Notes under the pieces: generated by a model | Seen by the model: the letters and a program-made list of their open reading frames with translations, nothing else | Database searches by the model: none | Told to the model about the DNA's origin: nothing | Program-made: the position numbers and the translations under genes | Shown here: positions 1-64,000 of the stretch, in pieces | How positions within the stretch are numbered: position 1 is the stretch's first letter | Layout of the letters: every line of letters begins with the position of its first letter | NCBI GenBank assembly: GCA_023213395.1 | Contig: CM041465.1 | Coordinates: forward strand, 200,701,741-200,765,740 | DNA length: 64,000 nucleotides | Direction: 5' to 3' | From: Cycas panzhihuaensis | Taxonomy: Eukaryota > Plantae > Cycadophyta

Positions 1-3000
1 ATGACCTCACCTTGTCACTAGCATGAGGACGATACTGCTATTTAATAAGTTATTGTGCAATGTCCCCATACCATTCATTGCTAGTTATTGGATAGGGCAA
101 CGAGTCTTGAATGGAAAATATAGGCTCATCAGGCAAGAAGTTGTCAATGGGAATGTTAGAAGAGTTAGGAATAGGAGTATTAGCTAGTCGTTAAATGACT
201 ACCATTCCCTTCTTCAATTTCCTATTAACAATTTGAAGGTCATACTCTTGAAGGAGGATGGCCCATTTACTAGTCCTTCTAATCAAGTCATATAAAGTTA
301 AGAGGTACTTTAAGGGATTAAATTAAACAATCACTTGAGTGTTATTACCAAGAAAGTAGTGCTTAAATTTTTTAGTTGCATGGACTAAGGTGAGGCACTC
401 CTTTTCGACAGGAGAGTAGTTAAGCTCAACAGTGACTACTATGTAATTGATGAAGTAAATGGCTCACTCAGTCACTAAATTATCTTCTTGGATGAGCATA
501 GCCCCCAATGATTCATTGATGGCTGAGGTATAAAGGATGAAGGGATGGTCAAAGAGAGGTGGTGCCAAGATTGGAGTGGAAGCCAAGGCTTTCTTAAGTT
601 CTTGGAAAGCTTCCTGAGCCTTAGGAGACCAAATGAATAGGGCTCCCTTCTTTAATAAGTTAGTAAGGGGTTTAGCATTTATGGTGAAGTTTTCTAGGAA
701 ACATGTAAGGAAACCTAACCGACCAAAAAATGACTTGATTTATCTTGTATTTTGGGTAGAGGTATATTAAGGATGGATTTGACATTATTGGGGTCAATCT
801 GGATTCCTTATTTAGAAACAAGGAATCCTAAAAGTTTGTTGGTGGTTACAATAAACATATATTTGAGTAAGTTTAAGCTGACATGATATTTGTGACACCA
901 TGTGAAGATGGCATGTAAATCATCAGGGTGATAGGCCCTCTTACAAGAGAGATCCATCATGTCATCCATGAAGTCCTCAAGGGTTTTATTTATGAGGTCA
1001 TGGAAAATAAATTGCATCACCCTTTCGTAAGTGGCACTTACATTTTTAAGTCCAAAGGGCATCACTTTGTAAGCAAAGGTACCCCAAGGAGTAGTGAAGG
1101 CCATTTTTAGAAGGTCTTTAAGGGATATCTAGATCTAGTTATAACTAGAGAATCCATCCACTAAGGACATAGCTTCAAATCTAGCAGTATGATCGATGAT
1201 CTGATCAATCAAAGATAAAGGAAAATTATCTTTGGGGTTGATATATCAGAAGTCAACACATATTTGAATTGTTCTGTTCTTTTTAGTGATAGGAACAATG
1301 TTGGAGACCTATTTGGGGTAGTCAATAGAAGTAATTAATCCCGTGTTTAAGAGTTTTCTGACTTCCATCTTAATAGCAGCATATAGCTTAGGATGAAGGG
1401 GGCACTACTTTTGTTGCATGGGATGAGCACCTGAGATGGTTGTAAGATTGTGGGTGACAATAGAGGGGTTTATTCCCTTCATGTTAGTGTAATCCCATGT
1501 AAAAACATCATAGAAATCCTAAAAAAGAAGAGTGTATTCCTATATCTCTTCAAGCTTCACTTCTACCTTTATGACCTTGCCAGGGGCGAGGATGATGTCC
1601 TTAGTTACCCCCATGTACATGGTATTCCCTTCTTCAAAATGGAGGGGGACTTGGTCAACAGGAGGGCATAAAGGATAACTAGGTTGGTTTGGGTCAGTTA
1701 GGGGTGACCCAAGAGTTAAGACCTTTTGGTAACCAAGCTTATGATGACCAGGAGGGAGATTAAGTGTGGAGCCTACTAAGTGCTCTAGCAATGGCTCATC
1801 ATTCTTGAAGCGATCTACACTATGGATAGTTTTGCTTACAGAAGATGAGGAAGGATAAGTATGGGGAATAGTGGGTCCATAATGATTAACCCACCACTTA
1901 ACATAATCAGGAGACTCTTTGAAAGAGTTAGAAAGAATCTTCTTATGGCATAAAACAAGAGGCTTCCTACCCTCACTGTTTAAGGAAAATGATGAGGTGG
2001 ACGATGAAGTAATATAGGAGGTCACATAAGAGGTGGGGATGACCATGCGTGACTCGAAAAGAGAACTGGGCTCCTTAATAGAAGGGGTTCCAAGTTGGGA
2101 TCCAGGTTGGAACAAGCACTCTTGACAGGCATTTAGGAGGGATATAGGATGAGGGAGGTCCTCATCCTTACTGTCAAACTCATTATCACTCAAAATAGGG
2201 AGGTACCCATAACTCCCTACACTAATAGGAGAAAAATAAATAAGGTTAGAAGACGAAGAGGAAGGTCCTTCCTTTGAGCAGGAAGTGCTAGTGATATCAA
2301 TCATGCAAGTTAAGGTGTGAGTGGATGGGTTCTTATTGCCCTTCACTAGGTCATGGGCCACCTAACAAGACTGGTGCAATTATTTAATGGAAGGACACTC
2401 ATAGGAAACAACTTTCATCCATCCTTCATGGATGAATTTGTGTTGCCCCCAACAATAGGTTGTAGTCCATGTCCACGTTGAGGACTACTATATCAGTGAG
2501 GATGGTTTTGTCTTCAAGAGTAAGGGGGATATAGATAGAACCTAAGGGTATCTTCTAGCTACCATCATAGCCTTAGCAATGCCACAGAACTAGCTCAAGA
2601 TCTACTATATGTAACTCCTCCATAATGCATAGTGGCATAGCATTGATAGAATAATTATTATCTACAACAATCCTTTTGAGGATACACTCAAGAGTGTTAA
2701 TGGATATGGTGAAAGGGTAATGCCATTGGCATTCCCTTTCACCGTTTGGAGGGAGGTCTTTAAGTTCAAAAGTGATGATGGGCTCCTAACTTGGGGAAGT
2801 ACTCAAAGTATGGATGGGTGTATCTACTAACCCTAAAGCCTCCAAAAGGAGAACATGTTACTCTAGGAAACTCCTCAAGACATCCATCATAGACATCCTG
2901 ACAGCCATAGTGTGAAGCTCATCTTTGATTAAGAAGGGATTCTCTTTCCTGATTGGTTGGGGAAGCACCCTTTAGAAATCATAGCAACTTAAGTAGATAG

Positions 3001-5193
3001 GAATGATCTTGAGGAGTGGAGGAATCTCAGAAGGAGGGTTGTCCATAGGAGGATGTAGCTGAGAAGAGGAAGATGCTAATATGGCCTCCTTAGCTTCTTG
3101 AGACCTAGTTAAATCATACAGAGGGGTTGTCTCAACCATTTGAATGACCCTCTTTCCCTTGTTTCAAGATTGAGAAGGCGAAGGGTTCAATGGCGAGAAC
3201 TGGAAGAAGAGGATGAACTTCTTGTCCATTTCCTTTTTCTTACATGGGAGAGGGATTAGGAGATCTCCCTCTATTCTGGTTCCGCTTATACTGGGTATGT
3301 TGATCTTATCCCCCATGTTTAGAGAGGGTATCTCTATGGAAGGCTGGTCTAGATTGGGCTTGGACACCCGTCTAGGGGAGGAATCATGAGGTGTAAAAGA
3401 TTTATGATGTTATACCCTACATTACAAATCCTCATGGAAATGATTCTCATGGATGGAGCACCACTTCTTCTCCAAGGAAGGTTTGGTCTTCCTTGTTTGA
3501 GAGGAGTGGGTGTTTCTAACCTTAGAAAGTGCTACTTAGGAGGCATGGTGGATAGGTCTATAGGAGTTTAGTGGTGAAGGAGGAGCTTGGAGCTTAAGCT
3601 CCTTCATCGTACATTCAAAAGAATGTATGGCAAAAGTTAAGGGGTCTAAATTCTTCTCTATTGAGTGGGTGGAAGACTTTTGAGGTTGTTGGAAAACTTT
3701 TGAGGGGGTGCCTCTTGTCGTTATGATAATTTAAGAGGTTTCTTAAGACTTGCTTAGATCTTAATAGCCTCAAGGGCTAAGCATTTAGCTATGGTGGAAT
3801 CACATGTTGTTACCCCTATTTTGAGGACCTCAACATATACCTCAGGATAGATGGCATTCATGAAGATGTCCCTCTTTAACTCTTCAGGCAAGGTGGCCTT
3901 CGTAGAGTGGAGAAGGTCGTGAAAGTGCCTAACAAAGTCATGGTTCATTTCGTTATGACATTGTTTAAGAGAAAGCAAAGCCTTCATTCTACTCTCGAAA
4001 GGATGAGCAACGTTAAAATAATTGACAAACTCATCCACAAGTTGCTAAAATAAATTAATGGAGTGGGCAAGGAGGTAGTAAAACCACTTAAGGGCATCTC
4101 CCTATAAGGAACATAGAAAAAGTTTCATTAAGATATGGTCATAATCCCAATAATCGATACATGCCATAAAGAAACTCCTAACATATTTGATTAGGTCTTA
4201 TGGTGAGGTCCCATCAAACTTGGCCACCTTAGGGGGATGAAGTGGTAAGTTGGTCCTTAATGCCTCGATGGATAAAGGAGTTGACCTATAGTCAACAAAG
4301 GGATAGACCCTTAGTTGAATCGATGGGTCAACAAGAGAAGAAGGATGAGGTAGGCATGGATACCTAAATCCTCCTTGAAAAGTTTAGTTAAAAGAGGGAT
4401 ATGAATTACCTCTCGATTGATGGGAAGGGACCAATCTCAAATGAGAAGGAGCTAGAAGAGAGGTGAATGGGTAAGAGGGACCCATTCCCTCTTAAGGATA
4501 TGCCCCTTATTGAAAGGGGACTTAGGGAAAGGAGCCTTGGGGAGGAGTCAATCCTCCTTGCAAAGGCACTACATGTGAGGTGATGCATGAAGATGAAATA
4601 GATGGGTGTGGAATAGGGTTTTACCCATATGGATCACCTATAGAAGGTGTGACACCATATGGGTGGAGGGAGTCCACCCAATAAATGGGAAGGGAATTTC
4701 CCTTTTCATGCCCCTATGGTTGGGAAGTATATCCCAAGGGTAGGTAAAGAGAAGGATCCCTAGATTGAGGCTGAGAACACATGGTGATATACCCCACATG
4801 GCTAGAAAGAGGGGGGCATGAAGGTCCCCTAGGTCAGGTAAGGGAAGGATGAACCATAGTCAGTTGAGGCATGGTCACTAAATTGGGAGGAGGTATACTC
4901 AACCCAATCTAAGAGGTGAGCATACATTGGGAGGTCCTTAAGGTGTGAAGGATACATGAGAAATAAGAGACAATAGGGGATGGCCCTATTACGGGTATCA
5001 GAGTGGAGCGAGAAGAATAAGGAGGTGTGGATGAGGAAGAAAAAGGTGCTACACTATGTAAGATGCTTTCCAATCACGTTGGGAGTGGCTAGGGGCTTGC
5101 GACTTGGAAGCATTGGTGTAATGCTTCAACCACATCCAGGGGAGGGGTTCCTACTTATTTGTATGAGGTAGAGGGTTCCTCACATGAAGTAGA
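1..5193 (-). pseudogene. Gypsy A gag-pol pseudogene (gag, PR, RT, RNase H, start of INT); its N-terminal part continues at ~9267-9550
   Basis: ORF fragments 808-1104, 1540-2361, 3164-3367, 3754-4038, with many in-frame stops. Confidence 0.9.
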
Positions 5194-5447
5194 TGTTATA
5201 GATCTTTTCTGTAACTAGAGCTCATTTTCCAGATTCCAAAGAGCACACATGAGCATAAGAGTAATTAAATAGATAAATAGTTAAAAAACATATATTTTAT
5301 TGATAAAAGATGAATGATGATGTATAATACATTGGAGGCCTCATTCATAGGTGCATAATAGGCCTATTGAATTAAAGGTCGCAACTCTTCAAAAGATGTC
5401 TTTTCATTTAATAAACTATTAATTAACCTTTAAGAAGGTTTATAACA
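5194..5447 (-). repeat. 3' LTR of the BRCT-carrying element
   Basis: TG...CA termini, adjacent PPT, roughly 80-85% identical by eye to 9008-9261. Confidence 0.92.
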
Positions 5448-6679
5448 ATTCCTCCCCCTTAAAGATGTTTTACCCATAAAACAAATTTGAATGATTAGTT
5501 GATCACTTCATTCAAGATGGTTCATAACAAAAGCTTCTTCTTAAAATGTTTTGTCTTTGAAACCTAATAATGATTAGCTTGAGGTCTTCTCTTACTGATA
5601 AAAGAATATCATAATTATCTGACATATGTCATCGAGTCATATTTGCTAGAACTTTAAATAATAATGAATACACATATAATAGTAAGCTTGATTAAGTTGA
5701 TGGGTTTGTGGGACAATTAGAATTCTTTGGTAGATGTTGATTACAAAATATTGAATTCTTGTATGCTTTTTCCTACGAGACAAAGATGGTTGCCATGGTA
5801 TCTTCCATTTGATTTTGACTTTAAGTTGTTGACATATGCAGTATTGTTTTGGAATGTATGATTTAATATTAATGCTTGAAAACTTCTTAAATTTATTAGG
5901 AAACAAAATGGTTTTTACTAACATTGGGAAATCCTTGGATACATATGATATAATTATTTGATTCATATTATTCGGTCAATTAAGAAGTGAGCTTGATATT
6001 GTCAGTATTAGAAATTTTTGTTTAGATTGATCAAGAAATATTATTAGTACTGGTTGATCCCTCTTCAACTGATTAAGAAATGTAGATGTCACTACTGACA
6101 TTAGCGACCATTTTGGTATATACTTTATATTTTTATAGATTGTTATATTTTCTTTTGGGAACAACACTAACATTTTATTTTTGTTAGTTACCAATGAGTT
6201 GTCTTTATTTTCTTGTTGTATATTATTTTCTTCTTCTTGCATACCCAAATCATATGTTGGGATTATGATTTGATTTATAGGCTCTTTTTCTTTCTATATT
6301 GTGTGATCTTGTATCCTAATATCTTTTAATATAGATGTGTCAACCTCATATGCATTGTTAACAAATTTATCCATAGGTCTTTTACGATTAAATGAATTCT
6401 CTTGATGCAACTTCTGTAATTTTTTTTACTTATTCTTTTAATTTCTTATCTATCGCCAATAAGTAATCATTATTGAGGTTTACTAATATTGGAGAAAATT
6501 ATTTATGTTTATCTCCACTTTTTAAATATGAAATCTTTTTATTTCTTCCCAATTTTCCATAAGTCCTTACTTCTGCTTGAAGAGGTTCATATAAACTAGT
6601 CGAATAGTTGTATGAGTTTTGATTGTATGTTGTTAATAGAGGTGGATAATCCTTTACTTCAAAATGTTCCACTTCTCAT

Positions 6680-7250
6680 CTACTTTTCAAGTAATTTTCT
6701 TTGGGAAGTATAGTCTTTAAGCCAATGATGATTTACTAACTTTATTCCTATTTTTTTAGCAGCCCTATACTTGTCGCCTTCATGCTTATAACAAATGAGG
6801 TGTGTTACTTCACTCGCAATCAACAACTTAATAAATCCTGCTCCTATTATTTCAATCATTCTCATAATGTCATAACGATCTTGCCCTTGATACCTAGTTA
6901 AGGAAATGCATAAAGATGCATTACTTAGAATACCCATCATATTTCTTACAAGTTTGTATAATATCTTATCAGTAGCCACAAGTATTCCATTAGCTAAACT
7001 ATCTTCAATCTATAAGTGTGTAACCAACACCTTCTCATCCTTCCTAGCCATAGCACAAATAGGATTATAATATGATAACTGGTAAACAATGACATGAGTA
7101 CAACTTGCATTATATCATCCTATGTTGAGAGCTCTATTGCACTCAAGTTCTATTTCATATTCATTACATGTTATAAGATCAAATCCTACTAGCAAAAATT
7201 AGGAGATGCTAGATTATATTATGTAGTATACCTTCAAATAATGGAGTGGT
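6680..7250 (-). pseudogene. Captured intronless fragment of a plant BRCT-domain protein (two N-terminal BRCT repeats; At4g02110-like)
   Basis: Translation LFEGI..FLLVGFD...SCTHVIV...YYNPICAMARKDEKVLVTHL*IEDSLANGILVATDKILYKLVRNMMGI...CISLTRYQGQDRYDIMRMIEIIGAGFIKLLIASEVTHLICYKHEGDKYRAAKKIGIKLVNHHWLKD resembles, from recall, the N-terminus of Arabidopsis At4g02110. It has stops and a small insertion near 7200-7226. Confidence 0.85.
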
Positions 7251-8154
7251 ACTCTTTGTAATGTTGTAACACCTTTGTATGATGTCGATGGCTAGTAAGT
7301 ATGTACCCTGAGAAGAATGTAGTGTTTTTAGTAGCATATGCCACAAGATTAATATAAGCAATGATAGTAGTGGAAAGTTTGAGGCACACTACTATGTAGT
7401 CATTCACTTGTGGTATCTGACAATTATTGTGGTATCTCGTGATTATGATGTATGATGTATGGTGTTTTAATGATCTTTTAGAGTAAATAAAGATTATTAT
7501 TATTCCTCTATTGTATGTATATAAAATATTTGATTTATTTAAGCAATAAATTGACAATCATAATTTGTTCAATCTTCATAAGATTATATAAGAGTGTTTA
7601 TAAATATATTTGTAATGTGACAAAATGGTTAGTAGCACCTCTATGTCATATTAATATATCCATGATAGAATAAATATATTTTATTTGGCATTGATTGTGA
7701 TATTATACTTTATGGAAAATGAATATTCAAGGTGACTCACTTTAAGGGTGACGTGAGTGATTTAGTGATGAATTCATGGATAGTATGTGGCAGTTGAAGT
7801 GACCTACAATAATACAGGCACAACTTGATGAGGGCAAACAAAATGGTAGTCTCCTTCAAATTGTTTCTGCTATGAATAATATAGTAATTAAGTAACAATA
7901 ACGTGACACACCCTCTGTGTCTACATCTGAGCTTATATGTATTGAGGTAGGCAATGAGGATATCTTTCTAATGTTGGTTGGCAAGTATGTACATGTTTTT
8001 GAAAACCCCAAATAATGATGTGTGTCTTCTTGTTGAACATGGAAATGTATATATTTTGAAGAATACAGGTTAGTTACGATTTCACAGCTTGTGAATATGC
8101 TGATTTATTTATCTAAATATACCACCATCTACCGATTTCTCTTACTAGAATATG

Positions 8155-8311
8155 AAGATTATAGAGTGTATATTTCAACCAAACTTGTTGATACATAAGA
8201 GTAGTGTGTGTGGATTTCAACCAAACACCAACAAAGATTATAGAGTGTGGATTTCAACCATACATGTCAATACAAAAGAGAAGGATGTGTGGATTTTGAC
8301 CAAACACCACC
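8155..8311 (+). repeat. Two ~79-bp tandem units, each a dimer of a GTGTGGATTTCAACCAAAC core
   Basis: Core at ~8166, 8208, 8245, 8287; AAGATTATAGAGTGT at 8155 and 8234. Confidence 0.75.
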
Positions 8312-9007
8312 AAGCGTTATAATCGCTTGATCTTTGGAAGTATATTAACGTTGATTTGACACAAGACAAGCATAGTTCATAAATATATAGTATAGATGGG
8401 TGATGTAGTATATGTGATACAGTTATGCTACCTGCATTCCTCATCAAAATCACACGAACACCATAGACATATGCTAGATCTCTTTTGAGTTAATGGGTAT
8501 GGTAGGCAATGATCTCTCAACATGTTATTAGCTAATCGATTGTGGAGATGATTTACTTATTGATAGTATATATTTGGTTGCTATTTATTATTTGTTTGAC
8601 TATGAAAGTGATGCTAAAGTTATGTGTTCATCAGAGCTTTCTATAGAGATTTTGGTGCATATTTACATCTGTAGGTGGTATGATATGATGAGGAGTTTCT
8701 ATATGAAAATAATGGTAGATTATGGCATATTAATCCCTATTGCAGATGTGATGAAACAATGTTGCATTAGCAAAATGTTCAAGTTTAGTAGCAACTAAAC
8801 ATCAATGCAACACTTATTTAGTAAGTATACATTAGATAAATAGGCCAACAAATGTATTTATTGAGAGATCTCCTTAGTTTACCTTTGATGTAAGTAGGAT
8901 TCAATAAGCACAAATGACAATAATGTTTTATTTTAATTATCAAAGAATAGACACTAATATTATATCCACTTCTTTTGAATGTGCCAAGATATTAGTCTCA
9001 TACCACT

Positions 9008-9261
9008 TGTTATAGACCTTTTCCATAACTAGAGCCTATTTGCCAGATTCCAGAGAGAACACTTAAGCACAAGAGTAATTGAATAGACAAATAGTCAAAA
9101 AACATATATTTGATTGATAAAAGATGAATGATAATGTACAATATATTGGAGGCCTTATTTATAGGTGCATAATAGGCCCCTTCAATAAAAGGTCATAACT
9201 CTTCAAAAGACACCTTTTAATTTAATAAACAATTAATTAAACTTTAAGAAGGTTTATAATA
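9008..9261 (-). repeat. 5' LTR of the BRCT-carrying element
   Basis: Adjacent to the PBS and followed by TSD GTAGA. Confidence 0.92.
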
Positions 9262-9731
9262 GTAGACTCCATGAGTCAATCTTCATGGGGATTCTCATCA
9301 AGATGGTGATATTCCATAGAAGATGATGCCCCCATGTCATACGTGGGGAGATGATAGAGACTCGGGTTCTCCTCATCACCTAAATAAAAGATAGGGTCAT
9401 CACCCTCTTGGGCAAGACCCTAGAGGAAGTTAAAGATTGTTGTTGGGCTTTAAAAATATAGGCGTGATAGGCCCATTCCGAAGAGAATCCTTCCATAGCC
9501 AATTTAGAATTGGATAAAGGAAGGGGAGAATAAGGGGGTTCTTCCAAAGGAGGGGGGAGACCTCACAGATGATGAGAGAATCATCGCATTCAAGTTCCTC
9601 CTAAAACTTTGGAATGGAGAAAGACAAGTGGAGTAAAGATGTTGGGGTTGCCCAATGAATCAAGGAAGAGATTCCAAAAGACAAAGGCAATACTAACACA
9701 AAGGAAATTGAAATGGTTCCTTTACTGGTAG

Positions 9732-9750
9732 GTCCCTAGTATGGTCGTTA
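9732..9750 (-). promoter_or_regulatory. Decayed primer-binding site of Gypsy A (tRNA-Arg type, as in Tat/Ogre)
   Basis: rc TAACGACCATACTAGGGAC resembles TGGCGACC...TGGGGAC; the same motif occurs at 20811 and 49729. Confidence 0.7.
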
Positions 9751-9751
9751 G

Positions 9752-12700
9752 TGGAAGCACACCTCTGGGGGGTCACTAAGTACAAGCATATTTAAGCTGA
9801 CACTACCACTATCCTAAGGGTTTAAAATCTTCAAAGGTAGGGGATAGGTCACACACAAAGGGCATCCATGCATTAGAACGTAGGTTCAGAGACTCGCAAA
9901 TAGTGCCTAAGACTTTCCCTCTTGACAGGCACTTTCTCAGGTTTGATTTAGGCAAGGGCATCCTCAGTTTATCGAGTAGCTGAAGGAAGGACTCTCCTAT
10001 CCTAATGCTAGAAGGAAGGAGAGAAAGCATCAAGGTCCTCTTCTAGGGAAGAGGGGAAGGAGAATAGGTAGGTCCTAATAGGATAGGAACCTATAGAATA
10101 AGTGAGAGAAAGGTGCGAAGGGGATTTAGTATGCGGAAACCAAATCCAAGAAACAAGATCAGTGGTGCCTTTTACTAAAGATCATCTAAAGGGGATGCCT
10201 CTAGGTTTTATACTAAAAAAGGCAAGTTGATTGACTATATTAAGGGTTTTAGGTAGTGTTTTAGTCTTGTTTAAGGAGTAAGATAGTGTGGAAATGTAAG
10301 ATATCAGTGTCAAAAGATGTAGCCCAAAAGAACACACTCTCTCTGTCTTTTCCTATCCTCTCTCTCTTTTCCTTTTGTCAATGAAAGATCAGGTTGAAGG
10401 AAGACGGTGTGAAAGGGAGAGAAAGCATATGAAAGACCTATGCAACCTTTCCTAGTGATGCATGGAAGAAGGATAATTATCAAAACCAAATTTCATTTCC
10501 CTAATCCTACCCTCATACCCATGCATGTGAATAGAATGCAATGGGAAGATGTAACAAGGAAAAGAAAAACATTTCTATGGGTTGATTACTTTTTCTCCTT
10601 TTAAGGGGAGGAATGAGAAGTGTACTTGTTCACACTACCCTTTCAATACTCATGCAAATGAGAAGAAAAGGCAAGGTCTATGCATGCTAATATGGAGTGG
10701 AAGTGCAAATGTAAATGCTCCTTTTTATTTATTTTTTATGAATGCAAGCACACAAGCAAATGATTGCAAGCTATATAGAAACGTGACTAAGTTCCTCTTA
10801 GGAAGAAAAGGGGGGAGGAGTAAGGAAGAAGGGAGAGGAAAAGGATTGGAAAGGGTGCACTAGGAAATGAGCTAGTCAATGGAGTGCCTTTCTTTTCCTT
10901 CTTCATCTTCCTTTCACTCATCACCTTACGCTACAAGTCACAGTTGGCATTGTGGATCAAATCGTAGGTGGGGCTTCCTTACCTTCCTTGGAGTGTATTG
11001 TGAAAGAGTAAAGAACTTGAAGGAAATTTTTAAAGAAAATAAATGGAAATGAAGCCAATGTACCTTCTAATTCACAACATGATCTTACTTGCTTAAGATG
11101 GGTGGAGCTTCTGTGTGAGTAAACCCTTTCAATAACAAGCAAAAGTGTGCATGTGCATGTATATATAGATGTGTATGTATATGCTTGCTAAAATAAAGTT
11201 CAAACTTGCTTAATATTTTGGATGAAGGAAATAATATGTGTTACAACTTTCCTTATATGCCAAAATGTTTCCAAGAACTTCTAAGGGAAACAAAGGGGGG
11301 TTTGAAGGTAAGGGAAATAAGAGAGCCTAAGAATGGCAAGATCCCTCAACTAGGCTACCTCCTATGTGCTCAGGTACTCCAAGAATAAGTTGAGAGAGGA
11401 TTCAAAGCTCCAAGCAAAAAAAAAATAAAGACAACTTATAGAAAGTACAAGAAGTTACAAAAAGCTATAAAAAGCATAAATGTTACAAAAGTTATAGTGC
11501 TGTAAGTTGTGTAAAATATGTAAGAAAAAGTGTAGATCCCATAAAAGACAAAGCATATGAGGAAATTTTCTACCAACTAGTATGTAGGAAGGTTGATTGC
11601 AAGTGTTGCAAAGGCTACAAATGCTACAATCAATACAGGCCCTCACCTAAGGGGTCTCTTGGTGTGTAGGATGGATACAGAGTAGGAAACTAAGAGAGGT
11701 AGGGGCTGCCCTAGAGGATATGGTTGTAGGAGTCAAAACTCTAGCCATGAACTCCTCTTCTCCCTCCTAAAAGAGTCCCATAATCCACCTAGATATACCA
11801 AACATTTTCTACCAAATAGTATGTAGTAAGGTTGATTGCAAGCGTTGCAAGAGCTACAAATGCTACAATCAATATAGGCCCTCACCCAAGGGGTTTCTTG
11901 GTGTGTAGGATGGATACAGAGTAGGAAACTAAGAGAGGTAGGGGGCTACCTTAGAGGATATGGCTATAGGAGTCAAAACTCTAGCCATTAACTCCTCTTC
12001 TCCCTCTCAAGAGAGTCCCATAATCCACCTAGCTATACCAAAAGAATGCCCAAGGGATGTGGAGGTGTAAACAAGGGAGTAAGGAAGGGTTTGTCTTCTC
12101 TTGGACACCGAAAAGAGATGAAACATATACCAAATTTTCAAAAAATAGAGATATTGAACAAGACACACTTACTAAGGAAAGGAACAATAGGAAATAAACC
12201 TATTTATAGCCATAGAACTAAAGTAAAATGGATGTTACCTCATATACAAATGAAAAGGGATAAGAATCTTACTTACTAAATGAAGAAGCGCTCCTTTTGG
12301 AGGCTAGAAGGAGACTCAGAACCTTGAAAATCTTGTTGTTGCTTATGGAGTGAGCACCATAGAGGGAGATCTATTGGAGGGGGCCTAGTTTAGGCCTACG
12401 TTTTATAGTTTTGCCCTTATAGAAGAAGAGAATAGAAGGAAAGATTAGAAGTACAAGTAGGAGGCATTTTTTTTCTTTCATATAATAGCTAAGAGAGGTA
12501 AAATGAACTCAAATTTGGATTTTTATGTCCAAATTAGGGTTCTCGAGTGATTAGGATTCACTTTGGGTGGGAAACAATGGTTTGACATGTGTTAATTTCA
12601 CAATAAATATGAAAATGGTTGTTGCTAGGTCGCAGAAGCTAATAGACAGACGCCAAGTGGAAAACGTTGTGGTACCACAAAGTTTAGTGTGGTACCATGA

Positions 12701-13246
12701 ATATTGTCACGGTGTGAACAAAATATAAAGAAAAATAAAAAGAAGGCTTAGGGGACCCCTAAAAGAAGGGTCCTAAGGTACAAAAGAGAGATATTCTAGA
12801 CTGGTAAGGCCTTTAGAGGACCTCTAGGTAGTGGTGGGGCCTCCCAAATATGTAAAAGGGTGCATAAGAGGCCCCAACAAAGGGGTGTAAGGTGCATACA
12901 AAGGAGATCATGCCAAAATGATGTGTTAAGAATCACATACAAGGATAATAATGAGTAAAAGATGGGCTATAAGGGCCCAAGAGTACTAAGGAGGTGTCAT
13001 GAGGGGTTGCGTGGTGCCATGGGACCATGGTCCTGAGTCATCATAGACTAGATCATAGTCACAGGCATAAAATGGGTAGGCAAACTAGGCATCTCAACCA
13101 TGTATGCAATAGTATCATACAAAATGCAATCATTAAGCATCTCATCACATCTTGGAGTAAATGAGGAGTAAGAGTAGAGATGTATACCTATGCCTACCTA
13201 CGAGGTGCTATCCATATCCATTCTTAGTAGTTGGGAAATAACAACA
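9752..13246 (-). repeat. 5' LTR of Gypsy A (~3.5 kb)
   Basis: Lies between the PBS and the point where the host integrase resumes; both termini resemble the termini of the Gypsy B LTR. The partner LTR is outside the window. Confidence 0.75.
11565..12043 (+). repeat. Tandem duplication of a ~239-bp unit inside the Gypsy A LTR
   Basis: ATTTTCTACCAA..TAGTATGTAG... starts at 11565 and 11804; both units end CCACCTAG.TATACCAAA; >90% identical by eye. Confidence 0.92.
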
Positions 13247-16200
13247 CTTCAAATAGTTGGTATATAATGTTGGCATGCTCTTGGTATTTGTAACAGCATT
13301 GAGCATATATATAGGTATCTTGAAATAGCTTCAGCCAATATAAGCCCATGTGTAATATCCTTTAGCCCATGGACTGGCCTCTACAAATTCCATCATGGAA
13401 TTCATGGAGGATTTGGTTAGTTTCCTTTGGATTGGCACAGTAGAGGAGAATGCCATCGAATGATCTCTTATATAATACATCCTCTATTAGGAAGTATTAC
13501 TAGGCTAACACCCTCATATGTAGCCTAACTTTCTCACTAGCATTTGTAGGGTAATTTTGGTATGCTAAGTAACCAATTATATAACCATATCATTGGCTAT
13601 TAGCTAATGGATAGGTGTGGGTATGTTGAAGAGCTAAAATTGGTTTGTCGAGTAAGGAGTCATCAACTAGGATGCAAGTTACATTAAGGATTACTATGTC
13701 TGCTAGTTGCTTGGTGATAATCATACCCTTTTTTGACTTATAATTAATGATTTTAAGGTCATATTCCTAAAGGAGGATGGTCATTTACTTGTCTTTCTCA
13801 TTAAGTTAGACCAAGTCATAAGATGCCCTCATAGGCCTCACTGGACTATCACATGGGTGGTATTAACCAAAAGGTAGTGCCAAAGTTTTTTAACACTGTA
13901 CACCAATACCAAACATTCTTTTTCTACTAGGGGATAGTTTAATTCCACCACCATGAGGGTACGACTAATGAAGTAGATGGCTCTTTCAGTTCTAGAGTCA
14001 TATTCTTGGGCCAACATGGTGCCTATGGATTCACAATTGCTAAAGTGTAAAGTATAAAGGGGTAGTTGAATAATAGAGGAGCTAAGATGGGGGTCAAAAC
14101 AAGGGCCTTTTTGAGCTCTTGACAAGCCTCTTAGACTCTAGGGGACTAAACAAAAGAGGTCTCAATTAGTTAGAGGTTTTGCATTTATAATAAAGTTTGC
14201 CAAAAAGCACCATAGAAAACCTAAGCTCCCTAAAAATGACTTAGTTTGACATTAGGTTTTCAAGGGTAGCATCTTAAGTATTGCCCTAACCTTATTAGGG
14301 TCAACTTGGATCCCTTCTTAAGAGATGAGGAATCCTAAAAGCTTTCCAATTGTTGCCACAAAAATACCCTTGAGTAGGTTTAAGCTGACATGATACTTGC
14401 AACACCTAGTAAAGATTGTCCTCAAGTCTATAGGGTCATCAACCTTCTTATATGAGAGGCCTATAAGATTGTCCATAAAGACCTCAAGAATCTTGTTGAT
14501 GAGGACATAGAAAATGAATTGCATGACTCTTTGGTAAGTAGCCCTAGTATTCTTTAAACTAAAAGCCATTGCTTTATAGGTGAACATACCCCAAGGATCA
14601 GTGAAGGCCATTTTGTGATGGTCTTCGTGGGAGATCTAGATTTGATTGTATCTAGAGAAGCCATCCATTAGGGACATAAATTTAAATCCTATTGTATGAT
14701 CAATAAATGATAGTAGAAAATTATCTTTAGGACATGCATTGTTAATATCCCAAAAGTCAACATAAATCCTTATAGTCTCATTTTTTTTGGGAACTAGGAT
14801 GATATTAGATACCTATTTTGGGTAGTTAATTAAAGTGATTAAGTGCACATTAAGCAGTTTTACCACTTCCATTTAAACCATAGTAGATAGTTTTGGATAC
14901 AAGGGTCATTATTTTTTCCTAACTAGATGAACACCTAGGATCATGATGAGGTTATGGGTGACAATATTAGGGTCAATGCCCTTCATATTAGAGTAGTCCC
15001 ATACAAATACATCACATAACTCATGGAATAAGTTGGTATATTCCTCAACTTATTGGGGTGAGCATTCCACCCTAATTTGGATGACTCTATTAGGAGCAAG
15101 GATGATGTCCTTAGTAGGCCCCACACATAGCACATTCCCTTCCTTAAAGTGAAGGGAAGCTTGGTTAATAAGAGGCTTAGGAAGAATGGTCATCCCATGT
15201 GGTTCAACTAATAGGGAGCCGATGGCTAAACACTTCCAAAAACTAAGTTTATGGTGTCCAAAAAGAAGTCTAGGTGAAGACCCTACCAGATGCACTAATA
15301 AGGCCTCATCATTATAAAAGTAATCTATCCCATAGATAACTTTGCTATGAGGAGGATCTGAATGATGCAGAGGTGCAATTGGCTAGTAGCAATTGCATAG
15401 CCAGTCAAAGTAGTGTGGTAACTCTTCAGATAAGTTAAACCCTCATGATTGGCCTTCTCATAGGTTGCATTGGATAAGGTTGGGAGGGATTTGGATCATA
15501 AATAATTAACTCATCATGGGAGGAGACCGAATTTATCTCTCCTTCATCATAATGATCCAATGACCTTGACTCTCGTTAAAGGAAGGAGGACCTTAGGCGA
15601 GTTGGTTCCCCATGTACCTGAGCAGACTAATGATGTATGGGGCATGGGAAGAGACTAAAGATGACTCCAATGGATGGTTGCGTGGTTACCTTCCCACTCC
15701 TAATAGGACTATCCTTTGGAAAGTGGATTTAACGGATGGGAAGGGATGATATCTCCCTTTTATGTCTTCGATGTGGTAGAGTCAAGATGATCAGGATGGT
15801 GGTTATATATGATTCAAGAAGCATGATGATCCAACCACACCCTAATATATGAGGACTCCCACCTTGGGGAAGGTAGAGGAGGTTATGGTTGAGGTGCCTC
15901 CATGACATAGGGATTCGAGTTAAATGGAGGAGGCATGTCAATATGAGAGGGCTCCCCTCTCAAAATGTTGAGAAGGGAGACTTGACACAGTGGACCCTCA
16001 TAATTATCTTTTGACTCTCTATCATTAAACATGGCCAGGTAACTATAGCTTCCAATACTAATAGAAAAAAATCAAACCAAATTTAGTTGAGAAGAAGGGG
16101 CTCCTTCCCCTTCTTAAGACCCTTCATTTTCAAAGAACCTTGCGATAAATGAGTCAGATAGATTATCCTACTCTTCTTCCACCCTAAAAATGGATTGACA

Positions 16201-18497
16201 AGATTGGTGAGATGAGTAGTTGGGGGGGGTTTATGTGTAGCAACCTTAATTTACCCTTGATAGGTGAATTTAAGTTTCCTGCACCAAGAAGAATACACAT
16301 CTCTCATTTGGTCAAGCCATGGTCAACCTAACAATAGGTTGTAATCAACATTAATATCCAAAATAATGATATCAGTTTGGATAATCTTATCCTCTAGGGT
16401 TAGGGGAAGTGTTACCACCCTTAAGGGGGCCTTCTAATTTCTATCATACCCTTAGCACCTCTAAGGAACAAGCTCAAGAGATTTTATACTAGGCTTTTCA
16501 AGTATTCTTACAGGCATGGCATACACTAAAGAGCCATTGTCCATAATAATTCACTTAGAGTGAATTCAAGTGTCTCTATCATAATTATGAATGGATAATA
16601 CTAATAGAGCTATCTATCTTTTATTGAAAGGAGATCACGTAGGACAAATAAAATGATGTTTGACCTATTAGAAGAGGACATACCTAAAAAATAGATTAGG
16701 GCATTATTACAACCTAATGCCTCTAAAAGAAGAGCCCAATGGTCGAGACAACTCTTTAGAATATCCATCATGGATATTCTAGTGGATATCATGTGGAACT
16801 CCTCTATAATGGAGAAGGTCTTCCACTTTCTCATTGGTTGAGGAAGAGCCCTTCTAAAATTGTAATGCCCTAGGCATATAGATAGAGTCTTTGAGACTAT
16901 AAGAATCTTAGTTGGAGGAGCATCTATATTAGATTATTGTTGTGAGGTAGAGGCCTCACTAGCCTCTTTTATGGCTTGAGATCATATGATAAGATATACT
17001 TGGGTGGTATCAAGTAACTTAATAACCCTCTTTCCCTTATTTTTGGGTTGAGAGAATGTAGGGCATTGAGTGTTTAGTCTTAAAGGTAGAGAAGGATCGT
17101 CTAGGGCTTTGCCCTTCATTTGATAAGATGAAGAAGGATAGATTCACCTCCTATTCTTTGCTCTCCTATTTTGTGTTGACTATTCTTGTTCCTCATGGTT
17201 GGAAAATAGGTCTTAGTGGACATGCTACTCTAAATTAGGTTTAGATGTAGCTTGAGAAGGAGGATCATGAGATGGTGCAAGCTTGAGGTATTGAGTCCAA
17301 CACTGCAAATTATCATGTGAATACTCACTATGGACCCAACACCACTTCTTCTCAAAAGGGGGTCTTATCATCTTCCCTTGGAAAGACTAAGTGCTATCAA
17401 TTGTGGATGGAACAGTTTAGGCCACTTGGTGCATAGGTTTATGTGACTCTGATGGTACTTGGTTTAGTTATAATTTTAAATCTGTAATCATCCACTCAAA
17501 GGAGAAAATAGCAAAAGTGAAGGAGGTCTAAGGTCTTCTCAGTTATACCAATAGGAGGCCTGGAGGCTTATTGTTGGCCCTTTTGGTCGTGTAGGGGAGG
17601 CAGTGCCTCATAACATTGTGAATGCCTAGGAATCTTCTTGAGACCTCCATGGATATTAATTAATTCTAATTCCATGTATTTAGCTATGGTAGATTCACAT
17701 ACGGGCACCCCCATTTTAAGGACCTCCATGTGTACCTGAGGGCGTAACACAGTAATAAAAGTATCTCTCTTCAACTCTTCTAGTAATGTGTGACTTGCCA
17801 TTACACCAAAAACCCATAAGTGATTTGGGAAGAGGACTCCTCGGTAAGTGAACCAACGATAGTCCAACACTCCCCCATGACGATGAGGCTACTATAGCGT
17901 ATATCACCTGTGTTATAATTCCATTGATTGGGGGTACATGGGGACCCCTACCAGGAATGGGGCTTTGTCTAAAATATGCACGAGGTTTGAACCTTGAACC
18001 TAGGCTTTAATACCACTTGTAACTTATTATTACACCAAAAGCCCACAGGTGATTAGGGAAGATGAATCCTCAACAAGTAAACCATCCATAGTCCAACACA
18101 CCGTGGCCTTGGAATAGTGAAGAAGGTTGTGGAACTATTAGATGAAGTCATGGTTGAGTTCCTCTTGACTTTGTTTAAGCAAAAGTAGGGCTCTAACCCC
18201 ATTTTCAAAAGGTCAGTCCACATCAAAATAGTTAATGAATTCATCAACTAATTATCAAAATGTAGAAATAGAGTGGGCAAGGAGATAGTATAACCATTTA
18301 AATGCATCTCCTTAAAGGGATCTAGGGAATAGTTTCATCAAGATATGGTCATAGGCCCAATAGTTGATACATGCCATGGCAAAATCCCTAACATGATCTA
18401 TTAGGTCTTGAGAAGAAATGCCCTCAAATTTGAGTACTTTGGGAGGATGAGGTAATAAACTAGTCCTTAGAGCCTCTATGGATAGGGGGCTCAATTG
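13247..18497 (-). pseudogene. Gypsy B gag-pol pseudogene (main block)
   Basis: ORF fragments AFTDPWGMFTYKAMAFSLKN (RT), AIYFISRTL..VELNYPLVEKECLVLV (RH), LPHPPKVLKFEG...LFPRSL (gag). Confidence 0.9.
17789..18098 (-). mobile_element. TRIM (310 bp; 81-bp LTRs 17789-17869 and 18018-18098) inserted in Gypsy B gag
   Basis: TGTGAC/TGTAAC...TAGTCCAACA direct repeats. PBS rc TGGTATTAAAGCC (Met-type) at ~18003-18015. PPT rc GGGGGAG at 17870-17876. Degenerate TSD TAATG/CACCG; removing the element restores collinearity with Gypsy A gag (TCTTCAGGCAAGGTGGCCTT). Confidence 0.88.
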
Positions 18498-20804
18498 TGT
18501 TTTACCAAAACTTAGCTCTCAATTGATTTTTATTATTATTAATAAGTTTCTCACTTCATTTACTTTTGGTATGGTTAATTGAGGCTTGTTTTATATTGCA
18601 TTAGGCTATGTTTTGATAAAATATGCTATTATTCTTTGGATGATATATGTTGAATGATGATGATTATATTATTATACTTTTTTACTTACTAATGAGTGAG
18701 AACTATGGTGATAAAACCTCTCCTTTATGATCATTCTAACTCACTTTTCCTTTAAAACATTCTTTTATTTCATTCTTTTCTTTTTGGTTTTACTTTTTAA
18801 GTAGTATAGTTTTTGTTATTTTTGAGCTTGTTCTTATAGTTTTCACCCCTTTTTGGGTTGCTTTTATCATCAATTAGGTTATTTTTGTTTAAATTTTATA
18901 ATAAAAATTTAATTTTGACCTCTTTATAAGTGATTTTTACTTCCTAATTTATCATAATTTTGGTCCTACCAAAAATGTGATCGATCACATTTTATTAATG
19001 AAGTTGCATTCTTGGTTGTTAATAAAACATGATTGATAATATTTTTTACTATCATGCATGCAATTTTTTTTAATCAGCATGCCAATCTTATATGTTTCCA
19101 CCTATATTCAATGGAAACCAACTCTATTCATACCTAGAACCCTTTAAAACCCTACGGTATTCATTCATTCACATTGTGATGAGTTTGATGCTAAGATTTT
19201 CAGAGTGATTCTTCAGAAATTAAGAGATTTTGGCTCGCTATTTTAGAGATCTATCTTAGGAGAAAAGATGAAGGTAAGGGAAGAAATTTAAAATTCTATT
19301 TACTATCTTATTATTGTACGAATCTCAATTGTTGCTGCTTGTTAAGGTACTTAGTTTATTATGATTTTTTCAGCTTCAGACTTCGTATCCTTGGCAAGAT
19401 CTTATCTACTCTAGTTTCTTCTTATTTGGATACTCTTTTGATGACTTCTTATAACTAGATTTGTTCCTCTTCTTTTGTTAACTTCTAAGAAACCTTTATT
19501 TATGGTTTTCCTTAGGAAACTTAGCTGAAAGTTTAGCCCTTTGTGGGAAAGAAAGGGGTAGACTATTATGAAGAATGATCCATCTCTTCACAATAAAAAA
19601 TATCTACTGTCTCCTAATCTCCTCAATTTTCCAGGTTCCCCAAGAGATCTAATCTCATATTTTCTTCATCTTTGGCTATTGTTGGGCTTATTCTTCACAA
19701 TTTTTCTTTCTTTTTCTTGCTAGTTTTAAGGAAAAACTTGAGAAAGATTAATTATTTTAAAGGGGAATAGTAATTATGTGGCAAGAATCAGTCATTAGAA
19801 TAAACATTTTTGAAAATTATTGGTGTTATATTTCTTAAATTCATCCTTTTATACTTTTCTCTCATTTTAGAAAAGAAATTTAGGTGTTTAAATGATATAT
19901 TTTTGCTGCAATTGTCTTGAATGAGGTTTAAGGATCCCATGTTATTTTAAAACCCTATGAGTGATAGAATCTCTTTGTGATACTAGTCTATTATTTACTT
20001 GTAAGAAGATCATTTATACCTAATTGCATGTCACTTTTATGGACTGTGTATCATTCTTAGTGACTAAAAATTATTTTTCAAATCTCTCATTTTCATTTTG
20101 AGTCATTTTAAAAAAATTAAATGACATGTGAATGAGATGAAAAATTTTCTATAAACATTGCATATTATTTTATCTTTTATCAAGATGCATATAAAGTTAC
20201 ATCTCACAATAGTTAAATTTTATGCTAGTTGTACATGTTAAAAATGTGTGTTGCATTTAAAGGAGATATTTTCATCTTTCATTTTGGTGTGTTTTATTAA
20301 AAAAAAGAAAGAAAAAAGTTACATGTGTGATTAATTTTTCTTACTTGATTTAAAAAGAAGGTAGTTAGATCTTCTTGTCTCTTTATCTCTTTTTTTTATG
20401 TGCTCTCATTAGAATAAAAATAAACTAAAATCAAATAAAAAAAAAAACTTTCCATTACTTAACTCTTTTCTTTAATTTAATAAAACTCAAAAGGTTGAAA
20501 CAATAAAAGGAAATGAGTCCCTAGGAAGGACATGAGATATATTATCAACATAATCCAAACTTAAAACTCCTCTACTTGATTATGTAGGCTAGTGGATTCT
20601 AGGACCCCCCTTACATCCTAGCCTTTCGTTGCTATACTCATATCCAAATTAAATGGGACAAACAGGTGGATACTCCTTCTTAGGAGTTGACAAAGTTGGT
20701 ATTTCAATTCCCACATGCTTCTTATCTCTTGGATTAGACTTGAAATAGAGGAAACATAATGCTAGTTGAGAGGTACTTAGTCTAGGCCCAACTATAGCAT
20801 GCCA
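18498..20804 (+). repeat. 5' LTR of Gypsy C
   Basis: TGTTTTACC...CATGCCA; collinear with 38460-40762, about 80-85% identical by eye. Confidence 0.92.
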
Positions 20805-20810
20805 TCTTTC

Positions 20811-20829
20811 TAGTAACCATAATGGGGGA
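20811..20829 (+). promoter_or_regulatory. Decayed PBS of Gypsy C (tRNA-Arg type)
   Basis: TAGTAACCATAATGGGGGA just after the LTR end. Confidence 0.65.
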
Positions 20830-21037
20830 TTACCATTTATTTTCTTATTTAAAGTGATGGAAACCACTCATGCAAAGGTGATCATTGAGACTTCAAGGTC
20901 TCCTCCCTGATTTCTAACCATAACCCCCACACTCTCTCCATGAAGTTTCATCTTATTATGTTCATCCTTTGAAACATCATATGCATGATACCTATATTTA
21001 CCCTTTTAAAGATTCAATCTAATTATATAAAATACCC

Positions 21038-24000
21038 ATGGACCAAGGATATCTAGAGCCCTCTCAATTCCATAGTGATGCTTCTCTTATCAATACTTCT
21101 TTTGTATAATAAGAAGTGCTTTCACTCAAGCATACCTATCTTATTATAAGCCAGTTCTTACTAGGGTCTCTACTCTTTACATGCTTGGATATTAAGATCC
21201 TTTTTAACTAGAGACTTATACTATGATATCCTCTCCACAACATCATTAATTTGATCCATTATGTGAGGAGTATGAGTTGATACAAATTGAGCCTTTAGTT
21301 GATCCTAATACCACTCAATCACCCTTGCCTTCCCATCCTCCTTCATTGAGGCCTTATTCTCCTCCTTTAGAGGAGGTTGAAGATCATAAGTTAGTTAATT
21401 TTCAATCTCTTCCTTCACCTTCTAAGTTATAAGTTTGGACCCATTCTCCATATGTGGTACCTTCTACACATGAGGGAACCTCCACCACACCCATCCAAGA
21501 TAACCCTAGTCTTTCTCATGTCCCTATCTCTCATCAAATGGTTTTGCCTTCTTTAACCCCACAACCTATCTATTCTTATCCCATTAGAGTAGCTTCTTCT
21601 CAGCTTGTCACATCCTTAACTTAATTACCTCCCTATATTTCCCATAGACCCATATCCTAGGGTATTAGACTTCACACTTCTTCTCCTAGGGTATCTAATA
21701 TAGTCTCCTCTTCTCAACCTATTCCTCATACTTATTTTATTTATCCTCATCCTTTAATTAGATAATCTCAATCTTTGGGATTTACTAACCCTACTTCTTC
21801 ATATCATGTTCCTAGACTTGTCCCTCAGTAGATGCCTTTTCCTTCATTCAATTTTGTTCTTCCCTAATACTTTATGTCTCAAACTAATTATGTGGTTAAT
21901 CTTGTAACATGGTTTAATCCTTCATCTTCTCTTCTAGCTTATTCTTTCCTTCAATAACAACAACCTATTCCTTCTACTACCCCACACCCATCATCCTTAC
22001 CTTAACACTCTACCACACTAAGGCTAAGGAAGCCTTTTCTAGACTACATGAAGTCTCTTTTTCTATGTGAGATCCTTTTATCCCATATGCCTCCATTCCT
22101 TCCTAAGTTACATAAATTCTTAGGTGATTCTTCTCAATACATAGCCTTCTATATATAAGCATTTACACCTGCTTGTGTTGATTTCATACCATATGACTAT
22201 GTCATGATGCACTTATTTCCTAAATCGCTTTTGGGTGATGCCTTAGAGTGGTTTTGTTGCCTTCATTTTACTTCTATTCTCTCATTCTAGCAATTAGTTA
22301 ACTCTTTCATCAACTACTTTAATGTAGTGAGACCTTTTAATTCTAGCACCAAATCTCTTTTGGATATTAAACAAAATCATGATAAAACTTCCAAGGACAT
22401 TGTGAGGAGATTCTAAGACCAAGTATATGCATGTTATTCATGTTTTAATCCTAGTGTTATTTTTGATCTATTACTAATACTTTGAGACCACACATGTACC
22501 TTGAAGTACTCAAGCTTGGTCCCCAAACCTATGAAGAAGCTCTTGATTAGTGTTTATCTTTAGAAACTTATGAAAGTTAAGCAGGTATTAAAAATATTGG
22601 GAAATCTATTCCCTCTAAATAAACCATTTAAATATATAGGACTTCCCATCCTGAGTTGACTTACTATCACCTAACTTCTTTTATCAATTTGTTTGAGTGT
22701 GTGATTCACACCAAGCTATGTGTTTATGGTCCTATAGATAGTCACACTTCTCAAGAAATAAAAGTAATCCATCTTATAAAAGGAGGAAGAAACAAGCTTC
22801 TCCCATACCTTCTTCTCCTTTAAGAAGGACTAAGTGGTGTCCTTAACATCTAACAGACACCCATGATAGAAGTGAATATCGTATAGTCTAAACTATAACT
22901 CAAAATATAAATATTCAAGTAAACCATCATTCTAAGACATCCCAAAACTAAATGATTCACAAATACCCCTTACCTCAACATAAGGATAAAGGAAACAAAA
23001 ATGACAAAGGCAAGGAGAAATAGGTTCAAGATAATAAAGATATGCCTTCTTATTCAGATTCATCTGAAAAGACTACTTCTCCCTCTAATCCTTCAATAAA
23101 GCATATTAGTAGTGAAGCTCACTCACCTCTTAAAGGTAGTGTGATCAAGAGAACCATTAACATATTAGAGATTACAAAGAGCTCAAGTCCATCTAAATCA
23201 TTTGATGATTTGATTGCAAATAACCCTAACTCTTTACCTCTTGTACCTCCCTGTCGCATCAGGTTTAGATTTATTCCTTCCAATTTAAAGGATGAATCAT
23301 TTTCCTTAGTCAATGAATTGAAGACTATTCCTACTAATATTTTAGTTATTAATTTACTAAAGTATTACCCTAAGCAACGTCAGCTCTTGTTTGATGTATT
23401 AGGAGTTTCTATTATAGTTGGTTTATTTACCTCCATGCTTTATTTTGATCTAGCCACATTTCCTACTCATACCACTCATGCTCCTAATGATATACCTCCA
23501 TTCTATATTGAAATAATTAAATATGATTTAACATTAAATGTGTCATCATTAATGAGGGATCATGTATTAATATAATCCCTCTTTGACTCAATGAGGATCT
23601 AGAAATTTTAGTCCTTGACCCATTAGAGTGGATTTGTTAGGAATAAGATAAAAATTAAAATGTGCCCCTTAGTCAAGTCACTCTTCCCCTAAGTATGGAA
23701 GAAAAGATAATTTATATTAAGCTAGTCATTATTGATCTTAATTTAGAATACAACGTCCTTTCAGGTAGACCATGGATCACCCAAATGGCTATTTTTTTCT
23801 CTTCACTTTTTAGAGAGCTTTGGTTTATCCATGAAGGAGAATTAAAGATTGTAAAGCAAAAGTTAAAGCCTATTAAATAGTTGGTCCCACTTGTTGAGGA
23901 TTTCTTGGAACTTGGTGAGTCATTTAACTCTTTGGAATATTTCTTTCAATTACTATGTTTAGGGAAATACTTTGACATTGAAACTCCTTTTTCTTAGGGA

Positions 24001-27000
24001 GAAGTAAAGGGTGTTAATTTGGTAGAAATTATCATTGCTAAACTAGGTTCTTTATCTATTCCTCATCCTCAGGGCCCTACTTATCAATCTTTAGTTTCTC
24101 CTTCTCCTTCTAATAAAGAAAAAATACTACACTCAAGTATATCTTGTGAGGAAATGCCTATAAGTGAAATTACTAATTCAAATATTTTTCTCTCTACTCA
24201 TAGCCATTTCTCACAGGTTTTATGTTTGCATTCAATAATAAATACTTCAATTTCTTCTACTACGATTATTCTATTGACTAATCATGAGGTTCCTCTTTTA
24301 CATGGCATGCCTACTAATGTTACACCTCCTTTCTCTTAGTCTTCTTTTTCTGTTACATGGTTAAATAGACACAAGAGGAATATTTTACTACATAGGCATC
24401 CAAACTTAGAATCAAATAATAAGGTCATTCCTTCATGTAATATGTTTCAAAGGAATCAAAATGCCTCAAATCAAGTGTGAGAAGTAAAATTGGTTTCTAT
24501 TATTTCTTTTCCTTCTTGTTCTCATATAGATGCTCCTTCATCATCCCTTATCTTGATGTCTTTGTCTAATTAAAATTATTATTCTTACCATTGTGAATTT
24601 GAATGGACCTTTACTTTGACTTGGGAATTCATTAATAAACCCATTCCATTTTCTCAAGTCTCTTTAATCATTGAGTTTCATCCTACTTATCCAAACTTAT
24701 TGGTTGATGATTCTCCATGTTTTAAGTCATTTTCTTTATCTAATAATCTACCAAAAAACTTACTCCTCATTGATCTTTTTCACTTAGACCATTTTGAAAA
24801 TGACAAGGTGATCCTTGAGCACTTAACATGATCAACTCCTAATCTTCTCTCTAATCATCATAAGTTGGGTTTTTCAAAGACAATACAACTAGATTCACCA
24901 TTAATGGACCATTCCTAACTTTAGGAGATAGTTTCTCTTATAGAGCCTACTCCTCCTCATTTGGAAGAGGGAAAGATTATGCTCATGGAAGAAACTATAG
25001 ATGTTAACTTAGAGTTGGGGGATACCCCTAAAATTATCAAGCTTGGAGCTAATTATACTCCTTAAGAGATCTCTCAATTTAAAGATCTCTGCCATGAGTT
25101 CCATTCAATTTTCATTTGGGACTACAATGATATACACGGTCTTTATCCCCAAGTCATTAAGTACAATATCATGGTTACTCCTAGCGTTAAACCTAAACAT
25201 TAAAAATAATGACTTATTCATCCACGTCTTTTTACTGCTATCAAATAGGAAGTCGAGAAATTATTAAGAGCTAGATTCATTGAGAGTGTAGATTACGCTC
25301 AATGGGTTTCCAATATAGTTCCAATTATCTTTTAGGACATTAATGATGCATGTTTTAAAGAAAACTTTCCTCTCCCTTTTCTTAATCATATTTAGGATCA
25401 AATAATTGGTTCCAAGGTCATGTCCCTTATGGATGGATTTTCCAGATATAACCAGATTTCAATTACACCATGAGATCATCATAAGACTATTTTCACTACT
25501 CCTTAGAGTACCTTTGTTTATAAGGTTATGCCTTTTGGATTAAAGAATGCTGGAGCTACTTACCGAAGATAAATGGTTTATATTTTTCATGATCTAATCA
25601 GTAAAATTATTGTCATATACTTAGATGACATGCTTGCTCTTTCTCGTGAATGGTAAGATCATGTACATGATTTGAGAATAATCTTTGAAAGATGTAAGAA
25701 GTTTTATTTATGCTTAAATCTGTCCAAATGTGTGTTTGTAGTAACTTCAAGAAAGATATTGGGTAATATCATCTCTTACGATAGAATAAGAATAGAATGT
25801 AACAAGATAAGGGTAATCGTTGATATGCCCCCTCCCAAAAATCCCAAAATAAATCAAATCGTTTTTGGGTATACTTGGCTTTCTAAGACACTTTATTGCT
25901 AATTTTACCTTATATGCTAAACCTCTTACTAATATTTTAAAAAAAGATGTTGAATTATGATAGACTTCTGAAGTTCAAGAGTCCTTCGACAAATTAAAGC
26001 AAGCATTAATCTTAGCACTGGTGCTTGCTTCACCAAGGTTTGATAAACCTTTTATTCTATATACTTCATCTATAGAAGAATTGTTAGAAGGTATGTTGGC
26101 ATAAGAGGATGATTTTACTAAAGAACAAGTAATTTATTTCATTAACAAGACTTTAGTGGTAGTTGAGCTTCATTATCCTCTTCCTAAAAAGGAATGCCTT
26201 TCTTTAATTTTTTCCACTAAGAAATTATGGAATTACCTTTTAGGAAATAAGATCTATCTTATTGTCTAATATAATCCTATTAGATATCTACTTACTAAAA
26301 CCAATCTTACTAGATAATTAGGTAAATAGTCTTTATTATTATAAAAATTTAATTTTTAAATCATTAATAGAAAATCTTAGAAAGTCATTATCATGATAGA
26401 GATCATGGCTAATACTCCTCTTCCCAATCCTACTGATTAACCTATTAATGATGCTCTTCTAGATGAATATATCCTCCATGTCTAGACCATCCCTTTTGGT
26501 GACCCCTAGTATGGGGAGATTAAATCATACCTTCATGATCAATCTTTTCCTTCTTAATTGACATCAAAGAAGAGAAGAAAAATTCAAGCCACCACCAAGC
26601 AATATTTCTTAATCGATGGCATACTTTATAAATGTTCTTTTAATGGAATTTTGTTGAGATGCCTCTTCCCTAATGAAGCTCTTATGTCCTTAATAGAGTC
26701 CTATGAAGGAATATATGGTGGACACTTTGGTGGCCAATCTATAGCCTAATGCATTCTCTATATGGGTTATTATTGGCTCACTTTATTTAAAGATGCACGT
26801 GCCTATGTTTAAAAGTGTGAGAAATACCAATCTCATGTAGCTTTAATTCATAAACTTGCACAAGGGTTAAAATTTAGTATCTCTCCTTAGCCCTTCTCCT
26901 AGTGGGGTTTTGATCTCATTGATCAAATCTTTCCAACTTGATCTAATATCCATAAATTCATTATTACTACAACTGAATATTTCACTAAATGGAGTGTAGT

Positions 27001-27739
27001 TATTCTATTAGTTTCTGTTTCTAGGAAGGTTATTGTTATATTCATCTTTTAATATATCATTTGTAGATTTGGGGTACTAGATGTTATTATTATTGATAAT
27101 GGGTCTTCATTTTATAATCCCCATGTCAATGAGTTATACGATAAGCTTTAAATTACTCATAAACTATCTACCCCTTATCACCCTCAAGCAAATGGTAAAG
27201 TTGAGATATTAAATAAGACTTTATCTAAAACTGTCATAACTCCTTGTAGAGATAGGCATGTTTAATTGTTTCTAGTGTTATGGTCTTATAGAACTTTGAT
27301 TAGGAATGTTATAAGCATGATATTATTCTCCCTACTTTTTGGCATTGAGGCCATCCTTCCACTAGAAGTTAAGATTCCTTCTTTATGCATCTCATTAAAA
27401 GAGTTCACCAATAAAGAGTTCTAAAGAGAAGCATGTCTCTTAGAACTTGAAGAAATAGATGAAGCTCATTTACAAGCATTACAAAATAACATAGATTCTA
27501 AATCTAGGATGTAAGCTGCTCATGATAGGTAGCTTAGACCTAGGAAATTTTATATTGGCAATAAAATTTTAAAGTTAGAATACCTCCATGATAACCAACA
27601 GAAGTTTTCTCCCAAGTGGACTAGACCTTATCTAGTAATTGACAATTTGAATAATGGAGCATATTGAATCTCAATAATAGAAGGCTTGGAGATTAAAAAT
27701 CTTATAAACTCTCAACACTTGAGGAAGTTTTATGCCTAA
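21038..27739 (+). pseudogene. Gypsy C gag-pol pseudogene
   Basis: gag (HLFPKSLLGDALEWF, ~22210), PR (YNVLSGRPWI, ~23750), RT (YKVMPFGLKNAGATY, ~25520), RH (~26040-26400), INT (YGGHFGG; IDNGSSF; TPYHPQANG; ends LRKFYA* at 27739). The start codon is tentative. Confidence 0.92.
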
Positions 27740-30009
27740 CGACACCAAGTCTCTACAATAAGGATAAACTATGACTCTAAATATTTCAATTGTGTAAAAA
27801 GCTAAAACTATGGGCAATTCTCTTTCTTATTTATTCATTACTTTCTTCCAAGCTACCTTTACTTTCATAAAATGACTCTACTCATGATCATATAAGCCTG
27901 ATACTCTTTCCAACCTATGCATTAATTGTGAGTGTTCCTTCTTCGAGATTATTAATTTCTTCTCTCTTGAGCTTCAAACTCAAGAGACAATTTGGGCCCC
28001 CAATTTTGTCATTTATCCTCATCCTTGAAAAGAGAGATTTATTTGTCAACTTTAGAAACCTTATTAGTTGCTTAGGTTATCTCTTATATACTAGTTCTTC
28101 ATTTTGGGGATTCCTTATTGGTTATTCATCACCCATTTTCTTTTCTTTTATTATCCTAAGTTTCCTCTATCTACACTTTTGAGGTGAATATTCATTTTGA
28201 CTCCTTCCTTTACATTTGGAGATATTGTGATTCAAATTTTTTCTTTCTCCTATGGTTCAATCTTTAAGGAGATTAGTCTCTTATTTTGCCTTTACTTTTA
28301 TTAGAAAGGATAAATCCTTACTATATTAAGGAAAGGCATTTCATAATTAAATGGTTATGAATCTTTTATTGTAATTATAAAAAGAAAAAGAAAAAGTTTA
28401 AAAAAATCAAAGTAAAAAAAAAAAAAGAAAAAAAAAAAAGATGTCATTATCATCCTCTTATAATCTAGGGCAATTCATGTGATGGCTTCATCCCCACCTA
28501 TATATCTAATAGGTCAGGTTTATTTGGATGATCCATTTAAGATCAAGCCCTTCTTGACACCTTTTATTTTAGTTGATTATAGTTATCTCGATTATGATTT
28601 TTTCTTTTTCTCTTTATAGTCAGAACTAATCTATTCTCATTTACTACCATCTCCTTATTGATTGATTCCCACAATCTCATTTATTAATTATATCATCTCC
28701 AAATACTGGTCTTATCTTCCTATGGAATTAAGTTTTTTCACCAATATGGGTAGTAGAATTAACCTAGGACTATCTACCACTACTTCAGTGATCTATAACC
28801 ATTCGAGAAATCCTCTTGTATTTGCTAGTTTATTCCTACCTAGAGCAACCAACAATGAGTTGAATACTCTGTTATCGTAAGAGCATTATTCGATATTTTC
28901 CAATTTTACCATGGACCCATTATCATTTATTTAACTCTCACATTGTAGTATATTAGTTAGTTGGGATATATCATATTTGTTCTTCATGGTTCCTTTCTCT
29001 TCATCATTAAGCTTTATCATTGATGTCTTAATTTTTCTTAGTTACCATCTAATATGTCCCTTATATATTTAATACTAAAGTTTATGCTCTTATCTCTTTT
29101 ATCTTGGATGATTATTTTAATTAACTTTTATCTTTTGATGTGGGAATCCTACTCTAGAGTAAGTATAAACTACCACTTCGTAAAGAGTATAAACTATGGG
29201 TTTTTGAGGGTCAAGGTGTAAGTAATGTGAAGGTTAACATCATAGGTATAAGGATGAAATGAAGTATTAGAAAATATAGACCCACATGGGAATAATGGGT
29301 CATGGAGGATCTTGGCAGGGGGCAAGTTCCTAAAAGCTTCTTGCCCTTAGAAGGAGCTAATGAGCAATCTAATATACTCAAGAAACTAGTCTTTTATCGA
29401 GTAAAATTAATCCATCATTCTATAAACAACAAGTTTTTCTTAAGATACATTATATGAATATGGATTTTGGTCTATGCTTATATAATCTATCCTAAGTATA
29501 ATTAATTATGTAAGTTTTTATTTAGAGAGACTTATATTATTCTATATCTATAAACCTATTACTATTCATCCTCTAAATGGTTTTATGTTTATAGAAATAT
29601 AATTATTAATCTTTTCTATATACTCCTTTTTTTTCTTTTATTTATTTCTTTTCCTTTATTATTTCTTATAATCTTTCTCCTTTAAGACCCTTTTATATTC
29701 TAAGATGAGTATAAACTACCATGTAAATATTAATTAAAATAAATAAATAAATAAAATTATAAAAGGAAAAAATATATAAAATAAGAAAAACTATTATATG
29801 TTTTCATGGATTCTCACACTGATAGGTGTATATCACATTCACAATATATAAAATAAGGATAAAATGGGGAAAGAATTTAGAGTTAATCATCCATCATGTA
29901 TGCTACATAAGTTATAAATAAAAATTATCAATATATAAATAGAAATATATGTGTTATATCTATTACTTGTGTGACTTATGATATAATAATTGAGGCTCAT
30001 AAAATACCT

Positions 30010-31799
30010 TATACCTCGCTCCTAACTCCTCCCCTCCATATACAAAACACACTTATCTATGTAAGCCTTGGTGAGATCTCTGTTATGCTCCTAGCTTTGC
30101 CCTCTCTACTCTATCCATAGACCATCCATTTATTGACTCTATATATGGTGGAAGATGCCATCCCTACTAAACTATCATGGTCTTAGATGGAGTAGCTCAT
30201 CCCCTAATCTATACTAATATCATCTTCTGTAAATGACATTGCTCATCCTCTACTACCTTGAGCTCTAACTCTCAAAGTCTTAGCTCCATCCTCATATCCT
30301 AAAACATATCTCAAGCTCATAATGTAGGTCTAAAGTACTCAATTTAATGCCCTAGTAGTATGCAATCAATGATATTCTATGCCTAGAGCTCATTCAACAT
30401 AGATGAGTAAGGGAAAATCAAATCTAACATCTTCTTAACCTTTAAAAGAGCCAAGCTCTCCTTACTTACCCATGGAAACCATATAAATCATGATCATTCT
30501 TTTGTGTAAAAGGTAGATAATCCAAAATATATAATCAAGCATATTTAAAATAAATCAACTAATATACATGTTGGTTCACTTCCTCCTACTAGCTTTGCCA
30601 CCATCTCCTCACCCAGCTATGTGACTGCCTCTCCTTAAGGCTCTTAGATAGCCTCTTGAGTATGCTTCCCTTATCCTCCTTTTCTCCCATCTCCTCCTCT
30701 CCTCTACCCATCCATTAAGACTAGCTCCATACTCTGTAAAAAGCCTCCTCTATCTCCACCTTGTGCTCCACCCATCACCTAGAGCATATCTCTACCTCCT
30801 CTCCCTCCTCTACTAGTTAATGCCTCTCCTTTCCTACCTTAACCATCTTCATACTATCCACCATATCCCCCTCTACTTACTCTCCCTCTTTCTTTCCCTC
30901 TCCCTCCAATAGTAATAGGAGCCTCTCTTATTATTGTCCTCTCCACTATATTGACCTCATCATCACTCTATACTAGTAATCCCTTGTATAGATTCTCTAT
31001 AAGCTATCTCCTAGTCATGTGACTCAGTAGAGGGCTATGTATATTCCTTACCATAATAGATGTATTATTATGGATCTAAGCCCTCATATGCCACATGTTC
31101 ATTCTTGGATCCATGATCATAAACTCTCTTGGTTCTCCTCCTAGCCTTACTAGTAGGATGTGGTTGTACAATCAACACATCAAAATGGAATTATAGGAAA
31201 AGCCTCCCCTATCCTACCTCTCAATCCTAGATAATTGAAGGCACATACTATCAACTATATATTGCCCCTAGTCTACCCTAACTTGCTCACATCTCCTTAC
31301 TACTGCTACCTACTATGTTAGAACCCTAATGAGGTTTTGGGTTCTAATAATCCTAAAAAATGACGATGAAGCTAATGATCTTCCATATCACATAAATCCC
31401 CTATGTCATCCTCATTGCCTCAATAGATACTCTATGAGGACTAAAGTAATAAGAAAAGCCAGTTAAATATTGGCTGCATACCTCTTATGACTCATTGTCT
31501 CAGTTTAGCCTGATCCTCTCCCTATACCAATTGATACCCAACATCCTCCCTATATCTCTATGGATAATTTGTAAATCCCCTATTGCTCATACCTTGAAAA
31601 CATTTCTATCTAAGATCTAAAAACTAATAAAATCATGTAGGATCTCATACTCCATCATTAGTTGGGTTGTTCTACTCACTTGAGATAGCCTAGATGCTCT
31701 CAATAAAACTTAATCCTCATTTATCAACTAACTAATTAACTCTCTAATGGTCAATCTTTCATTTTCTCTTATGTCTACCCTCTTTAGAAGCTGCACCAT
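30010..31799 (-). pseudogene. Antisense extra ORF of Gypsy C: PMD (plant mobile domain)-like region followed by acidic and coiled-coil-like segments
   Basis: Manual translation through stops: MVQLLKRV...VLLRASRLSQV...YEILHDFISF*ILDRNVFKV*AIGDLQIIHRDIGRMLGINW and later VD*GQYIVDSMCLQL...ILMC*LYNHI. These fit the PMD motifs L..FW....F....G...IT..DV..ILG and .WG..V...L...LL..W..H. Confidence 0.65.
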
Positions 31800-32487
31800 A
31801 TAAAAAGTAATCATGCCAGGCTTTAATTTTAGCTTTGCAAAGAACTTTTATTTTTCAATTTTTCTTTCCAAAATAAAAAGCATGATAATTCAGTAAAAAA
31901 TGTAACTATTTACTTAAAAATATGATTAGATAGTAAAAAAATATGATTTAGTTAGTAAAAATATGATCTTATAATTCTTGTATAAAACTATCAAATCATG
32001 TTTTTACCACTAAATCTATATTTTTCACCCTGTATTATTGTATTTTTACTCAAAAAATTTAATTCATAAAAGTTTTATAAAGGAGACTTACCAAATATCT
32101 AGCTCCTTGCTATATTATCTGTGTCTCCATCTCTTAGAGATGATCCCTCGCTAAGAAAGATCCAGATTACCTTGAAAATAAAGTCAAAAGGCCCCTCTAG
32201 AATGTTAATTTTTTAACTTCCTCATGTAAAAATGAAATAAAATTTATTTATTTTTCTTTTAAAAATGGAGAAGCCATTTTCCTTTCTTTTTAGGCAAAAT
32301 TTTCTCTTCCCTTCATTAGATTTATCCAGGTTAATATTCTCTTTTTCAGCCATCATTTTTAAATAAAATCTTTTATAGGGTTATCTTTAACATTAACTCG
32401 TTAATCTCTTAAGGAGAATTTGAATGCCTAAATGTGGCATTGCTAACTCATTTTAATATCCATTTTAATCCTTGTTTTGTCCCTTAA

Positions 32488-32845
32488 GAAGCTCTGATCC
32501 TTTTTACCTATTGAAGAGCTTAAACTATGACAGGGTAAAGCTCTAAGCCCTTTTATCTATTAAAGAGTCTAAACTATGATAGTATAAAGCTCTAAGCCCC
32601 TTTACATGTTGAAGAGCCTAAACTATGATAGGATAATGCTTTGAATTCTGTCTCCTATTAATAAGCTTAAACCATGATGGAAAGCTTTGAAAAGTCACCT
32701 ACTAATGAGGTAAAACTATGGTAGTCTAAGACTTTAAAATTTCACTTGTTAATAAGCCTAAAAACTATGATAGTCCATCCTTTATGCTCTAACAAAAGGA
32801 CCATCCTCTAAACCTTGGTTAATGATAGATAAACTATGACTATCT
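32488..32845 (+). repeat. Tandem array of ~49-bp units with a conserved TAAACTATGA motif in the 3' UTR of Gypsy C
   Basis: Motif at 32521, 32570, 32619, 32668, ~32712, ~32762, 32830. Confidence 0.85.
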
Positions 32846-32968
32846 AGTTTTCTAAGTCCCATCTTGTTTATGGGCATTTAGTATCACTTTTCATTGAGTG
32901 AGAATAAGTCCTACCTATTTGGGTAGGCATCTTACTAATACCATTTTACTTCCTATTCTAGTTATGTT

Positions 32969-33612
32969 TGTTGGATATTGTGACAACAATTATGAGGCTA
33001 ATATTTTGGCATGTTTTTGGCATGGTTTTCCCCCTTAATCCTTCTCGGGGGGTTCCAAGGGGGGTGGGATCCCCTCTTGGCTGGGGGGTGTGGGGGCATG
33101 GAACGCCGCCCATTAGGAAGGGGTTCAGGGGTGATAGCCCCCAGCCTAAAAAATTATCCATATAAACCTTATCAAAATGTAAAGAGAATTAGGGTTGTTC
33201 AATACAAATACCCTAGATTCTATGGTTGAGATTTAGGTCTTGGATGTTTCTCTCATGTAGCCCGTTTTAGGGCTTTTCTTATTATGTTATAATGTAATAC
33301 AATGTACAGTGATGAGGGTGGCAGTTGGTTGTTGTTTCTAAGAGCACTCTACTACTGAGATGTACTATTTCTCCATTCTACAGCAATAAAGATTGATACC
33401 TTTCCTGTGTAGATGTTTCCCTAGCACACTACTAGGGTTTTACCATGTTATATTGGGTGCACATGTGATGTTTGACTTTCATTTTCATGTTATTCTATAA
33501 TCTCTGATTTTAGAACTTGCATGTAATTTTAAGTTTCGATTTCTGTAACTAGTTGTAAGAATGCAATAGATCTTGCTGGCGCTTAAAGGGTTGGGACCTT
33601 ATATTCTCAACA
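32969..33612 (+). repeat. 5' LTR of Copia D
   Basis: TGTTGGATA...CTCAACA; about 90% identical by eye to 37642-38285. Confidence 0.95.
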
Positions 33613-33683
33613 AGTGGTATCAGAGCCACTTTTTTTCTTATAGTAAGTTTGTGAAGGTTTTAGTGTCAGCTTTTCTACACCAA

Positions 33684-36600
33684 ATGGCAAAACTAGTAGG
33701 TATAAAGTTTGAGGTGGAGAAATTCAATGGCAAGAATAACTTCGAGTTGTGGAAGCTAAAAGCATATGATATTCTTGTATAGCAGGGTTCGTACAAAGCC
33801 CTTGCAGGTAAATCGAAGAAACCCATAGGGATGTACAATGATGAATGAGATGATTTAGACAAAAACACACTTAGCACAATACGATTGTGTTTGGTAGATG
33901 AAGTTTTGTTTAACATCGTAAGGGAGCAAACAACAGCAGGATTATGGAGCCGGTTAGAAGGCCTATATATGACCAAATCAGTAACAAATTGAATCTACCT
34001 AAAGACATAACTGTACTCATTATGGATGAAGGAAAGTACAAAAATTATTGACCATTTAAATATTTTTAATACTCTTATTTATCAATTAACTAGTATCGAT
34101 GTTAAAATTGAGGATGAGGACAAGGCTATTACCCTGTTATGCTCATTACTTGAATCCTAGGATAATATTGTCACCTCAATTAGTTTTAGCACTACAGATG
34201 AATTGGAATATGATTCTATTATGAGTGCTTTACTAATAGAGGAAGTGCAAAGTAAGTTTAGTCTTAAAACCTCCACACCAGAAGCCATGACAGTAAGGGG
34301 TAAAACATTTGAAAGAGGACAAAACTCCAGTGATACATTGAGGTCTAAGTCAAAGAGCAAAAAGAGTAAGCTCAGGTGTTGGCATTGTAATAAGACCGAT
34401 CACCTCAAGAAGGATTGTTACAAAAGGAAAGAGTTCTAGAAAAAGGAAGATCCTGCTAAGGAGATGAATCAAGTGGAGTCAAATCAAGGTATAGATGATG
34501 ATGTCTTGGTCACTTGTAATGTTTCTCATTATCACCATGACTGGTTATTAGATTCAGGTGCTTCATACCATATGTGTTCACACAAGAGTTGGTTTTTATC
34601 ATACCAACCTCTTGATGGTGATGTTGTGCTTATGGGAAACGAAGTTTCTTGTAAGACAGTGGGAATTGGTAGCATCAGAATTAAGATGTTCGATGGGGTA
34701 GTTAGAACATTAACTAAGGTTAGACATGTACCTAATTTAAAAAGAAATCAAATTTCCTTGGGTGAATTAAATTCAGGTGGTTTTAAGTATACAGGTCATG
34801 AAGGAGTCTTAAAGGTGTCAAAGGACACCTTGGTTGTTATGAAATCCTTAAAGAAAGGAAATCTTTACACTTTAGTGCGAAGTACAGATGTTAACCAAGT
34901 AGCTACATCGTTAAAGACTATAGAAGATCCTGCTCAACTATGGCATCAGAGACTTCAGCACATGAGTGAGAAAGGACTTAAGGTGCTGATAAACTGTAAG
35001 TTGCTTCCTAACTTGCAGATTTTAGACTTGGCTTTCTGTAAACATTGTGTTTTTGGAAAACAGTATAGACTCAGGTTTAAAGTAGGGAGTCACAGGATTA
35101 CATACATTCAGATGTATAGGGACCAACCCCTAAAATATCTTATAGAGGATCATTGTATTTTGTCACATTTATAGATGATTACTCCAAGAAGGTATGTGTA
35201 TATTTTTTGAAAAAGAAATCTGAAGCTTTTAGTGTGTTTAAGCAGTTCAAGGCTTTAGTTGAGAATAGTACTGGTAAGATAATCAAATGTTTAAGAACTG
35301 ATAATGGATGTGAGTTCAATTCCTTGGAGTTTGAGAACTATTGTAGAGAAGTTGGGATCGAAAGACACAAGACCGCTAGCTATACTTTGCAGCAAAATGA
35401 CATTGCTGAGCACATGAATAGGACACTCTTGGAAAGAGCAAGAAGCATGCTAAGTAATGCAGGAGTGGAGTAGGGCTTATGGGCATAAGCTGTTCAAACA
35501 GCTTACTATCTGGTAAATAGGTCACCATCACTTGTAATAGATTACAAAATTCATGAAGAGGTATGGACTAGACATCCATGTGATTATTCAAATTTAAAAG
35601 TTTTTTGTTATGATGCTTATGCCTGGACTGACAAAAGTAAATGTTCAAAGTTAGACCCAAAATCCAAGAGATATATCTTTGTTGGTTATGGTAATAAGGA
35701 TGGTGTGAAGAGATACAAGTTGTGGGATCCTACTGCCCACAAAATCACCATTAATAGAGATGTCATATTTGATGAATCTCTCCTTGTAAAATCGTATGAT
35801 GTAGAATTTGAAATGAAATAGGAGCAGCAAGATGAATATCAACAAGTCAAGTTTGAAATGCAGCCATTTGTGGAATTAGAAGAGCATGAAGATCTTTCTA
35901 AAGATGAATCAGCAGCAAATTCACAGGAGTATGTTGACACTCCTCTTCTAATAGTTAGAAGATCTACATGAGTTAGTCATCCACTTGACAGGTACATCCC
36001 TTTTATTTCTATTGCTTTAGTTTCTAATGATAGTGAGCCTGCATGTTATCAGGAAGTAGTAGATGATATCCATGGACAGAAGTGGATAAGGGCTGTGTAA
36101 AAAGAGATAGATGCCTTGAAGAAAAATAATTCATGGGACTTGGTAGAACTTCCACATGGCAGGAAGACTATTGGTTGCAAGTGGGTTTTTAAAAAGAAAA
36201 TAGATGTTGATGAAAATATTGATAAATACAGGGCAAGACTGGTGGCTAAAGGTTTTACACAGAAAGTAGGTATTGGCTTTCATGAGATCTTTTCACTAGT
36301 TGTTAAACTTGTTTCAATTTGAGTGTTGTTAGCATTAGTAGCTTCTCTTGATTTAGAGTTGGAGCAGTTAGATGTAAAAATAACTTTTCTACATGGAGAT
36401 TTAGATGAGGAGATCTATATGGATCAACCAGAAGGGTTTGTACAAGATGGTAGGAAAAAACTTGTTTGCAAGCTCAGGAAATCATTGTATGGTCTGAAGC
36501 AATCACCTAGGCAGTGGTACAAGAAGTTTGATGCCTTCATGGAGAGCCAAGTTTTCAAAAGAAGTGAGTATGATCATTGTGTTTACTTTAAATTTATAGA

Positions 36601-37594
36601 CAATGGCTTATTCATTATCTTGGTGTTATATGTTGATGACATGTTAGTTGTAAGCAAGAGCATGGAAGAAATCAATAAGCTAAAGGCTTAATTAGCTAGG
36701 ACTTTTGATATGAAGGATCTAGGAGCTGCAAAACAAATCTTAGGCATGGAGATACACAGAGACAGGAAAAATGGTAAGCTATGGTTATCATAGTAGAAAT
36801 ATATAGAGAAGGTGCTAACCAGGTTTGGTATGGCAAATATGAAACCAGTGAGTATCCCATTGGCTTCACACTTCAAGCTTTCTTCAAATATGAGTCCTAG
36901 TAGTGAAGAAGAAAAAGCTTATATGTCTTATATGCCTTATGCCAGTGCAGTAGGAACTTTGATGTATGCCATGGTATGTACAAGACCTGATATTTCACAT
37001 GTAGTCAGTGTAGTTAGCAAGTTTATGGCAAATCCAGGAAAGGAACATTGGGCTACAGTGAAATGGGTGCTTCGGTATTTGAGAGGCACGAGTGACTATT
37101 GCATCACCTTTAGAGGTATAGGTAATCAAGTTTGTGGATATGTCGATTTAGACTTTACAGGAGATTTAGACAAAAGAAGGTCTACTTCAAGTTATGTTTT
37201 TACTCTTACAAATGGTCTAGTTAGTTGGATGTCCAAATTGTAGAGCAGAATTACACTGTTAACCATGAAAGCTAAATATGTTGCTGCAGCACATGCTTGT
37301 AAAGAAGTAATCTAGTTACAGAGTCTATTAGTTGAGCTTGGAAGGAGACAGGAAAATATAAAGGTATTTTGTGATAGTCAAAGTGCCATTTACTTAGCCA
37401 AGAATCAAGCTTATCACAGTAGAACAAAGCACATTACTCTTAAATACCATTTTGTTAGACAGGTTGTGGAAGCAGGTGGAGTGGCACTTGAGAAGATTCA
37501 CACCAATCAGAATTATGCTAATATATTCATAAAACCAGTACTAGTAGAGAAGTTCAAATGGTGTTTGACTTCTCTTGGCTTGTAGGAAAGATGA
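33684..37594 (+). pseudogene. Copia D gag-pol pseudogene (gag, zinc knuckle, PR, INT, RT, RH)
   Basis: KFEVEKFNGKNNFELW; CWHCNKTDHLKKDC; WLLDSGAS; LRTDNGCEF; QLDVKITFLHG; LYVDDML. Scattered stops and a small frameshifting deletion near 35095. Confidence 0.95.
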
Positions 37595-37641
37595 TGAAGG
37601 GTCTAGAAAAGGTACCAGGTAATTATTGTCAAGGTGGAGAT

Positions 37642-38285
37642 TGTTGGATATTATGACAACAATTATGGGGCTAATATTTTGGCATGTTTTTGGCATAATT
37701 TCCCCCCTAATCTTTCTCAGGGGGTTACAAGGGGGGCAAGAGCCCCCATTAGTCAGGGGGTGTGGGGGGTGTAGAATGCCCCCCGCTATGAGGGGGTTTG
37801 GGGGCGATAGCCCTTGACCTAAAAAATTAGCCATATAAACCTTATCAAAATATAAAGAGAATCAGGGTCGTTTGATATAAATAACCTAGATTCTACGGTT
37901 GAGATTTAGGTCTTAGATGTTCCTCTCATATAGCCCATTTTAGGGGTTTTCTTATTATGTTGTAATGTAATGTAATGTACAGTGATGAGGGTGGCAGCTG
38001 GTTATTGTTCCTGAGAGCACTCAGCTACTGAGATATACTATTTCTCCATTCTACAATAATAAAGATCGATACCTTTCCTGTGTGAATGTTTCCCTAGCAC
38101 ACTGCTAGGGTTTTACTACGTTATATCGGGTGCACATGTGATGTTTGGCTTTCATTTTCATGTTATTGTATAATCTCTAATTTTAGAACTTGCAAGTAAT
38201 TTTAAGTTTCAATTTCTGTAACTAGTTATAAGAATGCAATAGATCTTGGTGGTGGTTAAAGGGTTGGGACCTTGTATTCTCAACA
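37642..38285 (+). repeat. 3' LTR of Copia D
   Basis: Follows the PPT; ends CTCAACA. Confidence 0.95.
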
Positions 38286-38459
38286 ACATTAAGGTATATT
38301 TAGTTTGATCATAGTATCTTTTGTAAACTAGTTACCCATCATCCACATACTTTATCCAAATCTTTTACTTTTGAGAAACAAGTTTCACCATGATCATTAT
38401 CACCTTTTACCATCCAACTTCCCTTTTAAAGTAAGAGTTTCAAGTGCCAAGGGGACAAA

Positions 38460-40762
38460 TATTTTATCAAACTTTGATCCTTAATTGATTTTCGTTACTA
38501 TTAATGAGTTTCTTACCCCATTTACTTTTGATATGGTTAATTAAGGCTTGTTTCATGTTATATTAGGCCATGTTTTAATGAAATACATTATTATTCTTTA
38601 GATGATATATGTTGAATAATGATGATTATATTATTATGTTTTTTTAGTTGTCAATGTGTGAGAACTATAGTGATAAAACCTCTCCTTTATAATTATTCAA
38701 CTCACTTTTTCTTTAAAACATTCTTTTATTTTGTTATCATCTTTTTAGTTTCACCTTTTAAATCATCCCCTTTTCACTATTTTTGGGCCTATACTTATAG
38801 TTTTCACATCTTTTTGGGGTTCTTTTGTCATTGATTAAGTTATTTTTATTTAAATTTTATAATAAAAATTTAATTTTGACCTTTTAATTAGTAAGTTTTA
38901 CTTCCTAATTTATTGTATTTTTGGTCTTGCTAAAAATGTAATCGATCGCATTTTATTAATGATGTCATATTTTTTATTATTAATAAAACATGATTGGTCA
39001 TATTTTGTACTATCATACATGTAAAATTTTTAATCAATACACTAATTTTATAGGCCACCACCTAGATTCAGTGGAAACTGACTCCACTCATGCCTTGAAC
39101 CCTCTAAAACCCTAGAGTGTTCATTCATTTGCATTGTGATGAGCTTGGTGCTAAGGTTTTGAGAGTGATTCTTCAAAAATTAAAATATTTTAGCTTGTTA
39201 TTTTGGAGATCTATCTTAGAAGAAAAGATGAAGTCAAGGGAAGAAATTTAAAGTTCTATTTGCTATCTTACTATCGTATGAATCTTAATTATTATTGCTT
39301 GTTAAGATACTTGGTTTATTATGATATTTTTAGCTTTAGACTTTATATCCTTGGTAAGATCTTATCTACTCTAGTTTCTTCTTGTTTGGCTACTCTTTTG
39401 ATGACTTGTTATGACTAGATTTGCTCCTCTCCTTTTGTTGACTTCTAAGAAACCTTTATCTATGTTTTTCCTTGGAAAACTTGGCTAAAAGGCCAGCCCT
39501 TTATATGAAATAAAAAGGGTAGACTATTGTGAAGAAGGATCTATCTCTTCACTATAAAAAATAGCTACTCTCTCCTATTCTCCTCAGGTATCTAGGTTTC
39601 CCAAGAGATCTAGTCTCATCTTTTCTTCGTCTTTAGCTATTATTGGACTTATTCTTGATTTTTCTTTCTTTTTCTTTCTAGTTTTAAGGAAAAACTTAAG
39701 AAGATTATTTATTTTAAAGGGGAGACAACAATTCCGAGTCAAGAATCAATCATTAGAATAAAAAATTCTAAAACTTGTTGGTGTTGTATTTCTTGCCTTC
39801 ATCCTTTTGCACTTTCCTCTCATTTTAGGAAAGAAATTTAGGTGTTTGAATGATATACTTTTGTTACAATTGGCTTGAATAAGATTCAAGCATCCCATGG
39901 TGTTTTAAAACCATGACTGCTAGAATCTCTTTATGTTACTAGTCTATTATCTTTTTGTAAGAAGATCATCTATATATAATTATATGTCACTTTTATAGAC
40001 TGTATATCATTCTTAGTGGCTAAAAATTATTTTTGAAATCTTTCATTTTCTTTTTTAGTCATTCTTTAAAAATAAAATAACATGTGAATGAGATTAAAAG
40101 ATTTCTATAAATATTTCATATTATTTTATATTTCATCAAGTTGCATATAGAGTTGCATCTCATAATAGTTACATTTCATGCTAGTTGTGCTTGTTAAAAA
40201 AGTGCATTGCATTTAAAGGATACTTACATCTTTCATTTTAGTGTATTTCATTTAAAAAATAAAACAAACAAGAAGTTGCATAAGTGATTAATTTTTCTTA
40301 CTTGATTTGAAAAGAAGATAATTAGATCTTTTTTGTCTCTTTGTCTATTTTTTTGTGTGCTCTCATTAAAATAAAAATAAAACAAAAAGAAAAAAGAAAA
40401 AATGCCTTTCCATTTCTTAACCCTTTTCTTTATTTTAATAAAACTCAAAAGGTTGAAATAATAAAAGTAAATGAGTCCCTAGGAAGGAGACAAGATACAT
40501 TATCAGCATAATCTAAACTTATAACTCCTCTACCTGATTATATAGGCTAGTGGATTCTAGTACATCCTTTACATCTTAGCCTTTCATTATTATACTTATA
40601 TCTAAATTAAATAAGACAAATAGGTGGAGACTCCTTCTTAGTAGTTGGAAAAGGTGGTGTTCCAATTCCCATAGGTTTCTTATCTCTTATCTCAGACTTG
40701 AAATGGAGGGAACATACTGATAGTTGAGAGATACTTAGTTTGGGCCTAACTAAAGCATGCTA
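38460..40762 (+). repeat. 3' LTR of Gypsy C
   Basis: Follows the PPT; ends CATGCTA followed by TSD copy GATTG. Confidence 0.92.
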
Positions 40763-41266
40763 GATTGATAGTTAATGAAGGGATAAACTCTTGATTCAAC
40801 TAATGGATCAACTTGGGAATATGAAGGTGTAGGGTATGAGTACCCACCTCCAACATATAGTAGGCAAGAGGTAGATCCATAGGGAGTATGCCCCTATTGA
40901 TAAGGGACATAAGTGGTATGGGAATATATGGTCCCCTTTAATTAGTAGGGAGGAGTAGCACTTGAATGGGGATATGATAGATAGGAAGGTGGGTGAGGTG
41001 GTCTCAACCCACCTCAAGGGTATGCCACATAAGCAAATGAGAGGTAAGGATATGCCCCTATAGGGGTAGATAAGTGATGAGGTGGAAGGTGTAAGGATGC
41101 AAGCCTCTCTTAATAAGAGCCCACATGAGCATAGAGTAGGATGCATGAGATGTGGGATGAGGAATAGGGCTTTTCCGATAGGGTCTACCAATGTGGGGGA
41201 TAACCCCATATGGGTGGAGAGGGCTTGCCCCATAGGTAGGAAGGGGGTTTAAGCCCCCATGCCCCT

Positions 41267-41708
41267 TGTGAGAATAGATATCATGCACAATGTCATAGGA
41301 TCAAGAAGACAGAAAATTACAAGTAAACAGACATTGCACACGTACACAGATTTTACCAAGTGGAAAACCCCTTATGGGGAAGAAAAAACACCTCCTAAGC
41401 TATGATTTTATTTATATCAGAAACTATACAAAGACCATAAAAATACCCTCTAAATACAACAAACTAGCCTTTGAAATAGGCTTTAGACAACCTTCTAGAT
41501 TCTTGAAACCATCTCCTTGAATCTAGGAGAGGGTATTAATAACAAGAAAGGTTCGTTGAAATGGGCAGTTACACATTTCAATGACCTTTCACATAATAAT
41601 AACATTAACTCTTAACTTTAAACCTTTGAATCACTTAAATATTTATTTATACATGTGACATAAATATAACATAACCATTAAATAAAACTAACATTAATAA
41701 TCCTAACA
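41267..41708 (-). repeat. 3' LTR of Copia E
   Basis: TGTGAGAATAG...TCCTAACA. Confidence 0.95.
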
Positions 41709-41757
41709 TCCCCCTTTACTGTTAGCTTTTATAATATAGAAAAAGAAGGTCTTCATC

Positions 41758-44700
41758 ACATTGATCCCCCTTTGATGGAGACTTCTTTTATCTTTAACAA
41801 ATCTCATAGGTTTAGAAACTTGACTTTAGTCAAAGACTTTGTGAGTATGTCAGTAACCTGTAGATCTATAAGACAATAAGATAAATAAATAATATTATTA
41901 ATAACAAGATTACAAATAAAATACTGATGTAATTCTATATGTTTAGTTCTTAAATGTGTAATCAGATTTGTAGTAATAGCAATGTCACATTGATTATCAA
42001 CTTTAAGTTCTCTGGAAGAGTTAAGAGTCAGACCAATTTTATTTAGAAGAGATTTGAGCTAAAGTACTTCTTTGTTGGATTCAATGAGTGCTCAATATTT
42101 AGCTGTAGTTGTTGATAGAGCTAGTGCCTATATTTTTTTACTAGACCAAGTAATTGGTGAAGAATCTAGAAAAAATACATAACCTGATGTAGGCTTACAA
42201 TCATTTATATCACCTGCACAATCTAAATCAGTATATCATATTAAAGTTAGAGGTTTACTACAAAAATTATAAGTTAGTCCATAAAAAACTGTGTTATGAA
42301 GATATTGTAATATACGTTTAGAAGCTTTCCAATGTGATTTATATGGCATTTACATATAACATGAACATAAAGTGACATCATAAGATATATTAGTGTGGGT
42401 ATGAGTTAAATAAATAAGACTACCAATTAGTTATCTATATAAGGCTGGATCACATAAAGGTGTGGAATAATTCGTATATAGTTTTACTCCTGATTGTAAC
42501 AGATTAGAGATAGGTTTAGCATTTTCCATGTTAAACCATTTAATTAAGTCTAAAATATATTTTGGCTAGGATATAGTTATTTTTAAATCATTTTGATAAA
42601 TTTGTAATTCAAGAAAATAATATAGAAGACTTAGATTGGTCATTTTAAATTTATTCATTAAAGTAGTTTTTAAGTGATGAATGATATTTGTTGATGATCT
42701 AGTGATGATGATATCATCAACATATAGGATTAAAATGGTAATATTTTTGTTTTCATATTTGAAATAAAGATTTAGATCAGTAATACATCTAGTGTATCTA
42801 ATTTAAATTAGATAATCATCAACTTTAGTATACCAAGCTTGAGGAGCTTGTTTTAGTCCATAAATAGATTTCTTTAGTTTACAAACTAAATTAGGATTAT
42901 CAATAAAGCTAGGTGGCTGAGACATGCAGATCTCTTCTTTGAGATCACCATTTAGAAATGTGCTTTTTACATCCATTTGATAGATTTCCCAACCAAAATC
43001 GGCTGTTAGAGTAATAATTATTTTAATCATTTTTATCTCTACAATAGGGGCAAAGGTTTCGTTATAATCTATGCCATCAATTTGAGAAAATCCTTTTGTG
43101 ACTAGACGAGCTTTATACTTTTCATCTAAGGTTGTTGAGTTATATTTAGTTCTATAAACCCATTTATAGTCAACTATATTTTTCCCTAGTGGGAGTGGTA
43201 CGAGATCCCACGTTGAATTTTTGATTAAAGTATCGAATTTAACTTGCATAGCTTCTTGCTATACAAGATTATTACTAGCTTGTTTAAAGGTTTTAGGATC
43301 ATTATTGTCCATTATTTTGGCTATTAAATCATAGTTAGCATGTAATTTTTGTGCATGTGTTCACCTAGTATCTGAAGGATTACCTACATCAGATCTAGTG
43401 TTAGCAATTGTTTTCTTTGCCTATATAGGCTATTTGTTGAGAACTAATTATGTAGTTACAGGTTAATTAAGGAGCTAACTTGAGAAGAAGAGTCTATTTT
43501 AGTAGGTTCAGATAGAGTCCAATTCTGGACTTTAGTAGATAAAGATTCTATAATTTCAGGATCAACTTGTTTGTCTGAGGGGTCAACCAAATAGGTGTTA
43601 GTTAACAGATTTTCAACCGAAAGTTCTACATAAGTAGAGGTTGAAGAAGATCCTTCTTCATCAAATATAACATTAAGCAAAATTAAAATTTGATGCATAA
43701 CTAGATCCAAAAGTCTATAGGCTTTAATTTCTTCACTGTATCCAACAAAGATGTATTTTGGACTCTAAGAATCAAGTTTCTTGCGTTTTTCTTTGGGAAC
43801 GTGTCCCTACACAATACTTCCAAAGATTCATAAATGATTGACTAAGGGTTTTATTCCAGATCACTTTTGTTATAGAGTAATATTTTGTAAGCATTTACTA
43901 GGTAAACGATTTAGAAGATAGTTGGAGTAGTTAATTGCTTCTGCCCACAACTTTAAATTAAGATTCTTTGCATGTAACATGCAATGAGTCATCGCAACAA
44001 GAGTGCAGTTCTTGCATTTAGAAATACTATTTTGCTGAGGAGTGTATGCAACAGAATGTTGAAATTGAATTCCATCCTTTTTATAGAAGGGAGTGAATTT
44101 TCCACTTAAGTATTCTTTGGCATTATTAGATCTGAAAATTTTAATTTTTAAGTTTGATTAGTTTTTAACAAGTGTTTCAAATTCTATGAAAATATCAAAT
44201 ACTTGACTATGTGTTTTGAGTGTGTATACCCAACATTTTCTAGAAAAATCATCAATAAATGTAACAAAATAATGAGAGCCAAAGTATGATACTATATGAA
44301 ATGCTCTACATATATCAGATGGAACAAGTTCAAGTAGAACTTTCGCTCTGAATTGACTTTTATGTCGAAAAGGGTCCATGTGTTACTTACCTGTTACACA
44401 GGCTTCATAGACACCATAAAGAGTATTTAAAGGTGGAAGACCATGAACCATGTCATGTCTTTTTAGGTATTAGAGTTTGCCATAACTAGTATGTCCAATG
44501 ATACATGCTAAAGTTTACTGACTCAGTCAGATTTGGCTATGAAGGCACTGAAGGGTTTTGTTTTATTATTTTGTAAACTTATTAAACTATATAGATCTAT
44601 ACTATGATCAACATGTCCTAAGGTAATACATTTAAATTTATTTAATGGTTCTTTAATAATAAATTTATCTTTCTAGAATTCAACAACAAGGTCTTTCTGG

Positions 44701-45974
44701 CAGATTTGGTAAATAGAGAGTGGGTTTGGTAATAAACTAGGTACGTAGAAGATGTCCTTTATTAAACCATCTTTTAAGGTAACATCACTTGATCCTTTTA
44801 CTTTAAGTTAGGTTCAACTTCCAAAATAAATCTTTTCTTTAGAGTTAGTTTTAGATTGATAAGTGGATAAGTTTTTCTGGTGTCCTGTCATGTGATGGGA
44901 TGCACTAGAGTCAAGGATCCATTATGGTGGTTGATTAGTTAGGGCAACAAATATAGAAGTTATTGCCATTAAAGAATGATTATGAGTTTGTTGTCAGTTT
45001 TGTGGTCGAGATTGAGGTCAGTTTTGTAATCTCTTAGAAGCTTTCCATGCTTCCGAAGCTATTATACTTCTACAGACATCAATAGTATGGCCTCTAGTAT
45101 GATAATAGGCACAACTAGTGTTTTAAGAAGGATTTACATTATTCTAATTAGGAAAGGACTGATTAGAAGCATTCTAATATTTAGATGGACTAAAATACTT
45201 AATGTTATTTTGGGAGTTAGGTGGTGAGCCTCTATGAGGTTTATGAAATTTTAGATTACTATTAAAGTTGTTTTGATGTTTGTTTTTATTTTTTAGATTA
45301 GTTTTAAAAAATAAATCCTAGGAAGGATCTTTTAATATGCCTATCTGAATTAATATTATTTGATGTTCTATTAGTTAGTTTATCAACTGATTAAATGTTA
45401 TAGGAGGATTTCCAGTTTGTTGTCTAGTTGTTTTAAAAAAATTAAAATGTTTTGGTAATTTGTTTATTGTAAGATGAATGAGCATATCGTCATCTTTAGC
45501 ATGAGTGATTATTTATTCGGTATCACCTACTTTAGTTTTAGATTTAATATAGTTACCTAAGTCTTTATTAATTAGTTAAATTTTGCATAAAAAATCCTCA
45601 ACGTTAGAAAAATCATCATAATTAAGGTCATACAATTGTTGTTCTAAGATAACTAGTTGATGTGTATCGACCTTATCATATTTTTCTTACAGAGTGTTCG
45701 AGACAGTGGCTAGATCATCTATTACAAAAAACTGTCGACTGATTTCTAGTGAAAGTGAGTTCAAGATGGTACCTAGTGTTGAATCTAAGTTCATCAAATA
45801 TACCATATAGATTTCTGAAGTTGCATCGGTTGGTTTTTAAAATTCACCTGTCACATATCCCCATATCTTTTGCTGTTTAAGCTGATGGGATATACGATTC
45901 CTCCAGTCAGCATAGTTTGGGCTAGTTAAAACTAGAATTAGAACGCATGTGATTTTCCCTAGCATGAAAGCCAT
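41758..45974 (-). pseudogene. Copia E gag-pol pseudogene
   Basis: RT (YKARLVTKGFSQIDGIDY, QMDVKSTFLNG, 42803-43249), INT (YFVTFIDDFSRKCW, 44158-44379), PR (WILDSSASHHM, ~44890-44920), gag ATG ~45974; many stops. Confidence 0.92.
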
Positions 45975-46828
45975 ATTGGGAATTATATGATTTAATTAGA
46001 GATTGGTGGATATAAGTGTAGGTGAAAAAATAATCACTTAGTAAAGTTACCAAACATCAAATTAACATTTCAAAGGCATAATTAAAAACTAAAAATCATA
46101 GTAGGATGAATGAATACCTTTCCCTTTAAAAAAGAATTACACATTCCCCTTTTTCTTAAAAAGTAAATAGTCCCCCTTAACAAAGTAAGTGTTTACTTTA
46201 TAATTTGAGTGTTATGATTCTATTTTTATAAAAGATTATTGTTTTACTATTGTTAATTAGCAAATAATAATAATGCAGGAAAAAATATATTAATTTAAAA
46301 GAAAATTTTATTGTTAATTCTAGTGTTGAAAGATATTTAATTTCTAAATATTTAATGAAGTTTATAAAAAGTTTTTATTGATTAAAAAAGAGAATTTTAA
46401 TTAGAAAAAATATTAATATATTAAAGTAGTATTATGTTATAGGGGGGAACACTGTAGTGAAGGTTATAAAATAAATATAATAAAAATGGTTAATATCCTA
46501 ATCAATATGAGTATTGTATATAATAGTTGATTTATTTAACTGCTTAAAGATGAAAATAATTTTGAAGAAAATTTAGCCTAAAGCTAATTTGGCTTAATTT
46601 GCAAGGTATATTATATATAAGGAGTTTAATTTTAACAATAATGATGTAATTAAGTGAAGGTGTATTAATTAAAAATAATGAAGGTAGAGGATTAATTTTA
46701 AAAGTGTAAGAGACTTTTGTTTATATATCAATTATAATGGAAGGAATTAAATAATTAAGTGTGGGGGGGAGGGGAAATTTAACAAGAATGAAGTAGTTAA
46801 TTATAAAGAGGAAAGTATTAAAATCTAA

Positions 46829-46988
<160 letters not shown>

Positions 46989-47482
46989 TCAATAAAGAAA
47001 ACATAGGCAGACCCGATGAGTTTGTTTAATTGATAAAAGTAAATAAAATTTAAAAACCAATTGGGGTCCAAGGTGGGGTAAGGGTGAAACTCTACCTACC
47101 TGGTCATTCTCTCCATGGCGATGCTTTGTTTCTAAGCTTCAACTGGTTGCAGGCTACGAAGGTTCTCTGGCATAATCGTTGGCATCTCTAAACGGCTTCT
47201 CTGAATTGTTCTTAGGTCAGAAATTTGCCTCTAGCGTACACAACAAACTCTATCATGGTCCACAATGAGAAGCCTATTGCAGTGAAGGTCATTGCACTAC
47301 CCAAAGGTTCCTAGATACTCTCGCAACATTCCCACACTGGTGTGCCCTAGTGGAGAAGACGGTCTCATTATCAGCACTCGTGATCTAAATCACGTGGTCG
47401 TCATTGATAAGTGGAGCATGAAGAAGACCGTCGAGGGTGGGTTACCTTTAAAGATGCAATTGATGTGGTTGTTGTTTCAGGT

Positions 47483-48314
47483 CTTGCCCGTGTAATTCCA
47501 ACCCTAGATCCTAACAATCTTGATCTTTTTACTAACACCATGGACAAGTATGAGAAATTGTAGAAGGTTAGGTAAGGCACCTATGAAAAGGTGTACAAAG
47601 CCAAACACAAAGTAATGGGATAGCTTGTTGCTCTCAAGAAAACTAGACTTGAGATGGACAAAGAGGGAGTTCCTTCCACTGCACTTCGTAAAGCTTCTCT
47701 ACTGCAAATTCTCTCCCAAAGTATTTATGTTGTTTGGTTGCTTTGTGTAGAGCATGTAGACAAGAAAGGGAAACCCTTACTTTATTTGATTTTTGAGTAC
47801 TTAGACACAGATCTAAAGAAGTTCAATGACTCTCATCAGTGTGGAAGCAAAATGAGTCCCCTTCTACCTAAAATTATTCAGAGTTTTATGTACCAATTGC
47901 TTAAGGGGGTTGCTCACTGTCATAGCCATGGGGTGATGCATAAGGATTTAAAGCCACAAAATCTATTAGTGGACAAAGATAAAGGCTTTCTTAAGATTGC
48001 AATTCCAGGCTTGGGAAGAGCTTTTATTGTGCCTATCAAGAGTTATGCCTACAAGATTGTGACCCTTTGGTACATGGCTCCAGAGGTGTTGTTAGGTTCC
48101 ACTCATTATTTAACCCTTGTTGATATTTGGTCTGTTGGGTGCATCTTTGCTGAAATAGAGAGAAGATGATCACTTTTCCTTGGAGATTCTAAACTACAGC
48201 AATTGCTTCAGATCTTTAGGTTGCTTGGAACTTTGAATAAAGAGTTGTGGCCTGGAGTAAATTATTTAAGGGACTGGCATGAGTATCATCAGTGGAAGCC
48301 TTAGAACCTTGCTC
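47483..48314 (+). pseudogene. CDKB: Intronless, circularly permuted retrocopy of a B-type cyclin-dependent kinase
   Basis: ATG 47540: MDKYEKL*KVR*GTYEKVYKAK...LVALKKTRLEMDKEGVPSTALRK..LLQILSQSIYVV.LLCVEHVDKKGKPLLYLIFEYLDTDLKKF...HKDLKPQNLLVDKDKG...WPGVNYLRDWHEYHQWKP*NLA. Single frame, no introns. The downstream CDKB-like residues LARVIPTLDPNNLDLFT lie at 47483-47533, before the ATG. Confidence 0.93.
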
Positions 48315-48322
48315 TGATACCA
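48305..48322 (-). promoter_or_regulatory. tRNA-iMet primer-binding site of Copia E, overlapping the last CDKB codons
   Basis: Plus strand AACCTTGCTCTGATACCA versus the plant tRNA-iMet 3' end AACCTGGCTCTGATACCA (17/18). Confidence 0.93.
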
Positions 48323-48772
48323 TGTGAGAATAGGTATCATGCACAATGTCACAGGATCAAGAAGACAGAAAATTACAAGTAAACAGACATTGCACACGTA
48401 CACAAATTTTGCTAGGTGGAAAACCCCTTCTGGGGAAGAAAAACCACCTCCTAAGCTATGATTTTATTTATATCAGAAACTATACAAAGACCATAAAAAT
48501 ACCCTCTAAATATAATGAACTAGCCTTTGAAATAGGCTTTGGACAACCTCCTAAATTCTCGAAACCACCTCCTTGAATCTAAGAGAGGGTATTAATAATA
48601 AGAAAGGTTCGTTGAAATGGGCAGTTACACATTTCAACGACCTTTCACATAATAATTAAATAATAACATTAACTCTTAACTTGAAACCTTTGAATCACTT
48701 AAATGTTTATTTATACATATGACATAAATATAACATAACAATTAAATAAAACTAACATTAATAATCCTAACA
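48323..48772 (-). repeat. 5' LTR of Copia E
   Basis: Directly abuts the PBS; TG...CA termini. Confidence 0.95.
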
Positions 48773-49728
48773 CCCTTAAGGTTGTGATATGTGCCTTAGG
48801 GGGACATAAAGTAAAATGTCCACATAATGTGAACATGGATGAGTAGAAACTAAACTTCCTTAACCTAGATAATATAAACGCGGAGGAATATTAGATGGAA
48901 GTGGAGGGATGTGGGTAGTAGTGGGTTATGGAATGGTTATTTACAATGAAGGCCAATTTTCCCCTATTTGAGGGGCTTGTGTACCTTGAAATTCCACTTT
49001 ATTTAGCAAGGCACTTATATGGATAGGTGTTGTAGAGATAGCCTCCTGAAGGGAGAAAAAGATAGGTTGAAGGGATGAAGGAGAAGGGGTAGTAGAAGGA
49101 GTAAGTGTCAAGCTTTATAGAAAGTGCTGCAACCACTTATAATGTGGTTGTAGCTTCAAAGCACTCCTCTATAACATCCACCATGTCCCCGTGTGAAGTA
49201 TAAGCTTGGTCGTAGGAGGTAGAAGGTTCTCCTTATCAACCAGAATATTAAGAGAAGCTAATAGGATCTTTCTTAGAATACTAAGTAGAGTCTACAGATT
49301 GAGATCCTCCTATGACATGCATAGGAGGGGCTTAAGGGTCTGAATAAACCTCTAGTTATTTAGTCAAGTAATAAAATAGGTCCCCAACAACTTGGGAGGG
49401 GTCTTAATGTGGATAAGAGGCCTTAAGATGAGGCCAATTAGGGGCATAGAAATCATATACCCAATCCAATGGATGTCTCTTCATCAATGACTCTTGGTTA
49501 AATGAAGCAATGGGAGAATAGGAGGGTTCTACTTCCAATGGAGGCAAACCAGGCAACTGACAGGAGAAGCATCACATTCATAGAATAACTAATCTATTTA
49601 AGGAAGTATTAAATAAAAAAGGCATATTATGTGGTGGATAATACTTAGTACCTTAATAAAACCCTACACACAAGGGGGAGGAGGTGTGCAAGATGGCCAA
49701 ATAGGGCCTAAGGCTTTCCTACTAGTGA

Positions 49729-49747
49729 GTCTCTAGTATGGTTGCTA
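49729..49747 (-). promoter_or_regulatory. Decayed PBS of Gypsy B
   Basis: rc TAGCAACCATACTAGAGAC, homologous to 9732-9750. Confidence 0.7.
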
Positions 49748-49748
49748 G

Positions 49749-50170
49749 TGAAATGCACCTAATAGGGGGTGCCTAAAGATAAATACACCTAAAGGTAATA
49801 GGCCTAGGGTGCAGGACCTATACATGTGCAAAAGGGTCTTAGGTTACCCATAAAGGGCACCTATGAGCTACTTGAGTGGAAATTTGAGAATCACGCGGTG
49901 AAGCCCCTCATAGTATCTATAGTTTGGAGTTCTTTAATTTCTAAATGGTCTTAGTTTCCTTTGATTATTGTTTATACTATGGGTTGAATGAATGTTTTGT
50001 AAAAAGAAAGTGGTTCTATGAAAATAATGCAAGAGAAGGTGGTTGATTTTGTTTGTTTACTTTCTTTTAACTTTTTATTTATAAAAAAAAGGGAAGGGGG
50101 GGTAAAGTGAGAGGAAAAATAAAACACTACTAAATCTCCCTATCTTTTACTTTATCACTCTCTCTTTTCT

Positions 50171-50201
<31 letters not shown>

Positions 50202-52152
50202 TTTCTCCTTTTATATAAAAGATAATAATGATAAATAAAATGGGAAGGAAAGGGGGATAAGAGGAAGAAGAAGCACCTATAAACTATCCTCCCCTTTTAA
50301 TATCTTCTTTCTCTTAATATCTACTTATCCTTATGCTTTATTCTATTCTTTTTCTACTTTCTATTTTCCTTCCCTATCCCTTTCTTTTTTCTTTCCTTTC
50401 TTTTAAGCAAGAAAAGAGAAAAATATGCAACTAAAAAGGTAGGATAATCTAACATAGAAAAGGGGAATAGAAAAGAGGGTAATGGGGCATACCTAGGCTA
50501 GTATGATAGTTGCAATGTAGGTTCTCCTTCTAACCCATTTTAAAATCTTCTTGCATGATTATAGAGGGATGAGGGGTTACAACTTACCCCCCCCCCCTTG
50601 CAGCACATATTGGTAATATAGTATCTTTAAACACAATATAAATACCAACTCACCTTTTGGTATAAAGTAGATCTCAAAATTTGTTGTAGGTTTGGGAAGC
50701 TTTACTTCCCACTTTATCATAAAAATTAGTGACATTCAATAATAACCAAACCTATAATGCTACCGTTAATAAAGGAAACTAACCAAACATGTAATATTCA
50801 AGCTTGAACATTCATTACAAAAAAGGAAAAAAGAAATAAGATGAAAATAGGGATATAAGGAATGGGAGGAGTCTCAAAATGGTACTAGTCTCCTCTAAGT
50901 ATAAGTGGTTTCCTAAGTTATACTTAGGAAACCTCCCAAAAATCCTACAACTTAAGCAATAAGGAGAGGATAAGGGTAAGAGCATATATGCATCTAAATC
51001 CTATCCCTCTAGACTAAAAAGAAAATGCATAAAATTAAGCAATCACTAATTTACCATAGCCCCAACTTCATGCACCATGGCATGAATGATGATAGGAAGA
51101 AGAAGGGAAAAAATCCACCATAATGAAGTGAAATATAGGGGTTATCCAATATTTTGGAGAATGTATGAAACCAATGGCCTACAAAAGAAATCTCCTCAAA
51201 CCTCCCTTAATTATGTTGGCAGTGACTCCTCCAAAGTATGTCCCAAATAATAGCTAATGATCCCTTGAAAATTGATTGAGTTTGAGTAGAAATTTAGTTA
51301 GCATTTTAGTATGGTAATGAAAAAGTGAGAATGTCCTCCTTACCCCTAAAAAATGGAGGGGTTTTATAGAAAATTCCAAGGTGTGGGGTTGGTGGTTTTA
51401 TACCCATAATATAGAAAAATTACCACCTAAAGACATGAGTCATCTCATGGTTTGGAAGCTACATTCTTAAAAACATAAAAATAAAAATAATTAGTTATTT
51501 GAGACACATTCAACCTCTTGAGATCATAGTGATCTGGCTTAGGGTTGATATGGCTTATTAGGTCTAATGAAAATACTATAAATGAGCTAACTAAATATTT
51601 AAGTGTGCAGCCAAATGTTGTAATAGTCATACTATGAACTTGTTTGTGATACTATAGACATGACTGCAGTACTACAAGATACTTCATGGTATTACTTCTT
51701 ACTCTAAAAATCAACATGGTCCATGAAAAAACTCAGAAAAACCTCCTAGTCCTACTAAACAACAAACCTAAACCCTAACTAACAATACCCTAAACCAAAA
51801 CCAATGGTTGGTGTGTGGAAATAAGGTAATGAAAGGCTAATCCAGTGGGAATGGAATAACAAAACAAAGGGAAGTGAGTTGTAGGAGGATAGAGAGGCTC
51901 CCTTTCTAATCGATAGACCATGATGAGGAGGCACTAAATCCATGGACCAAAGTCTTGATCATCATTGACAAGAGGGAAGTAGACAAAGCAAGTAAGAAAG
52001 CAAACAAACACACATTCCCTATCTAAAAATGAATCACAAAATCATAACATTATAAGATATATGATATGTGAAAGGGATAGAGATGCATACCTATCCTTAG
52101 TTGTGTGTTGCCATTATCCATGCCATTCTTGGAAGCTGGGAAATATATTCCA
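49749..52152 (-). repeat. 5' LTR of Gypsy B (~2.4 kb)
   Basis: Terminal ~75 bp (TAGAGATGCATACCTAT...CCATTCTTGGAAGCTGGGAAATA) matches the Gypsy A LTR end at 13175-13246; contains a short (TA)n at ~50171-50196. Confidence 0.72.
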
Positions 52153-52329
52153 TATAAGATATGACTCAATATATGATTTTGTCATGTACTCTATATGTAT
52201 ATATATAGTAATATTATCAATTTAGTGTGGGATTGATGTGGGCCCTACCTTATATAAAATATCTCCTAGATAAATTTGCATTACCAATAATTTAATATTC
52301 CAACAAAAATTGATCTAATTAGAGTGTTG

Positions 52330-53490
52330 GCTATCATTAAGTGGCTAACACTAACTAACATTATAAACATACAAGAATTCTTAGAACTTATAAGATATTA
52401 TTGGGAATTTATAAGAGAATACATAATTATAGCAAAACCACTAATAAATTTACACAAGAAGAATAGGTTCAAGTAGAGATAAATTACTAATCAAAGTTTC
52501 AACAATCTTAAATTTATAGTAATCATGGTATTAGTTCTTGTGATGTTAATTTTTTCCTAACCATTCTAGTCAAATGCTACACCTAAGGACTAAGACTTAA
52601 AGTAGTTCTCTTTTAATATGACCATTTAATTACATATGAAATCTAGAAGTTAAATTTGTAATAAAGGGCTAAAAGCATGTATGATAAGGAAATGTTATCA
52701 ATTCTCCATTTAGTAGTAAATTGGCCATAATATTTACTTATTGATAAATTTATCCTAAAAATATATCATCAAAAGGTCAAGTACTTTTTATTATAACCTA
52801 GCTTATTAGAGGAATAATGGTGATGGATGTGCAAATATAATATTATGACTTCAACATAGGATATCAAAATGGTAAGGAGAATATGGTAGTTGATACCCTC
52901 TCAAGGAAATATAATGAAGGACAATGTACCACCATAACAACTATAGGCTAAATAGGTATTTAAAGAACTTATGCTTAATTATCATAATGCAAAAGTTAAA
53001 TGAAATATCAAGTACACCAACATCAAATAAAAAGAAAATTCAAGGTCAAAGATTAGGTTTACATGCAATTACAACCTTATAAATAAGCCTCACTATGATA
53101 AAAGGAGAAACTTAAGCTTATTCCATGGTTTCATAGACCATTCCTAGTAATAAGGTGAAAACATAAGTTATTGTAATTTCTAGATATCCCTCCTCACAAT
53201 AGGATCCATACTATATTATATGTATCCATCCTAAAGAAGGAGGTAGGCCAAAATATCATCACAATAGTGGACCTACTAGGCATAGACAAAGAAAGGAAGA
53301 TCATTACCCAACTAAAAAATATCATCAAAATTCTCAAAAGAATCTCAAATCAAGGACAATAATAAGATATGTTATCAAATGCAAGGGGTTGCCAATAGAG
53401 TATGGGACACAAGAGGCACAAGACTACATTGAAAACCATCTTAATTTTTCTAGAGAGAGCTCTTCAATTGATAAGGGAAGGTATGTCACA
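52330..53490 (+). mobile_element. Highly decayed, internally deleted chromovirus-type Gypsy remnant (RT end, RH, INT C-terminus, chromodomain, PPT; putative LTR starts 53484)
   Basis: FLELIRYYWEFI (~52378); YDKEMLSILH; YDFNIGYQNGKENMVVDTLSR; VYMQLQPYK...KLIPWFHRPF; YVIKCKGLPIEYGTQE; AAGGGAAGGTA-TGTCACA. Confidence 0.7.
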
Positions 53491-54499
53491 CTCTCGTGAC
53501 CTTAAGCTTGACTTGGCTAAACTACTTTATTAATAAGCACTTATAATCATTCATTTTATTTCATTTTCATGCACCTTTTTCTTTCATTTAATTAAATGAG
53601 AATTACACTTGCTTGGGCCACCCAAGATTTTTTTTTTTCTCCTAAAATACCATTACTTATCTTATGGAAACACTTATGGTCAATAGACACTAGAGTTACA
53701 CTTAGGATCCTAAAAACTAAGCATACAAAAATACCAAAATGGATAAAAGATAACCACTAAGGACATGAAATCTTACCACAACTTTAATAAAAAATGGATG
53801 GATGGAATAAATTAATAACAAGTTATCCATTCTTGTAAAATCTAGGTTTGAATCTCAACCTAACAATAATAATGATCCTAAAAATGCTACTACTCCACTT
53901 ATTCATAATAAGAAACAACTTGTCATTCCTATATTTAGAATCAAGGACACACTTGGTATAAACAAATGAATTACAAAGTTGTTAGTAGCATTTTAGGACA
54001 TCCTTATAAAAAAATGATAATGATAAAACTAGGTTTGCTATTAATTATTTAAAAGGTCAAATCTATATAGAGGTAAAAAATGGTATAGTGACCATAGCTT
54101 TGAACTTTTTTCTTTTTTACTCTTTCATTTTAGATGATTTATTAGATTGAAAGCATTATAAACCATCCACCCTTATACACACTATGTGATATAGGTCTTA
54201 CATATAACATAGACTCACTTATTACATGGTATATGGCATAGGCTAAGATGACATGCTAAAGTCTATTAAGCTAATTGATATATAGGGTAGGTTATTTAGC
54301 ATATCACAACATAACAAGTTTGCCATAATATGCAATATGACATACATGTTAACATTTACACTGAATAACACATATACCCATGTATCTATGGAACTTAAAC
54401 CTTAGTTATTAGGGTTGAAACATCACCACTCAACCTTCAAACCAAATGTACTTTGACAAATTTTACACTTTAGGTGGACTTTATTGAGGGTATACATAG

Positions 54500-56410
54500 A
54501 TGAACTAAAGGTCCTAACTCACACCATTATAAAGTTCAACTTTCCCACTACTTCTAACATGAATCCTCTATTGAAAAAATCCTAAAATATTTTTAGAAGA
54601 TTCATCTCAAAATTGATGTTTCTAACAAAGACACTACACATTTTTACTAAGACAATATTTATCTACTATTAGCTCTAGGTAAATATTTCATCACTCTAGT
54701 TAAATAGATTAAAATCAAGCTTAAAATACAAGTTTTTTTGTTATATTCCTCTTACTTCATGGCCTACCCCTAGGCTACATCCTCTACTTAATTTTCAAAA
54801 TGAGGAAACTAATAACCCTAAGAAGAAGATAATTACTAATGGTATAAGAAGATATGGTATCCTAGTTATAATAAGGTTTGTTTGAAGTATTGACAATGTA
54901 TGTGATAAATCAAGAACCTAATGACAGTGAGTTTGGCATCACAAATGACTAGCACTATACTCAAAATACATGCAAAACATGTTTCGTGATGATGGGTAAC
55001 CAACTATTTTAATGACATCTATATCAAGTATTCAACATCTACATATAATTATATTATAGAGATTTATATAAAAAGATAAAGTGGTTATATGGATTGATCT
55101 AAGTAGTACATATAATTTTATTAATACAATACTTACCTTAAAATTGGGCCCTTATTTCATCAAATCCAACACATTTTATAATTTTATTCCTAAATAATGA
55201 TAGATCATATATGATGTTAAGATCCTTTATTATTATGATTTTGGACTAATTAATATATTTTTCTCCATTAGCATTATGGATATTATATTTATTAGAGAAT
55301 AAAATTTAATCTATGGTTAATTCCATGATTATGTAATATTGTCTAGTGGCCACATTGTGGTGGAGTCATTATACTTATTCTCCTAAATTTATAAATATGT
55401 GAGCATCATGAAATGTTATATAAATGCTCACCTAACTTATTATAGAGTCATTTGAAGGCTCATAGGTTGTCATACTTGATCTTATTGGTGGGCACTTAGT
55501 GTAACATCGTTGGTGCTTAATGAAGTGACCTAGGTTTTACCACTATAAATCATGTGTCTCAATATTAATTGTTTGATTCATATTTCATTATTGGTGATTA
55601 CTTTTCCTATTATTAATCAAGTGATATATCAAACTTAATGTTAAATGGTTCCATATTAGTGTGCTTATATTTTGAATGAGGTGTTTGATATTATTACAAT
55701 AATGATATCAAACCCAAAATTTTAATAGCATTAGGCATACAATGACTAAAAGACTTAGGCATATATAGTTTGAGTTATAATGAAAACTTTATACACTTCT
55801 TATAGGATGAAAAACCTCATCAAAATTCAAGAATCACTTCCCTTGATTCCAAGTTATACCTACCAAGAAGTCAAACAAAATTTTTAGCAAAGCATATGTT
55901 GGCTTTATAACACAATTATGCTCTATTGAATCCAATTAAGATGAATAATGTCTTTAACATGGTTAATTACCTAAGATTTGATTTAAACCTCTACTAGATC
56001 ATGTAATGGAATACATTATCAACATCAAACTTAGAAAAGGGTCAAACTTTGTTCATCCATATAGCTATTAGCACAAGTAGTAGTTAGAAATACAAACTCA
56101 AACTTGGTTAAAATAATAAATAAATTATTATAGATTTAAACCTAAAATTATTAAATATAAATAATTAGGTTTATAGTGAAAAAATCCATTGTGCATATCA
56201 TGTCCCTAGCCCTAAGCTAGAGGTTAGTTTGTAATTAGGGCACCTAATATGGAAGAATTTATAATGAAAAATTAGAAAGGAGTATTTGATCAAGTGGAGG
56301 AATAAGTAAATGGAGGATCCAATAAGATAACCTAAATTAAATCTACAACACTCTCTAAATCTTTTAATGCTTTAAGGGAAAAGCATTTCTAAAAAGGGAG
56401 GGGATATTAT
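54500..56410 (+). mobile_element. Second, very decayed chromovirus-like remnant (gag/PR and INT traces)
   Basis: KVVIWIDLSSTYNFIN (~55078, protease-like); terminal TTAAGGGAAAAGCATTTCTAAAAAGGGAGGGGA-TATTATG resembles a pol-end/PPT/LTR junction. Confidence 0.45.
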
Positions 56411-56559
56411 GGATCTTACAACTTCTAGTTATCACTAGCATAATTACTTAATATAATAGATCTAATAATAAATAACATAGGTTAATAATTACCTTAAATT
56501 AAGTTTTAAAAATGAAAGAAATTTGAAAAGGCCATAATCATAAAGATTTATAAAAAGTC

Positions 56560-56670
56560 CCACACACATGCACGCACCACATATATAAATACAGACATGT
56601 GTGTGTGCATGTGTGTGTATGTGTGCATATATGTGTGTATGTATCTGCATGCACACATACACGTGTGTGT
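56560..56670. repeat. Compound (CA)/(TA)/(TG) microsatellite
   Basis: Alternating purine-pyrimidine tract. Confidence 0.85.
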
Positions 56671-57692
56671 ATTTACTTCCTAAATCATTATGAAAATCAA
56701 TTGAAGAATTAATCAAATACATGCCTCTTCTTCGAAAGAAAATATTTGGCTTTGAATGTAGGTCTTCCTTAATTATTTATAATATATTCAACCTATTAAG
56801 GAAATATTTCTTAAATATCTCTATTTCTCTTTAGTTATTTAGGGAAGTGGACATCTAATATTCTATAACAATATTTTAGAAAATAAAGGGCCTACATATA
56901 TATTTATTTCTAGTATCATATAATATTATATATCCTATATACCAAAAATCTAAGAAAGATTATTTATATGGATCTAAGCAATTTATTTTAATTGATGGCA
57001 ATGCATTAATTCCTGTAGAGTCTCTTCAATAAATTCAACATTATATATATTAAAATATGTAGGAGGACATGCCTATTTAGAGAACTAAGGTTCTAATTAG
57101 GAAGGGTGTTCATCTAACTATGGTTCATTTTTACATCAACAAAGAAAACAAGCTAAGATATTGTAAGGTCAAACTAGTGGTACTTAATTACAAGTGGTCA
57201 TTCAATTGGTTCCTATAAAATTAAGTGGCTTCTATACTAAATGTTACCTAGGCTTCACTATTAAATATAACTACATCAAAGTCAAAGGGATAGAGGATCC
57301 ATCACTTATTATGGTTCCTTATAAAGGAATTAAATTTTAGTGGATTTATTGAATAATCCATAATTTTAGTGGCTAGAACCATATTAAAATGTTCTCATAA
57401 AATATTTAAAATCATGTATAACTCATAAATAGTATTATGTATAGTATTTGTGGGAGAAAATTCAAAATTCGTTTGAATTTAACTCATGACCAATAGCTCT
57501 ACACACTAAATTGATGAGACTTAATTTAATTAAATGAGATTCTACAAGTTTAACTTAAGCATAAGCATCGTGGGTTGTAAATTATAGATTGTACTCATAT
57601 GTCTTATGGATGCCAAAGTAGTAGGATATGATATTGTGATGCTCACCTATTAAATACTTCAAGATCTAAGATATCATGTGCTTTGATCAAAA

Positions 57693-60600
57693 TATTAAGT
57701 AAAATAATAGTAATATACAACAAAACAAGTGAAACATATAAGAACAATTTAAATGGACAAAGTACAGATGAATTTGCCACCATGTAGAGCTCTATTTAGG
57801 TAGATCTTCCACATTAATCAAAATGCAATGTCTAATATAATGGTATAGGGCTTAATTTATAGGCAACGTGCTAATATTTTGAGAGATGTAATAGGTCAAC
57901 TAAGTGAAAAATGAGGCAGACATGACCAATTTATATAATAATAGTAAATTACAACAAGGGTTACCTTAACATTACAATATGTATATAGGAAACATACATT
58001 TACATAAATTGAAGTTGATATTATAATGTTTTAACACCCTCCTTTAATAGTAGATTCATTTCTTTAAATGTTGAGGTCATGTAAAAACCATTGAAACTTT
58101 GATTTACCAAGTACTTTGGTGAAGATGTCTACAACTTACTCCTTAGTTGGTCAATAGATGAGGTCAACTTCTCCATTTTTAACATGCTCATGGATGAAGT
58201 GGTAAGGGACCTTAATATGTTTAGTTCTAGTATGGAATATAGGATTCTTTATCATCTTCAACACACTTTAATTATCATAATAAAGGATGGTGGGTGCATG
58301 TTGTTGAAGTCCAAATTCAACGAGAATCCTTTTAAACTAGATCAACTTAGTTGTAGCATGGATACATGTTTTGTATTTTGCTTCAATGGAGGAAAGGGTA
58401 ACATTTGGCTACTTCTTACAACTCCAAAAGATTACAATAGAGTTTATGTTAAAGTAATAACTTAAAGTTGAGTGGTGAGTATCCTTGTAACCTACCTAAT
58501 CAACATCTATATGTCCCTTCAAGATATGGGAATCAGTTTGGTTGTATTCGAGGCCAAACTAATGTGTGCCATAGATATATTTGAAAATCCTAGTAGCTAA
58601 TGAGATTCTTTTAGTTGTGACATATACTTAGAGTAGATTGTTACTAAATATGAGATATCTAAATGAGTGTGGGTGGGATAGACGAGGCTCCTAACTAATT
58701 GACGGTACAAAGTAAGATTAAAAGACTTTCCTTATTCATTCAAGTTTAGCTTATTTCTTATCTCCATAAAAATTGATGCTTTCTTGCATTCTATCATCTT
58801 GAATCTTTCTAAAAACTCTTTGGCATACTTTGTTTGAGTTTGGAAGATGTGTCCTAGTTCTCACCAAACTTTAATTCCAAGGAAGTAGTGGAGCAACCCA
58901 AGATCTATCATCTTAAAATTTCTTTTTAATTCTAATTAAAGCTAAGTAATGCCATCTATGTCATTCCTAGTAATTGCAAGATCATCCATATAGAGAACTA
59001 TGATTGTGATCAAATTATCTCTAACTTAAATGTAGAGGTTTATGTCAAAAGATGAATGATTGAATACATACTAGTTAAGAAAGGTATTAATCTTTGCATA
59101 CCGGGTATATGGTGCTTGCTTGAGTCTATAAAGGGATTTCTGAAGTCTGCATACTAAGTGTTCTTATCCTAGAATGATATAGTTGGGGGGTTGTTTTAAG
59201 AAAATCTCTTCTTTGAGCTCTCCATTAAGGAAAGCACTATTTACATCTATTTGGTAAATAGGCCATCTAAATTGGGCTATTAAAGACATAACTAAACAAA
59301 ATATAGTCATGTTGGATATTGGTGTAAAGGTCTCATCATAATTAATTCCTTATTATTGTTTGAAACCTGTTTCTATAAGGCAAATTTTATAACACTCTAT
59401 AGTGCCATCTATATGGAATTTGGTCTTATATAGACATCTATGATTAATTTCTTTCTTCCCAGGTGGCAATTTAATAAGATCCTAAGTGTTATTTTTTATA
59501 ATAAAATTTATTTCTTTGTCCATAACAGCTTTCCACATTTGGTCTTTAATTACCTCCTCAATATGGAAGGCTTAGGTGTTTCAAGGACATGTACCATTAA
59601 GGCAAAATTTATGGAGTATCTTATTTTAAAAGGGTTTTTTGTAGTAGTGGAAGGAGGAGGAGCATCCTTTAAGAGTTGTTATACCCACTTAGGAGATGGT
59701 TGAATTCTAATGGATTCTACTTTAAGGTCATCAACTAAAATTAGAGGCAAGGTTATGCTTACTTGAGTTGTTGATGTAGATGTTGCTAGAATTGAAGAAG
59801 GATCTAGAGTGTAGGAGGAGGCTAGTACTAGTGGCTCCAAAATTTATCCAAGATTCACTTAAGATATACCAACTTCTTCCATTAATATAATCTAAGGTTG
59901 AGGTAGAGGTAGGTCCTATGAATCTTCTATAAATATTACATCCTATTTGGTATAAGTTTGGTTCCCAACCATGTTAAACACTTTATAGGATTTATATCCA
60001 GGTACATAACTAATGAAGATGCATTTTAGGATCTTATCATCAAGCTTCTTTATGTTGTCCTTTAGAATATATTTATATATCATGCATCCAAAGATCTTTA
60101 AGTGTGTTACTAATGGTTTTTTACTTGATCAAGCTTCTTCAAGAGTAATATTCCTAAACGTAACTATGGGACTTATGTTGGTTAGGTAAGCAACTATGGC
60201 TATGGAATCAGCCTAAAATATGGTGGTAAGATTAGCAGTACTAAGCATGCATTTTTATTTATTTATCAACATCTAATTCATCTTTTCAGCTACACCATTT
60301 TATTGAGGTATGCAAGGAGCTAAGAATTGGCATTAGATGGCATGTTCCTTACAAAAATTATTGAACTAATTTGAGATATACTCATCATCATCATCAAATC
60401 TATTGATCTTGATTATCATTCCACTTTGATTTTCTATAAACACTTTAAATTCTTTGAATTTATTTAGGGCTTAACACTTGTTTCTCAAGAAATATACCCA
60501 TACTTTCTTTGAGAAGTCATCTATGAATGTGATGAAATACTAGCTTCCATTAAGTCATTAGACATACATGGGCCCATAAATGTCTAAGTGGACTAACTCT

Positions 60601-63600
60601 AATGGTTTTAAGGATTTCCATGCATTCTTAGAAAGGAATTTTTCTCTTTTCTACTTTCCCTTTAAGCAAGCCTCATATATATTATTATATCTCTTAATTT
60701 TAGGTAAACCACGTATCATTTAGAGCCTAAACATAAGATTCAAGCCTTGCATATTTAAATAACCTAGTCATTGATTCTATAAGTGGTCTTTGGAGCTATT
60801 TGATATTATAATATCCTTCGAATATTATCATTCACTTAGCTCTTATATGCAAGAGGACTCTTCATTAATTACATCCTTCTCCTTATCAAGTTGGGTTGTG
60901 TTGGCCATTGAGTAGGATTTATTTTATGGAATAATGGCAAGAGGGATACCATCCAACCTTTATAATCCACCATCTTCATGTTTTATGGATATAAGTTTGC
61001 CTGTTACATGATATGTGATTTTATAAATGCCCTAGTTAAAGAGGACATCTAAATTTTGTGTGTCTATTTGGCTAATGGAGAGCAAGTTCATATTCATTTT
61101 AGGTACAAGGAATGCATTGTTGATGTGGTGCTTGATGTTGAAGTCATTTAATGATATTGGTGGCCTACTAATTTTGGTCATATCATAAGTTAAATTATCC
61201 CCAAATATAATAGTTTGAGTACTGATAGGGTGGGTCTCTTCCAACATATTTTCTAATTTAGTCATGTGTCTCATTACACCTGAGTCTAGGAGCCAAGTAT
61301 TCTCATTAATTTAAGATGAAAGTACTACAAAGAATAGGTTATAGGAGGAGGAGTCCTGATTATTTTCCCAATTGCCTCCTTATTGTTGATTATTCTATTG
61401 CTTCCTTTAATTTTTATTAGTGAACCACTGCCTATTCTAAGTTGTTTTACCTTAAGTGGGTCTAGGATTCTAATTCTGTTAGTAGAATTGGCCTTGTGGT
61501 TAGAATGATGGCTCTCCTCATAGGTAGTAAGGGCCTTCTTGCTATTGAATAGGGCCACCTTGTTCATAATAGGGGCCTCCTTATTATGGAAAAGGGGCTC
61601 CTTGTGGAGGGTATGGTCCTCTTCATTAATATCTTTATCTTTATTAAGGGTAACTAAGACCTCTTTATTGATATAAGGGTGCTCCTTGCTAGTAAATTAG
61701 GGCTAGTTATTTATAATAAGGGGTAATTTATTGGAATCTATGCCTATATGATTTGCTCCCTTGATTTTATAAGAGTTAAAAGTCAGTTTATCATCTCCTA
61801 CATTTAATAGCTAGATCTCAAATTTTGCCATAATCGAGGTAGGTAACATTTGGCCTACTCTATTAGTTGTTTTGAGGTTGTGCATATGGTTGGTGCTGAG
61901 ACTATTGAGGAAGCTAACTTGGATAGGAGGAGGAGGTATCAACTAGTTATTTCTACTATTGAGTTGGCTACTAATGTGGCTCTTGAGATATAATAAGAGA
62001 GTCTAAATGTTGAGTTAGATCTTGGTGCTAATTAAGTTATTGAGTTATTCTATTGACAGTCTTACTCTTTTCTAAATTTTGGGTTGCAAAGTCAAATGTG
62101 GATGTTATCCTAAGTTGGTTGAGTATATTCTCCTCTCATAATAAGATCCCCTTAAAGGTTATGAAATCTATTTTAAAATAATTATCATGTAATTTAGAGA
62201 CAAACAAGTCATATTCTATGGGTAAGATGTTTATAATGCTAGAGATAAAATCATGGTCTAAAGGTGGCTCGCCAATGATAATCAATTGGTTCTTAATTAT
62301 TTTAACTTTATTCAAATGGTTGATAACATTTTCAATAAAAGACATTACAAATAGGTGATCTTTGAGGGTTAGAGATCTAGATTAATATTTTCTCTCATAG
62401 AGGGCACAAAGTATGGTCCATGCCCCATGAGATGTTTAAGTAGTTTCAATATTTTAGTCTATTTAGTCTTCAATAGCTAAGTGGGGAAAGGATAAGATAA
62501 TGTTGCCCTTAGCTTTGAAGTTATCTAAGGCTATAAGATTAGCTGGGATTGTTTTGGTAAGATTATTAGGGTCTTTTATTGGCATAGAAAGGGGTATGTC
62601 TCCATTCACATAGGCCCAAAATTCATTTATGATAAGTAAATATTTAAATTATTTCTTCCATGGTATGAAGTTATTGATGCCATTGAATTTAATGGTATTA
62701 GAAAGAAGCATTTGTGATGCTATGTTTCAAAGTTTTTGTCTTATTTTTATATCTTTAAAGGTTATGTAATTAGGTACTAATCTACCTAAGGGGTTACTAA
62801 TCTAGGATTCTAAGGTTTAAGGGTCTCTTAGAAAGTTCTCAATTGCTATCATGTCTAGTGATACTTGCCTACAAGTGCCAAACCAGGGACCTAATATACT
62901 GATATGTGAGCTCAAAGGATCGATATATCTTAGTATATGGGTTATAAAGAAGGTCTAGGACTCCCTTAATTTGTTTTTCTACTTGCATTGGACTTATGCC
63001 CAATGATAGATCTAGTAGTGACAACTTATCTAACCAAGGTACTCACCCCCTTTGGGTCTAGTCTAGTCTCCAAACTCTAATAAGAAAGGGTCTACACGTT
63101 AGTCTTCCATTTAATACACCGAATAATTAATGGTTTCCTCAATAAATTAGAGTACATCAATGGTGTGTGCAGGATGGTAACTTTAGAGGTCCTAACCATT
63201 CTTCTTACAAGGCCAGAAATGGGAGATTCAATTTAGAAATTATCCTTTTAATACGAAAATTTGACTTTATGATGACTTTTTTATAAGCATAAGGTTCCTT
63301 TTAAGAAAAAAAATAAAAACAAAAATAAAAATAAAGTAAATTAAATTACAAAGATGGGTTTAGAGTGATCTTTAATGGGTCAAGCTTAAGAGAGAACTAT
63401 GTTAACCTTCCAAGACCAACACCTACAAAAGAAACAATACTATGCACATGTTAGTCTCAAAAAATAGAATCAGATAGTTGAATAAAGATTACCCATAGCC
63501 TAAAGTAGCACAAGAACTTCAAGGAAACTAAAATAAGCCTTTAAAATTTGAGAAAAAGGCTTAAAATACTCAGATACTAAGGCCAACTTTAGTAGCTTAT

Positions 63601-64000
63601 ATCTTCAATAAATTGGCTCCAAATTTGACTCAATTAGATCTTAAACTATAAAGCTATAAATCTACTTTTTGATGATCTATATGGTTTGCAAATAGGACTT
63701 ACAGTTGCTAAGATATGTTTGAAATAATATAGGTGCCTTTTTATGAAAAAATCCAAATGAAGATACACATAAGCCCCTTCTGAAACTAGCCCTTGGTCAC
63801 CTGTTGACTGCACATGACCATCCATTGATATAACTAGGGGGCTTATAGACTTGAAAATATATCAAATACAGCCTAAACATTTTGAAAGTGTAAAAAGTAT
63901 TTAAAAGAGTTAAGTTTCTTTTGAAATCTGCCCTTTTAACTAAAAACTAGGGTCATATGAGTGATGAAAATGACTAAACAAAGGGGCTAGCCACCAAATT
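57693..64000 (-). mobile_element. Copia F: degenerate Ty1/Copia, 5' end outside the window; putative 3' LTR ~57693-58036
   Basis: ...TTAACA at 58036 followed by CCCTCCTTT (PPT). Minus-strand RH, RT (IYQIDVNSAFLNGEL; LYMDDL), INT, PR (WLLDSGVMRHMT) and gag. The outer LTR boundary is uncertain. Confidence 0.85.
58045..62723 (-). pseudogene. Copia F gag-pol pseudogene
   Basis: gag IKFNGINNFIPWKK..LLIINEFWAYVNG (~62600-62700); ORF pieces 61032-61274 and 62136-62345; many stops. Confidence 0.85.

Follow-up and report, generated by a model that had tools for sequence, protein, structure and literature searches.

How did a fragment of a host cell-cycle kinase gene (CDKB) come to lie antisense in a retrotransposon, immediately beside the primer binding site (PBS), with its own two ends in exchanged order? 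The window, that is, the whole stretch of Cycas panzhihuaensis DNA analysed here, is 64,000 nucleotides long, and all positions are those of the window. The original prediction explained the locus by a single event, in which plus-strand strong-stop DNA, ending in a copy of the PBS, annealed to a PBS-like word in CDKB RNA, was extended around that template, regenerated the same word and returned to the element. The contigs used for comparison came from public runs that shared at most a quarter of the window's words and may derive from related species.

The copia element and its CDKB insert

A decayed Ty1/copia element occupies positions 41267-48772 on the minus strand. It has paired TG...CA long terminal repeats (LTRs), a 5-nt target-site duplication (4/5 identical), a PBS and a polypurine tract. 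The element is composed of the following parts, with the evidence in brackets:

41262..41266, no strand: left copy of the target-site duplication, CCCCT, 4/5 identical to the right copy (sequence)
41267..41708, minus strand: 3' LTR (LTR alignment)
41709..41718, minus strand: polypurine tract (sequence)
41720..45980, minus strand: broken gag-pol in copia order (Pfam Retrotran_gag_2, Pol_BBD, rve, SH3_retrovirus, RVT_2)
46050..47040, minus strand: AT-rich leader, GC 0.19, with a TA microsatellite (composition; presumably of element origin)
48311..48322, minus strand: 12-nt PBS, presumably of the initiator-Met type (sequence; contigs departing at 48311)
48323..48772, minus strand: 5' LTR, with its TG start at 48323 (LTR alignment)
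48773..48777, no strand: right copy of the target-site duplication, CCCTT (sequence)

The Pfam reading, made on broken frames with stops read as X, gave gag, protease, integrase and reverse transcriptase (RT) in this order on the minus strand, which is the copia order. Over 442 aligned columns the two LTRs show 23 substitutions, 19 of them transitions (K2P 0.054). The TA microsatellite of the leader is long (46833-46985). The PBS at 48311-48322 is taken to correspond to the initiator-Met tRNA; there are no tRNA genes in the 64-kb window, in which Rfam returned microsatellite and AT-rich noise only. A second, unrelated copia element is present on the plus strand (32968-38286; 647-nt LTRs, 87.8% identical), with a 14-nt Met-type PBS at approximately 33615-33628, after which come a short leader and sequence resembling gag; cargo was not evident in it by eye. 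The window also harbours a dispersed pair of 2.3-kb repeats (18500-20802 and 38462-40760, 84% identical) and tandem copies, four of 49 nt (32489-32684) and two of 239 nt (11565-12042).

The insert can be read in a single plus-strand frame from 47483 (LARVIPTLDPNNLDLFT-N-T-MDKYE...KP-stop-NLA) that contains five stops. It is 75% identical to a Cryptomeria protein across the whole 258-residue query, and in a tree of 34 rows it was placed, on a long branch, within a starred set of 13 rows, together with the 12 seed-plant rows; the host is a seed plant and likely a gymnosperm. As gag, protease, integrase and RT are on the minus strand, the insert is antisense to the element, and it lies flush with the PBS at 48311-48322, both as originally proposed. 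Transduced genes usually lie in the sense of gag-pol according to the part of a survey used here (PMC7264820), and the claimed departure from sense-orientation capture (cargo on the plus strand, gag-pol on the minus strand) stands. Loose ends of DNA contigs mark host introns at 47533/34, 48149/50 and 48219/20. All three are missing from the insert, demonstrating that the template was spliced RNA; an RNA template had been anticipated. Two other interpretations were rejected: a functional permuted kinase, because the frame, although continuous across the permutation join, has five stops; and a LINE-type insertion of the whole cassette, because neither a poly(A) tail nor a flanking duplication is visible. 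A 1112-nt contig, presumably RNA (X24 record 10), has no more than 35 nt in common with the window (48267-48301), beyond which its CDKB-like codons are different ones; it is likely to represent a second CDKB paralogue.

Junction words, permutation and further host cargo

The words reported at the junctions are at the positions claimed (CTTGCCC at 47483-47489, AACCTTGCTC at 48305-48314, TGATACCA at 48315-48322, and the TG of the LTR at 48323). The host-like sequence extends further to the left than the CDKB copy, forming a cassette of approximately 1.26 kb in four pieces. An orientation can be given to three of them, and each of these runs antisense to the element:

47050..47205 (approximate), no strand: GC-richer piece, GC 0.47 against 0.19 in the leader (composition; X4 contigs cover 47076-47233)
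47206..47302, plus strand: second host transcript piece (match inside a 2629-nt contig, presumably RNA)
47304..47488, plus strand: fragment of GULLO (L-gulonolactone oxidase-like), with one frameshift near 47453 (HMMER)
47483..47487, plus strand: left CTTGC copy, common to GULLO and CDKB (contig joints, protein alignment)
47483..47537, plus strand: 3' segment of CDKB now in front, made up of the tail of the penultimate exon as far as 47533 and of AACA
47534..47539, plus strand: permutation junction, AACACC before the ATG (two readings: back-splicing to an acceptor at -6, or a jump that landed 0-4 nt beyond the exon junction)
47540..48312, plus strand: CDKB from the start codon to N-L-A, intronless, five stop codons (frame translation, protein matches)
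48308..48312, plus strand: right CTTGC copy, its GC doubling as the end of the 12-nt PBS (contigs)

The proposed permutation was borne out independently by the public contigs. In host-order contigs position 48307 is joined to 47483, i.e. the match goes back 825 positions, and five letters fit on either side. This joint was found in three of four runs (X24, presumably RNA, and X1 and X2, presumably DNA) and again in X24 and X2 in a second contig survey of four runs. Consequently, the host reads AAC-CTTGC-CCGT, while the window has the form CTTGC-(825 nt)-CTTGC; exon order in the insert is non-colinear, and the CDKB copy is circularly permuted by one turn, exactly 825 nt between two CTTGC words. 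The first 17 residues of the frame align with residues that intact proteins have after N-L-A. The terminal duplication that had been described comes down to the 5 nt of CTTGC, as the TC after the right copy belongs to the PBS and not to the duplicated word.

At the right junction, the sequence does encode the CDKB codons N-L-A, but the host word (AACCTTGCCC) matches the tRNA word at 8/10 positions and not at 9/10. A match of 8/10 occurs at 2 of the 825 positions of the circularised insert, one of them being the entry site, and for the six letters that come after the 12-nt PBS a 5/6 match has a p of about 0.004. Both comparisons use the presumed tRNA-iMet word of the original prediction, and a literature search for the tRNA 18-mer gave 0 matches. 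Position 48310 is T, as in the host, and not the tRNA-type G. This places the crossover within the GC at 48311-48312, with which the 12-nt PBS ends, and tRNA-type bases beyond 12 nt were not fixed in the product. Entry from the end of the PBS is still the simplest source of the orientation, while the longer likeness to the tRNA left no trace. The microsimilarity at the switch points is therefore CTTGC between CDKB and GULLO, and GC at the PBS. In the window and in the contigs the antisense cargo begins at the end of the PBS copy. Departure from the window exactly at 48311 was seen in 35 X1 contigs (agreement 0.42) and in a single X24 contig, indicating that many relatives have the 12-nt PBS followed by varied sequence. 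The PBS-LTR word was found 0 times in the viral contigs scanned.

The left flank had been read as the leader of the element. Instead, it consists of captured host GULLO sequence followed outwards by a kinase-like piece and the piece at 47050-47205. The HMMER search with the GULLO piece gave 37 proteins with E <= 0.001; identity to P0124 was 61% over 49 aa, and after a one-base frameshift the piece reads 'FKDAIDVVVVSGLA' where the protein has 'LKDLIDAAAKAGLA'. Its relatives have FAD_binding_4, ALO and GULLO2 domains and are named L-gulonolactone oxidase. A few rows of this search, including the top one (P0122), were dismissed as chance hits to EGF repeats, and a word-index search with the same piece gave no match. 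The last GULLO codons, S-G-L-A, provide the left CTTGC word; the left junction of CDKB is thus a join of host sequence to host sequence. Further left, positions 47206-47297 match the middle of a 2629-nt contig, presumably RNA (X24 record 17), over 92 nt, with 8 other letters and 2 gap letters, and this contig extends beyond the match at both ends. From its motifs we tentatively take the piece at 47206-47302 to be Raf/HT1-like kinase sequence; it had no match in the PDB, Pfam or the protein collection. The piece at 47050-47205, common to sister copies, is probably host-derived, to judge by its composition. It gave no Pfam family and no convincing PDB match (a beta-lactamase with an E of 0.09 was taken as chance), and the database checks did not bear out a suspected resemblance to an auxin response factor motif.

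Contigs over 47380-48322 numbered 110 in X2, 99 in X6 and 93 in X3 and were mostly less than 95% alike. Sister contigs 85-95% identical to the window have the same junctions, and separate insertion sites are not visible in contigs as short as these. Summed depth reached at most approximately 170 over the cassette and thousands to more than 100,000 over the LTR, values that are not copy numbers; the loaded form of the element looks like a minor subfamily. The insert differs from a host-order contig at 33/300 letters (about 11%, which the related-species runs may inflate), twice the divergence of the LTRs (5.4%), indicating that capture preceded this insertion. One contig each of X2 and X6 has a 9-nt deletion at 47553, which marks a sub-lineage of the loaded element.

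Route of entry and nature of the template

We consider that plus-strand strong-stop DNA primed on a co-packaged host RNA, with a probability of about 0.65. As template, a linear spliced CDKB mRNA combined with a jump is our tentative choice, at somewhat less than even odds. In this mechanism, the plus-strand end, stopping at the 12-nt PBS copy, would pair at GC, or at CTTGC if GULLO was in place, with spliced CDKB mRNA in place of the element's own minus strand. RT would copy toward the 5' end of the mRNA, and RNase H would remove the copied RNA and leave the 3' remainder from the entry word onwards. Just upstream of the ATG, RT would jump to the remainder, 0-4 nt past the last exon junction, and copy it to its end. 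CTTGC would be regenerated after exactly one turn because the remainder presumably starts at the entry word. Via CTTGC, RT would move onto GULLO, whether as an mRNA copied during that run or as a piece that the element already contained, and would then rejoin the leader. The loaded element would retrotranspose further, and a later slip at the same PBS end could produce a variant right junction, described below.

An mRNA copied from a plus-strand primer would give an antisense insert adjoining the PBS, and all three oriented pieces lie the same way. The crossover at the end of the 12-nt PBS equals the stop length of the yeast elements Ty1 and Ty3, whose plus-strand DNA stops after 12 nt of the primer tRNA, is displaced and accumulates (PMC5371799, in the portion drawn on here). 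By analogy, the same stop may extend to plant copia elements. The initiator tRNA is described as having a ribosyl-phosphate at position 64, a bulky modification (PMC7694415), which could stall RT in plants, and PBS-aided second-strand transfer is textbook knowledge (PMC6894440). Neither a poly(A) tail nor a duplication flanking the cassette is present. Against the proposed mechanism, entry homology to the PBS proper is 2 nt only, and an insert-free ancestor with this leader, which would map the point of return to the element, was not seen.

The permutation junction, bridged by three listed contigs (X1 record 2, X4 record 27, X6 record 20), bears on the template. At the loose ends at 47514, ...CTTACC is followed by AACATG in a contig that is presumably RNA and by GTATG in a DNA contig, indicating a host donor at 47533. 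The AACA that follows 47533 in the insert is the first 4 nt of the host last exon; that is, the donor is at 47533, but identity to the spliced mRNA extends to 47537. The retained AACA (p about 0.005 at the composition of the insert) is explained by a spliced linear template, and because the join runs 4 nt past the donor a linear mRNA is slightly favoured over a circular one. However, a linear jump has to come down no more than 4 nt from the exon junction, which chance would give in about 1-2% of cases, and must also leave within 6 nt of the ATG, and a back-splice would explain both at once. The same plus-strand entry might thus have used a back-spliced circular CDKB RNA, copied exactly once around, with its donor at the end of the penultimate exon and its acceptor 6 nt before the ATG. 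One turn of exactly 825 nt would be given by the shape of such a template, and the junction is readable exactly at the host donor. In Arabidopsis, the ends of 5'UTR introns tend to fall 1-40 nt ahead of the start codon (PMC1482700, as far as drawn on here), and in the mouse an enrichment of LTRs is described in the flanks of circRNA-derived pseudogenes (Dong et al. 2016, PMC4897178, likewise). By contrast, AACA would equal the start of the last exon by chance only (about 0.5%, higher in an A-rich start context), a 5'UTR intron in this CDKB has to be assumed, and non-colinear copies can also arise from linear RNA according to the same account (PMC4897178). No contig with the host CDKB 5'UTR was present among 21 of the 68 loose ends. 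A metagenome scan for the CDKB 5' end gave 7 loci, one of them CDKB (L001), of a distant non-seed-plant type and uninformative. Overall, we regard the circular template as unlikely, although it deserves serious weight.

The GULLO flank bears on the last steps. An exit back to the element, as originally written, does not fit a left flank that is a host GULLO fragment, and would hold only if GULLO had already been captured, against the PBS. In this stepwise version, which is the original model with GULLO as the prior flank, the ancestor would read ...GGTCTTGC-TCTGATACCA, CDKB would have come in and gone out by CTTGC, and the cassette would grow piece by piece at the PBS. It overlaps with the linear and circular readings, being an alternative for the transfer to GULLO. 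It would account for CTTGC-(825 nt)-CTTGC with nothing lost, its entry homology is 5 nt and not 2, and relatives vary widely right at the PBS end (the 35 contigs mentioned above). On the other hand, four listed contigs bridge GULLO to CDKB, with at least 31 letters on each side (X4 record 27; X2 record 2; X6 records 19 and 20), and there was no GULLO-to-PBS joint among 10 joints or 21 of the 68 loose ends, which represent about half of each DNA run. The predicted empty allele (from approximately 47487 to 48313) was likewise not among these joints and loose ends; as the three DNA runs were about half covered, its absence is not proven. The stepwise version is possible but doubtful. Within the plus-strand model it would take the smaller share, entry of the pieces in one RT run being slightly preferred.

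The original model does not predict the alternative right junction AAC-GAGT-PBS, which replaces AAC-CTT-PBS in three contigs of X3 and two of X6. It also counts against the linear-jump mechanism, in which the order of the two forms is given by parsimony only. The window form, present in four listed pieces (X1 record 8; X3 records 17 and 18; X6 record 24), matches the host through CTT and is on that ground taken as the older one. GAGT makes a near-palindrome with the PBS end and presumably corresponds to four bases of the 5' acceptor strand of the tRNA; it could be fold-back or tRNA-jump filler. A resemblance to filler is also what repair at the DNA level might leave. A chimeric or circular cDNA could have been inserted beside the PBS by microhomology-mediated repair, and much the same sequence would result. 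The setting could be a copy that had already integrated, or the annealing of the second strand by end-joining factors of the host. A circle recombining at the 5-nt word gives the same structure, and alternative end-joining factors including polymerase theta use PBS microhomology in second-strand transfer, according to the part of a review considered here (PMC12786077). Nevertheless, repair gives either orientation and any position, while here three antisense pieces are joined at the end of a 12-nt PBS, and the locus is without a poly(A) tail or a LINE-type duplication of the cassette. We consider insertion by repair unlikely.

Ordinary minus-strand capture would require antisense RNA templates, which read-through transcription or RDR activity would have to make from spliced mRNAs or from older retrocopies. 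That template switching can capture several genes is established (Tan et al. 2016, PMC5131818, in the part used here), and truncated CDKB copies joined to other sequence do exist (loose ends at 47607 and 48029). Yet three unrelated genes would each need an antisense spliced template, and the join flush with the PBS would be left unexplained, making this route highly unlikely. At 47607 the same unrelated sequence is joined to CDKB in X2 and X6 contigs, which represent either a further truncated copy of CDKB or a sister copy that has taken up an insertion. Further rearranged CDKB copies are present in X3, where foreign sequence precedes 48029 in two contigs and 72 nt are skipped in one (48045-48118).

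A broader version of plus-strand priming can be formulated, in which priming on host RNAs, among them circular RNAs, happens again and again in this copia lineage and builds a polar antisense stack behind the PBS, newest nearest, the CDKB piece being a back-spliced plant circRNA amplified in this way. We consider this distinctly improbable.

Meaning and relation to known systems

Gene capture by LTR elements is usually explained by minus-strand switches, which give sense cargo. If plus-strand priming is true, it predicts a class of antisense, PBS-flush captures that can be counted in any plant genome, and it gives a fate to the strong-stop DNA that is displaced in yeast. All transcripts of an element of this kind would have antisense host-gene copies at their start, in this case of a cell-cycle kinase, and antisense CDKB transcripts may feed small-RNA silencing of the host gene. 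If the back-splice acceptor is present, the locus would be a plant circRNA retrocopy with a mechanism attached. A caution also follows, as an exact one-turn permutation beside a splice donor need not be a circRNA fossil. In the literature searched, whose scope left most subscription papers outside, no account of antisense PBS-flush capture was found, and for plant circRNA retrocopies with a mechanism the search gave reviews only.

Laboratory products may come close. Dunn, Olsen and Swanstrom (1992) reportedly described cell-derived inserts in retroviruses that were bounded by a PBS copy, and Maxwell and Curcio (2007) are said to have described chimeric Ty1 retrosequences; in both, cellular RNA was reportedly copied beside the LTR or PBS during reverse transcription. 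Unlike those products, the sequence described here appears to belong to an amplified genomic family.

Among natural systems, circRNA-derived pseudogenes of mouse and human have LTR-rich flanks, and their mechanism is given as unknown in the portion of Dong et al. (2016, PMC4897178) considered. They share with our locus non-colinear exons, the lack of a poly(A) tail and the LTR context. By contrast, our case is from a plant, lies inside a complete copia element and has a mapped entry site, and its junction matches 4 nt beyond the donor, which makes it a candidate member only. The additional ORFs that plant LTR elements have in antisense (Vicient and Casacuberta 2020, PMC7264820) are similar in being antisense extra sequence present in many copies. 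As described in the sections used here, those ORFs are mostly between pol and the 3' LTR, conserved and without a host source, whereas the insert is at the PBS, host-derived and full of stops. The displaced plus-strand strong-stop DNA of Ty1 and Ty3 has the same 12-nt copy of the initiator tRNA and is free to prime elsewhere (PMC5371799); in the yeast account, as far as drawn on here, it is a dead end, whereas here it would have primed on a host RNA and been rescued into a transposing element.

The closest parallel is LTR-mediated retroposition (Tan et al. 2016, PMC5131818, with maize Bs1 cited there; see also the review PMC5408686), in which, in the parts of these accounts considered, several genes are captured per cassette at short shared words and later amplified with the same switch points. 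Partial intronless host mRNAs and short shared words are common to both systems. In the cassette described here, compared to theirs, the cargo is antisense, PBS-flush and permuted, and gag-pol is kept. Plus-strand or PBS-primed capture is absent from the same portion of the Tan et al. account. The locus works like LTR-mediated retroposition, minus its sense-orientation feature.

Follow-up and report, generated by a model that had tools for sequence, protein, structure and literature searches.

The 5′ leader of a Copia element in the Cycas panzhihuaensis window (the whole 64,000-nucleotide stretch of DNA that was analysed) carries antisense, apparently spliced fragments of two host mRNAs, one for a B1-type cyclin-dependent kinase (CDKB1) and one similar to L-gulonolactone oxidase (GulLO). 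Probably, these fragments came in during one aberrant reverse transcription, in which strong-stop DNA primed on host mRNA and then hopped between templates, with the resulting chimera spreading afterwards by retrotransposition. Such a capture of two genes, antisense and anchored at the primer-binding site (PBS), is a better-supported finding than the fossil circular RNA (circRNA) by which a preliminary description of this DNA had accounted for the CDKB part.

Architecture of the cargo-bearing Copia element

The element lies on the minus strand between two long terminal repeats (LTRs), which were located by alignment to each other: the 5′ LTR at 48323-48772, and the 3′ LTR at 41267-41708. The two repeats have TG...CA ends and are 94.6% identical (K2P 0.057), and they are bordered by a 5-bp target-site duplication with four of its five letters equal (CCCCT at 41262-41266 and CCCTT at 48773-48777). 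Adjoining the 5′ LTR, an exact pattern match identified the minus-strand PBS TGGTATCAGAGC for the initiator methionine tRNA (tRNA-iMet) at 48311-48322, and, adjoining the 3′ LTR, the minus-strand polypurine tract AAAGGGGGA could be read off the sequence at 41709-41717. Here, the ORF list and Pfam matches together outline a decayed gag-pol in the Copia order at 42803-45974 (minus strand), which includes a Retrotran_gag_3 domain at 45837-45974 (Pfam 4e-4), the rve domain of the integrase at 44158-44379 (Pfam 1e-4), and the RVT_2 domain of the reverse transcriptase (RT) at 42803-43249 (Pfam 4e-47), all three of them on the minus strand and interrupted by stop codons. The Copia setting given in the preliminary description is thus borne out, with the LTRs, the PBS, and the gag, integrase, and RT order all present, and the cargo-bearing element belongs, in degenerate form, to a Copia family with many copies. 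Separately, for a 40-nt part of the LTR (48407-48447) we observed a summed contig depth of more than 100,000 in three DNA runs, or tens of times that for the rest of the LTR, which means that this part is common to a far more abundant repeat.

Measured from the PBS to gag, the leader of the cargo-bearing element is about 2.3 kb long, as against about 60 nt in a second Copia element of the window (33615-36691, plus strand). This second element has an exact iMet PBS at 33615 and long ORFs for protease, integrase, and RT, and is far better preserved than the cargo-bearing one. Between the captured pieces and gag, there is an AT-rich stretch (45975-47306) that includes a (TA)n tract at 46825-46990 and gave no Pfam or HMM protein match. 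Insert-free relatives of the cargo-bearing Copia were not found within the window, where the native leader and the point of return to the element were not located either, and ARAGORN reported zero tRNA genes for the window. In the sequencing runs, a 928-nt contig (run X24, record 19) follows the LTR and PBS (48311-48445) and then passes into a different leader, from which we conclude that a related cargo-free element exists and may be transcribed.

The window also contains an LTR pair at 5194-9259 that carries a BRCT-like ORF, has LTRs that are 87% identical, and, immediately to the left of 9008, shows the minus-strand sequence TGGTATGAGAC, which resembles a PBS. As a second example of antisense capture this element was rejected, with its BRCT-like ORF (6680-6979) lying on the same strand, and so being sense cargo, at about 2 kb from the PBS.

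Captured fragments and their joints

With the element on the minus strand, the CDKB cargo, which reads along the plus strand, is antisense to it. The main piece (47538-48312, plus strand) is an intronless pseudogene of a CDKB1-type kinase that spans residues 1-258 and at least 2 nt of 5′ UTR, and its coding match (47540-48313) aligns free of gaps with residues 1-258/260 of plant CDKB1 proteins. The top matches of its stop-free 181-aa piece (E 1e-88, 77-79% identity) are named CDKB1 and come from many land plants. Moreover, the main piece is identical to the Cryptomeria protein P0020 at 194 of 258 residues, gives a Pkinase match in Pfam (4e-31), and in the B-type region reads VPSTALRK, with VPPTALRE being the CDKB1 counterpart. 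It has five in-frame stops (47561, 47573, 47621, 48167, and 48302) and zero frameshifts, as counted in the window copy itself. At three of the five stop codons (47561, 47621-47623, and 48168), the window differs from most other copies in the sequencing runs, at 48168 too; the stops at 47561 and 47621-47623 seem to be peculiar to the window copy.

The CDKB copy stays colinear across the conserved introns after CIF-G (48149|48150), HIF-AG (48219|48220), and DLL(S/T), the first two of these positions being placed by many read-through gene models in the match list and not by the host's own gene. Judged by this colinearity over 258 residues, the CDKB cargo is apparently a spliced copy, in line with the intronless CDKB that had been claimed for it, and the earlier translation of 47483-48316 was reproduced as written. 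The host's own CDKB1 protein (DLLTNML) was absent from the 120 matches listed. When metagenomes were searched with a moss CDKB query, the results consisted solely of cDNA-like contigs and of algal genes that have one intron or none, with zero land-plant gene structures. We also noticed a 1112-nt contig (run X24, record 18) that has 35 nt in common with the window (48267-48301) and is thereafter unlike it (...EDVWPGVTK..., QDLSRAVPEL), this being a paralogous host CDK transcript.

Upstream of the start codon, protein alignment and run contigs revealed a second CDKB1 piece (47483-47537, plus strand), made up of residues 256-273 and the letters AACA. Its 17 codons (47483-47533) overlap the main piece by two (LA), CTTGC is found at both ends of the insert, and both ends correspond to one CDS position. 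The permuted order in the preliminary description is upheld by this alignment and by a contig from each of the runs X1, X3, and X24, in which 48307 leads directly to 47483 (a step back of 825, with 5 letters in common). In the host's linear CDS, the two positions are therefore adjacent, and the permutation is real. The X24 contig has a loose end after DLLT that reads ...CTTCTTACC AAC ATG CTG, and the window continues after ACT with AAC ACC ATG. AACA (47534-47537) is hence also how the host's next exon begins, and since the window and this exon have it in common, the CDKB/CDKB joint can be anywhere from 47533 to 47537. As an ambiguous microhomology, 47534-47537 may belong equally to the host's next exon or to the 5′ UTR. 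On the donor side, an exon end after DLLT is suggested by the read-through models P0009 (lycophyte) and P0029, both of which diverge at this point with a V (GTN) codon, and the joint sits 0-4 nt past this putative exon end, given that AACA also matches the next exon.

At the opposite end, the similarity to CDKB stops inside the PBS (48311-48322), which agrees with the end at the PBS that had been described before. The 3′ end of plant tRNA-iMet is AACCUGGCUCUGAUACCA (PMC7198128). Compared with the 18-nt 3′ end of this tRNA, positions 48305-48322 are the same at 17 of 18 letters, and 48305-48314 are common to the CDKB piece and the tRNA-like 10-mer. More specifically, the host CDS at the entry point, AACCTTGCCC, is equal to the first ten tRNA bases of AACCUGGCUCUGAUACCA at eight positions, among them all five that would pair with the 3′ end of the primer's tRNA copy. 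A tRNA match of this kind has a chance of 4e-4 per site, and just two such sites occur in the 825-nt insert. The onset of the similarity is exactly the 18th tRNA base, and the joint is thus in register with the tRNA. In retroviruses, it is at this point that m1A58 halts plus-strand strong-stop synthesis. Position 48310 has the CDKB-type T and not the tRNA-type G.

On the left, the CDKB cargo is joined to a GulLO-like (FAD_binding_4) fragment (47307-47488, plus strand), which likewise runs antisense to the element and is interrupted near 47436 by a 1-nt frameshift. Within it, 47307-47453 resembles plant L-gulonolactone oxidases in their FAD-binding domain (Pfam E 0.014; a score of 0.90 for ESM Atlas features). 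The fragment's best phmmer E is 7.8e-10 with 59% identity, an HMM built for this analysis gave an E of 5.5e-19, and its matches are plant GulLO-named proteins that have ALO and GULLO2-like domains. It extends over about 60 residues only, with the ALO part being absent, and past the 1-nt frameshift the spacing of the match is unchanged up to a conserved GLA. This GLA and the NLA of CDKB have CTTGCC (47483-47488) and the following C in common. By these similarities, the region left of 47483 is a second captured host gene and not the leader of the element. A second GulLO piece further downstream (47074-47094, WGKG) was rejected as not significant by HMM. Also rejected was a left CDKB joint that re-enters the element via the same PBS microhomology, the left partner being the GulLO fragment.

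Each of the joints is spanned by contigs from the sequencing runs, namely GulLO/CDKB (X3 records 25 and 26), CDKB/CDKB (X1 record 1 and X3 record 26), and CDKB/PBS/LTR (X1 records 7 and 8, X2 record 14, and X3 record 32). These joint-spanning contigs are 84-96% identical to the window, originate from three DNA runs with two species labels, and amount to about 5-11 distinct contigs per position. That diverged copies under two species labels share the joints indicates that the chimera formed once and was then retrotransposed many times. In the run search, no run contained more than 0.27 of the sampled words and no run with matching words is recorded as RNA, and X24, as the one possible RNA run, has only the linear CDKB order. 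DNA contigs with the linear order likewise exist in the runs (48082 to 48307 and then 47483), and being intronless across the intron positions, they represent processed copies and not the parent gene.

Origin of the antisense and permuted cargo

All three cargo pieces are on the plus strand, a polarity that fits a single DNA 3′ end which was extended on sense RNA templates in the direction leading away from the PBS. The plus strand of the element is the only one that can take up antisense cDNA made from an mRNA, and strong-stop DNA is the sole primer of this strand with a tRNA copy at its end, for which reason we propose strong-stop priming. Thus, plus-strand strong-stop DNA that ends in the 18-nt copy of tRNA-iMet (...GAGCCAGGTT-3′) would anneal to the tRNA-like 10-mer AACCUUGCCC of the CDKB1 mRNA, instead of pairing solely with the minus-strand PBS. 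RT would then extend this primer toward the 5′ end of the mRNA and produce an antisense copy from residue 258 back to residue 1. A few bases upstream of the ATG, the growing strand would change templates, probably via AACA, and continue on a CDKB1 mRNA (the same one or another) whose 3′ remainder had not yet been copied, landing 55 nt downstream of the entry point and copying back to the end that RNase H would have made at the entry. Forced off this CDKB end, it could re-anneal via CTTGCC(C) on the GulLO-like mRNA, copy this too, and further on return to the minus-strand DNA of the element. The plus strand would have kept its PBS, with which the PBS end of the minus strand could presumably still pair, such that both LTR ends become double-stranded, and replication would fix the loop. 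The insert would be without a function of its own, as cargo under no selection.

There is microsimilarity at all of the fusion points, which for the tRNA copy and CDKB comprises 8 of 10 bases, for CDKB and GulLO the letters CTTGCC(C), and for CDKB and CDKB the letters AACA, these last being seen from one side only. A point against the strong-stop model is the T at 48310, as this needs either a later change or a choice made in repair. Moreover, an internal joint that falls within 0-4 nt of a conserved exon end is a coincidence in this model, with a chance of roughly 1-3%. In full-text searches of the literature, there was no description of a plant element whose plus-strand strong-stop DNA had primed synthesis on a cellular mRNA.

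Alternatively, the capture and the permutation could be separate in time, with an ancestor holding a linear antisense CDKB insert that was permuted later, through a template switch between two packaged genomes (a partial tandem duplication) and then a strong-stop mis-transfer to an internal tRNA-like site, by which the outer part was deleted. For this, linear intronless copies of CDKB are indeed found as DNA in the same runs, and the internal AACCTTGCCC site is a plausible target for mis-transfer. However, at least two extra events are required, and it would be unexplained why the end of a duplicated piece should coincide precisely with the exon-end/AACA position. Moreover, the linear copies may lie outside the cargo-bearing Copia family, and all family contigs seen at the joints have the permuted form. 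We regard a later permutation as unlikely.

Another possibility concerns the template, which in the preliminary description was a circRNA: a back-splice would have linked the DLLT exon end with an acceptor 6 nt ahead of the ATG, and the resulting circle of spliced exons would have been copied once around to the entry, with the entry from the PBS being the same. Much of what this interpretation was built on holds, as the CDKB copy is intronless and permuted, is located in a Copia element, ends at the PBS, and has the donor side of its internal joint at a putative exon end, but a circle is neither required by these features nor the best reading of them, and we consider it quite improbable. The exon end on the donor side is conserved from a lycophyte (P0009) to a second plant lineage (P0029), the joint is ancestral to the family (being spanned in X1 record 1 and X3 record 26), and circRNA-derived pseudogenes have a precedent in mammals (PMC4897178). 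A single lap also accounts for why entry and exit are one CDS position, though this would follow equally well if synthesis ran off a linear mRNA remnant at the end made by RNase H. That AACA is the start of the next exon is predicted by a microhomology switch on spliced linear mRNA, whereas with a back-splice it is a coincidence, whose chance is roughly 0.4-3% if one allows for how often plant CDKB start codons are preceded by A and C (such bases were common ahead of the ATG in the cDNAs from the moss-CDKB metagenome scan). A circle also requires a 5′ UTR intron that has its acceptor exactly at -6, and at the neighbouring joints of the same event the switching is by ordinary microhomology. Taken alone, the joint data are close to neutral between a circle and a linear template. 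In cells, circRNAs are much rarer than mRNA, and it is this rarity, along with the extra demand on gene structure and the microhomology switches next door, that favours the linear template. Consequently, the reading preferred here is the one that the preliminary description put forward as its alternative, in which RT jumped on a linear mRNA template to its 3′ part. If there was indeed a circle, the CDKB copy would be without a known precedent as a circRNA-derived retrocopy, both in plants and within LTR elements.

Lastly, it is rather improbable that ready-made host cDNA fragments were joined into the leader of an integrated or extrachromosomal copy by non-homologous (NHEJ) or alternative end joining (alt-EJ), with the position at the PBS being accidental or due to a break there: microhomology joints are also a mark of alt-EJ, and alt-EJ factors take part in second-strand transfer via PBS microhomology according to a review (PMC12786077), but the 18-nt tRNA copy and the joint are in register and overlap from the last base of this copy onward, all three pieces have one polarity, and the PBS stayed usable, as follows from the chimera having gone on multiplying.

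Comparison with known systems

By the usual account, LTR retrotransposons capture genes through switches in first-strand synthesis, with sense cargo as the outcome. The locus described here provides base-level evidence for another route, in which strong-stop DNA appears to prime on a tRNA-like mRNA and thereby leaves antisense cargo behind the PBS. Should this be recurrent, it would be a predictable mode of capture, which could be searched for by its antisense spliced cargo and by a joint that keeps the register of the tRNA 18-mer. Host genes, here that of a cell-cycle kinase, would then be present as long antisense stretches in the transcripts of such elements, and these transcripts could feed small-RNA pathways. 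Moreover, the locus illustrates how the order of a retrocopy can become permuted with no circular RNA involved, which calls for caution in screens for circRNA-derived pseudogenes.

LTR-mediated retroposition is known to involve switches at microsimilarity, chimeras of several genes, and further transposition (Tan et al., 2016, PMC5131818, with Ty1 in yeast and Bs1 in maize cited there). Like the cases in that study, the element in the window has intronless copies of host mRNA from several genes, both LTRs kept, microsimilarity at the joints, and the ability of a pseudo-element to be transposed further. The model proposed there, however, relies on switching between RNA templates during first-strand synthesis and gives sense cargo that replaces internal ORFs, whereas in the window the cargo is antisense and PBS-anchored, the joint is in the tRNA register, and gag-pol has not been replaced. 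Antisense, PBS-anchored capture is absent from PMC5131818 and from a 2026 review of plant gene capture. Antisense cargo that begins at the PBS in the tRNA register points to plus-strand strong-stop DNA as the wandering primer.

In normal plus-strand strong-stop transfer, the primer likewise consists of the LTR and an 18-nt tRNA copy that ends before m1A58, and its 3′ end seeks a complementary PBS. What differs in the window is the putative acceptor, a cellular mRNA that resembles the tRNA end at 8 of 10 bases, in place of the element's minus-strand DNA. With the circRNA-derived pseudogenes (Dong et al., 2016, PMC4897178), the cargo has in common a permuted order of exons and a joint with one side at an exon end. 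What sets the cargo apart is that the next exon begins with the same four bases that follow the exon end here, that an LTR element surrounds the copy, with a microhomology joint on either side, and that the acceptor and the circle are hypothetical. Finally, the head-to-tail fusion of different transcripts by successive jumps of one RT is also seen in the multipartite chimeric retrogenes of LINEs (PMC2104539), although these, unlike the cargo in the window, are the product of a non-LTR enzyme and target-primed synthesis, with no PBS or LTR context.
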